Assembly (NCBI GenBank): GCA_965238005.1
Contig: OZ250165.1
Coordinates: 2,528,001-2,592,000, forward strand
Reading direction: 5' to 3'
Source: Longimicrobiales bacterium
GTDB lineage: Bacteria > Gemmatimonadota > Gemmatimonadetes > Longimicrobiales > Gaopeijiaceae
DNA: 64,000 bases
The position numbers were made by a program, and so were the translations under genes. The first letter of the stretch is position 1; every line of letters begins with the position of its first letter. This document shows positions 1 to 64,000 of this stretch, one piece after another. The notes below the pieces were generated by a model. The model had not been told where the DNA came from and did no database searches. It saw only the letters and a list, made by a program, of their open reading frames with translations.

Positions 1-329
1 GGTGGCTGGCCGTTACGTTCATGACGCCCCCGGTTGAAGCCGAGACCCTGCGCGCCTTCCACCGGAGCATCCGTCCCCTTGGCCGGGGCTGGGACGCCGT
101 CGTTGGAGATGGCGCATCCGCTGACGAAGCCCCATCTGGGGCGGAGGGAGAGCTCACCGCCGGTCTCCTCTCGTGGTTCCTGGGGTGCACCATGGTGTAC
201 GGCGCCTTGTTCGGAACCGGCTTCCTGCTCTACGGGCAGCTTGTGGCGGGAGCCTTGGGGCTGATCGTTGCGACCGTCGCGGGCTGGGGAGTCTTCAGGA
301 TCCTCCCGCGGGTGGGCTTCCTCACGTAG
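1..329 (+). CDS. C-terminal part of a membrane transporter, probably sodium:solute symporter family (5'-truncated by window edge)
   Basis: Frame is open from the window start (WLAVTFMTPP...LRAFHRSIRPLGRGW) and is followed by two hydrophobic helices, resembling SSS C-termini. Confidence 0.6.
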   Translation, partial: WLAVTFMTPPVEAETLRAFHRSIRPLGRGWDAVVGDGASADEAPSGAEGELTAGLLSWFLGCTMVYGALFGTGFLLYGQLVAGALGLIVATVAGWGVFRILPRVGFLT

Positions 330-360
330 CCTATCCGAAGGTAGTCCCATCGAGAGGTAG

Positions 361-1806
361 GTCGAGTAGCCCGGGCGGTTGCCCGCCCGGGCCCTCTCAG
401 ATCCGAGCAAGGAGATTTCCACCACTCGGCTCCTCCGTTGAGGAGTCTCACGGAGCCCTGACCCAGACTTGTACACGTTGCCGAACATCGGCGAGATGAT
501 CGACCCCTGCGCGGAACCCTCGCCCGGCTTGCTGAACTCTTCGCCGTCGAGGACGCCCACGTGAAGACATTTGCCGAGCAGCCGCAGGAGCGGCGTGTCG
601 GCCACCCGGATCTGGAGCAGCTCCAACAGCTTCTTGCGGTCGATGCTGTCGAAGAAACGCCTGGATGTCGGCCTCCAGGACCACCGCGATCCCTTCCCAG
701 GACACCATCCGGTTGATGGCTCGAAGCGCGTCGTGCGCACTGCGATCTGGCCGGAACCCGTATGAGCATTCCAGGAAGTCCTGTTCGTAGACTGCCTCCA
801 GGACCTCATGCAGCGCGCCCTGCACAATCTTGTCCTCCAGATTGGAGATACCGATCGGCCGCGTCTTACCGTTCCCCTTCGGGATGTACACACGTCGGAT
901 CGGCTGATGTCGGTACCGCATCGATCTCAGCCGCTCGTGCAGCCCCCGGCGGTTCCCCTCCAGATGCCGCCCGTACTCCTCCTTCGTGATGCCCTCGACC
1001 CCGACCGCCGCGTTCTTGCGGATCCGGCCGTAGGCCCGTCGTAGGCCCGTCCCAGCGCCGCCTCGTCCACGAGGTGCGCCAACGAGTTGAATCTGGCGTC
1101 CGGGTCTCGCCTCGCTCTCTCCGCTACCTTCAGGAGTCCCGGGGACATGGGGGACCCTTGGTCTGTGCTCAAGGCCATGTTTCCCTCCTGAAGTTCTGCC
1201 TCAACACGGGCCGCCTTTGCTCGGCTGGGTCCGGGTGCCATCATCCGTTCCCCAGCGTCTTCGCTCCTAAGCGGCCCTCCGACTCCCCTGCCGCATTGGC
1301 ACGCCTCCGGTTTGCCCTCGGTCGTGCCTTACCGGTTGAGCAAGCGTCGCTTCTGTGCCTGGTGGCGTCGCCGCCACGGGGCCGGCCACCGGACCGCTTG
1401 CCGCCGACGGCGCGTCGGAGAGGGTCACCGGTTCTCCGTTGCCCGGATCCTCCAACCGGACGGTCAGGGGCCTCCCAGGTTACTGGGCCGTCCTCTTTGA
1501 GCGTGCCGCCCGCCACCCACCCCGCCGGGTCTCCTCGTCGGCTGGCCTTTAGCGCCTTCGGGAGTACTGCTTTCCAGGATGGGAAACCCTTGAGCACCCG
1601 GGATTAAGCTGTTTCGGGGCTGACACACGCGGCCCACCCACTCGCCTGACTACGCATCAACCGCCTCCTCACGAAGACGGCTGCAAGCCTGGCTACCGGT
1701 CTGCCGGCTACGCTTTGACCGGGTGGGGCTCGCACCCACAGGACGACTCATCCGAGTTTCGGTCTACATCCTGACCTCCTCCCAGACCAGCAGGGCCTGG
1801 TCGCTT
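361..1806 (-). mobile_element. Group II intron, ribozyme apparently complete, intron-encoded protein degenerate
   Basis: Minus strand has domain V (GAGCCGAGTGGTGGAAATCTCCTTGCTCGGATC) and a domain VI hairpin ending CTACTCGAC at 361. The 5' end reads AAGCGACCAGGCCCTGCTGGTC at 1806. An RT remnant lies inside. Confidence 0.85.
448..1178 (-). pseudogene. ltrA: Group II intron reverse transcriptase/maturase, frameshifted and internally deleted
   Basis: RT motifs IRRVYIPK.NGKTRPIGI, EDKIVQ, CSYGFRPDRSAHDAL, EADI..FFDSID and QGSIISPMFGNVY are present. Lesions: 11-bp tandem duplication at 1030-1051, an extra base near 656, and a deletion near 472 that removes YADD and domain X, rejoining to the terminal VQVWVRAP-stop. 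Confidence 0.9.
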
Positions 1807-2045
1807 CTCCCATCCAGCCATGGACGGATTCTGAGCCTCATGATCGTCGAGATCCGGGACTCCCTGTAGAACGCACCTGACGACGCCTGGCATTCGGTCT
1901 GCCCGGCGACCTCGACCCCGGGACACTTCCGGCGTCCCCCACCCCCTCCGCGGCCCGCCCACAAGCCAGCCAGGGCCTCGAGAAACCCCCTCTTATCTTT
2001 CAAGCAAGCACGCCGAACACTCCTGGCATCCCAAACCACCGCCGC

Positions 2046-3674
2046 ATGCTAACCCGTTCCAAGGAGCTTCCCATGGTCCGCCCCGCTGTCGCTGCCGTCA
2101 CTCCCAGCGATTCCGGCCCCACGCTCGCCGTCGTGCCTTCCTGCGACTCCGGCCCCACGCTCGCCGTCGTAGCCGGCGCGTCAACCCAGAACCTCGAGCG
2201 CCTGGGCGACGAGATCGCCGAGCTGGCCGCACACCTGGATGCGGCCACCTACCGCCTCCTGGCGCTAATCCGTGAGTTCGACGCGAAAGAGGGGTGGCGC
2301 TCGGGATTCCGGACGTGCGCCCACTGGCTCAGCTGGCGTACCGGGATCGACATGGGAGCTGCCCGCGAGAAGGTGAGGGTGGCCCGGGCCTTGGAGCATC
2401 TACCCCTGCTGAGCGAAGAGATGCGGCTTGGAGAGCTCTCCTACTCGAAGGCCCGAGCTCTCACGCGCGTCGCCACGGCGGATAACGAAGAGGAGTTGAT
2501 GGGCTTCGCCCAGCACGCAACGGCATCGCATGTGGAAACACTCGTGAGGACGTGGCGCCGTGTGGACCGCTTGGAGGAGCAATGCCAGGAGCGGGAGCGG
2601 CATCGGTCGCGCTTCCTCACTGTCCGTCCCGATGTGGACGGCATGTACGTTGTCCGGGGACGGCTGGATCCCGAGGTCGGTGCGCTGTTGACGAAGGCCC
2701 TCGAAGCTGCGGGGGATGAACTCTACCGCAGGGCTGCGGAGGATGAAGTCTACCGGAGGGCTGCGGAGGATGACCCCGTGGGCGATCCCCAGATCACCGG
2801 GGATGGGGTGGCCGCGGACACGGTGGAAGGGTCCGTGGCAGCGGAGGTCCGATCTGAGGTTCGATCTGAGGTCCGATCTGAGGAGACCACGCCGGGGCAG
2901 CGGCGGGCGGACGCGATCGGCCTTCTCGCCGAGTGTGCGCTGCAGGGCGGATTGGTGGAGGCGGGCGGGGGGCGTGCCGCCGGCGAGTGCGGCGACGGCA
3001 AGCGCAGCGACGGACGGGCTGCAGCCACGGTGAGCCGGGCAGACCGTTTTCAGGTGGTTCTTCACGTGGATGCCGAGGCGCTCGCCGATTCCGAGACCCT
3101 CGTGGACGGCTCCGTGGACGGCTCCGTGGCGTATGAATCCGAGCTGGAGGACGGCGTTCGCGTTTCCGCGGAGACGTCGAGGCGTCTGGCATGCGACGCG
3201 AGCCGTGTCGTCATGACTCACGGCACCGATGGATCGGTGCTCGATGTCGGAAGGAAGACGCGAACGGTGCCACCCGCCATTCGGAGGGCGCTCGACCACA
3301 GGGACAGGGGATGCCGTTTCCCAGGCTGTGGACTCAGGTTCTGCGACGCCCATCACATCGAACACTGGGCCGACGGTGGAGAGACCAGGCTGGACGGCCT
3401 CGTGCTTTTGTGCCGTCTACATCACCGGGCGGTGCACGAGGAGGGATTCGGGGTGGCCTTCACGGACGACGGCCGGATCCACTTCCGTTGGCCTGACGGG
3501 CGGGCATTCCCCGACGCTCCCCAGGCGCCGCGGCTGACAGGGGATCCGGTCACGGCTCTCGAAAGGAAGCACGAGAGGATGGAGCTCGGTATCGATCCCG
3601 GGACACCGACTAGCCTGTGGCAAGGTGAGTCCTTCGACCTGGGCCTGGCGATCCAGATGTTCCGAAATGCGTGA
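2046..3674 (+). CDS. DUF222 domain / HNH endonuclease (13E12-repeat-like family)
   Basis: N-terminal GFRTCAHWLSWRTG and LSYSKARALTRVA; C-terminal RRALDHRDRGCRFPGC...DAHHIEHWADGGET.LDGLVLLCRLHHRAVHE. The start could be 2073. Confidence 0.9.
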   Translation: MLTRSKELPMVRPAVAAVTPSDSGPTLAVVPSCDSGPTLAVVAGASTQNLERLGDEIAELAAHLDAATYRLLALIREFDAKEGWRSGFRTCAHWLSWRTGIDMGAAREKVRVARALEHLPLLSEEMRLGELSYSKARALTRVATADNEEELMGFAQHATASHVETLVRTWRRVDRLEEQCQERERHRSRFLTVRPDVDGMYVVRGRLDPEVGALLTKALEAAGDELYRRAAEDEVYRRAAEDDPVGDPQITGDGVAADTVEGSVAAEVRSEVRSEVRSEETTPGQRRADAIGLLAECALQGGLVEAGGGRAAGECGDGKRSDGRAAATVSRADRFQVVLHVDAEALADSETLVDGSVDGSVAYESELEDGVRVSAETSRRLACDASRVVMTHGTDGSVLDVGRKTRTVPPAIRRALDHRDRGCRFPGCGLRFCDAHHIEHWADGGETRLDGLVLLCRLHHRAVHEEGFGVAFTDDGRIHFRWPDGRAFPDAPQAPRLTGDPVTALERKHERMELGIDPGTPTSLWQGESFDLGLAIQMFRNA

Positions 3675-3967
3675 GGGCTCGGGGGCCGGGAGCGTCCTGG
3701 ACTCTCCTAAGCCCCCACCCTCTCCACCGTGGCTCCCCCCGAGGGGGCCGCCCTGAAGACCGCTTCCTCTGCCGATGTGTCTCTCCTCAGCCTGTAGCAA
3801 CCAACTGCGAGGGCTTCCAGAGCCGCCGACTCCGCGGCCTCCGTACACAGGATCAGTGCCGCACCCCCGAGTCCCGCTCCGGTGAGACGTGCCCCTGCCG
3901 CGCCCGCCTCCCGAGCGAGCCGATTCCGATCTAAGCAAGGGGACCACGTCCGTTACTCCGATCCAGG

Positions 3968-4398
3968 ATGAAGCTCATGGACAGCCCCCACCCGACCCGG
4001 CGAGTCCTGGCCGCTGTTCTGCTTTCGTTGGTGATGGCGAGCTCCGCCGCCGCACAGCACGGATGACATCGGATTCCACCTGATCAACCCCTCGCTCCCG
4101 CTGACCGAGCCACCCCGTGAGCGAACCGAGGTGGAGGTCAGCCCCGACCGTGTTGTCACAGTGGTCGGGGTTTGCGAGTTGACGCCCGAGTTCCAGATCA
4201 CGGTGACCTCGAGGATGGCCAGCTACACGCCCAGGCGACCGGCCAGGGTAAGGCTCCCATCTTCCCCGCGTAGGAGGACGAATTCTTCTACAAGGTCATC
4301 GATGCCCAGGTGAGCTTCGTTCGGAATACCGCTGGAGAAGTGATGGAGCTGATCTCCACAAGAACAGGCGTGACACACCCGGCAAGAAGCTGCGCTGA
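3968..4398 (+). pseudogene. Remnant of a secreted serine hydrolase (beta-lactamase-like with DUF3471-type C-terminus); catalytic domain deleted
   Basis: Signal peptide MKLMDSPHPTRRVLAAVLLSLVMASSAAAQ is joined directly to DDIGFHLINP...ELTPEFQITVT...QATGQGKAPIF...DEFFYKVIDAQVSF, with frameshifts and an in-frame TAG. Confidence 0.65.
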
Positions 4399-4506
4399 GG
4401 CTACCCGGGAGACACCTACGCGTCGTTGCCGGCCGTGCCCGGCGGGCGCCCGGCGGGCGGGCGGGCGTGCCCGGCGGGGCGGTGCACCGGCGTGGGAAGA
4501 CCGCCC

Positions 4507-5382
4507 CTAACGAACCCTCAAGACCATGAGAACGGGCCGGTGATCCGACGCCAGGCGCTCGTCGATCACACGGTACTCCAGGAGCTCGAATCGATCTTCG
4601 GGGCGGTAGCCGATGAAGTCGATCTCCCGCTCAGGTCGATCCGCCGGAAAGGTCAGGGCAGGTCGGGCCTTGTTCGGCATCGTCCAGTGGTGATCGATGA
4701 CGTCCATCACCCGGTCACCCAGTCGCGAATTGAAGTCGCCCGCCAGAATGACCGGCGTGGGCTCGTGCTCGAAGATGTCGACGATCTCCCGGGCCTGTCT
4801 GAAGCGCTGCTCCTCCGTCCGATAGAGGTGGACGCCCGCGACGATAACCTCCCCTGCCCCCCCCGGCAGGCGGATCCTGGCGGCCAGCGTGCTCCGGGGC
4901 TCCGTGCCGCGTGGCAATTCGTGGTTCACGGACACCACGATAGGTGACCGTGACAGGATGGCCATTCCGTATTCCCCACCCTGGTACTCCATGAACGCGC
5001 CGAAAGCGTGGTCCATCCCGGTCAGATCGCCCAGACGCGCCGCCTGGTCCACCCGACCCGTGCGGCTCACGTCCCAGTCGACCTCCTGAAGGGCTACGAT
5101 ATCGGGGCGAGCGGCGCGGATGACGGCGGCCACCCGCTCCAGGTCCAGCTCCCGGTCCATACCCTCGCCGTGCCGGATGTTGTAGGCCAGGACCCGCACG
5201 GTGGGTCGTTGCCCGGCCTCCTCCAGCATCTCCTGGATGGCCGCGCAGCCCGTCAGCCCCAGCCCCAGCCCCAGCCCCAGCGCCAGCGCCCACGAGGCCC
5301 TCCTCTTCCCGCCGCCCTTGCCGCGGGGGCCCCAGCCGCCAGGGGTCAGCCGCCGACTCTTCTTCGCTCTGATCACTCCCAT
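4507..5382 (-). CDS. Endonuclease/exonuclease/phosphatase family protein, probable lipoprotein
   Basis: Motifs YNIRHG, DIVALQEVD, GEYGMAILSR, ILAGDFN, IDFI, SDHRPV; lipobox-like LTGC. ATG at 5382 is preferred over the longer fused ORF. Confidence 0.85.
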   Translation of the reverse strand: MGVIRAKKSRRLTPGGWGPRGKGGGKRRASWALALGLGLGLGLTGCAAIQEMLEEAGQRPTVRVLAYNIRHGEGMDRELDLERVAAVIRAARPDIVALQEVDWDVSRTGRVDQAARLGDLTGMDHAFGAFMEYQGGEYGMAILSRSPIVVSVNHELPRGTEPRSTLAARIRLPGGAGEVIVAGVHLYRTEEQRFRQAREIVDIFEHEPTPVILAGDFNSRLGDRVMDVIDHHWTMPNKARPALTFPADRPEREIDFIGYRPEDRFELLEYRVIDERLASDHRPVLMVLRVR

Positions 5383-5675
5383 GCTCCATCGTCCAGGGCC
5401 CGCCCGAGGGCCTCCAGTCCGCCACCGAGCATGTCGCTCAGGCCGCCGATGGCCACCCTGAAGTGGGCGGGGCACTGGAAGAAGGACCCGGGCACGACAA
5501 CCCGTATCGTACTGCTCCGCCAGCCTCTGAGCGAAGATCTCGGTGTCCTCGACGCCGCGGATCCGGGGAAAGCCCACGGCACCGCCCACCGGAGGAGCCC
5601 ACTCGAGCACATCGCGGCCCTCGATGAAGTCCGTGAGCAGCCGAAAGTTGGGTTCGAGGATGGAGCGGGCCCGCG
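5373..5675 (-). pseudogene. 3' remnant of a PLP-dependent aminotransferase (class I/II)
   Basis: LEWAPPVGGAVGFPRI...FAQRLAEQYD, then a frameshift, then VVPGSFF...HFRVAIG...GLEALGRALD. The N-terminal portion is missing. Confidence 0.7.
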
Positions 5676-6046
5676 TCGACGCTCCTCCCCGACCCACCAA
5701 CCGAAGCGTGTACTCCGCGAAGGTGATGCCCACTGCCGCGATGGCCCCGCTCTCGATCATGAGCAGGAGCGCCCATCCGTACAGGAACCCCGCCAGGGGG
5801 TGATAGGCGTCACGCAGGTAGGCGTAATGACCGCCGGCCGTCGGAAGGAGTGACCCGGAGCTCGGCGAAGGTGAACGCACCGGCGAGGGCGATTCCGCCC
5901 CCGGCGATCCAGGCAGCCATGACCAGCCACCCGGAGTCCAGCCGCTGGGCCACGATGTAAGGGTTGATGAAGATGCCGGCGCCGATGATACCACCCACCA
6001 CCACCATCGTGGCGTCGAACGTCCCGAGCTCCCGGCGGAAGCTCAT
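5676..6046 (-). pseudogene. 5' remnant of an APC-family amino acid permease
   Basis: MSFRRELGTFDATMVVVGGIIGAGIFINP...FAEL, frameshift near 5860, then PTAGGHYAYLRDAYHPLAGFLYGW. Truncated after about 120 codons. Confidence 0.8.
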
Positions 6047-6163
6047 CGTGATACCCTCGCAAAGGTGACACTGCTCGACGAGAAGGCGCCGAGAACGCTG
6101 AGGGTTGAAGCTCGCATGGCGACAAACTACTGTGAGCAAACGGACTCCGCGAAGTAGTCGGCG

Positions 6164-6226
6164 TACGTACGTTCAAGACGATACATACGTATGTTGAAGA
6201 CGAATATGTACGTACGTTGGAGAGAC
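6164..6226. promoter_or_regulatory. Three direct repeats with palindromic TACGTA cores in a divergent promoter region (candidate operator)
   Basis: TACGTACGTTCAAGACGA (6164), TACGTATGTTGAAGACGA (6186), TACGTACGTTGGAGAGAC (6209); spacing 22 and 23 bp. Confidence 0.45.
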
Positions 6227-6388
6227 TCCCCTCACCCCGTGGGAGAGAGTGCGAGGGCCGCGTGGGGTTAGGTACGGGGTGTTTTCCGCGCTGAGCCTTT
6301 GGTATTCTTTCACATCCGCTTCCCCCGACGGACCACGACCAACGCGCACCAGAGAACGCCGCGCACCAGAGAGCACATAAAGGCCGTC

Positions 6389-9097
6389 ATGAGCAGCGAC
6401 CCCTTCGGCGCACTGACCAGCATCGATCTGAGGGAAGGGCTCACGTCCTTCTACCGGCTCGGTAGATTGGAGGAGACCGGCCTCGGAGACCTGGGCCGCC
6501 TCCCCTTCTCCATCCGCATCCTCCTGGAGAACGCCCTGCGCCATGCCGGCAGCAGGTACGTGGGTGAGGAGCACGTGCAGGCGGTAGCCGAGTGGAGCCC
6601 GACGAACGCGGGTGCCGACGTGCCGTTCATGCCCACACGGGTGGTGCTCCAGGACTTCACCGGCGTCCCCGCAGTGGTCGATCTTGCCGCCATGCGGGAC
6701 CGGCTCAAGGCCATGAACGGCGATCCGAACCGCATCAACCCGGTGGTCCCGGCCGACCTCGTCATCGACCACTCGGTCCAGGTCGACTACTTCGGGACCC
6801 CCGAGGCCTATCGGCAGAACGTGGAGAAGGAGTTCGAACGGAACCGGGAGCGGTACGCCCTCCTACGGTGGGCTCAGCACTCTTTCGAGGACTTCCGGGT
6901 CGTGCCGCCGGGAACGGGGATCGTGCACCAGGTGAACCTCGAGTACCTGGCGTCCGTGGTGCATCGACGGGAGGAGGGCGGCGCGTGGGTGGCCTATCCC
7001 GACACGCTCGTGGGCACCGACTCGCATACGACCATGATCAACGGGCTGGGGGTCGTGGGTTGGGGCGTGGGCGGTATCGAGGCGGAGGCCGTACTCACGG
7101 GTCAACCCTACTACATGCTGCTGCCCGAGGTGGTGGGCGTGAAGTTCACCGGTGAGCTGCCCGAGGGAGCCACGGCCACGGATCTCGTGCTCCACGTGGT
7201 GGAGATGCTACGGGCCCACGGCGTGGTGGGTCGCTTCGTCGAGTACTTCGGCCCCGGTCTCTCCAAGCTGACCCTTCCGGACCGCGCGACCCTGGCCAAC
7301 ATGTCCCCCGAATACGGTGCGACCATCGGCTTCTTCCCCGTCGATGCCGAGACCCTGTCCTACCTGACAGGATCGGGACGAAGCGAGGAGCTGGTGGAGA
7401 GGGTCGAGCGGATCAGCAAGGAGCAGGGGCTCTTCCGCACCGATCAGACACCGGATGCGGAGTACACCGACGTTCTCCACATGGACCTCTCCACGGTGGA
7501 GCCCAGCGTGGCCGGGCCGAAGCGTCCCCAGGACCGGATCGGGTTGGGCGACCTTCCCGCGGCGTTCGCCCGGGATCTCCCGACCCTCGTGCCCTCTGGG
7601 TTCCCACTAAACGGGAACGGCAAGCGGACGGTCCCCGTGGAGGTGGACGGAGAGGCGTGCGAGATCGGAGACGGCAGCATCGTCATCGCCGCCATCACCA
7701 GCTGTACCAACACATCGAACCCGACGGTCATGGTGGGGGCGGGCCTCATGGCCAAGAAGGCCGTGGAGCTGGGTCTCGAGGTGAAGCCGTGGGTGAAGCC
7801 TAGCATGGCTCCGGGATCGAAGGTGGTCAGCGACTACCTGGATGCCGCCGGCCTCAGCGACTATCTGAACCAGCTGGGGTTCGACGTGGTGGGATACGGA
7901 TGCACGACGTGCATCGGAAACTCGGGGCCCCTGGCCGGGTCCATTGGCGAAGAGGTCACGAAGCAGGGCTTGGTCGTGACGTCGATCCTCTCCGGCAATC
8001 GGAACTTCGAGGCGCGCATCCACCCCCAGGTGCGGGCGAACTACCTGTCCTCTCCCATCCTGGTCGTCGCGTACGCCCTGGCAGGACGGATCGACATCGA
8101 CTGGGCGACGGAGCCCGTAGGCCACGACCGCGACGGCCAGCCCGTCTATCTCAAGGACCTGTGGCCCAGCTCGGGGGTCATCGGCGAGACCGTGCGGTCC
8201 TGCCTCCGGCCCGAGATGTTCGAGAGCCGGTACGCCGAGGTATTCGAGGGCAACGACCTGTGGCAGGCGCTCCCCCTCCCCACCGACGAGGACAACCTCT
8301 ACGACTGGGAGGCCGATTCCACGTACATCCGGAATCCTCCCTTCTTCCAGGGCATGTCGCTGGAGGTCCCGGACCTGGCCGACGTCCACGGAGCCCGGGT
8401 CCTGGGCATCGTCGGTCATACGACGACCACGGACCACATATCCCCTGCGGGTGCGATCCCCAAGGATCAGCCCGCCGGAGCCTACCTGCAGGAGCGGGGG
8501 GTGAAGCCCTGGCAGTTCAACACCTTCGGCTCCCGGCGCGGGAACCACGAGGTGATGATGCGGGGCACCTTCGGCAACGTGCGCATCCGGAACCTCATGC
8601 TCGAAGATCGCGAGGGCGGCTACACCGTCCACATCCCCAGCGGTGAGGAGACATCCATCTTCGAAGCCTCGATGCGCTATCAGGCCGAGGGCACGCCTCT
8701 GGTGGTCCTGGCCGGGCGGGAATACGGGACGGGCAGCTCACGTGACTGGGCGGCGAAGGGTACCGCCTTGCTGGGCGTCCGAGCGGTCATCGCCGAGAGC
8801 TACGAGCGCATCCACCGGAGCAACCTGGTGGGCATGGGCGTCCTACCCCTGCAGTTCGAAGAGGGCGACAGCGCCCGATCCCTGGGTCTGACGGGCCGTG
8901 AGACGTACGACATCACGGGTGTGGCCGACGGACTGGAGCCCCACGCACGCTTGAGCGTGGTGGCCACGGCCGAGGACGGCACCGAGACGGCTTTCCAGGT
9001 GATCGCGCGCCTCGATTCGGACGTGGATGTGGAGTACTACCAGAACGGCGGAATCCTGCACACCGTGCTGCGGAGGATGGGCTCAGGGGAGATGTAG
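6389..9097 (+). CDS. acnA: Aconitate hydratase A
   Basis: QDFTGVPAVVDLAAMR, DHSVQVD, GTDSHTTM, AAITSCTNTSN, YGCTTCIGNSG, GSSRDWAAKG. Confidence 0.97.
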   Translation: MSSDPFGALTSIDLREGLTSFYRLGRLEETGLGDLGRLPFSIRILLENALRHAGSRYVGEEHVQAVAEWSPTNAGADVPFMPTRVVLQDFTGVPAVVDLAAMRDRLKAMNGDPNRINPVVPADLVIDHSVQVDYFGTPEAYRQNVEKEFERNRERYALLRWAQHSFEDFRVVPPGTGIVHQVNLEYLASVVHRREEGGAWVAYPDTLVGTDSHTTMINGLGVVGWGVGGIEAEAVLTGQPYYMLLPEVVGVKFTGELPEGATATDLVLHVVEMLRAHGVVGRFVEYFGPGLSKLTLPDRATLANMSPEYGATIGFFPVDAETLSYLTGSGRSEELVERVERISKEQGLFRTDQTPDAEYTDVLHMDLSTVEPSVAGPKRPQDRIGLGDLPAAFARDLPTLVPSGFPLNGNGKRTVPVEVDGEACEIGDGSIVIAAITSCTNTSNPTVMVGAGLMAKKAVELGLEVKPWVKPSMAPGSKVVSDYLDAAGLSDYLNQLGFDVVGYGCTTCIGNSGPLAGSIGEEVTKQGLVVTSILSGNRNFEARIHPQVRANYLSSPILVVAYALAGRIDIDWATEPVGHDRDGQPVYLKDLWPSSGVIGETVRSCLRPEMFESRYAEVFEGNDLWQALPLPTDEDNLYDWEADSTYIRNPPFFQGMSLEVPDLADVHGARVLGIVGHTTTTDHISPAGAIPKDQPAGAYLQERGVKPWQFNTFGSRRGNHEVMMRGTFGNVRIRNLMLEDREGGYTVHIPSGEETSIFEASMRYQAEGTPLVVLAGREYGTGSSRDWAAKGTALLGVRAVIAESYERIHRSNLVGMGVLPLQFEEGDSARSLGLTGRETYDITGVADGLEPHARLSVVATAEDGTETAFQVIARLDSDVDVEYYQNGGILHTVLRRMGSGEM

Positions 9098-9112
9098 CGC
9101 TCCAGCGCGGCC

Positions 9113-9904
9113 TCAGCCCGGAGGCTCGTGATCCGAGTCCCGTAGGGACACAGGCGGGCCCAGGACCTCGGCCAGGATCACGGCCTGCCGGATGCTCTCA
9201 CGACCTCCGTGTGTCAAGGTCCGGCGTACACTTCGCCCTTTCCGGGGCTTTCGAGAAACCCGACCCGGGTCTTCATCCGGGCCCGGCTCGCCTACGGCCT
9301 CGGCCGGCTCCGCCATCCCCCGCGAAATAGCCCGCTCGGGCACAGGCGGGGCGGAACGAGTGACCGCTCTTTCTTCGGTGCGGGCAAGCCGGTCGTCGTC
9401 CCAGATGAGAGGCTCGGCTCCCGCGCCGGGCGCCGTCGGGTACGCCGGGTCCTCCTCCGAGGCCCACTCCACGTGACGGTGATCCTCCACGTGCTGATGC
9501 TCGGGCCTCAGAGAGGTCTCCTCAGGCTCGGGCGCCCTCGCAGGCGCGGTGCGCTCGAACCCGGACGGAGTCCCACGGGGAGCGGGATCACCGTACGCCG
9601 GACGACCCTCGGCCCCGGGAACCCGCCTGGGGGGTAACGGCCTCGAAGCCGAGGGAGGGCCTCCCCTGGCCAGGGCGGCGATCTCCTCCCAGAGCTCGTC
9701 GGGGACCATCCCCTCGGACGTCTGCCCTCTGGACTCCCGCTCGGCCTTCATCGACTGGTGCTCACCTACGTCCAGAGCGCCCTCCCCTCGCCCAACCGTG
9801 CCGCGGCGCTGGGCCTCCTGGCGCTTCTTCCGGGCCGCACTGTCCATCATCGCGATGATGATGAAGAACGCGATGACCAAAATCTGGATCAGGCCTTCGT
9901 CCAT
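9113..9904 (-). CDS. Membrane-anchored hypothetical protein (YqfB-like third gene of the flotillin operon)
   Basis: N-terminal TM helix, low-complexity middle and C-terminal RQAVILAEVLGPP; directly downstream of floA. Confidence 0.65.
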   Translation of the reverse strand: MDEGLIQILVIAFFIIIAMMDSAARKKRQEAQRRGTVGRGEGALDVGEHQSMKAERESRGQTSEGMVPDELWEEIAALARGGPPSASRPLPPRRVPGAEGRPAYGDPAPRGTPSGFERTAPARAPEPEETSLRPEHQHVEDHRHVEWASEEDPAYPTAPGAGAEPLIWDDDRLARTEERAVTRSAPPVPERAISRGMAEPAEAVGEPGPDEDPGRVSRKPRKGRSVRRTLTHGGRESIRQAVILAEVLGPPVSLRDSDHEPPG

Positions 9905-9937
9905 GAGAGCGTCCTCGAGAGAGTCTGGAGAGCCGCG

Positions 9938-10927
9938 CTAGGCCAACGGCTCGCTGTCCTCGTCGTCCCCGCCGGCAATGGCTTTCCGCATGGAGGTGTC
10001 GGACTGGATGTTGTCGTAGCGCACATAGTCCATGACGCCCATGTGGCCCTGGCGGAAGGCGTCCGCCAAAGCCAGGGGCACCTGCGCCTCGGCCTTCACC
10101 AGATCCGCCCGCATCTCCTGGACCTTGGCCTTCATCTCCTGCTCGAGGGCCACGGCCATGGCCCGCCGCTCCTCAGCCCGGGCCTGGGCGACCCTCTTGT
10201 CGGCGTCGGCCTGATGGGTTTGGAGGTCGGCCCCGATGTTCTTGCCGACGTCCACGTCGGCGATGTCGATGGAGAGGATCTCGAAGGCGGTTCCCGAGTC
10301 GAGTCCCTTGGCCAGCACCGTCTTGGAGATGTCGTCCGGGTTCTCGAGAACTTCCTTGTGGGAGTCGGCGGAGCCGATGGACGACACGATGCCCTCACCC
10401 ACGCGAGCGAGGATGGTGTCCTCGCCGGCGCCACCCACCAGCCGGTTGATGTTGGCCCGAACGGTGACCCGGGCCTGGGCGATGAGCTGGATGCCGTCCT
10501 TGGCCATGGCCGCCACCTTGGGCGTGTTGATCACCTTGGGGTTCACCGAGACCTGCACGGCCTCGAAGACGTCCCGGCCGGCGAGGTCGATGGCGGCGGC
10601 CTGCTGGAACCCCATCTCGATGTTCGCCTTGTCGGCGCTGATGAGGGCCCGGACGACGCGATCGACCTGCCCTCCCGCCAGGTAGTGGGCCTCCAGGTCG
10701 TCGACGTTGAGCGGAATACCCGCCTTGGTCGCCCAGATCAGGGGGCGCACGACCGCCGGAGGGCTCACCTTGCGAAGGCGCATCCCCACCAGGTAGCCGA
10801 TGCTCAGCCTCACGCCGGCCGAGATCGCCTCGATCCACAGGCGCACGGGCACGGCCCAGGCGACGATGGAGATGAAAATGACCGCCCCGAAGAGGACGAA
10901 CAGGCTGAAGATGTCGAGCTGCTGCAT
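9938..10927 (-). CDS. floA: Flotillin-like protein FloA (YqfA, UPF0365)
   Basis: [59 protein letters not shown]. Confidence 0.95.
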
Positions 10928-10951
10928 CGAACGATCCTTTCAGTGAACCCG

Positions 10952-10983
10952 GGCGGCCGGCGGGTCGCGCCCCGCCGGCCGCC
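10952..10983. other. Intercistronic 13-bp GC stem-loop between nfeD and floA
   Basis: GGCGGCCGGCGGG-N6-CCCGCCGGCCGCC with no U-tract; more likely an mRNA stability or processing hairpin than a terminator. Confidence 0.5.
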
Positions 10984-11002
10984 TCAGGGTCGTGTCCTTG
11001 CG

Positions 11003-12370
11003 TTATTCTTCCTCGGCGGCCACGGGTCGGACCTGATCGGCCACGGGTCGGACGACGTGACGGTATCCCTCCGCGGCCACGATGCGCACCGGCGTCCCCT
11101 GCTCGATCCACTCCGACTCCGAGACGACATCGATGCGCTCATCGTCGAACAGTCCGACCCCCGAGGGCCTCAGATCCGTAATGGCGACACCCTCCCGATC
11201 GACGAGCTCAGGACGCGTCTCGGCCGACTCGTACCCGATGGCCTTGTCCGTCCGGGTACCGAGGAAGATCCCCGTGCGGTATAGCCGCGTGCCCTTGGGA
11301 AGGTACCGAAGGAGCGCCCAGGCTGTGACCAGAAGGAGCAGCAGGGTCGTGCTGAGCACCCCCCCTGCCCTGCTGAAGTCCTCCACGGTGGGCAGGCTGC
11401 CCAGGAGGCTCATATAGATCCCCGCCCCCATACCGACGATGCCCAGCAGCCCGAAGAACCCGAAGCCCGGGATGAGCATGACCTCGGCGGCCAGGAACAG
11501 CACGCCGGCGCCGAAGACCAGAAGGTCCTCCCAGCCGGCCAATCCCAGAATCAGGTGAGATCCGAAGAACAGCGACAGCGACAGGAGTCCAGCGGCTCCC
11601 GCGAGTCCCACGGTCGGCGTCTTGATCTCGATGATGAGCCCCAGGAAGCCCAGCGACAGAAGGAAGGGAGCCACCACCGGATGCGAGAAGAAGCGGACGA
11701 GGCGCTCGGCCCAGTTGACCTCCAGGTCCTGCACTGCAGCACCGGAGAGCTCCAGATCGTCCAATAGGGTGTTGAAGTCTTCCGTCTCCCGGGCGTATCC
11801 CAGCCCTACGGCCTCTTCGGTGGTGAGGGTGAGGAGCTTTCCGGCTTCCACCACGTCGGGGATGGCCAGGGATTCGTCCACCATGGCCTCCGCCACCGCT
11901 GGGTCCAGACCTCGGGCTTCGGCCAGGGCGCGCATCTCACTCCGCATGGCGGAGACGATCTTCTCGGAGGCCTTTTTTCCCGCCCCGTCCACCGGGGTGA
12001 CGGCCCCCATCACGGAGCCGGGCCTCATGTAGATGCCCTGAGTAGCCAGAGAGATCAGAGCTCCCGCCGAGAAGGCGCGACGATTCACGAAAGCGTAGAC
12101 CGGAACCTGCGCGTCGGCGATGGCATCCGCGATGCGCTCCGCCGCGTCCACCCGACCACCGGGCGTGTCGATGTCCAACACGATGGCTCGGGCGCCGGCT
12201 GCCTCGGCCTCTCGGATGGCGCGCTCGATGAAGGGCGCGAGCCCGAGCTCGATGATCCCGCTCACGGGCACCCGGAAGACGGCGCCCCCCGCCTGGCCGA
12301 GGGCCATCGAGGGGAAGCCCAGCACCCCCCCGAGCACCACGGCCGCAATGGTGCGGATTATCCGCGACAT
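11003..12370 (-). CDS. nfeD: NfeD-family membrane-bound serine protease (ClpP-like N-terminal domain, TM region, OB fold)
   Basis: DIDTPGGRVD, AFSAGALI, SEKIVS and C-terminal TDLRPSG...DVVSE; upstream of floA. Confidence 0.9.
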   Translation of the reverse strand: MSRIIRTIAAVVLGGVLGFPSMALGQAGGAVFRVPVSGIIELGLAPFIERAIREAEAAGARAIVLDIDTPGGRVDAAERIADAIADAQVPVYAFVNRRAFSAGALISLATQGIYMRPGSVMGAVTPVDGAGKKASEKIVSAMRSEMRALAEARGLDPAVAEAMVDESLAIPDVVEAGKLLTLTTEEAVGLGYARETEDFNTLLDDLELSGAAVQDLEVNWAERLVRFFSHPVVAPFLLSLGFLGLIIEIKTPTVGLAGAAGLLSLSLFFGSHLILGLAGWEDLLVFGAGVLFLAAEVMLIPGFGFFGLLGIVGMGAGIYMSLLGSLPTVEDFSRAGGVLSTTLLLLLVTAWALLRYLPKGTRLYRTGIFLGTRTDKAIGYESAETRPELVDREGVAITDLRPSGVGLFDDERIDVVSESEWIEQGTPVRIVAAEGYRHVVRPVADQVRPVAAEEE

Positions 12371-12431
12371 GTCTCTTCTCCCCCGGAGCTTTGCGCTTCC
12401 CCCGGAGCTATGGGCTCTGACGGACACACTT

Positions 12432-12460
12432 AACGTACGACGGGAAGCCTGCTCTCACAA
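12432..12460 (-). promoter_or_regulatory. Candidate sigma70 promoter of the nfeD-floA operon
   Basis: TTGTGA-N17-TACGTT on the minus strand, about 60 bp upstream of the nfeD ATG. Confidence 0.45.
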
Positions 12461-12523
12461 AGCAGAGCCAACCCCCCCCCCCGAGTACTGAGGAGGCGGG
12501 CTCGTCGACCACGGCGGCTACCG

Positions 12524-13261
12524 CTAGTCGGGCGGCTCTACCCCCAGGAGGAGGCAAGCGTAGTATGACCCGCGGATCGCCCGGGCGTAATCACCGTCGT
12601 GGATCGCTTCTCGAGCCACGTCGATGAGCCGCTCTGCCCGCCCCTGCATCTGCTCCGAGTACGGGTCATCGGCGGAAATCCTTCTCATCCCCCCCTCGGC
12701 AGATGCCAGCAGCTGAGCGGCCACGTGGGGTGGAGTCACTTCCAGGAGATAGTCGGAGGCCCGGAGGGCCGCAGCGAGAGACGATGCACCTTCGCGCTCC
12801 TCCGCCAGGATCCATGCCCTCGTCAACATCTCACGAGCCGAATCCAGACTGCGACTCAGCCGCTCCGGCATACCGATGGCGGAGAGTTGGTCGACCCGGG
12901 CCAGGGTCGAATCCATGTCGACCAGGAGCTTCTGCAAGGCGCCTTCGCGGAGGCGTCCGAAGAGACCCGGCACCGCGTCGTCGTAAACCAGGGCGCGTAG
13001 CGCCCTTCCCTCCCGCGCTGGTAACTCCCAGGAGTCCTCCCACCGCGTAACCGGTACCTCGTCGAGAATGCCTCCGGATTCGACCCATACGTCCGTGAGG
13101 CGGGGCACGGCCCCGCCGAAGTCGAGAGCGGCACGGGTCTCCCGCGCCATGAGGGCCGCCATGGGATCGGACACCGCGTCGGCGCACGCCCCGGCCACAA
13201 TCATCGCCACCAGAAGAAAGGGTAGCGTTCGGGTACGAGAGGGAATGGAGTCGACTGTCAT
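12524..13261 (-). CDS. Hypothetical helical lipoprotein
   Basis: Hydrophobic stretch ending VAGAC; 245-aa ORF with no recognised family. Start uncertain. Confidence 0.55.
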   Translation of the reverse strand: MTVDSIPSRTRTLPFLLVAMIVAGACADAVSDPMAALMARETRAALDFGGAVPRLTDVWVESGGILDEVPVTRWEDSWELPAREGRALRALVYDDAVPGLFGRLREGALQKLLVDMDSTLARVDQLSAIGMPERLSRSLDSAREMLTRAWILAEEREGASSLAAALRASDYLLEVTPPHVAAQLLASAEGGMRRISADDPYSEQMQGRAERLIDVAREAIHDGDYARAIRGSYYACLLLGVEPPD

Positions 13262-13440
13262 TGTTCCAAGCTATCCAAGACCGGTCATCCGAATCAATTC
13301 TCGGAGCGGCGTCATATCCTCTCGGGCGGCTCGTCACCCGTCCGCCACACCGGGATCGGGATCCGGTTGACCCTCCTCAAAGCCCTGGGTAGCTACTCGT
13401 TCGAACGCTCGTCCGAACTGGATGTTTCCCCAGATATACC

Positions 13441-13692
13441 TTCGACACGGTCAATCCGGCCACGGATGAGTCGATGGCATCCGTGGCCGAGGGCGCGGAA
13501 GCCGACATCGAGCGGGCCGCAGCGGTTCGGGGCGCCACCACGGGCACCTTCGTCACGGCCACCGTCTTCGCGGATGTGGACGCCGACATGCAGATCGCCC
13601 AGGAGGAGATCTTCGGCCGCGACCTCGGGTATCCGGCCGTCCTCGACAAGTGTACCCACACCAAAAGCGTCTGGGTTGCGCTGGATCGGTGA
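13441..13692 (+). pseudogene. Aldehyde dehydrogenase remnant (three segments joined by two large in-frame deletions)
   Basis: FDTVNPATDESMASVAEGAEADIERA | FVTATVFADVDADMQIAQEEIFG | RDLG...THTKSVWV match the N-terminal, middle and C-terminal ALDH motifs within about 83 codons. Confidence 0.8.
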
Positions 13693-13697
13693 GCGGA

Positions 13698-14669
13698 ATG
13701 AAGGCGGCATGGATCATTGATGCCGTGCGCACCCCGATCGGCAGGCACGGGGGCGCGCTGGCCGGCGTCCGGCCCGACGATCTCGCGGCGCACGCCATCC
13801 GTGCGCTCGTGGGCCGGACGGGTGTGGACCCGGCGGAAGTGGACGACGTCCTCATGGGGTGCATCAACCAGGCGGGCGAGGACAACCGCAACGTCGCGCG
13901 CATGGCGCTCCTCCTGGCCGGACTCCCCGTCAGCGTGCCGGGGGTCACGGTCAATCGACTGTGCGGCTCGGGCCTGCAGGCAGTGAACTCGGCCTTTCAG
14001 GCCATCCAGGCGGGTGAAGGAGAGATCTTCGTCGCCGGTGGTGTGGAGAGCATGAGCCGCTCGCCCTTCGTGATGCTCAAGCCCGAGCGCGCGTACGCCA
14101 GAGGGCATCCCCAGACCGCCGACACGGTTCTGGGGTGGCGCTTCACGAACCCGGCCCTGCCCAGCCACTGGACCATCGGCCTCGGCGAGACCGCGGAGGT
14201 GGTGGCCGAGGAGTTCGGCATCGGCCGAGACGAGCAGGACGCCTTCGCCGCCGAAAGTCAGAGGCGGGCGGGAGAGGCCACGGAGGCGGGCCGCTTTGCC
14301 GCCGAGATCGCTCCGGTGGAGCTTCCCCAGCGGAAGGGTGACCCCCTGGTCGTCGACGGGGACGAGCACCCCCGACCCGGCACCACCGTCGAGGATCTTG
14401 CTCGGCTGCATCCGGTGTTCAAGTAGGACGTGGGGGCCGGCGACCTCGACCTGGTCGAGCTCAACGAGGCCTTCGCCGCCCAGGCGCTTCCCTGTGTGAA
14501 GGAGCTCGATCTGGATCCGGCAAGGGTGCACGTGAACGGGGGGGCCATCGCCCTCGGGCATCCCGTGGGTTGCTCTGGAGCCCACATCCTTACAACCCTT
14601 GTGCATGAGATGTCGAGACGCGAGGCCGCAACGGGAATGGCCACGATGTGCATCGGTGTCGGCCAGGGA
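13698..14669 (+). pseudogene. Thiolase (PcaF/PaaJ-like 3-oxoadipyl-CoA thiolase), internally deleted
   Basis: NQAGEDNRNVARMA, TVNRLCGSG, GGVESMSR; stop after LHPVFK; the TAGNAS/NDGA segment is missing; resumes at ELNEAFAAQ...GGAIALGHP...TMCIGVGQG; last codons lost. Confidence 0.85.
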
Positions 14670-15315
14670 CGATCCGGACATCAAGGTGGCCATCATCCAC
14701 GGACAGGGTGACAAAGCCTTCACCGCCGGAGCGGACGTCTCCGAATTCGCGTCACGGACGGCGGCGGAGCAGCGCGAGCTCTACCAGCACCCACGGGTGT
14801 ACGACGTGGCGGCGGCCTTCGCCAAACCCTTGATCGCCGCGATCCACGGATTCTGCGTCGGCGGCGGGTGCGAGCTGGCACTGGCCTGCGACGTCCGGGT
14901 GGCCGACCGGACCACCCGGTTCAGTCAGGCCGAGATCCGCCTTGGCCTAATTCCCGGGGCGGGCGGAACCCAGCGCCTCGCCCGGCTGGTGGGAGCGGGT
15001 CAGGCAATGCGCATCGCCCTCACCGGCGACTTCATCGACGCCGAGGAGGCGTTCCGCATCGGGCTGGTGGAGTTCCTGGTCGACGACGGCCAGCACGTGG
15101 AGAAAGCCCGCGAGCTGGGCAGCCGCATGGCACGCTGGAGCCCCGTGGCCCTGCGCCTGGTCAAGCAGTCCGTAAAGGCCGCCCTCGAGACCCCCCTCTC
15201 CGCCGGGCTGGAATTGGAGCGGGAGCTCTTCCTGTCGGCCTTCGCCAGTGAGGACGGACGCGAGGGCGTGCAGGCATTCGTGGAGAAGCGGAAGCCCGAG
15301 TTCAAGGGCCGATGA
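14661..15315 (+). pseudogene. Enoyl-CoA hydratase (crotonase/PaaF-like) lacking its N-terminus
   Basis: KAFTAGADV, GGGCELALACD, QAEIRLGLIPGAGGTQRL, EGVQAFVEKRKP; no native start, fused to the thiolase end. Confidence 0.8.
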
Positions 15316-15524
15316 AGCCGCGGGCGGTCCGTACGGCCGTGGTCGCCTTCCTGATCGTGGACGGCGTCCTCGGCATGTGGCCCGGCCTGGTGCCCTTCAA
15401 TAGTATCCGCCCGCTCGTCCTGGGCCTTCCGTTCGTCATGGCCTGGCTGACTCTTCTGCTCATCCTGGTCGGGGTGGCCCTCCTGGTGATGGAGCTGGCC
15501 GAGCGACGGGCCGGCGACAGGTAG
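15312..15524 (+). CDS. Small 2-TM accessory protein of an SSS transporter (DUF3311/DUF485-like)
   Basis: 70 aa with a P.VLGLPF..AW motif, immediately upstream of the symporter. Confidence 0.7.
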   Translation: MKPRAVRTAVVAFLIVDGVLGMWPGLVPFNSIRPLVLGLPFVMAWLTLLLILVGVALLVMELAERRAGDR

Positions 15525-15530
15525 GCCCTC

Positions 15531-17012
15531 ATGGAGCGCTGGCAGGTCGTTTCCTCCGTCATCGGCATCTATCTGCTGATCACCCTGATCATCGGGCTCA
15601 GGGCCGGTCGCAGGAGCACCAAGAGCGTCCAGGGGTTCGTAGCCGGGGACCGGAGCTTCGGGCTCCTGGTCTTCTACTTCGTCACCGGCGCGAGCGTCTA
15701 TTCCGCCTTCGCATTCCTGGGTGGGCCCGGATGGGCATACGGAAGAGGCGCCGCGGCGTTCTACATCCTCTCCTACGGCGCTCTGGGGATGGCACCCTGG
15801 TACTGGGTGGGACCGAAGGTGGCGGGTCTCGGTCGACGGTTCGGCTTCGTCACACAGGCCCAGCTCATCGTGGGGCGCTTTCCGTCCCGGGGACTGTCGG
15901 TCCTGATCGCGTCCCTCACCCTCATAGCCTTCGTGCCCTACATCACGCTCCAGATGCGCGGCGCCGGGATCGTCATCGAGGCGGTGACGGAGGGGCACGT
16001 GCCGCTGGCCCTGGGGGCGGCTCTGGCCTACGCCATCGTCATCATCTACGTGCTGGGAAGCGGGATGATGGCCGTGGGGTGGACCAACACCTTCCAGGGT
16101 GTGTTCATGCTGATCATCGCCTGGACCCTGGGACTCTACCTGCCCTTCCACCTCTACGGGGGTGTGGGCGCCATGTTCGAACGCATCGCCGCGGAGCGGC
16201 CGGAGCTCCTCACCGTGCCGGGCCTAACGGCCGGAGGTGAAGCCTGGACCTGGGGCGGATATTCGACGGCCATTCTCGTGAGCGTCATCGGCCTCCAGAT
16301 GTGGCCTCACCTGTTCATGAAGGCGTTCACGGCCCGGGACGATGACATCATCCGGAAGACGGCCATCCTCTTCCCCACCTTCCAGCTCTTCCTGGTTCCC
16401 GTCTTCCTCATCGGCTTCGCCGGCGTGCTCTTTCCCGAGCGTCCCCCCACCGACGACTTCATCCTGCCGTTCATGGTGCTGAGAACCGACCTACCCGCCC
16501 TCGTGGTGGGGCTGTTCTGCGCCGGGGCGCTGTCCGCATCCATGAGCACGGGAGACGCGCTCCTGCACGGAGCGGCGTCGGTGGCGGTGGAGGACGGGGT
16601 GCGCCCGTTCGTACCCCTGACCGATGCGCAGCAGCGACTCCTCATGCGCGTCTTGATCGTTGCGGTGGGCGCGGTGGCATACGTTTTCGCACTCGACGAC
16701 CAGGGCTCTCTGGTCGGGCTACTCCTGGGCTCGTACGGCATCATCTGCCAGCTGGCCCCCACCGTGCTTGCCGCCCTCTACTGGCGGCGGGCCACTACGA
16801 CCGGGGCCCTGCTGGGGCTCCTGGCGGGGTCGGCCACGGCCGTATTCTTCTTCGTGAACGGGTCCCTGAGACCTCTGGACCTGCACGAGGGGATCCTGGG
16901 ATTGTTGGTCCACGTGCCCACGCTGATTCTTGTGAGTCTGGCCACCGCGCCGCAGGATGGAGAGCACACTTTCGAGTTCGTCGAAGGCCCACCCCTGGAG
17001 TCATCCTCATGA
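15531..17012 (+). CDS. Sodium:solute symporter family protein
   Basis: SAFAFLGGPGWAY, GMMAVGWTN..QG, ALSASMST; many TM helices. Confidence 0.9.
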   Translation: MERWQVVSSVIGIYLLITLIIGLRAGRRSTKSVQGFVAGDRSFGLLVFYFVTGASVYSAFAFLGGPGWAYGRGAAAFYILSYGALGMAPWYWVGPKVAGLGRRFGFVTQAQLIVGRFPSRGLSVLIASLTLIAFVPYITLQMRGAGIVIEAVTEGHVPLALGAALAYAIVIIYVLGSGMMAVGWTNTFQGVFMLIIAWTLGLYLPFHLYGGVGAMFERIAAERPELLTVPGLTAGGEAWTWGGYSTAILVSVIGLQMWPHLFMKAFTARDDDIIRKTAILFPTFQLFLVPVFLIGFAGVLFPERPPTDDFILPFMVLRTDLPALVVGLFCAGALSASMSTGDALLHGAASVAVEDGVRPFVPLTDAQQRLLMRVLIVAVGAVAYVFALDDQGSLVGLLLGSYGIICQLAPTVLAALYWRRATTTGALLGLLAGSATAVFFFVNGSLRPLDLHEGILGLLVHVPTLILVSLATAPQDGEHTFEFVEGPPLESSS

Positions 17013-17320
17013 GCGACGACACGTCACATGGAGACGGCGATCCGGCGCCCCATGCCGAGCTGGACGAGCTGCGGGACCGCATCATGGAGCTGGACGACGA
17101 GATCATCCGGTTTATCGGCGAGCGCCGCACGCTCGCCGTGGAGATCGGTCGTGTGAAGCAGGAGCTGGGTCTTCCGGTACTGGATCCTGCCCGCGAAGCT
17201 CGGGTCGTGCGCCGCGTCGCGGAGAGGGCTCGGAAGCTGGGCGTGGATCCGGAGCTCGCCCGGGACGTGATCTGGCGGATCATCTCGGCCGCCCGCCAAG
17301 CCCAGAGTGGAGAGCCTTAG
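17009..17320 (+). CDS. Chorismate mutase, AroQ (type II)
   Basis: LDELRDRI.ELD...ER...EIGRVK...PVLDPARE; ATGA overlap with the symporter. Confidence 0.88.
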   Translation: MSDDTSHGDGDPAPHAELDELRDRIMELDDEIIRFIGERRTLAVEIGRVKQELGLPVLDPAREARVVRRVAERARKLGVDPELARDVIWRIISAARQAQSGEP

Positions 17321-17347
17321 CCCACGAGCCTCACTAGCCCGCAGGCG

Positions 17348-18346
17348 TCAGTCGTCGGCGCGGCGGACACGGCGATCGGTCATCCCCAGGGTCGCCACTA
17401 CCTGATTGGCGGCGCCGACGGGGACCCGGAGGGGATACGCCGCGCCCGGAGGCGTCACGCCCCGGATGAGCTGAGGGTTCAGCTCGTACATGCGCTCCGC
17501 CGACACACTCACAGACTCCGCGACATGCCGGAGTCCCGTTCCCCCCGGCGTCCAGACGATATCGTAGACATACGGCTCCGCGCGGGTGACCTCGAAGCCG
17601 TACTTCGAAGCGTGGCGGGCCAGATAGGTGGCCGCCAGGAGCTTCGGCACGTATTGGGCCGTCTCGGGTGGTAGGTGGTCCACGATCTCCCAGTACAGGC
17701 TCTCGTCCCCGACCCGCCCACCGGCATGCCGGTTGAGCGTGCGGGACACACGGGTCGGACCCGCGTTGTATGCCGCAGCCGCCAGGTACCAGGAGCCGTA
17801 GCGCTGGTGCAGCTCGTTCAGGTAGTCCAGCGCCGCGTCGGTGGCCCGCACCGGGTCGCGTCGCTCGTCCACGTACGAGTCGATCCGGAGCCCGTACGCC
17901 CGGGCCGTGGGGCTCATGAACTGCCAGACTCCTAGCGCGGAAACGTAGGATCGAGCACTCGGAACGAACCCGGACTCGATCATGGCCACGTAGATCAGCT
18001 CCTCGGGCATGCCTCGCTCGCGGAGCTTGGCCGTGATCATGTCCGAGTAGAGACCCTCCCTCGAGAGAAGCTCCTCGAAGGCCGACCTCTCCTCGGTGAC
18101 GAACCGCCGCGTCCAGAACTCGACGCGCTCGTTCACCTGCAGCGGCAACTGGGCCGATGCCAGCTCCCGCTCCATGTCGGCCAGTACGACTGGAACGACT
18201 TCGTCGCTTAACCAGCCGGAGTCGGTGGGCGGGTCATCGCCGTCGGTCACTGCCCAGCCGGCCGCTAGGAACGCCAGCGACAAGGCCAGCGCCACACCAC
18301 GGACGACTCGCCGCGGCCATCTATCGTATTTCTTCATGGAGTACAT
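17348..18346 (-). CDS. Lytic transglycosylase (SLT domain, MltD-like)
   Basis: AMIESGF, GVWQFM..TAR.YGL, DERRDP, AAAAYNAG, LPPET..YVPKL. Confidence 0.9.
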   Translation of the reverse strand: MYSMKKYDRWPRRVVRGVALALSLAFLAAGWAVTDGDDPPTDSGWLSDEVVPVVLADMERELASAQLPLQVNERVEFWTRRFVTEERSAFEELLSREGLYSDMITAKLRERGMPEELIYVAMIESGFVPSARSYVSALGVWQFMSPTARAYGLRIDSYVDERRDPVRATDAALDYLNELHQRYGSWYLAAAAYNAGPTRVSRTLNRHAGGRVGDESLYWEIVDHLPPETAQYVPKLLAATYLARHASKYGFEVTRAEPYVYDIVWTPGGTGLRHVAESVSVSAERMYELNPQLIRGVTPPGAAYPLRVPVGAANQVVATLGMTDRRVRRADD

Positions 18347-18475
18347 GTACCCTCCCTATTTCTTCCCTCGCACCCCTTACGGAGCGATGCCCAAGAAAGA
18401 TCCACTCCCGCCCATCCGAACCGGGTAATCGTCAGAAAAGATCCGAATTCTTTGTCTTTCGATGCGGGTGTCGGG

Positions 18476-18519
18476 CATAAAGGAAGTCCGCTCCGCAGGC
18501 AGCCCCTGCGGAGCGGACT
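18476..18519 (-). terminator. Intrinsic terminator after rpmA
   Basis: 15-bp perfect stem (18485-18499 / 18505-18519) followed on the minus strand by TCCTTTAT. Confidence 0.65.
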
Positions 18520-18539
18520 CGATAATTTTCTGCTCGGGA

Positions 18540-18794
18540 CTACTCGCCGGGGTAGACCGAAACCGCCTTACGTCGACGGTAAGTCTCGAACGTCACCACA
18601 CCATCAGCAGTGGCGAACAAAGTGTCGTCTCTTCCGCGAGAAACGTTACGGCCCGGGTGGAAACGCGTCCCACGCTGGCGAACGATGATGCTGCCAGCGC
18701 TGACCCATTGTCCGCCGAATCGCTTTACGCCGAGCCGCTTCGAATTGCTGTCGCGGCCGTTCCGGCTCGAGCCTACGCCCTTCTTATGTGCCAT
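18540..18794 (-). CDS. rpmA: 50S ribosomal protein L27
   Basis: [24 protein letters not shown]. Confidence 0.99.
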
Positions 18795-18832
18795 GAGATG
18801 TCCCTCGGAGAATCGCCCCGGGTGTCGGTTCG

Positions 18833-19144
18833 CTAAAGCTCGATGTCGGCGATCCGAATCTCGGTGAACTTCTGCCGATGTCCCTGCTTCCTGCGGTAGC
18901 CTTTCCTGCGTTTCCGCTTGAATACGATGATCTTCTTGTCCCTGCCGTGACGGAGCACCTCGGCGGTCACCTTGGCGCCACCTACGGTGGGCTGACCAAC
19001 GGATACCGCATCGCCGTCCGAGGTTAGCAGAACCTCGTCGAAGGAGATGGTGCTTCCCTCCTCCGCCTCCAGGGAAGGAATCCGGAGCTTTACGCCCGGT
19101 TCCGCCCGGAACTGCTTACCACCCGTCTGAAAAACCGCGTACAT
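18833..19144 (-). CDS. rplU: 50S ribosomal protein L21
   Basis: [13 protein letters not shown]...[14 protein letters not shown]. Confidence 0.98.
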
Positions 19145-19230
19145 GCTGTACCTCGATGGCGGTGCGAACTCGTCCAATACAGCCTAAAAAGCTCATGGAA
19201 GTCCGGAGTCGGGTCAAGACGTGGCGACAC

Positions 19231-20754
19231 TCATGCGGCGGCGTATCGGGCCGTCACGTCCGTTTCTGCAGCGCCCGAGAGAATCCGGAACTCATCCTCC
19301 CTGAGCAGCGGATCATCCCTCATGTCCAGTGACAGCTTGGTATAGCGTCCCAGTCTCGGCAGGAAGTCCGGCTCGTCCTCGAGGATTCGCAGGGTCACTT
19401 CGGGATGCATCCGGATCAGGATCTCCCGCTCCTCGCCCTTGGCGGAAACTCTCCTGAGACTCCTCTCGATCTGGCGGACCACGGTTGCCGGAGTGTAGAC
19501 GCGGCCCCCGCCGTCGCAGTGATCACAGGTCTTGGTGAGGGAGTTGAAGAGAGACGGACGGACCCGCTGCCGTGTCATCTCCACCAATCCCAATCCCGAG
19601 ACCTCGAAGGCCTTGGTGCGGGCACGATCGCGCCCCAGGTGAGTCCTCAGCTCATGAAGGACACGATCGCGATTCTGCTGGGACTCCATGTCGATGAAGT
19701 CGCACACGATGATGCCCCCTATGTCCCGCAGCCGCAGCTGACGGGCGATCTCTTTCGCGGCATCCAGGTTGGTCTTGAGGATAGTGCTCTCGGCGTCCTT
19801 CTTCCCCTTGTAGCGCCCCGTATTGACGTCGATGGACACGAGCGCCTCGGTGGGCTCGATGATGATGTAGCCGCCGGAGGGCATGATCACCTTCTTCTCG
19901 AACGCCGCCTGGATCTCTTCTTCGATCCCGTGCTTGTCGAAGAGCGAGACCGAGTCCGAATAGAGCCGGACACGGCCCTTCAGGTCGGGCGCCACGCTCT
20001 TCACGTATTGGAGGATCTCGTTGTAGATCACTTTGTCGTCCACGGTGATCGACTCGAAGCGATTGCTGAAGAGGTCTCGAATCACCCCGCTGATGAGCTT
20101 CGCCTCACGGTGCAGGAGCGCCGGAGCCTTGGCACCTTCCCTCTTCTTGAGGATCTTCTTCCAGTTCGCGCTGAGGCGCTTGAACTCCTTCCTGAAGGTG
20201 TCCTCGTTGAGCTCCTCGCTCACGGTTCGGACGATGATGCCCCCGCTGTTCTTGGGCAGGATGCCCTTGGCGAGCTTGCGCAGCCGCGAGCGCTCGTCCC
20301 GATCCTCGATCTTCCGGCTGACGCCCACGTGGGACGAGCCGGGCATGTAGACGAGGAATCGACCCGGCAGCGAGACCTCGGCGGTCAGGCGAGGTCCCTT
20401 GTTACTGATGGGCTCCTTGGTGACCTGCACGATCACCTGCTGGCCCTTCTTAATGAGGTCCTGAATGGGAGGATACTTCTTCGGGCGGCGCCGTCTTCCT
20501 CCTCCACCGTCCTCCTCGTCGTCGTCACCCGTGTCGAGGTCGGCGACGTGGAGGAATCCCGCCTTGTCCGTTCCGATATCGACGAAAGCGGCCTGAATGC
20601 CGGGCAGAATCGACTCGACCTTGCCCAGATAGATGTCTCCGAGCAGACGCCCTTGATCGGGCCGGTCGAACATCAACTCGACCAACTGCTCGTCTTCCAT
20701 GAGCGCTACCCACGATTCGTGGGCTGTGGCGCTCACGAGGATTTCTCTCCTCAA
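19231..20754 (-). CDS. rne: Ribonuclease E/G family protein
   Basis: S1 domain (PGIQAAFVDIG), IDVNTG, QLRLRDIGGIIVCDFIDM, Zn-link CxxC; TTG start after an AAGGAG RBS. Confidence 0.95.
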   Translation of the reverse strand: MRREILVSATAHESWVALMEDEQLVELMFDRPDQGRLLGDIYLGKVESILPGIQAAFVDIGTDKAGFLHVADLDTGDDDEEDGGGGRRRRPKKYPPIQDLIKKGQQVIVQVTKEPISNKGPRLTAEVSLPGRFLVYMPGSSHVGVSRKIEDRDERSRLRKLAKGILPKNSGGIIVRTVSEELNEDTFRKEFKRLSANWKKILKKREGAKAPALLHREAKLISGVIRDLFSNRFESITVDDKVIYNEILQYVKSVAPDLKGRVRLYSDSVSLFDKHGIEEEIQAAFEKKVIMPSGGYIIIEPTEALVSIDVNTGRYKGKKDAESTILKTNLDAAKEIARQLRLRDIGGIIVCDFIDMESQQNRDRVLHELRTHLGRDRARTKAFEVSGLGLVEMTRQRVRPSLFNSLTKTCDHCDGGGRVYTPATVVRQIERSLRRVSAKGEEREILIRMHPEVTLRILEDEPDFLPRLGRYTKLSLDMRDDPLLREDEFRILSGAAETDVTARYAAA

Positions 20755-20934
20755 TGTATTTTTCTCCTTGGTCGGCTACTCGTGGCCAATCCCGCCGGTG
20801 CGCCCAGGCTACCCCGGCCTCGTCCCTTCCCTCGTTGCGGGGAGGAGCGAAGCCGGCCGCAGCTCAGGCCCGCGTGGCGCGCGCGACGTGCGCGCGCGCG
20901 ATTGGCGAGCCAGCGGCCCGAGTGAGCTTCCCTG

Positions 20935-22153
20935 TTATGCCAGCGCCGATCCGCCGAACGTCTCCTTGACGAGCTGTCGACCGATCACCAAACGCTGGAT
21001 CTCGTTAGTTCCCTCACCGATCTCGCAAACCTTGGCGTCGCGCATCATGCGCTCCACCGGGTAGTCGGCGGTGTAACCCGCCCCACCCATGATCTGGACC
21101 GCCTTGTGCGTGGCTCGCATGGCAAGCTCGGAACAGAAGAGCTTGGCCATCGAGGCCTCCTTCGTGAATGGCTGGTCGTGATCCTTGAGCCAGGCTGCGT
21201 GGTACGTGAGGTGCTTCCCTGCTTGAATGTCCGTGGCGATATCCGCCAACTCAAACTGAATGTTCTGGAAATCCCAGATCTTTTTTCCAAACTGTTCGCG
21301 CTCGTTCGCATACCGGAGCGCCGTTTCGAACGCCCCTTCGGCCAATCCCAGAGAGAGGGCCGCGAGGCCGATCCGGCCGGCGTCGAGGGTCTTCATGAAG
21401 TTGATGAAGCCCTCTCCCTCCTCACCGAGACGATCCTCTTCAGGGACGAGCGCATCTTCTATGAGCAGCTCCCGCGTGTCGGAAGCTCTCCACCCCATCT
21501 TGTCCTCTTTCTTGCCCGCCCGCACCCCCTCGAGGAACGGAAGGTCGTCGTCGTGCCCGAAGCCGAGGGACCGGGCCCGCTCCAGATCCACCGTCGGCTT
21601 GCACACGATGAAGCTCGAGATCCCGTGAGATCCCTGATCGGGTTGGGTCACCGCCGTGACCGTAAAGATCTCTCCCACACCCGCATGTGTGATGAAGATC
21701 TTCGATCCGCTTACGCGGTACCCGCCGTTCTCCCGGACGGCCCTCGCGGTGGTTCCCCCTGCATCGGATCCCGCTCCCGGCTCCGTGAGGCCGAAGCCCC
21801 CGAGGACTTTACCGCTCGCCAGAGGGCGAACATACCGCTCCCGCTGCGCATCCGTTCCGAATGCCAGGATCGGAGACGTGCCCAACGTGGTGTGGGCGGA
21901 CACGGTGATGGCGTGGCTCGCGTCGACCTTGGCGAGCTCCTCGACCACGAGAATGTAACTCAAGTAGTCGCGTCCCATACCCCCGAGCTCCCGGGGGACG
22001 GGCACTCCCAGGAGCCCCATGTCCCCCATCGCCTTGACCGTCTCCCAGGGGAACTCGTTCGACTCGTCGGCATCCCTCGCGATGGGTGCGATGGCCTCGC
22101 GGGCGAACGCCCGTACCTCTTTCACGAGGCAGTCGTGCTCTTCCGACAGATAT

Positions 22154-22161
<8 letters not shown>
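20935..22161 (-). CDS. Acyl-CoA dehydrogenase
   Basis: FGLTEPGAGSDAG, GSKIFIT, REQFGKKI, RMMRDAKVCEIGEGTNEIQR; ATG at 22161 overlaps the recQ stop. Confidence 0.93.
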
Positions 22162-23710
<1,549 letters not shown>

Positions 23711-23751
23711 GCGGGACCGTCGCCCGAGCGAGTGGGCACCTCAATGACGGT

Positions 23752-23937
23752 TCAGGCCCCCAGATCCTCCTCCTCTTCCGTCGGGTCTCGGTCCGGCGTG
23801 TAGCTCACCGCAATGCCAACGAGGAGCACGACCAGAGCCACCGTCACCAGCCAGGCGGCCTCCAGGAAGATGCCGCCCAAGCCGAGCACCGCGCCGATCC
23901 CGAAAAGCCGAATCCGCCACTCGAGAAGCCGTGCCAT
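23752..23937 (-). CDS. Small 2-TM membrane protein
   Basis: MARLLEWRIRLFGIGAVLGLGG...; start overlaps the upstream stop. Confidence 0.55.
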   Translation of the reverse strand: MARLLEWRIRLFGIGAVLGLGGIFLEAAWLVTVALVVLLVGIAVSYTPDRDPTEEEEDLGA

Positions 23938-24698
23938 CAGTGGCCCAGAAACCGTCGGACGCCCTCCCGACAGGCCTCGGTCCGGCGAGCGATGGCGTTC
24001 ACCTCCGAGCCCTTCGTGATGGCCTCTTCGAAGCCGGCCTCGTCCAGCTCGTAGAGCAGGCCCTTGGAGAGCTCCAACGCCGACGCCGGCTTCTGGGCGA
24101 GCGCCTCGAGGAACCGGGATGCGCCGGCCTCGAAATCGGCGGCCCCGAAGACTCGGTTGACCAGCCCGATCTGCCCTGCCCTCTCGGCCGAGATCCGCTC
24201 GCCCGTGGTCAAGAGCTCGAAGGCAACGGATTCCGTGACCTTGCGCCGCAAGATCGCCATGACCATGGCCGGGACGAAGCCGAGATTGACCTCCGGATAG
24301 CCGAACTCCGCGTCGTCGCTGGCCAGAACCAGGTCGCACGCGGTGGCCAGCCCGCAGCCGCCTGCCAAGGCCCGTCCGTGGACCACGGCGACGATGGGCT
24401 TGGGATGACGCCGCATCTGGATGAAGAGATTGCCGAGGGTCATGGCGTCGGCCACGCTCGCCTCGTGGCCCAGGTCGAGGGTCCGCTCCAGCTCTGCCAG
24501 GTCCGCCCCTGCACAGAAGTCCTCCCCCGCGCCCCGGATGGCGATGACGCGGACCGCGTCGTCGTCCGATGCACCGTGGAGTGCCTCCGCCAGCGCAGAC
24601 ATGAGCTCACCGTTCAAGGCGTTCCGCTTCTCCGCACGGTTGAGCGTCAACCGGCAGATCCCGTCCGAGACGTGCACCTCCAAGATCGAGGACGTCAT
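23937..24698 (-). CDS. Enoyl-CoA hydratase/isomerase (methylglutaconyl-CoA hydratase-like)
   Basis: LNRAEKRNAL, FCAGADL, ALAGGCGLATACD, PEVNLGFVPAMV. Confidence 0.88.
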   Translation of the reverse strand: MTSSILEVHVSDGICRLTLNRAEKRNALNGELMSALAEALHGASDDDAVRVIAIRGAGEDFCAGADLAELERTLDLGHEASVADAMTLGNLFIQMRRHPKPIVAVVHGRALAGGCGLATACDLVLASDDAEFGYPEVNLGFVPAMVMAILRRKVTESVAFELLTTGERISAERAGQIGLVNRVFGAADFEAGASRFLEALAQKPASALELSKGLLYELDEAGFEEAITKGSEVNAIARRTEACREGVRRFLGH

Positions 24699-25087
24699 GA
24701 GGGCTTCTCGCCTTCGGCGGCGGGGGCTCGTCCCCGACCTCGTACGGCCTCCGCGACCTCGGCGGGCACGTCGACCTCCAAGCGGAGCAGCGCCGTGCTG
24801 AAGACCTTCCCCTGAGCGTCGTTCATGAGAGACATGGTGCCTCCCCCGTCGAGGGCGTTGTGCAGCAGGAAGTTGAGGGCGCCGAGGTTGGGCAGCTCGA
24901 AGCGCTCCACTGGGCCGAGCACCATCTCGCCGAAATGCTCCTTCACGCGCTCCACCGTCACAACCTCCTTGAGGAGCTCGTAGTGGCTCGGATCGTAGGC
25001 GATCACGCCCACGTTGGCCGTGTCGCCCTTGTCACCGGAGCGGGCATGCGCAAGGTCGACGAGCTGGATCCGCGAGGGCCTAGACAT
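24695..25087 (-). CDS. AtuA-related small protein (separate C-terminal-domain homolog)
   Basis: [34 protein letters not shown]...DAQGK. Confidence 0.85.
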
Positions 25088-26456
25088 CAAAGACCTCCAC
25101 CGTCAGATGAGGCTCCACCGCTTCCTTCTCGATCAGGGCCGGCCAATACGCCATGATCTCCTGAACACGAGGTCTGCCCCCGGCGAAACCCGTCACCGAG
25201 GGAGGCCCCGTCAGGACCAGAGGCGCGATCTCCCGCGTGAAGCGCTCCACCGCCGCCCGGTCCCTCCCTCGCACTCCCACGCGAAGCTGCAGCTCGGGCA
25301 GATCCGCAGGCGGCGGCCCGGCCAGAGCGCCGTGTGTCGAGTCCCAGCCCACCAGCTCCGTGCGCACCTCCAGAACGAGGCCGAGGCGTTCCAGACGCTC
25401 CCGGAGCACCCGGTCGGCCGCCCGGGCCTTGGCGGCCGCGTCGGGCCAGGCGTACGTCAGGGTGCCCACGGCCTTGAAGCCGTCGGAATAAGCGATGGAC
25501 ACCTTCATGAACTCCGTGGCCTCTCGGCCCCGGACTCCTTTGATCCGGACCCGGTCCTCGCCCTCGTCCTCGAGCTCGATGGTGGTGAAGTCGGCGACGA
25601 CGTCCGGAGTGATGTACGTCCGGGGATCTCCCATCTCGTAGACGATCTGCTCGGTGACCGTGCCCCGGGTGACCCGACCGCCCGATCCGTCGTTCTTGGT
25701 CACCACGAAAGTGCCGTCGGCGTTGGCCTCGATGATGGGAAAGCCGACTTCGGCCAGGTTCGGGACGGACCACCAGTCGATGAGGCAATTCCCGCCGGTA
25801 CATTGAGCGCCGCATTCGTTGATGTGCCCCGCCACCACTCCGGAGGCCAAGCGGTCCCAGTCGTCCAGGGCCCACCCGAACTCGTGGATCATGGGTCCGT
25901 ATTTAAGGGCCGTGTCGGTGGAGCGGCCCGTCACCACCACATCGGCTCCTAGACCGAGAGCCTGCAGGATGGGTCGGGCGCCCATGTAGACGTTGGCGCT
26001 CTGCACCCGATCACGGATGGCTCAGAGGGGCTCGTCCGTCTCCATGTTGCGGAGCTGATGGCCGTCGGCGAGGAACCCGTCGAGCCGGTCCATGAGGTCG
26101 TCGCCCACGACCATGCCCACGGTGGCCTTCCCTCCGACTCCGGCCTCCCGTCCCGCCTCGACCAGGGCCTCCGCACACCCGCGAGGATTCACGCCACCGG
26201 CGTTGGTGATCACCGTGATCTCTCGCTCCACGCACGTCGGGAAGATCCGGCGCATCAGGGGCACGAAGTCCCGGGCGTACCCGGCCGACGGGTCCCGGGC
26301 GCGTTGCTTCTGCAAGATGGACATGGTGACCTCGGCCAGGTAGTCCATCATGAGGTAGTCGATGGGGCCGCCCTCCACCTGGCGCACGGGCGCCTCGGGA
26401 TCGTCGCCCCAGAAGCCCTGTCCCGAGGCGATGCGTACGAGGTCCCCCTCAGCCAT
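25080..26456 (-). pseudogene. Acyclic terpene utilization AtuA family protein (DUF1446) with one in-frame TGA
   Basis: [50 protein letters not shown]. The sequence reads DEPL-TGA(26022-26024)[12 protein letters not shown] in one frame. Confidence 0.85.
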
Positions 26457-28215
26457 GGTCCGGCCCCGCAGCCCCCTCGAGGTTTGAGGTGGGGGGCCCC
26501 GCGTCCAAGTGGAAGGGTCCCAAATGGGGGCCCGGGTTGTTGAGGGCGGCCCTCAGGAGATGGATCAACGCCGGCCGGAGCTCCTCGGGCAGCACGATCT
26601 CATCGACGAAGCCCCGGGCCGCCGCGAAGCGGGCGTCGAGCTGCCGGTCGTAGTCCGCGCGAACCTCGTCCATGCGGGTGCTGAGGTCTTCGTCGGGCAC
26701 CTCCCCCTTGGCCTTGAGTTCCTCGAGCTGCCGACTGAAGAGCGCCATCACGGCGCTGTCTCCCTCCATCACGCCCATGCGGCCGGTCGGGAGAGACAGG
26801 ATGAAGTCCGGATCGAATCCCTGCCCGGCCATGGCGTATTAGCCCGCGCCCGATGCGTGGTTCAGGGTGAGTACGAGCTTGGGCACGGTGGCAGTGGCCA
26901 TGGCCTCCACGAAGCGGGCCCCGGCGCGGATGATCCCCGAGTGCTCGGCCTCGGGTCCGACCATGAAGCCCGACACGTCCTGGACGAACAGAATTGGCGT
27001 CCGTTGGCGGTTCATGGTCTCGATGAAATACGCCACCTTCTCGGCACTCTCCGTATAGATGATCCCCCCGAAGCGGGGCGGGCCGGGCCGATCGTCCTGG
27101 ATCACGGTCCGCGCGTTGGCGATGACGCCCAAGGGCATCCCTCCGATGAACCCCATCCCGCAGATCATCTCGGCGGCATGGTCGGGCTGGAACTCGTCGA
27201 GCGCCTCCCCGTCGAGAATGCACGCCAGCACGGCACGCATGTCGTAGGGCTGACGGTGGTCCGCCGGGAGGAGATCATAGAGGTCCACAGGGTCACGAGC
27301 AGGGGGTGAGCCTCCTCCTCCTCCTCCTCCTCCTCCTCCTCCTCCTCCTCCTCCTCCTCCTGCTTCTGCTCCTGCTCCCGCTCCCCGAGTGGGAATACGT
27401 GTGGACGGGTCCCCGGGCAGCTCGTAGATCAGCCTCCGGAGCTTGGTCAAACAAGTCTGGTCGTCCGGCATCATGTAGTGGGCGACGCCGCTCACCTCGG
27501 TATGCACCCGGGCGCCGCCCAGCTCCTCCGAATCCACCGTCTGCCCCGTCGCCCCTTTCACGAGGTTCGGCCCCCCGAGGCCCATGAAGCTCGTCCCCTC
27601 CACCATGAGGATGACGTCGGAGAGGGCGGGCAGGTATGCGCCGCCTGCGATACACGGTCCCATGACCGCTGCGAGCTGGGGAATCCCCAGATAGCGGCGC
27701 ATGATGGAGTTGTAGTAGAAGATGCGAGCGGCCCCGTACTGCCCCGGAAACACGCCGCTCTGGTACGGCAGATTCACTCCAGCGGAGTCCACGAGATACA
27801 CGATGGGGATGCGGCAACGCATGGCGATCTCCTGGGCCCGGAGCATCTTTGTGATGGTCTCGGGCCACCAGGATCCCGCCTTGACGGTGGCGTCGTTTGC
27901 CACGACCACGACCTCACGCCCTTCGACAACGCCCACCCCCGTCACCACGCCTGCTCCGGGAGCCTGGCCGTCGTACTGGTCATAGGCCACGAGCATGCCG
28001 ACCTCGACCCAGGTGCTCCCGGAGTCCAGCAGCCGCCCCACCCGCTCGCGGGCCGTCAGCTTGCCCTGGTCGTGCTGGCGTTGGATCCGTTTGGGGCCAC
28101 CCCCTTGGAGGAGCGCCGAACGAAGCTCCGTGAGCTCTTCCGCCAGCGTGGCGAGGCGACCCTGGCCCAGGGTGGTCCGAGAATCCTCGGTCGTCGCGTC
28201 CCCGGGTTGGGTCAC
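26449..28215 (-). pseudogene. Acyl-CoA carboxylase carboxyltransferase subunit (MccB/AtuC-like) with one in-frame TAA
   Basis: GKLTARER, ANDATVKAG, GPCIAGGAY, GGPNLVKGATG, QDVSGFMVG. The sequence reads ASGAG-TAA(26839-26841)-YAMAGQGF in one frame. Confidence 0.85.
27311..27361. repeat. (CCT)17 / (AGG)17 trinucleotide microsatellite encoding poly-Gly
   Basis: 51-bp perfect repeat in the interdomain linker of the carboxyltransferase. Confidence 0.95.
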
Positions 28216-28216
28216 G

Positions 28217-28636
28217 TCAGACCCTTTCCTCGCGTGTAGTGAACCAATCACGGACGTACGCCACGGCGTCGGCGGTGGACGTGCCGGGGCCGAAAAGCTT
28301 CCCCACGCCCTGCCCCGAGAGCGCGTGCATGTCCCCCTCGGAGATGATTCCGCCCCCGGTGAGGAGCATGTGGTCCGCGCCCTCTTCCCTGAGCAGCTCC
28401 AGGACCCTCGGAAAGAGCGTCATGTGGGCCCCCGACAGGACTGACAAGGCTACCACATCCACGTCCTCCTGGACGGCGGCATTTACGATCATCTCGGGCG
28501 TCTGATGGAGACCCGTGTAGATGACCTCGAAACCGGCGTCCCTGAAGGACGCGGCGATGACCTTGGCCCCGCGGTCGTGGCCATCCAACCCAGGCTTGGC
28601 CACCAGCACTCGAATCTGTCGATCCTCCGACGACAT
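28217..28636 (-). CDS. Acyl-CoA mutase small subunit, cobalamin-binding (IcmB/McmB-like)
   Basis: [38 protein letters not shown]. Confidence 0.93.
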
Positions 28637-28834
28637 GGGATTCTCCGTTTGGAATGCTCCAGGCGCGATCCCGTCTGGTCGCGCAAAGCGCTTCAAATCT
28701 ATCGGTTTGAGAGGGGTCGTCACATGTCGCTGGACAAACAGGGCATTCATGCATAACATCGGCCAGATTCAGGCCGTCGGACGGCAGTCCGGCCGCAGTG
28801 GGATTCAATCGCTCCAGTCTGGAGGAGATGATCG

Positions 28835-29257
28835 ATGGCGCGGATTCGTGTCACGCTGAAGTGGATCAAGATTCTCGACAAGCTCGAACCGTTCTTCAAG
28901 GAGACGGGAGAGTTCCGGTTCCGTTCGCATGTCTCGAGTGAGAACAGTGGCGGTCTCTCGGAGGAGACCCGCTTCCCCGAGGAGGGTCACTACTCCCTCT
29001 CGGACAAGCCAGGCTGGAATTTCGTCACTCTGAACAAGGTGCTGTTCGAGGGCGATGTGGAGGACCACCTGGTCGTCGATCTGTTCGGCGAAGAGATCGA
29101 CGTCCTCTCCGCCAACGACGAGCTCGATCGGTACCGCAGGGAGTTCAAGGGACCGGTCGACGACTGGGCAGGACTCTACGAGCCTGCGGACGAGGGATCG
29201 TCGGATCCGGAAGCCATGTCCAACTGGCGCATCAGCTACATCATAGAGAGACTCTGA
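28835..29257 (+). CDS. Hypothetical acidic beta-rich protein
   Basis: GGAGGAG RBS, 140-aa ORF with host-like codon usage; no recognised family. Confidence 0.7.
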   Translation: MARIRVTLKWIKILDKLEPFFKETGEFRFRSHVSSENSGGLSEETRFPEEGHYSLSDKPGWNFVTLNKVLFEGDVEDHLVVDLFGEEIDVLSANDELDRYRREFKGPVDDWAGLYEPADEGSSDPEAMSNWRISYIIERL

Positions 29258-29261
29258 GTCC

Positions 29262-30986
29262 CTAAAAGAAGACGGGCTCCTTGTAGCTTCCGAAGACCAC
29301 CTCCATGGCATGCCGGATCTCGTACAACGTGCAGTCGGCCCGTGCACAGTCGAGGATCGCCGGCACCACGTTGCCACCGTCGCGACACACAGCTTCGAGG
29401 GTCTGTAAGGTCTCCTGCACGCGGTCGTCGTCCCTGAGGGCTCGAAGCTCGGCCATGCGCCGACGCTGACGCTCCTCCACGGACGCATCGATCTTGAGGG
29501 TATCGATCTCGATGTCCTCCGAGCCCTCGGTGAACTCGTTCACGCCCACCACCAGCCGCCGGGACGACTCCACTTCGTTCTGCTGGCGTAGGGCCGAGTG
29601 CGCGATCTCGGATTGGAAGAAGCCCGTCTCGATGCCCGGAACGACCCCGCCCAGCTCGTCGATCTGCCGGAAGAGGTCGAGGGCCTCGGCCTCGAGCCGG
29701 TCCGTAAGGGATTCCACGTAATAGGAGCCCGCCAGCGGATCGATGGTGTTGGGCACGCCGCTCTCGTAGGCGAGGATCTGCTGTGTACGAAGCGCGATCC
29801 GGACGGTCTTCTCCGTGGGGAGCGCCAGGGTCTCGTCCATGGAGTTGGTGTGCAGCGATTGGGTTCCACCCAGCACGGCGGCCATGGCCTGGTACGCAAC
29901 GCGCACGATGTTGTTCTCGGGCTGCTGCGCCATGAGGCTGACCCCGGCAGTCTGTGCGTGGGTACGGAGCCTCCACGCGTCCGGATTCGTGGCGCCGTAT
30001 GTGTCGCGCATGGCCCGAGCCCAGATCCGTCGCGCCGCCCGGAACTTCGCGATCTCCTCGAAGAAGTCGTTGTGGACGTCGAAGAAGAACGAGAGCCGTG
30101 GAGCGAAGCGGTTCACGTCCAGGCCCCGCTCTATTCCCCTCTCCACGTACTCGAAGCCGTTCCTCAGCGTGAACGCCAGCTCCTGGGCGGCCGTGGCACC
30201 GGCCTCCCGAATGTGGTAGCCGGAGATGGAGATCGGGTTGTACTTGGGCGCGTGCTCCGCGCACCACTCGAACATGTCGACGATGCAGCGCAGCGCAGGC
30301 TCCGGCGGGAAGATCCAGGCGTGCTGCGCCTGGTACTCCTTGAGGATGTCGTTCTGGACGGTACCTCGGAGCTTATCCGGCGAGATGCCTTGCCGCTCGG
30401 CCGCCGCCACGTAGAAGCAGTAGAGGATGACGGCCGGCCCGTTGATGGTCATGGAGACCGAGACCTGGTCGAGGGGGATGCCCTCGAAGAGCGTCTCCAT
30501 GTCGTGCGGGGATGAGATGGCCACCCCGCAGACACCTACCTCCCCCAGAGAGCGCGGGTGGTCGCTGTCGTAGCCCATCAGGGTGGGAAAGTCGAAGGCC
30601 ACGGACAGGCCCGTGGTGCCGTGGTTCAGAAGGTACCTGTACCGCTCGTTCGTCTCCTCGGACGTGGCGAAGCCCGCGAATTGACGCATGGTCCAGAGGC
30701 GCGTGCGGTACATGGTGGAGTAGGGACCACGAGTGAACGGGAACCGGCCGGGAACCCCCAGGGCATCCTCGTAGCTCTCAGCCCCTGCCCGGTCGGCCGG
30801 CGTATAGAGCGGCTTTACGTCCATACCGGAAAGAGTCGTGAAGAGCCCGTCCCGCGTGGGCGTCGCCTCGAACTCCTCCTCCCACGCCTTCAGCTGCTCC
30901 CGCAGCCTGTCGATCTCGGCCTTCTGTGCGGCCACCTGCTCCATCAGGTCGCCGGGAGAAGTCATATCCCGTTCAAGAGTGGACAT
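29262..30986 (-). CDS. B12-dependent acyl-CoA mutase large subunit with isobutyryl-CoA-mutase-type residues (IcmA-like)
   Basis: PFTRGPY, WTMRQFAGF, GLSVAFDFPT, QNDILKEYQAQ, ISISGYHIREAG, QSLHTNSMDE; no fused B12 domain. Confidence 0.9.
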   Translation of the reverse strand: MSTLERDMTSPGDLMEQVAAQKAEIDRLREQLKAWEEEFEATPTRDGLFTTLSGMDVKPLYTPADRAGAESYEDALGVPGRFPFTRGPYSTMYRTRLWTMRQFAGFATSEETNERYRYLLNHGTTGLSVAFDFPTLMGYDSDHPRSLGEVGVCGVAISSPHDMETLFEGIPLDQVSVSMTINGPAVILYCFYVAAAERQGISPDKLRGTVQNDILKEYQAQHAWIFPPEPALRCIVDMFEWCAEHAPKYNPISISGYHIREAGATAAQELAFTLRNGFEYVERGIERGLDVNRFAPRLSFFFDVHNDFFEEIAKFRAARRIWARAMRDTYGATNPDAWRLRTHAQTAGVSLMAQQPENNIVRVAYQAMAAVLGGTQSLHTNSMDETLALPTEKTVRIALRTQQILAYESGVPNTIDPLAGSYYVESLTDRLEAEALDLFRQIDELGGVVPGIETGFFQSEIAHSALRQQNEVESSRRLVVGVNEFTEGSEDIEIDTLKIDASVEERQRRRMAELRALRDDDRVQETLQTLEAVCRDGGNVVPAILDCARADCTLYEIRHAMEVVFGSYKEPVFF

Positions 30987-30995
30987 GGTCGAAGT

Positions 30996-32090
30996 CTACC
31001 CATCTTCAGTGGAAATGTCCCGGCTCAGCAGATCGCTCAGGATGGACGAAGAGACTGAGTAGGGAGTCGCTTCACCGTGCTGGATCCGGTCCAGACCTTC
31101 CTCCAGGAGAGCAGCCGTGCTCTCGCTCCCCCACAAGATTCCGCGGAGCTCCCGGTCGGCCACCTCTCGAACCCTGACGGCCACCCTGGCTCTGCGCCGC
31201 GCCCCGAGCTCCCCTGACTCGCTCACAAACGTCCCGTGCTCGTCGATGGCGGCCAGAAGCTCTGGAACCCCCTCACCCGTCTGGGCCACGGTCTTGAGAA
31301 CCGGGATCTCCCAGGCAGGCCCCTCCTCTACTTCCGGATCGGGGGTGACCTGCTTTTTCTTGCCCAGACGCGACAGATCGACGCCGTGGTGGGCGGGCAC
31401 GTCACTTAGGGCCTTCCCCGCCCTCAGGTGCAGCGCCACCCGCAGATCCTTGAGCAGGCGGTCCGCTCCGGGGCGGTCGGCCTTGTTCACCACGAAGATG
31501 TCGGCGATCTCCATGAGCCCCGCCTTCATGGCCTGGATGCCGTCGCCTGACTCCGGCACGAGAACGACCACGACCGTGTCCGTCGCCCCCGTGATCTCAA
31601 GCTCGGTCTGACCCACACCCACCGTCTCGACCATTATACGGCCGAACCCGAACGCATCCATGAGGTCGATGACCTCCTTGGTGGTGGTGGCAAGCCCTCC
31701 CAAGGAGCCACGGGTCGCCATGGAGCGGATGAAGATCCCCTTGTCGGTCGACAAGTCATTCATGCGGATCCGATCACCCAAGAGCGCGCCTCCCGAGTAC
31801 CGGGACGTGGGGTCCACCGCCACGATGCCCACCTCGTCACCCTGGGAGCGGCACAGGGTCGCGAGGTCGGCGATGAGGCTGGACTTCCCTGCACCCGGCG
31901 GGCCGGTCATCCCCAGGCGGCGTGCCTGGGGGCCCTGATCGAGTGCGCGGTGCAGAAAGCCCTGAAAGGACGGGCGCTCGCCCTCGATCACCGAAATGGC
32001 CCTCGCCAGGGCCACGCGCTTTCCTGCTCGGAACCGATCGAGCAGCGATTCGAGCTCGTCGGGGAGCGGCTTCAGGAGCTCTTCGGTCAC
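30996..32090 (-). CDS. meaB: Mutase-associated GTPase chaperone MeaB/ArgK
   Basis: GPPGAGKSS, AVDPTS..SGGALLGDRIRM, ETVGVGQ, NKAD. Confidence 0.95.
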   Translation of the reverse strand: MTEELLKPLPDELESLLDRFRAGKRVALARAISVIEGERPSFQGFLHRALDQGPQARRLGMTGPPGAGKSSLIADLATLCRSQGDEVGIVAVDPTSRYSGGALLGDRIRMNDLSTDKGIFIRSMATRGSLGGLATTTKEVIDLMDAFGFGRIMVETVGVGQTELEITGATDTVVVVLVPESGDGIQAMKAGLMEIADIFVVNKADRPGADRLLKDLRVALHLRAGKALSDVPAHHGVDLSRLGKKKQVTPDPEVEEGPAWEIPVLKTVAQTGEGVPELLAAIDEHGTFVSESGELGARRRARVAVRVREVADRELRGILWGSESTAALLEEGLDRIQHGEATPYSVSSSILSDLLSRDISTEDG

Positions 32091-33748
32091 CGGTCGCGCT
32101 CACCAGGACGGATGCGCCGGGCGTGACGCAGGGGATTCTCGAGAAGGTGCGTCGGGATGAAGAACACCAGCACGAACATGAGTAGGGCCAAGGCGAGTCC
32201 CGCCACAAGTAGCCACACGCTCTGCACCGAGATGTAGAGGATCGACGAGATGACGGCCGTGGCGGTGGCGAAGATACTGAGGCTGATGCGACGGGCCTGG
32301 AGGTGGAGGAAGCGCTCCTGGCCCTGAATGTCTCGGGGATGCACGCGGACCCGGAGCTCCTCACGCTCGGCCCGAGTCAGAAGGTCCATCATCGTGCGGA
32401 GGGCCGTCTGAGCCTCGCCGAGCAGGTCCCTGGCGACGGCGACCGGCTGGCGGGCCGCCGTCTTCACGATCTCGCCCCGCAGGCCTCGGACCACCCGTTT
32501 CAGCACGCCGAGGCCGTCGAAATTCCGGTCGTAACGGATCCCGAGCCCCTCCAGGAGGGCCGAGGTCCTGAAGAAGTAGACGAGCTCCTGGGGAAGCATG
32601 ATAGGCCACGTGTAGAACGTGTCGAAGATCTCGTGGACGATCTCCTCGATGCGGTCCCGGTTCGAGATCCGCGCCCGGGCCATGATGGCGAGGATCTCCG
32701 TGGCCGCCTCCCGGATCTCGCCCCTGGAAACCTCGGGACTGATCATGCCGAGCCGGTACATGCCGTTGATCATCCCGTCCAGGTCGTCTCTCTCAACCGC
32801 CAACGCGAGATCGAGGATGTACTCGCGGGTCCAGCGAGGCACATCCAGGACCATTCCCCAGTCGAGGACGACGATGGTCCCGTCCTCCTGCACCAGGAGA
32901 TTGCCCGGATGGGGATCCGCGTGGAGGAATCCATCCACCATCATCATCCGGAGGTAGAGGCCGGTGAGACTCTCCATCAGCTCCGTGAACCGGAGACGGC
33001 CCGACGCGAAGAAGTCGTCCAGCTGATCGATCTTCGTCCCGGCGCAGCGCTCCATTACCAGGACCCGGCGTCGAGTGTAGTCAGGCAGTACTTCGGGGGC
33101 CCTGACCTTGGGATCGTCCCCGAAGTGCCGCCGGAAGCGCTCGATGTTGTCGGCCTCGTGGTGGAAGTCCATCTCCTCCCGAACGCGGTGCGAGAATTCC
33201 CGAACCACGTTCGTCAGAGCCTGGATGTGATGGTTGGGGAAGAGGATGTTGAGCCAGTACAGGAGAGTGAACCCGATGTCGAGATCCAGGGCCACCAGCT
33301 CTTCCACTCCGGGCCGCAGGACCTTTACCACCACATCGCGACCCGCCACGACGGCACCGTGGACCTGGCCGAGGCTCGCCGCCGCCATGGGCTCTCGCTC
33401 GAACTCGTCGAAGACTTCGTCCACCGAGCGCCCGAGATCCTCCTCGAGGAGAGCGATGATCTGGTCCGGCGGGTCCGGCGGCGCCTGATCCTGGAGCATC
33501 CCGATGGCGGTCAGGTACGGCTCGGGAAAGATGTCGGCCCTGGCCGACAGCAGTTGCGCGAGCTTGATGAAGGTGGGGCCGAGACCCGCCACCCGGGCCA
33601 CCAGCTTGTGCGCCCTCCGCCGATGATGGCGCTCGCTGCGCCGGGCGGGGCGCCCCAGAATGATCCACCGCTTCCGGTCTCGCAGGAAAGCCACCACAAA
33701 AGGCGAAAGCCCTGTGAGAACCCGAATCCCCCTGAAGAGGCGCTTCAC
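32087..33748 (-). CDS. AarF/UbiB (ABC1) family atypical kinase
   Basis: LGPTFIKLAQ, AAASLGQVH, VKV.RPG, HADPHPGN, LDWGM. Confidence 0.93.
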   Translation of the reverse strand: MKRLFRGIRVLTGLSPFVVAFLRDRKRWIILGRPARRSERHHRRRAHKLVARVAGLGPTFIKLAQLLSARADIFPEPYLTAIGMLQDQAPPDPPDQIIALLEEDLGRSVDEVFDEFEREPMAAASLGQVHGAVVAGRDVVVKVLRPGVEELVALDLDIGFTLLYWLNILFPNHHIQALTNVVREFSHRVREEMDFHHEADNIERFRRHFGDDPKVRAPEVLPDYTRRRVLVMERCAGTKIDQLDDFFASGRLRFTELMESLTGLYLRMMMVDGFLHADPHPGNLLVQEDGTIVVLDWGMVLDVPRWTREYILDLALAVERDDLDGMINGMYRLGMISPEVSRGEIREAATEILAIMARARISNRDRIEEIVHEIFDTFYTWPIMLPQELVYFFRTSALLEGLGIRYDRNFDGLGVLKRVVRGLRGEIVKTAARQPVAVARDLLGEAQTALRTMMDLLTRAEREELRVRVHPRDIQGQERFLHLQARRISLSIFATATAVISSILYISVQSVWLLVAGLALALLMFVLVFFIPTHLLENPLRHARRIRPGERDR

Positions 33749-33750
33749 AA

Positions 33751-35118
33751 CTAGAGCATCACGGTCGCGAGCCCGAGGAGCAGCAGGAAGCCCGTCATGT
33801 CCGTGAGGGCCGTGAGGAAGACCGTCGATGCCACGGCTGCATCCTGTCCTCTGCGGTCAAGGAATGTCGGAATGAAGGAGCCGGCGAACCCGGCCATGGC
33901 GATGTTTCCCCACATGGCGAGCAGCACCACGAGCCCGAGCCGGGGGTCGGCGCCCGTGACATCGGCAAGGGCCGCGGCGCCAGCGGCCACGACCGCACCG
34001 ATGATCCCACCGTTCAGCAGCGCCACCCGGAGCTCCTTGCCGACCACATGGTCGCGGCTCTCCAGGGGGCCGCCCGACGTGGCCAGCCGGCGGATCGTCA
34101 CGGCCAGCGCCTGCTGGCCGGCATTACCGCCGAGACCGGCTACTACCGGCATCGCCACGGCGAGGAGGGTGGCGGCGGCGATCTGGTCCCGGAAGAGCCA
34201 GACCACGGCGGCAGCGAAGCTGGCCGTCAAGGTGTTCAGGAGAAGCCAGGGAAGCCGGGTTCGGACCGCGTCCCGCGAGCTCCCGCGCAGCTCCTCGTCG
34301 TCGGACACGCCGGAAAAGAGGAGCAGGTCCTCGGTGGTCTCCGCTTCGAGAACGTCGATGACGTCGTCGAAGGTCACCCGACCCAGAAGGATCCCGTCCT
34401 CCGAGACCACGGGGATGGACACGAGGTTGTAGCGGCTGATCAGGTGCCCCACGTCCTCCTGGTCCGCATGGGGAGTCACCGAAGCGACGACGGGCTCCAC
34501 CAGGTTCTCGACGGGCTCGTTCGTTTCCGCGAGGATCAGATCGTCCAGGGGGACGGTGCCCAGCAGCCGGGACTCGCCGTCGACGACGAACACGGTGTAG
34601 AAGTGCTCCACCTCGCGGCCCTGCACCCGCACCGCCCCGATGGCCTCCCCCGCGCTGACAGTGCCCAACACCGAGACCAGGGCCGTGGTCATGATGCCGC
34701 CGGCGGTCTCCTCGTGGTATTGGAGAAGGTCCCGGATCTCTCCGGCCTCGTCGGCCGGAAGCTCCGCCAGGATGCGGTTCTGGTCCTCAGGCTCCAGCTC
34801 TCCGATGAGGTCAGCCGCATCGTCGTCGGGGAGCTCGTGGAGGAGCTCCGCACCCTCGGTGGGCTCCAGAGCAGCCAGGAGCTCCGCCCGGGTATCCCCC
34901 TCCTCCATCTCGGCCAGGGCCTCGGATGCGAGCTCCGCCGGAAGGGCGCGCACCAGGGCCAGGCGCGTCTCCTCGTCCACCGACTCCACTACATCGGCGA
35001 TATCCGAAGGATGGAGCTCGGCCAAAAACGCCTCCAAGGCCCCCACGTCGCCCCGGTCGACGAGGGTAGCCATGCGCTCCCAGAGATCGAGAGAATCCTG
35101 AGTCTGGCTGGTGCTCAT
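33751..35118 (-). CDS. mgtE: Magnesium transporter MgtE
   Basis: HPSDIAD, TAGGIMT, CBS pair, RLPWLLLN, GGNAGQQ. Confidence 0.93.
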   Translation of the reverse strand: MSTSQTQDSLDLWERMATLVDRGDVGALEAFLAELHPSDIADVVESVDEETRLALVRALPAELASEALAEMEEGDTRAELLAALEPTEGAELLHELPDDDAADLIGELEPEDQNRILAELPADEAGEIRDLLQYHEETAGGIMTTALVSVLGTVSAGEAIGAVRVQGREVEHFYTVFVVDGESRLLGTVPLDDLILAETNEPVENLVEPVVASVTPHADQEDVGHLISRYNLVSIPVVSEDGILLGRVTFDDVIDVLEAETTEDLLLFSGVSDDEELRGSSRDAVRTRLPWLLLNTLTASFAAAVVWLFRDQIAAATLLAVAMPVVAGLGGNAGQQALAVTIRRLATSGGPLESRDHVVGKELRVALLNGGIIGAVVAAGAAALADVTGADPRLGLVVLLAMWGNIAMAGFAGSFIPTFLDRRGQDAAVASTVFLTALTDMTGFLLLLGLATVML

Positions 35119-35137
35119 GCCCCGGAGAGTGGGGAGC

Positions 35138-35569
35138 TCAAGACGCTTCGTCCAGTAGCTCCCGTAGAAGTCGCTCCTGGAGCCGAAACATCTCGCTTTC
35201 GAAGCGAGCGTCGGTCTCGGGATGACCGTGTCCTAAGACATGGAGCGTGCCGTGGATCGCCAGGCGCACGAGCTCCTCGATCAGGGGAACGGCCATCTCA
35301 CCGGCCTGACGCACCGCCTGCTCGTGCCCGACGTAGATGTCTCCGAGCAGGGACTCGCCCTCTTCGTGGAGCACGAAAGCGATGACGTCGGTGGGCCGGT
35401 CCAGCCCCAGGTAGGTGCGATTGAGCTCACGGATAGCCTGGTCGTCGAGGAGGGCAAGTGAGATCTCACCGTCGGTGACGCCGGCGTCACGCAAGACCAA
35501 GTCCACGGCGGAGCGAAGCATATCCTCGGACACGCCCTCCGCGGCACCGAGCGAGACCTGAACCTCCAA
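35138..35569 (-). CDS. ybeY: rRNA maturation endoribonuclease YbeY
   Basis: PTDVIAF, LGDIYV, HGTLHVLGHGH. Confidence 0.93.
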   Translation of the reverse strand: MEVQVSLGAAEGVSEDMLRSAVDLVLRDAGVTDGEISLALLDDQAIRELNRTYLGLDRPTDVIAFVLHEEGESLLGDIYVGHEQAVRQAGEMAVPLIEELVRLAIHGTLHVLGHGHPETDARFESEMFRLQERLLRELLDEAS

Positions 35570-35574
35570 TCGGC

Positions 35575-37818
35575 TCAGACCCCTTCGTCGGCCGGACTGC
35601 TCGGGGCGTCCGTCAGATGCTGCGTGGTCGGGTAGTCGATGCGGTGGTGGTAGATGCCACTCAGGACCTGCACGAACGTGTCCTTGAGCAGGGTGATCTC
35701 GCGCAACGTCAGAGGAGCCTCATCGAGCTGCCCGTCCTGCTGCTTGCCCTCGACGATGCCGTCCACCAGGCTTCGCACGCGCTCAGGCGTGGGCTCCTGA
35801 AGCACCTGGGTGGCCGATTCGATGGAGTCCGCCATCATGGCGATGGCCGTCTCCTTCGACTGAGGCTTGGGGCCCGGATACCGAAAATCGGCCTCGTTCA
35901 CGTTCTCTTCGCCGAACTCCTCCGTCGCCCGTTCGTGGAAGAAGGCGATGAGCTGAGAGCCGTGATGTTCGGTGATGAAGTGCTGCACGATGTCGGGCAG
36001 CTTCTCCTCTCGGGCCAGCCTGAGGCCCTCGGTGACGTGCTCCCGCACGATGGAAGCCGAAGTGTCGGGTTTCAGCTTGTCGTGGGGGTTCCTGCCCTCG
36101 GGCTGGTTCTCCACGAAGTAGTGGGGCTTCAACACCTTGCCTACATCGTGGTAGTAGAGGCCTACCCGGCAGAGAAGCCCGTGGGCCCCGATGGAGTTGG
36201 CGGCCATCTCGCCGAGATTCGCCACGTTGATCGTGTGGGCGTAGCTCCCGGGCGCCTCCAGGGACAGACGCCGCAGGAGCGAGCGGTTCGGGTCCGCCCA
36301 CTCCAGGAGCGTCTGGTCCGTGGTGATCCCGGTGAACCACTCGAAGACGGGCACGAAGCCCATGGCGATGATCGCGCTCAGGGCCGCATTCGCCCCGGCC
36401 CACCCCAGCGAGGCGGCGACCGGCCCAGCCGAGCGCTCATCCAGAAGAGCCAGGGCCAGAAGGGTCACGGCATAGGCCCCCGTGATGATGGCCACGAACA
36501 CCCAGGTCTGCGCCCTGCGCCGGACGACGCGCACGCTCATGGCGGCCGCGGCCCCACCCACCATGGCGGGAAATAGCACATCCGTGCCCCCGAATGGGGG
36601 CTGCGCCACGGTCAGCACGGCCAAGACGAGCCCCAGGACCAGAGCGATCCTGGAGTCCCAGAGGACCGCCACGGTCAAGGTGACGAACGCCACCGGCAAC
36701 GCCTCGGGAGGGAGGCCGTTCCCCGCGACGAGCCGCGCGAGAGCGAAGTACGTGACCACCAGTCCGGCCTGCAGGATGATCCAGCGGAGGGAGGCGTAGA
36801 TCACAGGGCGGATGAAGTAGACGAGCACACCGAACACCGAGAGGATCGTCAGGTTCAGGAGGAAGGCACCGAAGATCACTCCGAAGCGAAGCCCCGGCTC
36901 CTCCAGCTGCTGGCGCCGCCGCAACTCCGCCTCGTACGCGTTCAGGCGCGCCAGGTCCTCTCGGGTGATGGGCTCGTTGGCCCTCACGATGGCCTCCTGC
37001 AGCACCACGTTCCCCTTGGTCGTGGGGACCGCCTGCCGGGCCTGTTCGCGGTCGTCGGCGGTGGTCGAGGGGTCGAAGTTCAGCGAATAGACCGTGTGGC
37101 GGATCATGATGAGCCGGAGGAGCTCACTGAGCTCAGGGCTGGGCGTCATGAGCTGACTGACGACCCGGTCCTGGAACTCACGGCCGGCGAGAACGCCATC
37201 GCTCGATAACGAGCGCCTGCTCTCCACGTCGGGATCCTGGATCAGGACCCGCTCCGCCGTGAGCTGCTGAGCCTGACTGGCTTCCATGACTCCCTGGGCG
37301 GCGTACTGCCGGGCCCCGGAGACGGCCGTGGTACGCAGGAGCCCGCGTGTCTCGTCGTCCATGAGCAGCGTGGCCTGTTCCAACCTCGCGACCACGGAAG
37401 ACCCCAGCAGGAAACGGCGCAGCGTATCCGGATCACCTGCTGAAGCGATAGTGTCGAGCTGATCGAAGAATCGGCCCAGCCGGACCTCCATCGTATCGCC
37501 GGCTTCCGGCCGGAAGTCGAAGGTGGGCGGAACACCGGCCGCCGCATCCGCCCGTTCGCGCTGCAGCTCGGCGACAGTTTTGGGGACGGCGAAGGCCACC
37601 TCCGCGATCACGGGCTCCGTCAGGACCATGCCTACCGAGTAGCGGCCCAAAGTGGACCGTCCCATGGGAGGAAAGAGCGCGGTTATGATGGCCGCGACGC
37701 CCACGATGAGCAGCAGCCGCGATCCATGATACAGCGCCCCGTCCGGCCAGGCGGGCCTGGGTTCTTCCGAAGCTCCGTGGGAGATCGGGACCTGGCCTCC
37801 GCGACCGCTTCGGGTCAA
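35575..37818 (-). CDS. 7TM-HD (HDIG) phosphohydrolase, PgpH/YqfF-like
   Basis: Extracytoplasmic domain, TM bundle, APGSYAHT..VA, YYHDVGK, FVENQ, EHHG, FRYPGPKPQS; phoH-ybeY context. Confidence 0.9.
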   Translation of the reverse strand: MTRSGRGGQVPISHGASEEPRPAWPDGALYHGSRLLLIVGVAAIITALFPPMGRSTLGRYSVGMVLTEPVIAEVAFAVPKTVAELQRERADAAAGVPPTFDFRPEAGDTMEVRLGRFFDQLDTIASAGDPDTLRRFLLGSSVVARLEQATLLMDDETRGLLRTTAVSGARQYAAQGVMEASQAQQLTAERVLIQDPDVESRRSLSSDGVLAGREFQDRVVSQLMTPSPELSELLRLIMIRHTVYSLNFDPSTTADDREQARQAVPTTKGNVVLQEAIVRANEPITREDLARLNAYEAELRRRQQLEEPGLRFGVIFGAFLLNLTILSVFGVLVYFIRPVIYASLRWIILQAGLVVTYFALARLVAGNGLPPEALPVAFVTLTVAVLWDSRIALVLGLVLAVLTVAQPPFGGTDVLFPAMVGGAAAAMSVRVVRRRAQTWVFVAIITGAYAVTLLALALLDERSAGPVAASLGWAGANAALSAIIAMGFVPVFEWFTGITTDQTLLEWADPNRSLLRRLSLEAPGSYAHTINVANLGEMAANSIGAHGLLCRVGLYYHDVGKVLKPHYFVENQPEGRNPHDKLKPDTSASIVREHVTEGLRLAREEKLPDIVQHFITEHHGSQLIAFFHERATEEFGEENVNEADFRYPGPKPQSKETAIAMMADSIESATQVLQEPTPERVRSLVDGIVEGKQQDGQLDEAPLTLREITLLKDTFVQVLSGIYHHRIDYPTTQHLTDAPSSPADEGV

Positions 37819-38798
37819 GAATCCCCCTCGGAGTCCGATCTGGCGTACGCCCGGATGATGTCCTTCACCAGCCGGTGCCGGATCACGTCCATGTCGTCCA
37901 GATAGATGAACCGGATGCCGTCGATCCCACTCAAGAGAGCCTCGATCTGGAGCAGCCCGGAATCTTCCCGACGGGCCAGGTCGATCTGGGTCTTGTCACC
38001 CGTGATGACCACCTGGGAGTTCAGCCCCAGACGAGTCAGAAACATCTTCATCTGAGCCGTCGTCGAGTTCTGGGCCTCGTCGAGAATCACGAAGGCGTCG
38101 GAGAGCGTCCGGCCCCGCATATAGGCCAGTGGGGCGATCTCGATGGTCATGTCCTCGAGGGCCCGCCGCACCCGATCGCTGGGCATCATGTCCTCGAGGG
38201 CGTCGTAGAGAGGCCGCAAATATGGGTCGACCTTTTCCTGCATGTCGCCGGGCAGGAAGCCGAGGCTCTCCCCCGCCTCGACGGCGGGCCGCGCGAGGAC
38301 GATGCGCTTGACCCGCTTCTTATAGAGGGCGTCCACGGCCGCGGCCACGGCGAGGTAGGTCTTCCCGGTCCCTGCAGGGCCGATACCGATGACGATATCG
38401 TTGTCCAGGATGGAGCGGAGGTATTTCAGCTGCCCGTCCGACTTGGGACGGATGACCTTGCGCGTGCCAGGCAGCGCGATGCCGACGTCGTCGTCCGGAT
38501 GCACCACACCCTCGCCACCGCGGGCGGCGAAGCCCTCGGCGAAGCGGGCGATATCGTTGGCGTTGAACGGGGCCCGAAGGCGCGAGAGCTCGATGAGGTG
38601 TTGTACGACGGGGACCGCCTGCTCCACCGCCACGAGCTCGCCCGAGAGGATGACACGATCGTCCCGCATGACCAGTCGAATGCCGAATAGCTTCGACACT
38701 TCCTGCAGGTTGGCGTCGTTCACGCCGGTGAACAGGAGAGGGTCTACCCCCTCCGCGTCCAGCCGGTGCTCGACTACGGTGCTCTGCCCTGACGTCAT
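37815..38798 (-). CDS. phoH: PhoH family ATPase
   Basis: GPAGTGKTYLAV, RPAVEAGE.LGFLPG, AYMRGRTL, DEAQN. Confidence 0.95.
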   Translation of the reverse strand: MTSGQSTVVEHRLDAEGVDPLLFTGVNDANLQEVSKLFGIRLVMRDDRVILSGELVAVEQAVPVVQHLIELSRLRAPFNANDIARFAEGFAARGGEGVVHPDDDVGIALPGTRKVIRPKSDGQLKYLRSILDNDIVIGIGPAGTGKTYLAVAAAVDALYKKRVKRIVLARPAVEAGESLGFLPGDMQEKVDPYLRPLYDALEDMMPSDRVRRALEDMTIEIAPLAYMRGRTLSDAFVILDEAQNSTTAQMKMFLTRLGLNSQVVITGDKTQIDLARREDSGLLQIEALLSGIDGIRFIYLDDMDVIRHRLVKDIIRAYARSDSEGDS

Positions 38799-40618
38799 TC
38801 GGTGTTGCCCTCCGCTTCGACGGATCGCCCGGGCGGCCCTTCACTCATCTGAAGCCCCAGATCGGTCAGATCCGCGTCCGTCAACGGGGTGGGAGCGCCC
38901 TCAAAGAGCGCACGTGCCGCCGTGGTCTTGGGAAACGCGATCACGTCCCTGATACTGTTCGCGCCGACGAAGTGGGCGACGATCCGATCCATCCCGAAGG
39001 CCACTCCACCGTGCGGTGGGGCGCCGGAAGCGAGGGCTCCCAACAGAAACCCGAACTTACGGTCGATCTCTTCGTCCTCCAGGCCCAGAATCCTCAGAAT
39101 CCGACGTTGGATGTCCGGATCGTGGTTTCGGATGCTCCCCGAACCGAACTCCACTCCGTTGTACACCAGATCGTACGCCAGACCTCGTGCCGACATCGGC
39201 TCCGAATCGAGGAGCTCGACGTCCTCCGGATGCGGCATGACGAACGGATGATGACTCGCTGCGGGCTCGCCCTCCGGTCCCGGCTCGAAGATCGGGAAGT
39301 CCACGACCCAGAGCCACGCGTGCTCCCGCTCCTTCTCGATGCCGAGAGCCTCGATGGCAGCCGCCCTTGTAGCGGACAGGGCAGACGACGTCACACCGTC
39401 GTCTCCGGCGGCCACCAGCACAAGATCGCCGGGCGCCATTCCCAGCGACTGGAAGGCGGCCTCGTCCATGAACCGGGACAAGGGGCCCGAGCCCCCGTCC
39501 TCGCCCAGCTTGGCCCAGAGGAGGCCCGGTGCACCTGCGGCCTTGGCGTGCGACTCGACGGCCTCCACCTGCTTCCTGGACAGACGCGCCCCTCCCTCCA
39601 GGAGCAGCCCGCGGATGCGCCCCCCGCCTTCCACGGCGGCATTGAGTATGGCCGAGTCACCTCCGCTGAGGAGGTCAGTGCAGTCCTGGATCTCTAGGGA
39701 GTAGCGGAGATCCGGCCGGTCCGTACCGAAGCGCTCGAGCGCGTCCTGATAGGTCATCCGCGGGAAGGGCGTGTCCGCCTCCACACCGGGTGCCTCGGCC
39801 GCCAGCGCGGTCATCAGTCCCTCCATCCACCCAAGGATGTCGTCGGGCTCCACGAAGGATGCCTCGACGTCGATCTGGGTGAACTCAGGTTGGCGGTCCG
39901 CCCTGGGATCTTCGTCACGGAAGCAGCGGGCGATCTGGAAGTAGCGATCGAACCCGGCGGCCATGCAGATCTGCTTATAAATCTGGGGGCTCTGTGGAAG
40001 GGCGTAGAACTCTCCCTGGTGCACCCGGCTGGGTACCAGATAGTCCCGGGCCCCCTCTGGCGTCGGCTTGGTGAGGATGGGGGTCTCCACCTCTACGAAG
40101 CCCAGAGCGTCCATATGGTTCCGGCACGCCAGTATCAGGCGATGCCTGAGCCGGATGTTGCTCTGGAGCTCGTCGCGGCGAAGATCGAGGACCCGGTGCC
40201 TCAGGCGGAGCTCCTCCGAGGGCAACTCGTCCTCTGGCGCCCGGTACACGGGAATCGCAGGGACGTCGGCGTCGGTGAGTCGGCGAAGAGCCGTGGCCCT
40301 GATCTCCACGTCTCCCGTGTCGATCTGGGGATTTCGCGCTTTGACCGGCCGGGCGACCACGGGACCCACCACCGCCACCACGTCCTCCGCACCGAGCTGA
40401 TGGGCCAGCTCCAGGGATGACGCCTCCGTCCAATCGGGTCCGAAAGAGACCTGGATGAGTCCGCTGTGATCACGGAGATCCAGGAAGACCAATCCGCCCA
40501 GGTCCCGGCGGCGATGGACCCAGCCCGCCAGCTTCAGCTCGGCACCCTCATCGTCGGCGCGAATTCCACCGACCATGCGGGAACGGAGCGCGGTTCGCTC
40601 GATATCGATGTCCGTCAT
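38795..40618 (-). CDS. aspS: Aspartate--tRNA ligase
   Basis: GWVHRRRDLGG, TPEGARDYLVPSR, CFRDED.RADRQPEFTQID, PPHGG.AFGMDR. Confidence 0.97.
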   Translation of the reverse strand: MTDIDIERTALRSRMVGGIRADDEGAELKLAGWVHRRRDLGGLVFLDLRDHSGLIQVSFGPDWTEASSLELAHQLGAEDVVAVVGPVVARPVKARNPQIDTGDVEIRATALRRLTDADVPAIPVYRAPEDELPSEELRLRHRVLDLRRDELQSNIRLRHRLILACRNHMDALGFVEVETPILTKPTPEGARDYLVPSRVHQGEFYALPQSPQIYKQICMAAGFDRYFQIARCFRDEDPRADRQPEFTQIDVEASFVEPDDILGWMEGLMTALAAEAPGVEADTPFPRMTYQDALERFGTDRPDLRYSLEIQDCTDLLSGGDSAILNAAVEGGGRIRGLLLEGGARLSRKQVEAVESHAKAAGAPGLLWAKLGEDGGSGPLSRFMDEAAFQSLGMAPGDLVLVAAGDDGVTSSALSATRAAAIEALGIEKEREHAWLWVVDFPIFEPGPEGEPAASHHPFVMPHPEDVELLDSEPMSARGLAYDLVYNGVEFGSGSIRNHDPDIQRRILRILGLEDEEIDRKFGFLLGALASGAPPHGGVAFGMDRIVAHFVGANSIRDVIAFPKTTAARALFEGAPTPLTDADLTDLGLQMSEGPPGRSVEAEGNTE

Positions 40619-41022
40619 AACTGCGTCGTCGACGATGCTCTTGTTCCTTCGTCAGGCGCCCCCCCGCTCCCGCGGGAGCAGAGCCCGAATCTGGTAAAGA
40701 GGCCGTAGCCGGCCAGCACTCCAACAGCGTTCGCCAAGCCATCCAGTAAGTCCACCTCCCTGCCCGGTACGAACGTCTGGTACCATTCGTTCAGCGCGCC
40801 GTATCCCACGCCCACGAGCATCACGAGGACGACCGGCACTTGCGACGCTGTCCTCATCCGTCCCCATGCCAGGGACAGGCCGAGAATCAGGTAGGCGCCC
40901 CCGTGGGCCAGCTTGTCCGCTCCGGAGTGCAGGGTGATGCCTGGGGAGTCCCACGCACTCAACAAAAAGAGGACCGCCGCCCAAAGGGCGGCAGGCCCCC
41001 AACCAATGATCTTCTCGATCAC
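40615..41022 (-). CDS. VanZ family membrane protein
   Basis: DKLAHGGAY, YGALNEWYQTFVPGR..D..D.LAN. Start uncertain (GTG 41022 or ATG 41064). Confidence 0.8.
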   Translation of the reverse strand: MIEKIIGWGPAALWAAVLFLLSAWDSPGITLHSGADKLAHGGAYLILGLSLAWGRMRTASQVPVVLVMLVGVGYGALNEWYQTFVPGREVDLLDGLANAVGVLAGYGLFTRFGLCSRGSGGAPDEGTRASSTTQL

Positions 41023-41239
41023 GGATTGTTCGGCGATTGGAACAGCGCCCTGTCCTCCTCTCATTAGAAGGTTGTAAGCCTTCTCGTATTGGAATCGAAA
41101 GAAGTCTAACCCGGGCACCTGGGCGATACAAGAAAATCTCGAGGCCTCTAGTCCCGCGGCCCGTCCCGTTATCTTCTCCTTTAATGCGGCGGAGCCACGG
41201 CCCCGTGCACGTCGCACGGCGTGCCATCCGACAAAGACC

Positions 41240-42298
41240 ATGCGCACTGACAAGACCGACCTACTCGGCCTCACTCCCCAAGATCTCGAGGTGGTCCTCG
41301 AGGCCCATTTCGGCTCCCGCGGCCAGCCGGGGTACCGAGTGGAGCAGGTGAGGCACTGGATCTTCGAGGAGTGCGTCGAGAGCATCGAGGGCATGACCAA
41401 TTTGCCGGCGGAGGAGCGTACCGCCCTCGCGTCGACGTTCGTCCTGGGCGAGGCCGTGGCGGAAACCATCTCCCACTCCACCGACGGTACGGTCAAACAC
41501 CTCTGGAAGCTCGCAGACGGGGAGCTCGTGGAATCGGTTCTGATCCCCGCCACCGATCGGCTGACCCTCTGCATCTCGTCGCAGGCCGGCTGCGCAATGG
41601 GGTGCACCTTCTGTGCCACCGGGTGGGCCGGATTCCGGCGCCAGCTGACCGCCGGTGAGATCGTCTCCCAGTACAGGGCGTCTCGCAGGTGGGCCCTGGA
41701 GAACGACTACGGCCGGATATCGAACGTCGTCTACATGGGGATGGGCGAGCCCATGAGCAACAGGAAGGCCCTCCACCCCTCCTTGACGATCCTCAACCAG
41801 GGGTACGGCCTGGGCGCCCGCCGCATCACGGTGTCCACCGTCGGGGTCGTGCCCAGGATCCTCGAGCTCGCCGAGCGGGAAGAGCAGTTTCGCCTGGCCG
41901 TCTCCCTCCACTCTCCGGAGTCGGAGTCACGCCGGGAGCTCATCCCGCTGGAGAGGCGGTACCCTCTGCCGGAGCTGATCGGGGCACTCCGCCGCTTCGA
42001 GGAAGGCGGAGGGCGCCGGATCACCTTCGAATACGCCATGATTCGAGGGGTGAACGACGCCCCGGCCCTCGCTCCGAAGCTCGCCGAGCTCGCGTCTTCC
42101 CTCGATGCCTTCGTGAACCTCATCCCCTTCAACCCCATCCCCTACCAGGATTGGAAGGCGAGCACCGGCCAGCGGATCGAGGAGTTCCGGTCGGTTCTCG
42201 AGGAGCGGGGGGTGTCCGTAGCCGTTCGGGTGCCGAGGGGGCGCGACATCGACGCTGCGTGTGGGCAACTGCGTGCAAGCGCCCTGGAAGGCTGTTGA
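41240..42298 (+). CDS. rlmN: 23S rRNA m2A2503 / tRNA methyltransferase RlmN (radical SAM)
   Basis: CISSQAGCAMGCTFCATG, MGMGEP, LAVSLH, DIDAACGQL. Confidence 0.96.
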   Translation: MRTDKTDLLGLTPQDLEVVLEAHFGSRGQPGYRVEQVRHWIFEECVESIEGMTNLPAEERTALASTFVLGEAVAETISHSTDGTVKHLWKLADGELVESVLIPATDRLTLCISSQAGCAMGCTFCATGWAGFRRQLTAGEIVSQYRASRRWALENDYGRISNVVYMGMGEPMSNRKALHPSLTILNQGYGLGARRITVSTVGVVPRILELAEREEQFRLAVSLHSPESESRRELIPLERRYPLPELIGALRRFEEGGGRRITFEYAMIRGVNDAPALAPKLAELASSLDAFVNLIPFNPIPYQDWKASTGQRIEEFRSVLEERGVSVAVRVPRGRDIDAACGQLRASALEGC

Positions 42299-42309
42299 GG
42301 AAGTCCACC

Positions 42310-43080
42310 TCAACGAATGCGGGAGAGGAGTCGGCTCCCCCGGACCTCTCGAATCCAGGGAAAGGGTCTCAATGAGCCTTTGTTGTACGAGAAGTAGATG
42401 AACGAAGCCCGCCCCTCGAGACGCCACCCCTCCAGGAGGCCCCAGTACCGCGAGTCGAGGCTGGTGTCGCGATTGTCCCCCAGCATCAAGTAGCGATCCC
42501 CTGGAATCACCAGCGGGCCCCAGTTGTCGCGGGTCGGGCGATATGTGGGGCGGTCCACGGTGTCCACGAGGTACTGTGCCTGCCAGGCCATCCACGGATG
42601 GGGGAGGTCGCCCTCGGGGTCCACGTGCTTCACGTAGGGCTCGTCCTGCGCCTCGCCGTTGATCGTCAGCTCGCCCTCACGCATCTCGACCGTATCACCC
42701 GGCATGCCGATGAGCCGCTTGACGAGCTTGAGATCGGGCTCGTGCGGTGGATCGAAGACGATGACGTCACCCCTCCGCACTGCCGAGTATCCGGGAATGT
42801 GCAGCCGGGTCCCCGGAATCCGTGCACCGATGGCCGCCCGATTCGCAAGGAGGAAGTCGCCGACCAGCAGGGCGCCCTCCATGGATCCCGAGGTGATGAC
42901 GAAGGTCTGGAGAAGAAAGGTCCTGATCAGGATGAAGAGCACAAAGGCAATGAGCAGCGACTTGCTCCACTCGACGACAGCGTTCTCCTTCGCGTCGCCC
43001 TTGTCCGACTTGGCGGGATCGGGGCTTTCGCCTCCTGAACGTGTCCTGCTGTCGCTCTTGCGCCGACTCTTCTTGGCCAT
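42310..43080 (-). CDS. lepB: Signal peptidase I
   Basis: ITSGSME, LVKRLIGMPGD, GDNRDTSLDSRYWG. Confidence 0.95.
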   Translation of the reverse strand: MAKKSRRKSDSRTRSGGESPDPAKSDKGDAKENAVVEWSKSLLIAFVLFILIRTFLLQTFVITSGSMEGALLVGDFLLANRAAIGARIPGTRLHIPGYSAVRRGDVIVFDPPHEPDLKLVKRLIGMPGDTVEMREGELTINGEAQDEPYVKHVDPEGDLPHPWMAWQAQYLVDTVDRPTYRPTRDNWGPLVIPGDRYLMLGDNRDTSLDSRYWGLLEGWRLEGRASFIYFSYNKGSLRPFPWIREVRGSRLLSRIR

Positions 43081-43103
43081 ACTAGCCCGGATCAGCCCCT
43101 CGA

Positions 43104-43595
43104 TCAGCGGAGATGCTTGCGAAGGTCCCACCACGGGACCTCGTCGCCGGGAGCGTCCTCGCTCTCAGGTATCTCCGGTGTCCAGTCCCTGCCAAGCAAT
43201 ACGGTCACGTCGAGATAAAGGTTCGAATCCGGCTCGCTCAGAATCGATGTCGCACCCAGCACCTCACCCACCGCCCGAGCCGCTTCGAACCGGCCGGATC
43301 GGTCCAGCACCATCGTGGAGTCCTGGCCGAAGGCCTCGGCGTTTCCGAAATAGACCACATCGAAGCCCTGATCCCGGAGGCGATCGGTGGCCAGGCGGGC
43401 CATCCCGGCCTCGCCACCCGCGTTGAGGACCTCCACACGAACGCGTCCCATCGTGTTCGTCGTCGGATTCCGTGGTGGGGCCACGGACCGCTCCTGCTCG
43501 GGGAGCGGCTTCCACTGGGATATGGCCGAACCGATGAAGACCCCCGTCGCAAGGACGACGCCCAGGAGCATCAGACCTCGGACGCGCTCGCCCAT
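43104..43595 (-). CDS. LytR C-terminal domain protein
   Basis: TM helix then VEVLNAGG..GMA...LR.QGF...GNA...DVTVLLGRD. Confidence 0.88.
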   Translation of the reverse strand: MGERVRGLMLLGVVLATGVFIGSAISQWKPLPEQERSVAPPRNPTTNTMGRVRVEVLNAGGEAGMARLATDRLRDQGFDVVYFGNAEAFGQDSTMVLDRSGRFEAARAVGEVLGATSILSEPDSNLYLDVTVLLGRDWTPEIPESEDAPGDEVPWWDLRKHLR

Positions 43596-44185
43596 GCCTG
43601 CCCTTTCGCCATGACGTTCCAGAACCCCATCGTTTCAGGTTGAACTGGTCTTTCTCGGTCCAGGAGATGCCGGATGCGCAGCCTGAGGATCGCCAGAACG
43701 ACGGCCTCCAGATCCTCCGGCATGCGTCTCCTCATCTCCCGACGCCACTTCGGACGGAACCTTCTGCCTGGCTCCAGGAAGTCTGCGGCGTAGAGCGCCC
43801 TGCCCAGGTCCTCGAACTGGGGACTGCCCAGGGTGTGGAATGCCACAGCCGTCAGGAGGGGCTCGTCCGTCACCCCTCCCTCGCGAAGCCTTGCCGCCGC
43901 AGCTGGTCCATGGAGAACGGCGTCGGGCAGATCGGCCAGGGGCCCGGTCACCACCCGACGGAGCTCCTTGGGCTTCGCGTCTCGCATCATGTCATGAAGA
44001 TAACCCAGAGCCGTCCAGCGCTGGATATCACGGCGCGACTCACCGCGAGCCTTGCTCCACTTCTTCAGGAGCTTGGCCACCTGGGCCATGTGCTCCCGCC
44101 GCTTCGTTCCGGCGACGGCCCACTTCGGCAGCTCTCCATCAGCCGCCGCCACTACCCAGGGGTGGAGCTTCGAGCCTCCGCTCAT
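43571..44185 (-). CDS. YqeK-like HD hydrolase (Ap4A hydrolase family)
   Basis: REH...VA, LHD, LHGP, FHT.G, LYAADFLEPGR. Confidence 0.78.
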   Translation of the reverse strand: MSGGSKLHPWVVAAADGELPKWAVAGTKRREHMAQVAKLLKKWSKARGESRRDIQRWTALGYLHDMMRDAKPKELRRVVTGPLADLPDAVLHGPAAAARLREGGVTDEPLLTAVAFHTLGSPQFEDLGRALYAADFLEPGRRFRPKWRREMRRRMPEDLEAVVLAILRLRIRHLLDRERPVQPETMGFWNVMAKGQAWASASEV

Positions 44186-45585
44186 AACGCCGCGCGGGCT
44201 TGATACGGAACGCATTCGCAGGACACGAAAAGTATGCGCTCATCCTGGATCGGGAGGCTCGTCCGAAGGCTGTCGGCGGCAACCTAGTGGCGCGTCCGGA
44301 AATCGGCTAGGCCCTCTCCCAATACCTGCTATCTTCACGCCATGACCATGCGATGGGACCCGGTCCTCACGGCCGCGGTGGCGCGGGAGTTGGGTGACGC
44401 GCTCTCCGGTGAGCGGCTCAAGGCGATCTTCGTCGACCGCGGCGCCGGCACTCTCCACGCGTATTTTCGGCAGACCACCCTTCTCGCGGATCTCAACCCG
44501 TCACGAGTCGGCCTCGAGATCCTGGCCGCAGCCGAGCCTCCCGACGGAGCCAGGACTTTTCCGTGCCGCCTCTCCACAGTGGAGTCGCTCGCCGATGAGC
44601 GTATCCTCGTGCTCGCTCTGCCGAGGGTGCGGGGGCGCGGAGGGGACGTCAGGATCGTTCTGGAGCTGGTGCCGAACCGGGGGAACGCCACAGTCGTGGA
44701 GGGTGACGCGTGGACCGTCAGACACGTTCTGACCAACCGGCGCGGGGCCCGGGCGCCCCAGGTTGGGCGGACCTACCCCATGCCCGACCCGACCCGCCGG
44801 GGATTGGAAAGACCCCTGAGCTTCGACGAGTGGCTCGATCTGCTGGGGCCCGAAGAGCCGGAGGCGCGCCGGGCTGTGCTCCTCCGCAACGTGGCGCTCA
44901 CGTCCCCAATTAACGCTCCAGCCCTGCTCGGGAAGACCGTGGCAGACGGCGACGGCGCTGACGAGGCCAAGCTCGCGTCGGGTCACGAGCTCTGGATGCG
45001 CCTTCGGGAGATCGCGCTCGGTCCGTCCTCGCCCGTGGTCGGTGGCGAGGCACACGTGACGGAATGTCCATGGGGACCGCAGCCTTACCCCGTCTGCCTC
45101 CCCGGATACCCATGCCGGGTATCGCCGTCCCTGTTGGACGCGATTCGTGAAGTCAGAAGCACTGCGGGCACCACACCTGGCCTGATCCCGTCCGGGCTGA
45201 CCGGGGCGCTGGAGGACGCCCTCTCCCTCGCGCGCAAACGGACCCGCAAGCTCCGGCGAGAGCTCGAGAGCACGCCCGAGCCCGAACTGCTCAGGGTGAA
45301 GGGCGACCTGATCCTTGCCCATCTCCAACGGGTGCCAAAGGGAGCCTCCGAGGTGGCGCTCCCCGGCTTCGACGGCGAGGAGGTGCCGATCATCCTGGAT
45401 CCGGCCCTCCCCCCGCAGAAGAACGCGGCCCGGTACTACGACCGGGCCGGGCGGGCCCGGCGGGCGAGAGGGCAGCTTCCCGACCTGATCCGAGAGGGAG
45501 AGGAGAGGGAGGCGACGTTGGCGGAGCTGGAGTTGACCCGCTTTGGTGGACACCTCAGTAGTGAGGGAGACAGGAGGAGTCCACG

Positions 45586-45900
45586 ATGCCAAGAACACAT
45601 GCGCCGTACCCGCCGGAGTTTCGGCGGCAGATGGTCGAGTTGGTCAGGTCGGGCCGCTCCGTGGAGGAGCTGGCCCGGGAGTTCGAGCCCTCAAACGGGG
45701 CGATACGGAACTGGGTCAAACAAGCTGACTTGGATGAAGGCCGTCGCAGTGACGGGCTGACGACGGAGGAGCGTGGGGAACTCAGGCAGCTTCGGCGTGA
45801 CAACAAGCGTCTGCGCATGGAGCAGGAGATTCTAAAAAAAGCCGCCGCCTGGTTTGCTCGGGAGAGCAACTCGATCCCGGAACGGGGTTCGAGTTCATGA
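45586..45900 (+). CDS. IS3 transposase OrfA (HTH)
   Basis: YPPEFRRQMVELV, IRNWVKQ, EQEILKKAAAWFA; A7G slippery site at 45834-45841. Confidence 0.93.
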   Translation: MPRTHAPYPPEFRRQMVELVRSGRSVEELAREFEPSNGAIRNWVKQADLDEGRRSDGLTTEERGELRQLRRDNKRLRMEQEILKKAAAWFARESNSIPERGSSS

Positions 45901-46748
45901 AGACGAATCAGGCCGACTTCCCTGTGCGGGCGATGTGCCGTGTGCTGGATCTCTCCCCCAGCGGCTACTACGCCTGGTTGGATCGCGAGCCTTCGGCTCG
46001 GGCGAAGCGAGATGAGGAGCTCACAGAGCGGATCGAGACGGTCTGGCGCGAGAACCGAAGGGTCTATGGCCGGCCCCGCATCTACGCGGACCTCAAGGAA
46101 GCTGGCGAGCGGGTCGGTGAGAAGCGGGTGGGCCGGCTCATGAAGCAGGCCGAGATTGTGGGAGCTAGCCGGAGGCGGCGCGGCCCGAAGACGACCAGGC
46201 GCAACGAGGACGCCCGTCCCGCGCCGGATCTCATCGAGCGGGACTTCAGCGCAGACGGGCCAGACCAGTTGTGGGTGGCCGACATCACCTACATCCCGAC
46301 CTGGGCGGGGTTCTTGTACCTCGCGGTTGTGCTCGACGTCTGGAGCAGGCGGGTGGTCGGGTGGTCGATGGCTACGCACCTGCGCACCGAGCTCGTCCTG
46401 GACGCGCTGAACATGGCGACCTGGCAGCGCCGGCCCGAATGCGTCATCCATCACAGTGATCAGGGAACCCAGTACACCTCGATCGCCTTCGGCCTACGCT
46501 GCAACGATGTCGGTGTGCGGCCCTCGATGGGCTCCGTGGGCGACGCCTACGACAACGCGATGTGCGAGAGCTTCTTCGCGACGCTCGAGTGCGAGCTACT
46601 CGACCGGCAGCGCTTCCGGACCCAGGCCGAGGCGAAGATGGCCGTGTTCGACTTCATCGAGGGCTTCTACAACCCCCGGAGGCGACACTCGGCACTGGGT
46701 CAGCTGTCGCCCATCAACTTCGAGCGTCGCCACGGAGCGGCAGCATGA
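45897..46748 (+). CDS. IS3 transposase OrfB (DDE integrase core)
   Basis: WVADITYI, HHSDQGTQY, DNAMCESFFATLECE, YNPRRRHS. Confidence 0.95.
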   Translation: MKTNQADFPVRAMCRVLDLSPSGYYAWLDREPSARAKRDEELTERIETVWRENRRVYGRPRIYADLKEAGERVGEKRVGRLMKQAEIVGASRRRRGPKTTRRNEDARPAPDLIERDFSADGPDQLWVADITYIPTWAGFLYLAVVLDVWSRRVVGWSMATHLRTELVLDALNMATWQRRPECVIHHSDQGTQYTSIAFGLRCNDVGVRPSMGSVGDAYDNAMCESFFATLECELLDRQRFRTQAEAKMAVFDFIEGFYNPRRRHSALGQLSPINFERRHGAAA

Positions 46749-47402
46749 GAAACCTGCGTGGCCAAGTTGCCCTTTACTCCCCCGCTGCGCGGGGGAAGCT
46801 TTCCTCTCCCCAGCGAGGGGGACAGACTATAAACCTCAGTGTTCACCCGTCCACTGAAACGGGACAGCTCCAAGCTCATGGATCGAGTGGAGGCCAGAGA
46901 GGCTACCGCAGAAGAGATCCGTAACGTCCTGCTGGAGAGAGAGCTACGGGCTCGGACACCCCAGGGAGGGGCCGTCCCCGCCCTTCCCTACCGCGTCTAC
47001 CGGACGTCGGGAGGGTTGGAAGTCCGAGTCGGACGGGGATCGGCCTCCAACGACGATCTGACCTTCAGGCACTCCAGGCCCGACGACATCTGGCTCCACG
47101 CCCGCGACTCGGCCGGAGCTCACGTCATTCTGAGATGGGACGGAAAAGGCGCGCCGCCTGCCCGTGATCTTCACGCGGCGGCGGTGCCGGCGGCGGTGAA
47201 TTCGAAGGCCAGGACCTCGGGGAGCGTGCCGGTGGATTGGACGCACTGGAAGCACGTCCGAAAGCCCAGGAAGTCTCCGCCGGGGACGGTGGTCCCGGAC
47301 CGCGTGAAGACCCTCTTCGTGGAGCCCGACCTGACACTTCCCGACCGGCTCAGGGAAGGGTAGCCTCGTCAACCGGCTCGGGCAGGGGCTTCTCAGGGCG
47401 GC

Positions 47403-48215
47403 TCAGAGAGTGGCTTCGGAGCCTGCGTCCATGGCCCTGCGAAGCGACGCCAGGAAGGTGCTGGCCTCGGCGGGGCCCCCCCGGTCCAGCGCTTTGATCA
47501 GGGCGCTCCCCACCACGACGCCGTCTGCCACACCGGCCACCAGCGCCGCCTGCTCTGGCGTGGAGATACCGAAGCCCACGGCCACGGGCAGGTCCACCTC
47601 ACGCCGGAGGCTTCGAACCTCGGCGGCCAGGCCCTCGCTCAAGGTCTCTCGGGCGCCCGTCACTCCGGTCCGGGAGATGTAGTAGAGGAACCCCTGGCCG
47701 CTCTCGGCCACCACGGGAATGCGGTCGGGCTCGGTGGTGGGGGCGATGAGCCGGATCAGGTCCAGCGGCGAGTCGAGAATGGCCTCTTCCACCACGGGAT
47801 CGGCACCCGTGGGCACGTCCGTGAGAAGGATCCCCTGTGCCCCCGCCTCCACCGCATCCTCGAGGAAGGACTCCAGGCCGTACTGGAGTAGCGGGTTCAC
47901 GTAGCTGAAGAGCACGATGGGCGCGTCGGAGACGCCCCGGAATGCAGTGAGGACCTCGAGGGCACCCGCCACGGTCATGCCCCCCTCGAGAGCCTTGTGA
48001 GTGGACTCCTGGATGGTGGGCCCATCTGCCAGGGGGTCGCTGAAGGGGATTCCCAGCTCCAAAATGTCCCCGCCGGCCTCGGCGATGGCCGAGAGCACTT
48101 CCACACTGGCTTCCGACGAGGGGAAGCCGCACGTCACGTACGGCACCAGAGCGCTACGCCCTTCGCCCTGCCGCTCCGCGAACCGCTGTGAGACCCCCAC
48201 CCCTCCCGGGCTCAA
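47403..48215 (-). CDS. trpA: Tryptophan synthase alpha chain
   Basis: LELGIPFSDPLADGPTIQ, YISRTGVTG, VGFGIS, GVVVGSA. Start uncertain (48215 or 48194). Confidence 0.96.
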   Translation of the reverse strand: MSPGGVGVSQRFAERQGEGRSALVPYVTCGFPSSEASVEVLSAIAEAGGDILELGIPFSDPLADGPTIQESTHKALEGGMTVAGALEVLTAFRGVSDAPIVLFSYVNPLLQYGLESFLEDAVEAGAQGILLTDVPTGADPVVEEAILDSPLDLIRLIAPTTEPDRIPVVAESGQGFLYYISRTGVTGARETLSEGLAAEVRSLRREVDLPVAVGFGISTPEQAALVAGVADGVVVGSALIKALDRGGPAEASTFLASLRRAMDAGSEATL

Positions 48216-48239
48216 CGACCTCGCCCCGGAGTCTGACGA

Positions 48240-49649
48240 TCACATGATATAGTCGCTGACACGGATCCCGTACTTCTGGGCATTGGTGGTCTTGATGATG
48301 ACACGGCCATCGAGCGAGAGATCCACCTGCAGGGGCTCGGTAAGCGGAACGCCCATCTCGTCGGAGATGATCTTGACCATGGGCTGGTGGAGGTGGGCGA
48401 CGTCGGGGTTGGTCTTGGAGACGACCGCCAGCTCCAAGGTGTCGAGGATGACGAGGGTGCCCACCGGATAAACCCCGGTGGCGTTGATGAACGTCTTTAC
48501 GATCAGCTGATCGAAGCCGCGACGGGGGTTGTCCCGCATCTCCTTGAGGACCTCGTCAGGCGGCCAGGGCTCATACTGGTAGCTCCGCACCGACGTCCCC
48601 GCGTCGAACCCATCGGCCACGGCCACGATGCGCGAGAAGAGGCCCGGGTTCCGAGGGCGTGTATTCTCGGGGTACCCGCTCAGGTCGATCTTCATGTGAT
48701 GCTCGTAGGCCATGAGCATCTGGCGGTACGGCACGTCGGCGAAGCCGTGCATCTCGAAGAGGAGGATGAGCCCCTCCGTGGGATGCTCCTTCATAGCCTC
48801 CCACTCTTCGTCGGTGAGCCCGCCGGCTTTGTTGATGACCTCCCTGTCGATGCTCATCTTGCCGATGTCGTGAAAGAGCGCGCCGAGGCCGAGCTCGTAG
48901 AGCTGGATCTTGGTGAGGCCCAGCCGCTGCCCGATGACCACGCTGAATATGCAGACGTTCACCGAGTGGGTGAACGTGTACTCGTCGAAGCCACGCAGGG
49001 TCGTCATGGTCACCATGGACGACTCATTGTCCAGCACCTGATCCACGATTCCCTGCACCGCCTTCTTGACCTTCCGGACGTTCACGGCCTTGCCGAGACG
49101 CATGTCGGTGAGCACGTCCTTGGCGACCTTGATCGACTGGGCATAGGTCCCCTTGGCAGCCGCCATAGCGTCTCGCTCAATCAGCTCCGGCGCCCGGGCC
49201 TCCGATTCGGGTTGGACCTGGATGTGCTCCACGGGCGTGTGTGAAAGGCGCTCGACGAACGCCTGGAAGGGCTCTGCTTCCCTGGGATCCCGGAGGAGGA
49301 CGGAGATGAAGGGTGCCCACTCGGACCGCTCCACGTTGGCGTCGATGGCAACCTGGCCGATCCCATGCCCGGTCAGGGCCGATGAGAGGCTCCCGAAGGT
49401 GGAGAAGTTCGAGAGGTCGAGGCGGAGCCTCGTCTCGTTCATGAAGAAGAAGTCACCCACCAGTTGGAGCTCGAGTCCGCCCTCGTGCTTGAAGAACTCG
49501 ATCATCTGCCCGTGGAGGTGGTCGATGGCCTTCTGGACCTGCTGGTTCTGCAACGGATAGAGCTTCAGGGATCGGAGGGCCACGTAGAACGCCGTGAGGA
49601 GCCGACTTCCGAGCTCCTGGACGACTCCGGCATCGTCGAGCGGGCTCAC
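48240..49649 (-). CDS. HD-GYP domain protein (putative cyclic-dinucleotide phosphodiesterase)
   Basis: DEYTFTHSVNV, LFHDIGK, EHPTEG, HHMKIDLSGYP, RIVAVAD.FDA.TS.R.Y and C-terminal GVYPVGTLV. Confidence 0.9.
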   Translation of the reverse strand: MSPLDDAGVVQELGSRLLTAFYVALRSLKLYPLQNQQVQKAIDHLHGQMIEFFKHEGGLELQLVGDFFFMNETRLRLDLSNFSTFGSLSSALTGHGIGQVAIDANVERSEWAPFISVLLRDPREAEPFQAFVERLSHTPVEHIQVQPESEARAPELIERDAMAAAKGTYAQSIKVAKDVLTDMRLGKAVNVRKVKKAVQGIVDQVLDNESSMVTMTTLRGFDEYTFTHSVNVCIFSVVIGQRLGLTKIQLYELGLGALFHDIGKMSIDREVINKAGGLTDEEWEAMKEHPTEGLILLFEMHGFADVPYRQMLMAYEHHMKIDLSGYPENTRPRNPGLFSRIVAVADGFDAGTSVRSYQYEPWPPDEVLKEMRDNPRRGFDQLIVKTFINATGVYPVGTLVILDTLELAVVSKTNPDVAHLHQPMVKIISDEMGVPLTEPLQVDLSLDGRVIIKTTNAQKYGIRVSDYIM

Positions 49650-51406
49650 TCGGGCTCCCCCGCCCCCTGGATGGCCTTGCGCACGGCGGTACGGACCACG
49701 GCGTCCCTGTCGTTCTCCGCGGTCGCGAGAGCCTTCTGGGCCTTGGGCATACGGATCTTGCCCAACGCCCGGGCCGCGGACGCCCGGATCTCCGGGGGCT
49801 CCTTGCGGGTGAGAAGGCCCTTCTTGTTCAGGAGCTTGTCGAGGACGTCGACGGCCCCGGCCCCGCCGAGCATGCCGTAGCTCTCGAAGACGGCGATCTT
49901 CTCGGTGAGGTCGGCCTGTCGAATCTCCTTGCCCGTGACCACCGCCTTTAAGGCCGGGGCGGCGTTCGTGTACTGCATCCCTGCCAGCGCCCGAGCAGCC
50001 CCGACCCGGACGTCAGGATCCGAGTCCGTGAGTGCGTTGATCAGTCCCGGAGCCGCGCCGCTGGCACCGAGCGTCCGGGCCGCCTCTACGCTGGCGAGCC
50101 GCGCGGCGCCGTCGGGATGGCTCATGAGCCTCACCAGCTTGGGAGCGGCGTCCGACAGGCCCATCTGGCCCACCAGGCGCGCGGCCGCAGCTGCGATCAC
50201 GGCGTTCTCGTCGTCCAGGAGCGCGACCAACGCCTCGCGGTTCTCGTCGGCGATGCCGCGCACGGCCCGGCGCAGCATCTCCTGGAGCCCCTGCTCCTCC
50301 ACTTTCTCGGAAGCGTGGAGGAGGATCGGCAAGGCGCCGGAACGGAGGAACTTGAGGAGCCGGTCCAGAACCTCCACGGGGATGTCGATGGTGCCGTCCT
50401 GAAGGGCGCGAACGAGCTCCTCGATGGTCTCGGGTGAAGAGAGATCGTCCATGAGGGCGTCGCACTCCTGCTGCCGCAGCTGGTCCAGCCCCCCCGGCCT
50501 GGCCCGAGTGGCGGACAGCTGCTCCAGGATGTCGGCGGCAGCGGCCACCGCGCCACGACTCAGGAAGTTCGGCAGCAGGTCCCGGAAGATCTTCAGGATC
50601 CCCGACTGGCGCTCCGCCTGCTCCGGGTCCTCCAACCTGTCGAAGAGGGCGGCGAGGACGTCCCCTCGGAGGTCCCTCGACATCTCGGCTTCGAGCTCGT
50701 TCTTGAGCAGCTCCTTCTCCCCGGAATCCAGAGCGTATAGGGTGGGCATGAAGTCGTCCCGCCCGAGCTTCGGCGGCGGTGTCTCTTTCTTGGGAGCCTC
50801 CCCGGTCTCGGCCGAGGCACTCTCCTCTGACTCTACCTCCTCCTGGAGCACACCCGCCAGCTCGGGGCGATCTTCCTCGGGGCGCGCCTCGGGGACCTCG
50901 ACGCCGTCCGTGAGCTGGTCCACGTAATAGTACTTGAAGAAGTCCAGATCCTCTTCCCAGAGGATGGTGAGGAGGTCGTCGCCCTCGGTGGCTTTCAACG
51001 TCTTGGCCCTCTTGAGAAGGCTCAGAAGACGCTCGAGCTCCTGCCCCTCGATGCCCGGGAGGAACGTCACATCCCGGACGCCGTCCTTGTAGAAGAGGAA
51101 GGAGAGGGAATCGGAGCGGGAATCGCTGCGGTAGACCTCCTCGCCGGCCAGCGCGAAACGGTCTTCCTCAACCGAGACGTTGAGACCCTCGATCTCCTGC
51201 CAGAGGCCCTCGAACGCCTCCCGTAGGGTCGTTACGAAGCGCTTGTAAACCGGGTTGTTTTCGTCGTAGAGCTGATAGGCCCGCAGCGCCTTGCCGAGAG
51301 TGATGAACAACTCCCGGACCTGGTCGAGGGGGAGTTCCTCGACGTCTGACCACTCGGCAGAGCCGCCGTCGCCCTGATCGGAAATATCGACGGGGGTATC
51401 GGTCAA
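49646..51406 (-). CDS. HEAT-repeat protein with an uncharacterised N-terminal domain
   Basis: C-terminal repeats such as LTDSDPDVRVGAARALA and EIRASAARALGKI; stop overlaps the HD-GYP start (GTGA). Confidence 0.85.
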   Translation of the reverse strand: MTDTPVDISDQGDGGSAEWSDVEELPLDQVRELFITLGKALRAYQLYDENNPVYKRFVTTLREAFEGLWQEIEGLNVSVEEDRFALAGEEVYRSDSRSDSLSFLFYKDGVRDVTFLPGIEGQELERLLSLLKRAKTLKATEGDDLLTILWEEDLDFFKYYYVDQLTDGVEVPEARPEEDRPELAGVLQEEVESEESASAETGEAPKKETPPPKLGRDDFMPTLYALDSGEKELLKNELEAEMSRDLRGDVLAALFDRLEDPEQAERQSGILKIFRDLLPNFLSRGAVAAAADILEQLSATRARPGGLDQLRQQECDALMDDLSSPETIEELVRALQDGTIDIPVEVLDRLLKFLRSGALPILLHASEKVEEQGLQEMLRRAVRGIADENREALVALLDDENAVIAAAAARLVGQMGLSDAAPKLVRLMSHPDGAARLASVEAARTLGASGAAPGLINALTDSDPDVRVGAARALAGMQYTNAAPALKAVVTGKEIRQADLTEKIAVFESYGMLGGAGAVDVLDKLLNKKGLLTRKEPPEIRASAARALGKIRMPKAQKALATAENDRDAVVRTAVRKAIQGAGEPE

Positions 51407-51418
51407 TGGTCTCTCGCT

Positions 51419-52629
<1,211 letters not shown>

Positions 52630-52633
<4 letters not shown>

Positions 52634-53304
52634 CGCTGCCCCGTATCCGGGATGGGAGCGTCCGTCATCCGGGCGTTCCTCACGAACGCCCGGATCAGGT
52701 CATGATCCTTGCGTCGAGGCGAGAGCTCAACGCCCGAGCTGACGTCGACCACGTCCGGAGAGAGGACCCGCACCGCCTGCTCGACATTGTCGGGAGTGAG
52801 GCCTCCGGCCGCGATCAGCCTGACCCCCGGCGGGAAGGCACCCCTCACGGAGGAGAAGTCCTCCCAGGTGAAGGAGACGCCACCACCACCGGGACGCTCA
52901 GGGTGCCAGGCGTCCAGGAGCACGCCGTCCACGGAGGTCCCGAACTCATTCAGGGCTCGGATCACGTCGTCGGGCTCTCGCACTCTCACGGCCTTCCAGA
53001 TCGCCCAATCGCCCCGGCTGCGCAACTCCTGGACGAACGCCGGGCTCTCCTCCCCGTGAAGCTGGATCACCGAAGCGCCCACCAGTTCTGCGATACGCTG
53101 GGCCTCATCGACGGACTCGTCCACCAGCACCGCGACCACGGGCGTATCGACGGCGAGCCCGATGTCCACAGCCTGGTCGGGCATGAGGCTTCTGCCGAAG
53201 CCCTGTGAGAGGATCATGCCGAGATAGCTCGCTCCCAACTCCTCGGCGGCGCGGGCGTCCTCCACGGAGCAGAGCCCACAGATCTTGACCCGCACGTCAC
53301 CCAT
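52630..53304 (-). CDS. trpF: Phosphoribosylanthranilate isomerase
   Basis: [30 protein letters not shown]. Confidence 0.95.
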
Positions 53305-54106
53305 GGCCCCGGCCCCTCCGCACCTCTCCCGCAAGGGCCGAGACGCCCGCGCCCGGATCGCTCTGGCGCAGAAGCGACTCCCCGACCAACACGGCATCGA
53401 CGCCCTTGTCCCCCAGCAAGCGTACGTCTTCCCGGGTGCGGATGCCGCTTTCCGAGACCAGGACCACGTCCGGGGGAATCCGGTCCAGGAGGCCGAGCGT
53501 CACCTCCAGCCGGGTCTCGAAGGTCCTGAGATTCCGGTTGTTCACCCCGATCAGTCGAGCGCCGGCCGCCACACCTCGATCCACTTCCTCGCCGTCGTGC
53601 GCCTCGACCAGGACCGTCATTCCCAGCTCCTCAGCCAACTGGCGCAAAGAGCGCATTCGGGCGTCGTCCAGGATCCGCACGATGAGCAAAATCGCATCCG
53701 CTCCCGCGGCCCGAGCCTCGTAGATCTGGGACTCGTCGATGAGGAAGTCCTTCCGAAGCACGGGAAGGCCCACGAGTCCTCCAGCAACGCTCAGGTCCTC
53801 GAGGGAGCCTCCGAAGTAGTCCCGATCCGTCAGGACGCTGAGGGCCGCAGCTCCGCCCGCTTCGTAGGTCGAAGCCAGCTGCAGGGGGTCCAGATCGGGA
53901 CGGATGGGTCCGGCCCCAGGCGATCGCCTCTTGATCTCCGCGATCACCGCGACGGATTCGCCGCCACTCAGGGCACCGAGGAAGTCCCGGGCGGGCTCGG
54001 CGCTCTCAGCGGCCGCTCGGAGCTCCGCCACGCGATCTCTGAGCCCCTCCACCTCGTGCCGCTTGGTCTCCACGATCCGCCCGAGGATGTCCGTCGCAGG
54101 GCTCAT
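53297..54106 (-). CDS. trpC: Indole-3-glycerol phosphate synthase
   Basis: IAEIKRRSP, LSVLTD..YFGGS, LRKDF, IGVNNRNL, SESGI. Confidence 0.96.
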   Translation of the reverse strand: MSPATDILGRIVETKRHEVEGLRDRVAELRAAAESAEPARDFLGALSGGESVAVIAEIKRRSPGAGPIRPDLDPLQLASTYEAGGAAALSVLTDRDYFGGSLEDLSVAGGLVGLPVLRKDFLIDESQIYEARAAGADAILLIVRILDDARMRSLRQLAEELGMTVLVEAHDGEEVDRGVAAGARLIGVNNRNLRTFETRLEVTLGLLDRIPPDVVLVSESGIRTREDVRLLGDKGVDAVLVGESLLRQSDPGAGVSALAGEVRRGRGHG

Positions 54107-54151
54107 CGTCGTGCCCACGGGCGCACCACACCCCATGATCCCTGAACAACC

Positions 54152-54200
54152 TTGCGTTTCGGGCAACGTTCGGGTATCGTGTGTTCGGGTCCTATTCGGG
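54152..54200 (+). promoter_or_regulatory. lexA sigma70 promoter overlapped by candidate direct-repeat LexA boxes
   Basis: TTGCGT(54152)-N17-TATCGT(54175); TTTC-N7-GTTC at 54157-54171 and GTTC-N7-ATTC at 54183-54197; TTCGGG occurs four times. Confidence 0.6.
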
Positions 54201-54225
54201 TTCCATCGATACGGAGGCGGACACG

Positions 54226-54834
54226 ATGCCCCTGACGAAGCGACAAAAGGAGATCCTCGTTCATATTGAGAGTTTCATCGACGAGCACGGATACGCCCCC
54301 AGCTTCGAGGAGATCGCCGCCGCCTTCGGGTACTCCTCCCTCGCCACGGTGCATGAGCACCTCAGCAATCTGGAGCGCAAGGGCTACATCCGGAAGGCCT
54401 ACAACGAGAGCCGGTCCATCGAGCTGGTGGGGCACGCGTCCTTGTCCGGCTCGGTGGAACTACCTCTCTTCGGAGCGGTGGCGGCCGGGCTTCCCATCGA
54501 GGCCATCGAGCAACAAGAGACCTTGGCCGTCCCGCCGGACATGGTGCGGGCCGGCAGTGAGAACTTCGTGCTCCGGGTCGAAGGCGAATCCATGATCGAT
54601 GAGCAGATCCGTGACGGCGACTACATCGTCGTCAACTCGCAGGACACGGCCGACGACGGGCAGATGGTCGTGGCGCTCGTGGGCGGTGACTCGGCGACAG
54701 TCAAGAAGCTCTATCGCGAGAGCGACGGCCGCATTCGGCTGCAGCCGGCCAACCCTACCATGCCACCCATCTTGGAGCATCCCGACAACGTCCAGATTCA
54801 GGGCGTCGTCGTGGGCGTCATCCGCAAGTACTAG
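54226..54834 (+). CDS. lexA: SOS repressor LexA
   Basis: LTKRQKEIL, GYAPSFEEIA, VAAGLP (Ala-Gly cleavage site), GESM (Ser), TVKK (Lys). Confidence 0.96.
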   Translation: MPLTKRQKEILVHIESFIDEHGYAPSFEEIAAAFGYSSLATVHEHLSNLERKGYIRKAYNESRSIELVGHASLSGSVELPLFGAVAAGLPIEAIEQQETLAVPPDMVRAGSENFVLRVEGESMIDEQIRDGDYIVVNSQDTADDGQMVVALVGGDSATVKKLYRESDGRIRLQPANPTMPPILEHPDNVQIQGVVVGVIRKY

Positions 54835-54858
54835 TGTTCTTTGGTAACGGGACCCTAG

Positions 54859-56460
54859 GAGTCTGCGCCGCAGAAGCACAGCTGACTGAGCCGAATGGTC
54901 ATCGAGCCGTCCGCGGCGAGGCGGATCCGGGTGATTGGGAGGTTGAGGACTTGTGTCTGCGACGGATCGGGAGAGCGGAATGGATGCGTTGGGGGGGGCA
55001 AGAGAGCTACGAGAGCCCTCGCGCCGGCAGATGCGGGTGAACCCTCGTGCAGTCATGCCGCCTGAAGGGTGTGCAGCCGCTTCACATTGAGTGCCAGGCA
55101 CACGAGGGTCCACTCGGCCCGGACCTTCTCGAGGCCCCGGAAGCTGAATCGTCGAAAGCCCATCACTTCCTTGATCCAGCCGATGGGCGCCTCGGCCTGC
55201 GACTTTCGCCGTGCGTAGCGTCTGCGGCCATCTTCGCTCGCCAGCTTCTCCGCCATGCGGACTTTCGCCGGATATTCCTCCTTGTCAACCGTGGGGGCGG
55301 CCTTGCCCTCCCGGGCCAGCGCCACATACCCGTCGATGTCTCGCTCTTCCAGTTCCTCGAGATCCCGCTCGTTGCAATAGCCCGTGTCCGCCAGCACCTG
55401 CGCCGGCGTCTCGCCGTACGCTTGCGCCACCGCGTCGACCATGGGCACCAGCTGGCCCTGGTCGCTCGCGTTGTCCGTCACCTCGGCCCCGACCACCAGC
55501 TGGTTCTCCCCCTCCACGACCGTCTGTGCGTTGTAGCACTGCTGGAACCCCTCCGAACTCGTCTTCATGATCCGGCTCTCAGGGTCCGTGAAGTTGCTCT
55601 GCGCCGCCTCGTCCGGCTCTCCGTACTCCCGCTTGTAGGGCCTGCCGCCCTTCGGGTTGCGCGTCTGCCCCGGCTTGCGGCCCCGTGCGTCGTCCGCCGC
55701 TCTCTGCTCGGCTTCCAGGCGCGCCTTCGCCTCCCGGATCGCCGCCAGCCGGTCCTCGCGCCGCTTGAGCTCCTCCGGCACCTCGTCTCCGCATGCTTCC
55801 TCGCCGTAGCGCTCGTCTTCCGCTTCGTCCACCGCCTCGGCCCTCTCCAACAGCCCCCGGATCTCCGCCTCCAGCCGAGGCTCCCCGGTCACCATCCGGC
55901 CGTAGCTCATCGCCTTGCGCTTGTTCGCGTTCGCCCGAACCTTCGTCCCGTCCACCGACACCCTGCCAAGCCCCGCCAGCCCCAAGGCCCGCGCGAGCAT
56001 CACCACCTCCACAAACACCGCCCGGAAATCCCCGAGATGGCGCTTGCGGAACTCGCACAGCGTCCGGTGCTTCGGGAAGTTCTCCGCCGCCAGCATCCGA
56101 AACGCGACATCCTCCTCCAGCTTCCTCGCCATCTTCCGCGACGAGAAGGTGCCCGTCGCATACGCGTAGATCAGCACCTTGACCATCATCCGAGGGTCGT
56201 ACGGCGAGTTGCGCCGCCCGTCCCCCCGGTACCGCCCGTAGAACGCGCTCAGCTCCACCGCGTCCACCAGGTCGCTCACATGGTGCGCCAAATGACCCTC
56301 CGACACCCACTCCCGAAGATCCGGAGGCAGCAACAACATCTGCTCCGGATCGTACGGTCGAAATGTCGTTCCCATTCACCCCCCTCGGTGATCCGCAAGC
56401 CTTCCCAATGCCTTCGCTACCACCAAAGATAGCCGCCGCAGGGTTCTGCGGCGCAGACTC
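54859..56460 (-). mobile_element. IS1182-family insertion sequence, 1602 bp, CTAG target duplication
   Basis: Perfect 17-bp terminal inverted repeats GAGTCTGCGCCGCAGAA (54859-54875, 56444-56460); CTAG at 54855-54858 and 56461-56464. Confidence 0.93.
55053..56375 (-). CDS. IS1182-family transposase
   Basis: YDPRMMVKVLIYAY..G.FSSR, VDGTKVRANA, NFTDPESRIMK, YNAQ, LADTGY, MGFRRFSFRG. Confidence 0.93.
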   Translation of the reverse strand: MGTTFRPYDPEQMLLLPPDLREWVSEGHLAHHVSDLVDAVELSAFYGRYRGDGRRNSPYDPRMMVKVLIYAYATGTFSSRKMARKLEEDVAFRMLAAENFPKHRTLCEFRKRHLGDFRAVFVEVVMLARALGLAGLGRVSVDGTKVRANANKRKAMSYGRMVTGEPRLEAEIRGLLERAEAVDEAEDERYGEEACGDEVPEELKRREDRLAAIREAKARLEAEQRAADDARGRKPGQTRNPKGGRPYKREYGEPDEAAQSNFTDPESRIMKTSSEGFQQCYNAQTVVEGENQLVVGAEVTDNASDQGQLVPMVDAVAQAYGETPAQVLADTGYCNERDLEELEERDIDGYVALAREGKAAPTVDKEEYPAKVRMAEKLASEDGRRRYARRKSQAEAPIGWIKEVMGFRRFSFRGLEKVRAEWTLVCLALNVKRLHTLQAA

Positions 56461-57516
56461 CTAGGGCGCACGCGTAGCCGCTCGTAGCAAGTCCAGGGCT
56501 TCCAGAGCCCTGCCGTTGTCGAGGGCCTCCGTGGCCGCGTCGATGCTCTCCTCCAGCGTGTCGGCAGCACCCGACACGTAAATAGCCGCCCCCGCGTTCA
56601 GCAGCACGGCCGACCTGGCGCCTCCCTGCTCGTCTCCCTGAAGCACCGCCATTATGACCTGGGCGTTCTCCTCGGGCTCGCCTCCCGCCAACTCTTCGGC
56701 CGAGCAGAGCTCCATGCCGAAGTCCTCGGGTCTCACCGTACGCTCGCTCACCGACCCGTCCACCAGCTCGGCCACCCGCGTTGGGCCCATGGGACTGAGC
56801 TCGTCCAGCCCGGGCTCTCCGTGCACCACCAGCGCGCGGGTATGGCCCAGCTCCCGGAGCGACTCTACCACGAGCGTTACCAGGGACGGATCCGCCACGC
56901 CCACCAGCTGTCTGCCGACCCGGGCGGGGTTCGTGAGGGGTCCCAGGATGTTCATCACGGTGGGAAAGCCGAGCTCCCTGCGGACCGGCCCCACGTGCCG
57001 CATGGCCGGGTGGAGGAGAGGGGCGAACATGAAGACCAGCCCGACCTCCTTCAGGACCAGGGCCATTTCTTCGGGGGTCAGCTCGATGCGTACCCCTAAC
57101 GCCTCGAGAACGTCGGCACTTCCGCTCCGGGACGTGAAGGAGCGATTCCCGTGCTTCGCGACGCGAGCCCCTGCCCCGCAGGCCACGAGAGCGGCGGCTG
57201 TGGAGATGTTGAAGGTGGTGACGGCCCCACCCCCCGTTCCGCAAGTGTCTATGAGCTGGTCCGTCGCTTCCGAGGCCACCTCAACCATGGCCTTGCGGAG
57301 GGCTCGCACGCCACCTGCCACCTCCACCGGGATCACGCCCTTCACTCGAAGCGCGGTGAGAATCGAGGACATCTGCACCGCAGAGGCGCTTCCCTCCATG
57401 AAGACGTCGAACGAGAACTCGGCCTCGGCGGCGGTGAGGTGCTCCCCTCCGGCGAGCTTGTAAAGGACGTCTCGGAGGTCTGAAGGCGGTGACGATCGAG
57501 GGGAGCTCTGGCTCAT
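56461..57516 (-). CDS. trpD: Anthranilate phosphoribosyltransferase
   Basis: DTCGTGG, FNIST, AKHGNRS.TS.SGSADVLE, NILGPLTNP, GLDE. Confidence 0.96.
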   Translation of the reverse strand: MSQSSPRSSPPSDLRDVLYKLAGGEHLTAAEAEFSFDVFMEGSASAVQMSSILTALRVKGVIPVEVAGGVRALRKAMVEVASEATDQLIDTCGTGGGAVTTFNISTAAALVACGAGARVAKHGNRSFTSRSGSADVLEALGVRIELTPEEMALVLKEVGLVFMFAPLLHPAMRHVGPVRRELGFPTVMNILGPLTNPARVGRQLVGVADPSLVTLVVESLRELGHTRALVVHGEPGLDELSPMGPTRVAELVDGSVSERTVRPEDFGMELCSAEELAGGEPEENAQVIMAVLQGDEQGGARSAVLLNAGAAIYVSGAADTLEESIDAATEALDNGRALEALDLLRAATRAP

Positions 57517-57640
57517 TCGAGATGGCGTTCCGTGGACGAAATCCCGTGCCGGAGGGCACGATTTCCCCGGCAGAATACAGCTACAATTCAACCTTCCGGG
57601 CATCGCTTGACAACAGTTGCGGCCTTTCTACCTTCCGGGC

Positions 57641-58462
57641 GTGGAATCCGTGAGGGTGAATCGCCTCAAGCTGATCCTGCAATATGACGGCTCAGCCTTC
57701 TTCGGCTGGCAGATACAGCGTGAGGAGCGAACCGTTCAAGGGGAGCTCGAAGCGGCTCTGAAGCGTCTTACAGGTGCCCGGCGCCCGGTGGAGGGATCGG
57801 GCAGAACGGATCGGGGAGTCCACGCGACCGGTCAAGTGGCAGCCGTGTCCCTCCCCGAGCCCTGGGGACCGTCCAAGCTCAAGAAAGCGCTGAACGCGGT
57901 GCTGCCCAACGACATCCGGATCGACACCGTCGAGCCGGCGGCCCCCGATTTCAGCCCGCGCTACGATGCCGTCGCCCGCACGTATCTCTATCGCCTCGGC
58001 GTCTCGGAGGAGAGCCGGTCTCCGTTCCACCGTCCGTGGTGCTGGGCCCTGGCGACCGACGTGGACGCCATCCTTTTGAGTGAGGCCGCCGACCTCCTTC
58101 CCGGAGAGCACTCGTTCAGGGCCTTCGCCAAGTCCGGGCAACCCGAGCGTGGTGAGCTCTGCACGGTCCGGGAGTCACAGTGGGAGCCCTGGGAGGATCT
58201 CGGGTTCTCGTTTCGGATAACCGCCAACCGCTATCTTCACCGTATGGTCCGCTACCTCGTCGGGACGATGGTGGACATCGCGCGCGGACGGCGCCCGCCG
58301 GACGACCTGGGCCGTCTGCTGGCCAATTCGGACGACGACCTGGCGACGTCTCCGCCGGCGCCTCCCGAAGGCCTTTTTCTACATCATGTGGCGTATCCGG
58401 ATGTGGCGTATCCGGCGGAGCCCGCTGCTACGACCGGGGACGCCACCACGACAACGCCCTAA
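57641..58462 (+). CDS. truA: tRNA pseudouridine(38-40) synthase
   Basis: [36 protein letters not shown]. The GTG start is inferred from the upstream promoter. Confidence 0.93.
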
Positions 58463-58473
58463 CCGACCAGAAC

Positions 58474-59130
58474 ATGAGAATCTTTCTCGATACCGCCGAC
58501 CCCGAAGAGATCCGCCGAGCCAACGCCGCAGGCCTCATCGACGGCGTGACCACCAACCCGTCCCTTATGGCCAAGGTAGGAGGAGACCGCGAGCCGGCGG
58601 ATCTCTTCCTGGAGATCTGTCAGACCGTGGACGGGCCGGTGAGCGCCGAGGTCGTGGCGCTGGACGCCGAGGGCATGGTGGATCAGGGCACACGTCTCGC
58701 CAAGATCCACGACAACATCGTCGTCAAGGTCCCTCTCACGGAGGCGGGGCTCGTCGCGTGCCGTACGCTCAAGAGTGAAGACATCGGAGTGAACGTGACG
58801 CTCTGCTTCTCGCCGACCCAGGCGCTGCTGGCGGCGAAGGCGGGAGCCACGTTCATCTCTCCCTTCGTCGGCCGCGTCGATGACATCGCGGGCGACGGGA
58901 TGGAGCTCCTGGGGCAGATCCGCCAGATCTACGACAACTACGAGATCGAGACTCAGATCCTGGCCGCGTCCATCCGGCATCCCCAGCACATGGTGCAAGC
59001 CCTGATGATCGGCGCCGACTGCGCCACGTTGCCAGCGAAGGTGCTGTATCAACTGTTGAAGCATCCGTTGACCGACCGCGGCCTGGACGCGTTCCTGGCG
59101 GACTGGAAGAAGTTGGGAAGGGATCTCTAG
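58474..59130 (+). CDS. tal: Transaldolase (short TalC/Fsa-type family)
   Basis: [33 protein letters not shown]; Phe at this position favours transaldolase over FSA. Confidence 0.9.
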
Positions 59131-60599
59131 TGAGGTGCCCGTCAGCCCTCGCAACAGTGGCCTCCGCCCTCGTGGCGCTGTCCACGACGGCCTGTAGCGC
59201 GGAGGAAACTCCCAACTCCACCGTCGTTGCGGAGGCGGCATCGGCAGCCGCTCTGCGGGTGCCAGCCACCTCAGCGCCTATCGCTTCGTCCCCGCAGCTG
59301 CCGGCCGCCGAGCGCTCCGGACAGCTGGACGAATCGCGGAGCACGGCCATCGTCGAAGCCGCCACCGAGGTGGCGCCGGCCGTGGTGAGCGTGAATGTCC
59401 TCCGGACCGAGCAGGTACGCACCCGCTCGTTCTTCGACCCGTTTTCCATGCCCCGCGCGCGCCGCAGCCGTGGCTTGGGATCGGGCTTCATAATCAGTGA
59501 CGACGGCGTGATCCTCACCAACGATCACGTGATTCAGGGCGCGGAGCGCATCATGGTCACCCTCCCCGACGGCCGCGACTTCGAGGCCGAGCTGGTGGGG
59601 ACGGATCAGCTCACCGACGTGGCCGTTCTCCGGATCCGGGGCGACCGGCTCCCGGTGGCCCGCCTGGGCACGTCGGAGGGGCTGCTCATCGGCGAGTGGG
59701 CCCTGGCCATCGGGAACCCCTTCGGGAATCTCTTCTCCAACTCGGTGCCCAGCGTCACGGCCGGAGTCATCAGCGCCACCGGAAGGCACATCATCCCGGA
59801 TTCCGACGACCGCGTCGTCTATCTGGGGATGATCCAAACCGACGCCTCCATAAATCCCGGAAATTCGGGCGGACCACTGGTCAACTCCGCCGGTGAGGTC
59901 ATCGGTGTCAACAGCTCCATCTTCTCCCGGAGTGGGGGAAGCGAGGGTCTAGGTTTCGCCATTCCCATCGATCGGGCCATCCGCGTGGCCGACGACCTCA
60001 TACGCACAGGTGAGCCGACACGGGCGTGGCTCGGCTTCGAGGTGGACGCCGGCGCCGAGGACATCTGGGGCCGGACGCAAGGGATCGTGGTGGCCAGCGT
60101 GTCACCCGACTCACCGGCCGCACGCGCCAGCATCTCGGGGGGCGACCGCATCGTCTCCGTGGACGGGCAGCCGCTCCATACGCCTCTGGACTTCGAATCC
60201 GTGCTCCTGGACCTCAGGGCCGGAGAGTCCATCGAGCTGGGTGTCGAGGGGCGAGCAAGCGCGGTGACCCTGGTATCTGAGGAGGTTCCCTCGGTCTCGG
60301 CGGACCGGGTCACCGCCCTGGAGCAGATGCAGCTCGTCACCGTGACCCCGCAGATCCGCGCCGAGAGGAACCTCAGATACGAGAGCGGAGCGCTCATCCT
60401 GTCCATCGAGCCACAGCTGGAGAGTCGCATCGGCTTCCGGGCGGGCGACGTGATCCTCCAGATCAACCGCGAGGGCGTCACCTCTGCCGAGCAGGCCGCG
60501 AGCATATTCCGGCGGGCATCGGGCAACATGCCCGTATACATCGAGCGCAACGGCGGAGTCATCGTGAGGCAGCTCTCCTTCCGGCGGTCCCGTGGCTGA
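59130..60599 (+). CDS. HtrA/DegP-family serine protease with two PDZ domains
   Basis: GSGFII, TNDHVI, TDVAVL, IQTDASINPGNSGGPL. Confidence 0.93.
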   Translation: MRCPSALATVASALVALSTTACSAEETPNSTVVAEAASAAALRVPATSAPIASSPQLPAAERSGQLDESRSTAIVEAATEVAPAVVSVNVLRTEQVRTRSFFDPFSMPRARRSRGLGSGFIISDDGVILTNDHVIQGAERIMVTLPDGRDFEAELVGTDQLTDVAVLRIRGDRLPVARLGTSEGLLIGEWALAIGNPFGNLFSNSVPSVTAGVISATGRHIIPDSDDRVVYLGMIQTDASINPGNSGGPLVNSAGEVIGVNSSIFSRSGGSEGLGFAIPIDRAIRVADDLIRTGEPTRAWLGFEVDAGAEDIWGRTQGIVVASVSPDSPAARASISGGDRIVSVDGQPLHTPLDFESVLLDLRAGESIELGVEGRASAVTLVSEEVPSVSADRVTALEQMQLVTVTPQIRAERNLRYESGALILSIEPQLESRIGFRAGDVILQINREGVTSAEQAASIFRRASGNMPVYIERNGGVIVRQLSFRRSRG

Positions 60600-62043
60600 T
60601 TCCTCAGCCGATCGCTATAGCCATCCGCTCGGAGAGCGCTACGCTTCCCGCGAGATGCAGGCCATCTTCACTCCGGCCAAACGCTACGGAACCTGGCGGC
60701 GCCTGTGGCTGGCCCTGGCAAAGGCGCAACAGGAGCTCGGCCTCTCCGTCACGTCGGAGGCCCTGGACCAGATGCAGCAAGGGCTCGACGACCTGGATCT
60801 CGAGAAGGCCGCGGAGTACGAGCGCCGCTTCCGCCACGACGTCATGGCGCACGTGCACCTCTTCGGCGACGTGGCGCCCGCGGCAAAGGGCGTCATTCAC
60901 CTCGGGGCCACCAGCGCCTTCGTCGGAGACAACACGGACCTGATCCTCCACCGGGAGGCCCTCACCCTGATCCGGGACCGGCTGGTGCGCTGCGTGGCGC
61001 GTCTCGCCGACTTCGCTGCCACGCACAAGGATCTGCCCACGCTGGGCTACACCCACTTCCAACCTGCCCAGCCGACCACGGTGGGCAAGCGGGCCACCCT
61101 CTGGCTACAGGATTTCATCCTCGACATCGAAGAGGTGGAGTTCCGCTTGAAGACCCTGCGCTTCCGGGGGGTGAAGGGCACCACCGGGACCCAGGCGTCC
61201 TTCCTGGAGCTCTTCGCGGGAGACACCTCAAAGGTCGACGCGCTCGACCATGCCATTGCCCACCGAATGGGCTTCGCGGAGCGCTTCGGCGTGACGGGTC
61301 AAACCTACCCCCGAAAAGTCGATGCTCAGATCCTGGGCTCCCTGGCCAACGTGGCGGCCTCCGCGTCCAAGATGGGGCACGACCTGCGGCTCCTGGCCAA
61401 CCTCCGAGAGGTGGAGGAGCCCTGCGAGGAGGAGCAGATCGGCTCGTCGGCCATGCCGTACAAGCGGAACCCCATGCGGGCCGAGCGCATCTGCGCCATG
61501 GCGCGCCACGTCATCGTCTTGGCCCAGGATCCGCAGTTCACGGCGGCGACCCAGTGGCTGGAGCGCACGCTGGACGACTCGGCCAACCGGCGGCTCTCGA
61601 TCCCGGACTCGTTCCTCGCGCTGGACGGCATTCTGGTGCTGGTGGAGAACGTCTCGTCGGGACTCGTCGTGAACTCCGGGGTGATCCGTCGCAACCTGGA
61701 GGAGCATCTCCCCTTCATGGCGACCGAGGCCATCCTCATGCACGCTTCGGCCGCGGGAGGAGACCGCCAGGTGCTCCATGAGAGTATCCGACGGCACTCC
61801 CTCGAGGCCGCCCGTCGCATGAAAGAGGAGGGCGCGGAGGCCGATCTGTTGGAGCGTATCGCGGGTGACGACGCGTTCGGGATGACCTTGTCCGATCTCC
61901 GAGAGATCTCCGAGCCCGCCCGCTTCGTGGGGCGGGCTCCAGAGCAGGTGGACCGCTTCTTGGCCGAGTGGGTACAGCCGGCCTTGGAACGCCTTGAAGC
62001 CGGCGCCAACGAGCGCCTGGGAGAACCCGATGTCCGGGTCTGA
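60592..62043 (+). CDS. purB: Adenylosuccinate lyase
   Basis: RHDVMAHV, IHLGATS, THFQPAQPTT.GKR, GSSAMPYKRNP. Confidence 0.96.
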   Translation: MADSSADRYSHPLGERYASREMQAIFTPAKRYGTWRRLWLALAKAQQELGLSVTSEALDQMQQGLDDLDLEKAAEYERRFRHDVMAHVHLFGDVAPAAKGVIHLGATSAFVGDNTDLILHREALTLIRDRLVRCVARLADFAATHKDLPTLGYTHFQPAQPTTVGKRATLWLQDFILDIEEVEFRLKTLRFRGVKGTTGTQASFLELFAGDTSKVDALDHAIAHRMGFAERFGVTGQTYPRKVDAQILGSLANVAASASKMGHDLRLLANLREVEEPCEEEQIGSSAMPYKRNPMRAERICAMARHVIVLAQDPQFTAATQWLERTLDDSANRRLSIPDSFLALDGILVLVENVSSGLVVNSGVIRRNLEEHLPFMATEAILMHASAAGGDRQVLHESIRRHSLEAARRMKEEGAEADLLERIAGDDAFGMTLSDLREISEPARFVGRAPEQVDRFLAEWVQPALERLEAGANERLGEPDVRV

Positions 62044-62047
62044 CGCC

Positions 62048-62968
62048 ATGGCTGTGGCAGAGTCACAGCTACGCCTGCCCCTCGTCCACCAGGGCAAGGT
62101 CCGCGACGTATACGACGCCGGACACGACCTCCTCTTGATGGTGGCGAGCGATCGCGTGAGCGCCTTCGACGTGATCCTCCCCCAGCCGATTCCCCGCAAG
62201 GGAGAGGTGCTCACGCAGCTCACGGCCTGGTGGCTGGACTCCCTCCGTGACCAGATCGACCACCATCTCATCAGCCTCGACCCCGACGAGATCGTGGACC
62301 GGGTCCCAGCCCTCGGCGACTCGAGAGAGGCGTGGGCCGCTCGCAGCATGTTGGTGCACCGAACCGAGCCCGTCCTGGTGGAGTGCGTGGTGCGGGGCTA
62401 CATCTCGGGCTCGGCGTGGAAGGAGTACCGTACATCCGGTACCCTGGCCGGGGAGCCGCTTCCTGAGGGCCTGGTGGAGAGCGGCCGCCTGGAGCAGCCA
62501 ATCTTCTCGCCGGCGACGAAGGCACAGACCGGCCACGACGAGAACATCCCCTTCTCGGGTGTGGTCGAGCGGCTGGGAGACGAGGTCGCAAACCGGCTGC
62601 GGGAGCTGTCCTTCGCGATCTACGGGCACGGCGTGACGTTGGCCGAGGAGAGGGGGATCATCCTGGCGGACACCAAGTTCGAGTTCGGGTATCATCGGGA
62701 CGGCCGGCTCCTCCTCATCGACGAGGTGCTCACGCCGGACTCCTCCCGCTTCTGGCCGGCGGACCGCTACCTGCCGGGGCAGAGCCAGCGATCCCTGGAC
62801 AAGCAGCCCGTACGCGACTTTCTGGACGGACTCGACTGGGACAAGTCGCCACCGCCGCCCGACTTGCCGGATCACGTCGTCGATGCCACTTCAACGAGGT
62901 ACTTGGAGATTTTCCGGTGTCTGACCGGAACAGAGCTCAATGCCTTCGAGCCCCCTCGCTTCGGCTGA
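62048..62968 (+). CDS. purC: SAICAR synthase
   Basis: GKVRDVY, SDRVSAFD, ECVVRGY, ADTKFEFG, DEVLTPDSSRFW. Confidence 0.96.
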   Translation: MAVAESQLRLPLVHQGKVRDVYDAGHDLLLMVASDRVSAFDVILPQPIPRKGEVLTQLTAWWLDSLRDQIDHHLISLDPDEIVDRVPALGDSREAWAARSMLVHRTEPVLVECVVRGYISGSAWKEYRTSGTLAGEPLPEGLVESGRLEQPIFSPATKAQTGHDENIPFSGVVERLGDEVANRLRELSFAIYGHGVTLAEERGIILADTKFEFGYHRDGRLLLIDEVLTPDSSRFWPADRYLPGQSQRSLDKQPVRDFLDGLDWDKSPPPPDLPDHVVDATSTRYLEIFRCLTGTELNAFEPPRFG

Positions 62969-62992
62969 CTGCCGGAGGACCGAAAGGACCCC

Positions 62993-63688
62993 ATGAGGTT
63001 CGCGCGGGAAGGCTATCCGTTCATGCTGGCAGGGTCGATGCTGGCCGCGCTGACTTGGGCCGCCGTTCCCATCTGGGACGCCTGGGTGGCCGTCCCTGCC
63101 GGAATGCTCACGGTGCTCGCCGGATTCGTCTTCTACTTCTTCCGGGACCCGGAACGCCTGGTCCCCGCAGGCGGGGGCGTCGTTCTCGCCCCCGGCGACG
63201 GAAAGATCATCGACATCCGGGAGGTGGACGAGCCGTCCTTCTTCGAGGGCCGATGCCGGCGTATCACCATCTTCCTCAGCGTCTTTGACGTCCACGTTCA
63301 GCGGGCCCCGCTTTCGGGCAGAGTCACACACCGCGACTATCGTCCCGGGAAGTACGCCGTGGCGTGGCACCCCAAGGCGAGCGAGGCCAACGAGCAGTCG
63401 TCCCTGGGGCTGAGCACTCAGTGGGGACACGTCCTGGTGAGGCAGATCGCGGGGCTGATCGCACGTCGCATCGTTACCTATCCGAAGAAGGGTGAGGTGG
63501 TGCAGCGCGGCGACCGCATCGGGCTCATCAGGTTCGGCTCCAGGGTGGATCTGTTCATCCCCATCGACTGGCCTCTGTCCTGCGCCATGGGCGACAAGGT
63601 CGTGGGTGGGGCCACGGTCTTTGCCCATGTGAAGGACCAGGCCAGCACACACAGGGCCCAGGCCGGCACACAGGAGGCAAAGGCATGA
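62993..63688 (+). CDS. psd: Phosphatidylserine decarboxylase proenzyme
   Basis: FFRDPER, IFLSVFDVHV.RAP, QIAGLIARRI, IRFGSRVD. Confidence 0.93.
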   Translation: MRFAREGYPFMLAGSMLAALTWAAVPIWDAWVAVPAGMLTVLAGFVFYFFRDPERLVPAGGGVVLAPGDGKIIDIREVDEPSFFEGRCRRITIFLSVFDVHVQRAPLSGRVTHRDYRPGKYAVAWHPKASEANEQSSLGLSTQWGHVLVRQIAGLIARRIVTYPKKGEVVQRGDRIGLIRFGSRVDLFIPIDWPLSCAMGDKVVGGATVFAHVKDQASTHRAQAGTQEAKA

Positions 63689-64000
63689 TCGACCGTCCGA
63701 GGGCCAGCACGAGGCTCCAGAGGGGAATCATCATCCTCCCGTCGGCCTTCACCATGGCCAACCTGTTCTTCGGGTTCTACGCCATCGTGGCGGCCACCCG
63801 TGGTGACTTCGAGTGGGCCGGTTGGTTCATCGTGTGGGCTGCCGTGACGGACTTGCTGGACGGGCGCATCGCGCGCTTCACCAGGACCGGATCGGCCTTC
63901 GGAGGGGAGCTGGACTCCCTGGTGGACGCCATCTCCTTCGGTGTGGCGCCGGCCTTCATCATGTACACGCTCTACTTCTCGGACGGGAACTGGAGCTGGG
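63685..64000 (+). CDS. pssA: CDP-diacylglycerol--serine O-phosphatidyltransferase (3'-truncated by window edge)
   Basis: LPSAFTMANLFFG, D.LDGRIAR....S.FGGELDSLVDAISFGVAP; follows psd. Confidence 0.9.
   Translation, partial: MIDRPRASTRLQRGIIILPSAFTMANLFFGFYAIVAATRGDFEWAGWFIVWAAVTDLLDGRIARFTRTGSAFGGELDSLVDAISFGVAPAFIMYTLYFSDGNWSW

Follow-up and report, generated by a model that had tools for sequence, protein, structure and literature searches.

A conserved HEAT-repeat and HD-GYP gene pair with a shared, uncatalogued N-terminal domain between trpB and trpA in Gemmatimonadota

In the window, the whole stretch of 64,000 nucleotides of Longimicrobiales DNA that was analysed, trpB and trpA are separated by two genes, one encoding a HEAT-repeat protein and the other an HD-GYP protein (Table 1). 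The gap between trpB and the HEAT gene is 12 bp, and the GTG start codon of the HD-GYP gene overlaps the stop codon of the HEAT gene (GTGA). The gene coordinates, this coupling and the position between the two trp genes had been given in a first-pass annotation of the window, and all are borne out by the ORF calls. The repeats of the HEAT protein match the Pfam family HEAT_2 at 93.8 bits, against a cut-off of 27.7 (E 8e-27). One metatranscriptome run, in which 5% of words matched and only short contigs were present, is uninformative on co-transcription.

Table 1. Features of the locus, with positions counted from the first letter of the window.
Feature	Position	Strand	Basis and remarks
HEAT-repeat protein gene	49646..51406	-	586 aa, TTG start; in order, the shared N-terminal domain, an acidic linker, a helical central region and the HEAT repeats
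HEAT-protein copy of the shared, uncatalogued domain (residues 25-165)	50912..51334	-	hhalign; model pLDDT 95; conserved YxxxNP, KDGxR, DDxxTxxW
HEAT/ARM-like repeats (about residues 364-584)	49655..50317	-	Pfam HEAT_2
HD-GYP protein gene	48240..49649	-	469 aa, GTG start, GGAG just upstream
HD-GYP-protein copy of the shared, uncatalogued domain (residues 8-150)	49200..49628	-	hhalign, model; conserved R26, N35, G65, N71, R74, R76, G98
Pair of long helices with linker (residues 155-220)	48990..49187	-	VIA-align superposition on Bd1817, starting at Bd1817 residue 80
HD-GYP catalytic domain (residues 221-391)	48477..48989	-	H228, H260, D261, H289, H317, H318, D346; Y224 replaces third-metal Glu
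R355-S-Y-Q358 (RxxQ)	48576..48587	-	At PmGH R314/K317 position; alignment to 4MCW
C-terminal small beta-barrel (residues 392-469)	48243..48476	-	SH3/KOW-like, middling fold matches; VIA-align 5ycq Z 6.7, rmsd 3.3, 70 aligned
trpB	51419..52633	-	TIGR00263; upstream neighbour, context, outside module
trpA	47403..48215	-	TIGR00262; downstream neighbour, context, outside module
Two TTCGG-N6-TTCGG direct repeats (54158-54173, 54184-54199)	54158..54199	+	Between trpC start and divergent lexA (ATG 54226)

At the head of the operon, the TTCGG-N6-TTCGG motif occurs exactly in all 36 of the lexA upstream regions compared (shuffled mean 0.005). Judging by this recurrence, the two repeats are likely LexA operators heading a trpC-F-B-HEAT-HD-trpA unit. 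The divergent lexA promoter goes beyond what the first-pass annotation described, as do the RxxQ specificity residue and the genome's second, paralogous pair.

The HEAT and HD-GYP genes form a conserved module. Each is present in 149 of 201 genomes of the phylum, with identical family tallies, and an HD-GYP match lies directly downstream in 145 of the 149 listed Gemmatimonadota HEAT matches. The pair is likewise adjacent in 77 of 80 Nitrospirota-type loci, the other three being cut by the locus end, and stop and start codons overlap or abut in pairs of both phyla. The window's genome holds exactly four copies of the shared domain, which make up two HEAT-to-HD-GYP pairs, and a distant subfamily is paired again in three places (twice in genome G204 and once in G116). 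The two-gene module proposed from this single locus is thus found in both co-occurrence and adjacency across genomes. A 92-aa orphan gene lies upstream of the pair in 71 of the 80 Nitrospirota-type loci; it was rejected as a core third gene, as the window's genome has no homologue (best E 6.3). P0354, on its face a HEAT-HD fusion, looks like the two genes of the pair joined through a frameshift and was left out, and a scan of the named genomes with P0244 gave no match.

The first-pass annotation had also raised the possibility that the module is co-expressed with tryptophan synthesis, and it might be supposed that the pair senses or signals tryptophan or indole as a working part of the trp operon. 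The order trpB-HEAT-HD-trpA does occur in 24 of 40 loci picked across families, and trpB lies just upstream of the pair in 24 of the best 30 loci by score. However, in 11 of the 40 loci the pair sits beside lexA with no trp gene (trpA is elsewhere in seven of these genomes, and none exceeds the cut-off in four), and in 14 of 18 pair-less genomes trpB immediately precedes trpA. None of the 80 Nitrospirota-type loci contains trpA, trpB, trpC or trpF; there, the pair comes after tatB-tatC. The pair and the trp genes are not inherited together, as each occurs without the other. A functional role in the trp operon is therefore extremely improbable and the link to tryptophan positional: that the pair sits between these two trp genes reflects an inherited gene order in Gemmatimonadota.

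The N-termini of the two proteins are homologous. Profiles of the two families align with an hhalign probability of 96.5 (E 7.1e-10, 100 columns), whereas six control segments of equal length from the same two families score 0.1-0.5. The by-eye alignment in the first-pass annotation therefore stands at the level of family profiles, although the single pair of proteins is not significant by BLASTP (26% over 98 aa, E 0.16), and the domain, at about 140 aa, is longer than the roughly 100 aa noted there. AlphaFold models made independently for the two copies share the element order H-H-E-E-(E)-H-E-H-H-E; the HEAT-copy model has a pLDDT of 95 and a pTM of 0.88, and block means for the HD-GYP copy are 66-96 over residues 11-150.

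The domain is also, as first proposed, paralogous and unnamed. No Pfam or NCBIfam family, including REC, PAS, GAF and Cache, is matched by more than two of 45 members at E 0.1, and searches of PDB sequences and BFVD gave no named family or solved relative. Among PDB structures the best Foldseek match of the N-domain model has an E of 1.1, and the best VIA-align Z is 4.7, with none of 48,161 chains at 5 or above. This absence of named or solved relatives is no proof of a new fold. Hits in the ESM Atlas serve as leads only: those to the domain are all unnamed clusters, at scores of 0.89-0.91 (Thermodesulfobacteriota and Gemmatimonadota), and those to the whole enzyme are HD clusters of Nitrospirota, Zixibacteria and Planctomycetota. 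The family is large, with 7,285 clusters (50% identity) at E of 0.001 or below. In a 66-copy tree built by quick search, the HEAT copies of both phyla are separated from the HD copies with an SH-aLRT support of 100, the copies sorting by carrier protein rather than by phylum.

The top Foldseek and VIA-align matches of the HD-GYP protein are all HD-GYP structures. The metal-ligand motif of this family is given as H...HD...H...HH...D in a review (PMC8177086). Across 75 aligned sequences (40 Gemmatimonadota and 35 Nitrospirota rows), the ligands H228, H260, D261, H289, H317 and H318 are invariant, D346 is Asp in 72 and Glu in three, and the triad G325, Y326, P327 and K274 (PmGH K235) are present in all. 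With the full model as query, the top structure in Foldseek is the trinuclear GAF-HD-GYP protein PmGH (4MCW; E 5.5e-6), with which the enzyme shares all seven metal ligands, the Lys, the GYP triad and R314. In contrast to PmGH, the N-terminal domain is not a GAF domain (no Pfam match), K317 is replaced by Gln or Ser, and the position of E185 is Tyr in 72 of the 75 rows and Glu in none, so two metals are expected. The variant motif HHMKIDLSGYP, already remarked upon in the first-pass annotation, is genuine and family-wide: relative to the full consensus HHExh(D/N)GxGYP, the Glu is replaced in all 75 sequences (position 319 is Met, Leu or Ile in 74) and Gly follows the D/N in only one. The protein is predicted to be a two-metal phosphodiesterase that degrades a cyclic dinucleotide.

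A second point of comparison is Bd1817 (3TM8), which, with PA4108 and VC2497, represents the DUF3391-HD-GYP family. Residues 156-394 of the model superpose on Bd1817 residues 80-308 (VIA-align Z 15.0, rmsd 3.2, 195 aligned), and in both proteins long helices lead into a dinuclear-type HD-GYP domain. However, residues 1-150 form a larger α/β domain that is unaligned to the N-terminal strands of Bd1817; the alignment begins only at residue 156, and 3TM8 is absent from the matches of the N-domain model. DUF3391 (PF11871) matches the HD-GYP protein weakly over residues 92-193 (profile 43-135 only; 24.5 bits, below the cut-off of 27.8) and matches none of the 45 N-domain rows. DUF3391 is almost only fused to HD-GYP, according to the text of Galperin and Chou, whereas here the N-domain also occurs in the product of a second gene. 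The enzyme further differs from Bd1817 in its intact metal ligands and GYP triad and its extra C-terminal barrel. Bd1817, the closest solved fold, is described in review as inactive on c-di-GMP, and it may be asked whether the present protein is a catalytically weak or silent receptor for a cyclic dinucleotide, with output through the HEAT scaffold. The family-wide changes from HHE to HHM/L and from DG to DL would fit such a role, but the metal ligands, GYP, K274 and R355 are all conserved across two phyla, unlike in Bd1817, and we regard a receptor as very unlikely.

The distribution of cyclases bears on the substrate. GGDEF domains are absent from 26 of the 201 genomes (E 1e-15) and present in all 149 that carry the pair; the pair is in none of the 26, which points to a GGDEF-made substrate. 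Another 26 genomes hold GGDEF without the pair. The joint loss comes down to two lineages, families f1 and f7, in which signalling genes may be disappearing in general. The substrate c-di-AMP is disfavoured: its DAC cyclase stays in all 19 pair-less genomes tested, and no HD-GYP activity on it has been reported, according to the text of Galperin and Chou.

Rather than c-di-GMP, the Gemmatimonadota enzyme might prefer, or also cleave, 3',3'-cGAMP. The guanine-binding motif RxY(K/R) is replaced by RSYQ in the window, with R355 and Q358 aligned to R314 and K317 of PmGH; the position is Gln in 35 and Asn in one of the 40 Gemmatimonadota rows, and Lys or Arg in only two of these and one of 35 Nitrospirota rows. 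Wright et al. (10.1101/600031) describe RxxQ as selecting cGAMP over c-di-GMP in PmxA, with Q518R turning the enzyme to c-di-GMP. They also report that five of six Rxx(Q/N) candidates cleave cGAMP, three selectively, and that only 4.69% of HD-GYPs have Gln or Asn there. The enzyme thus resembles the cGAMP-selective PmxA of Myxococcus xanthus, Bd2325 and Gmet_3476 in its RxxQ, but lacks their Cache, transmembrane or HAMP input, and no Hypr cyclase is evident in Gemmatimonadota. The Hypr-type (Ser/Thr) pattern, whose frame nine of ten GGDEF domains in the window's genome fit, appears in only four of the 201 genomes, and this genome's own Ser-type candidate is Ser/GGEEF, a type described as inactive (PMC6456294). 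Additionally, RxxS is present in the genome's other, paralogous pair and in 32 of the 35 Nitrospirota copies; RxxR is found in further related copies, and Galperin and Chou consider both compatible with c-di-GMP. The genome also has three SMODS-family matches. A search of it for c-di-GMP-I/GEMM riboswitches gave no match and is uninformative, because its control gave no signal anywhere. On balance, we consider a cGAMP preference, as predicted from the specificity residue, possible but rather doubtful.

The shared domain and the lasting adjacency of the genes in two phyla, with or without trp, suggest that the HEAT protein is probably a binding partner and regulator of the neighbouring enzyme. 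The reading that we prefer, to which we give about an even chance, is that of a self-standing module: the HEAT protein would bind the HD-GYP protein through the paralogous N-terminal domains and in this way place it or switch it. The enzyme is predicted to be a two-metal phosphodiesterase, and its likely substrate is a cyclic dinucleotide made by GGDEF cyclases, c-di-GMP being the most probable. An ancient duplication would have given each partner one domain copy, after which the copies would have specialised, around the conserved acidic and aromatic residues D108, D144 and W150 in the HEAT protein and the basic residues R26, R74 and R76 in the enzyme, and come to dock on each other. Both copies carry a net negative charge (medians of about -7 and -3), so charge complementarity would be local at best. 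As the enzyme's copy appears to continue into the Bd1817-type helices leading to the active site, docking would determine how the dimer is arranged and how active it is, while the HEAT repeats could provide a second interaction surface for further input or cell location.

Homologous domains often share a ligand, and it may instead be that both N-domains sense the same ligand or bind the same third partner, the two proteins sharing a pathway with no mutual contact. YPxxN/YxxxNP and the Gly before strand 4 are retained in both copies, and HEAT-type copies with no HD-GYP seen beside them exist at L187 and at L209 and L213, although the latter two loci are short and could conceal one. The conserved residues, however, mostly differ between the copies, so two different surfaces fit better than one common pocket, and the overlapping or abutting codons in both phyla fit a stoichiometric complex. 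A common ligand or third partner therefore seems unlikely.

For control by a partner protein there is a parallel in the RpfC/RpfG two-component system, in which a co-encoded partner sets the activity and contacts of the HD-GYP enzyme via its N-terminal domain. The module proposed here would resemble RpfG in that respect but lacks both a REC domain and a kinase; the partner is instead a HEAT protein whose N-domain is paralogous to that of the enzyme. A bolder version, which we think decidedly unlikely as a whole, would make the shared domain a new heterodimerising fold, with the HEAT protein as an obligate regulatory subunit, a control mode undescribed for HD-GYP proteins; the Gemmatimonadota enzyme would have switched to cGAMP, and the operon would be linked to the SOS repressor by way of the promoter that it shares with lexA.

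A literature search of titles and abstract beginnings, with most subscription papers outside its reach, returned no description of a HEAT and HD-GYP pair, and 'HEAT', 'Gemmatimonad' and 'Nitrospir' are absent from the running text of Galperin and Chou. The N-terminal regions of most HD-GYP proteins are unassigned, according to that text; the shared domain offers one with a confident model, no solved match and a dedicated partner bearing the same domain. The pair would allow a direct test of scaffold control over second-messenger breakdown in little-studied phyla, and the Gln, Ser and Arg variants found at a single specificity position offer a natural series in which to compare selectivity for c-di-GMP and for cGAMP. 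If the enzyme does prefer cGAMP, its presence in about three quarters of the sampled Gemmatimonadota would imply phylum-wide cGAMP signalling from a type of synthase not yet recognised.

The names on its closest protein relatives place the window in Gemmatimonadota. On the minus strand of the window, the genes run trpC, trpF, trpB, the HEAT-repeat gene, the HD-GYP gene and trpA; the 12-bp gap between trpB and the HEAT gene and the GTGA overlap between the HEAT and HD-GYP genes are as first annotated. Elsewhere in the window, an NFACT (RqcH-like) gene (44342-47363) is interrupted by an IS3-type element at about 45586-46748, and a contig from sequencing run X5 links 45524 to 46873 with the element absent. 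A transposase-like ORF (55053-56375) sits between lexA and trpD; contigs covering it are very deep, which points to a multicopy element.

Features of the locus and of its genome (window coordinates, except for G000:C1, a contig of the window's genome)
Feature	Position	Strand	Remark
HEAT-repeat gene	49646-51406	-	586 aa
HD-GYP gene	48240-49649	-	469 aa
Two TTCGG-N6-TTCGG repeats, candidate LexA operator	54158-54199		exact in 36/36 lexA upstream regions
lexA	54226-54834	+	
GGDEF domain (L034)	G000:C1:357348-357818		Ser at Hypr position, GGEEF motif

Pairwise BLASTP of the HEAT and HD-GYP proteins gives E 0.16. Profiles of their N-termini (152 aligned sequences each, counted ahead of gap filtering) align over 100 columns with a probability of 96.5 and E 7.1e-10, against 0.1-0.5 in control comparisons of six segments. 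The homology proposed from a by-eye alignment over about 100 residues is thus upheld; the length is not, as the shared unit reaches about 140 residues once both families are aligned jointly. At E 0.001 the joint profile matches 7,285 representatives, and at 1e-10 it matches 2,700; the best 150 of the 7,285 are nearly all Gemmatimonadota-like. The window's genome holds exactly four copies, arranged as two HEAT→HD pairs, and Nitrospinota-like HEAT proteins (P0244, P0392, P0393) carry two tandem N-terminal copies.

In the AlphaFold model of the HEAT copy (pLDDT 95, pTM 0.88), two long helices are followed by three strands, a helix, a strand, two helices and a strand. The enzyme copy, within a full-length HD-GYP model built from a separate alignment, has the same order of elements, the likeness being judged by secondary-structure order alone. 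No Pfam or NCBIfam family was matched by more than 2 of 45 domain members, PDB sequences held no convincing relative (the best, at E 0.005, is a designed protein), Foldseek against PDB and BFVD gave no match at E 0.001, and VIA-align over 48,161 chains found none with Z of at least 5. These searches agree with the initial impression that the domain is not a recognisable named sensor.

The HEAT protein is present in 149 of 201 phylum genomes, the HD-GYP protein likewise in 149, and the family tallies are identical; the 201-genome counts here and below (HEAT, HD-GYP, Hypr pattern, GGDEF) take in one unpublished genome, G157. The adjacency seen in the first-pass annotation proved to be conserved across genomes: among the matches listed, with G157 removed, an HD-GYP match lies directly downstream of the HEAT match in 145 of 149, and three of the four exceptions are at or near a contig end (the fourth is genome G145). 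The HEAT listing holds 150 matches, and five further HEAT and three further HD matches lie outside it. From the Nitrospirota-type alignment, 184 stretches were confirmed in named genomes and 80 kept; HEAT→HD occurs in 77 of these loci, and the other three end inside the pair. A distant subfamily, whose enzyme has an RxxR motif and no C-terminal barrel, again pairs HEAT protein and enzyme in three places, and three HEAT-type copies have no visible adjoining enzyme. A quick IQ-TREE search, run on 66 of 102 domain rows after dropping every fragment and half of the Nitrospirota sequences, groups the copies by carrier protein, HEAT or enzyme, whichever of the two phyla they come from (SH-aLRT 100), so the domain duplication appears older than the spread of the module.

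Upstream of the Nitrospirota-type pair are tatB-tatC and a 92-aa orphan. The orphan separates tatC from the HEAT gene in 71 of the 80 loci (e.g. L069:705-983) and has no Pfam match and no homologue in the window's genome. In 25 of the 80, the HD-GYP gene is convergent with a gene for a small Ras/Arf-type GTPase that we take to be MglA-like (e.g. L071:9052-10200, minus strand).

Among 40 Gemmatimonadota loci, hand-picked across families out of the 150 listed, trpB-HEAT-HD-trpA is found in 24, one ends after HEAT-HD, four have other contexts, and in 11 the pair adjoins lexA with trp genes absent. The genomes of these 11 encode trpA elsewhere in seven cases and have no trpA over the cut-off in four. 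Of the pair-less genomes (class total 33), 19 were tested; 18 have trpA, directly preceded by trpB in 14. No trp gene occurs in the 20 kb around the second pair of the window's genome (C1:4242472-4245647), and trpA, B, C and F are absent from all 80 Nitrospirota-type loci, which span up to 6 kb. The position between trpB and trpA is a matter of conserved gene order; the pair does not require it. An earlier suggested tie to Trp synthesis is not sustained, since the pair occurs without trp genes in both sets of loci and trpB adjoins trpA without the pair.

In the window, lexA and trpC are head to head; in Gemmatimonadota trp loci, lexA separates trpD from trpC and is read from the other strand (window 53297-57603; L136-L175). 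The exact TTCGG-N6-TTCGG motif is present in all 36 lexA upstream regions examined and occurs twice in 31 of them, shuffles giving 0.005 and other spacers 0-2, and the two repeats overlap a TTGC...TA..T promoter. Further copies in the window's genome lie ahead of genes that we take to be gyrA, a radical-SAM gene and, with one mismatch, recA; none was found ahead of the presumed uvrA or ruvB. The 41 exact sites in this genome show no excess over some other spacers, and many adjoin mobile elements. The motif is a good candidate for the LexA operator of the phylum; a literature search on a LexA binding motif in Gemmatimonadota found only unrelated work. Since 6 to about 50 bases separate the first repeat from the trpC start, the transcription unit with the HEAT and HD-GYP genes may come under the same control. 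The start codon of trpC is often directly next to the lexA -35 box, a layout that would mean either one promoter shared by the divergent genes or transcription that reads through lexA.

From residue 156 on, the HD-GYP model can be superposed on Bd1817, a DUF3391-HD-GYP protein (PDB 3TM8; VIA-align Z 15.0, rmsd 3.2, 195 aligned). It ends in a small barrel (residues 392-469) that middling fold matches liken to SH3/KOW domains. The metal ligands, GYP and a Lys equivalent to K235 of the trinuclear GAF-HD-GYP protein PmGH (PDB 4MCW) are kept in 75 paired orthologues, whereas the third-metal Glu of PmGH is Tyr in 72 of the 75, so a two-metal site is expected (review PMC8177086). The Glu of the HHE motif is replaced in all 75; the variant motif first noticed in the window is thus a family trait. 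At the base-selecting RxxK position, 35 of 40 Gemmatimonadota rows have RxxQ, and 32 of 35 Nitrospirota rows have RxxS.

That Gln is shared with PmxA, the HD-GYP protein of Myxococcus xanthus in which it selects cGAMP, according to Wright et al. (10.1101/600031), and cGAMP, or dual specificity, could be the substrate here as well. However, the Hypr-type pattern occurs in just 4 of 201 genomes, and the Ser-type GGDEF domain of the window's genome is of the Ser/GGEEF form, inactive according to Hallberg et al. (PMC6456294). An RxxS enzyme still cleaves c-di-GMP, by a personal communication reported in Galperin and Chou (10.1101/2021.11.05.467447). GGDEF domains are present in 175 of 201 genomes, including all 149 pair carriers and 26 genomes without the pair; the 26 GGDEF-free genomes fall in two families (f1, f7), and none has the pair. 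A c-di-AMP cyclase is kept by all 19 of the pair-less genomes that were tested. Absence of the pair without GGDEF, together with retention of this cyclase, favours a GGDEF product as substrate, the co-loss evidence stemming from two lineages. The predicted order of likelihood puts c-di-GMP ahead of cGAMP or dual specificity.

Families f1 and f7 have apparently lost c-di-GMP signalling, the c-di-AMP cyclase being retained in members tested. A second GGDEF domain of the window's genome (C1:3970509) has Asn at the Hypr position. The genome also has three matches to SMODS-family nucleotidyltransferases (G000:C1:3917504-3919354 and 807233-807613; L049-L051), two of which are neighbours, and these are possibly CBASS.

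The pair has paralogous domains, coupled genes, tight co-inheritance and an intact catalytic site. The HEAT protein and the enzyme would make contact through their two domain copies. The conserved residues differ between the HEAT copy (D108, G109, D144, W150) and the enzyme copy (R26, N71, R74, R76) and could fit two faces of a heterodimer; as both copies are net acidic, this is no more than suggestive. The enzyme's copy runs straight into the helices ahead of the active site, the usual control route in HD-GYP proteins according to Galperin and Chou (10.1101/2021.11.05.467447). A literature search found no description of the HEAT/HD-GYP pair or of the shared domain. The pair is a real, conserved and undescribed module, in which an enzyme of a known class has an uncatalogued domain and a partner protein of its own.
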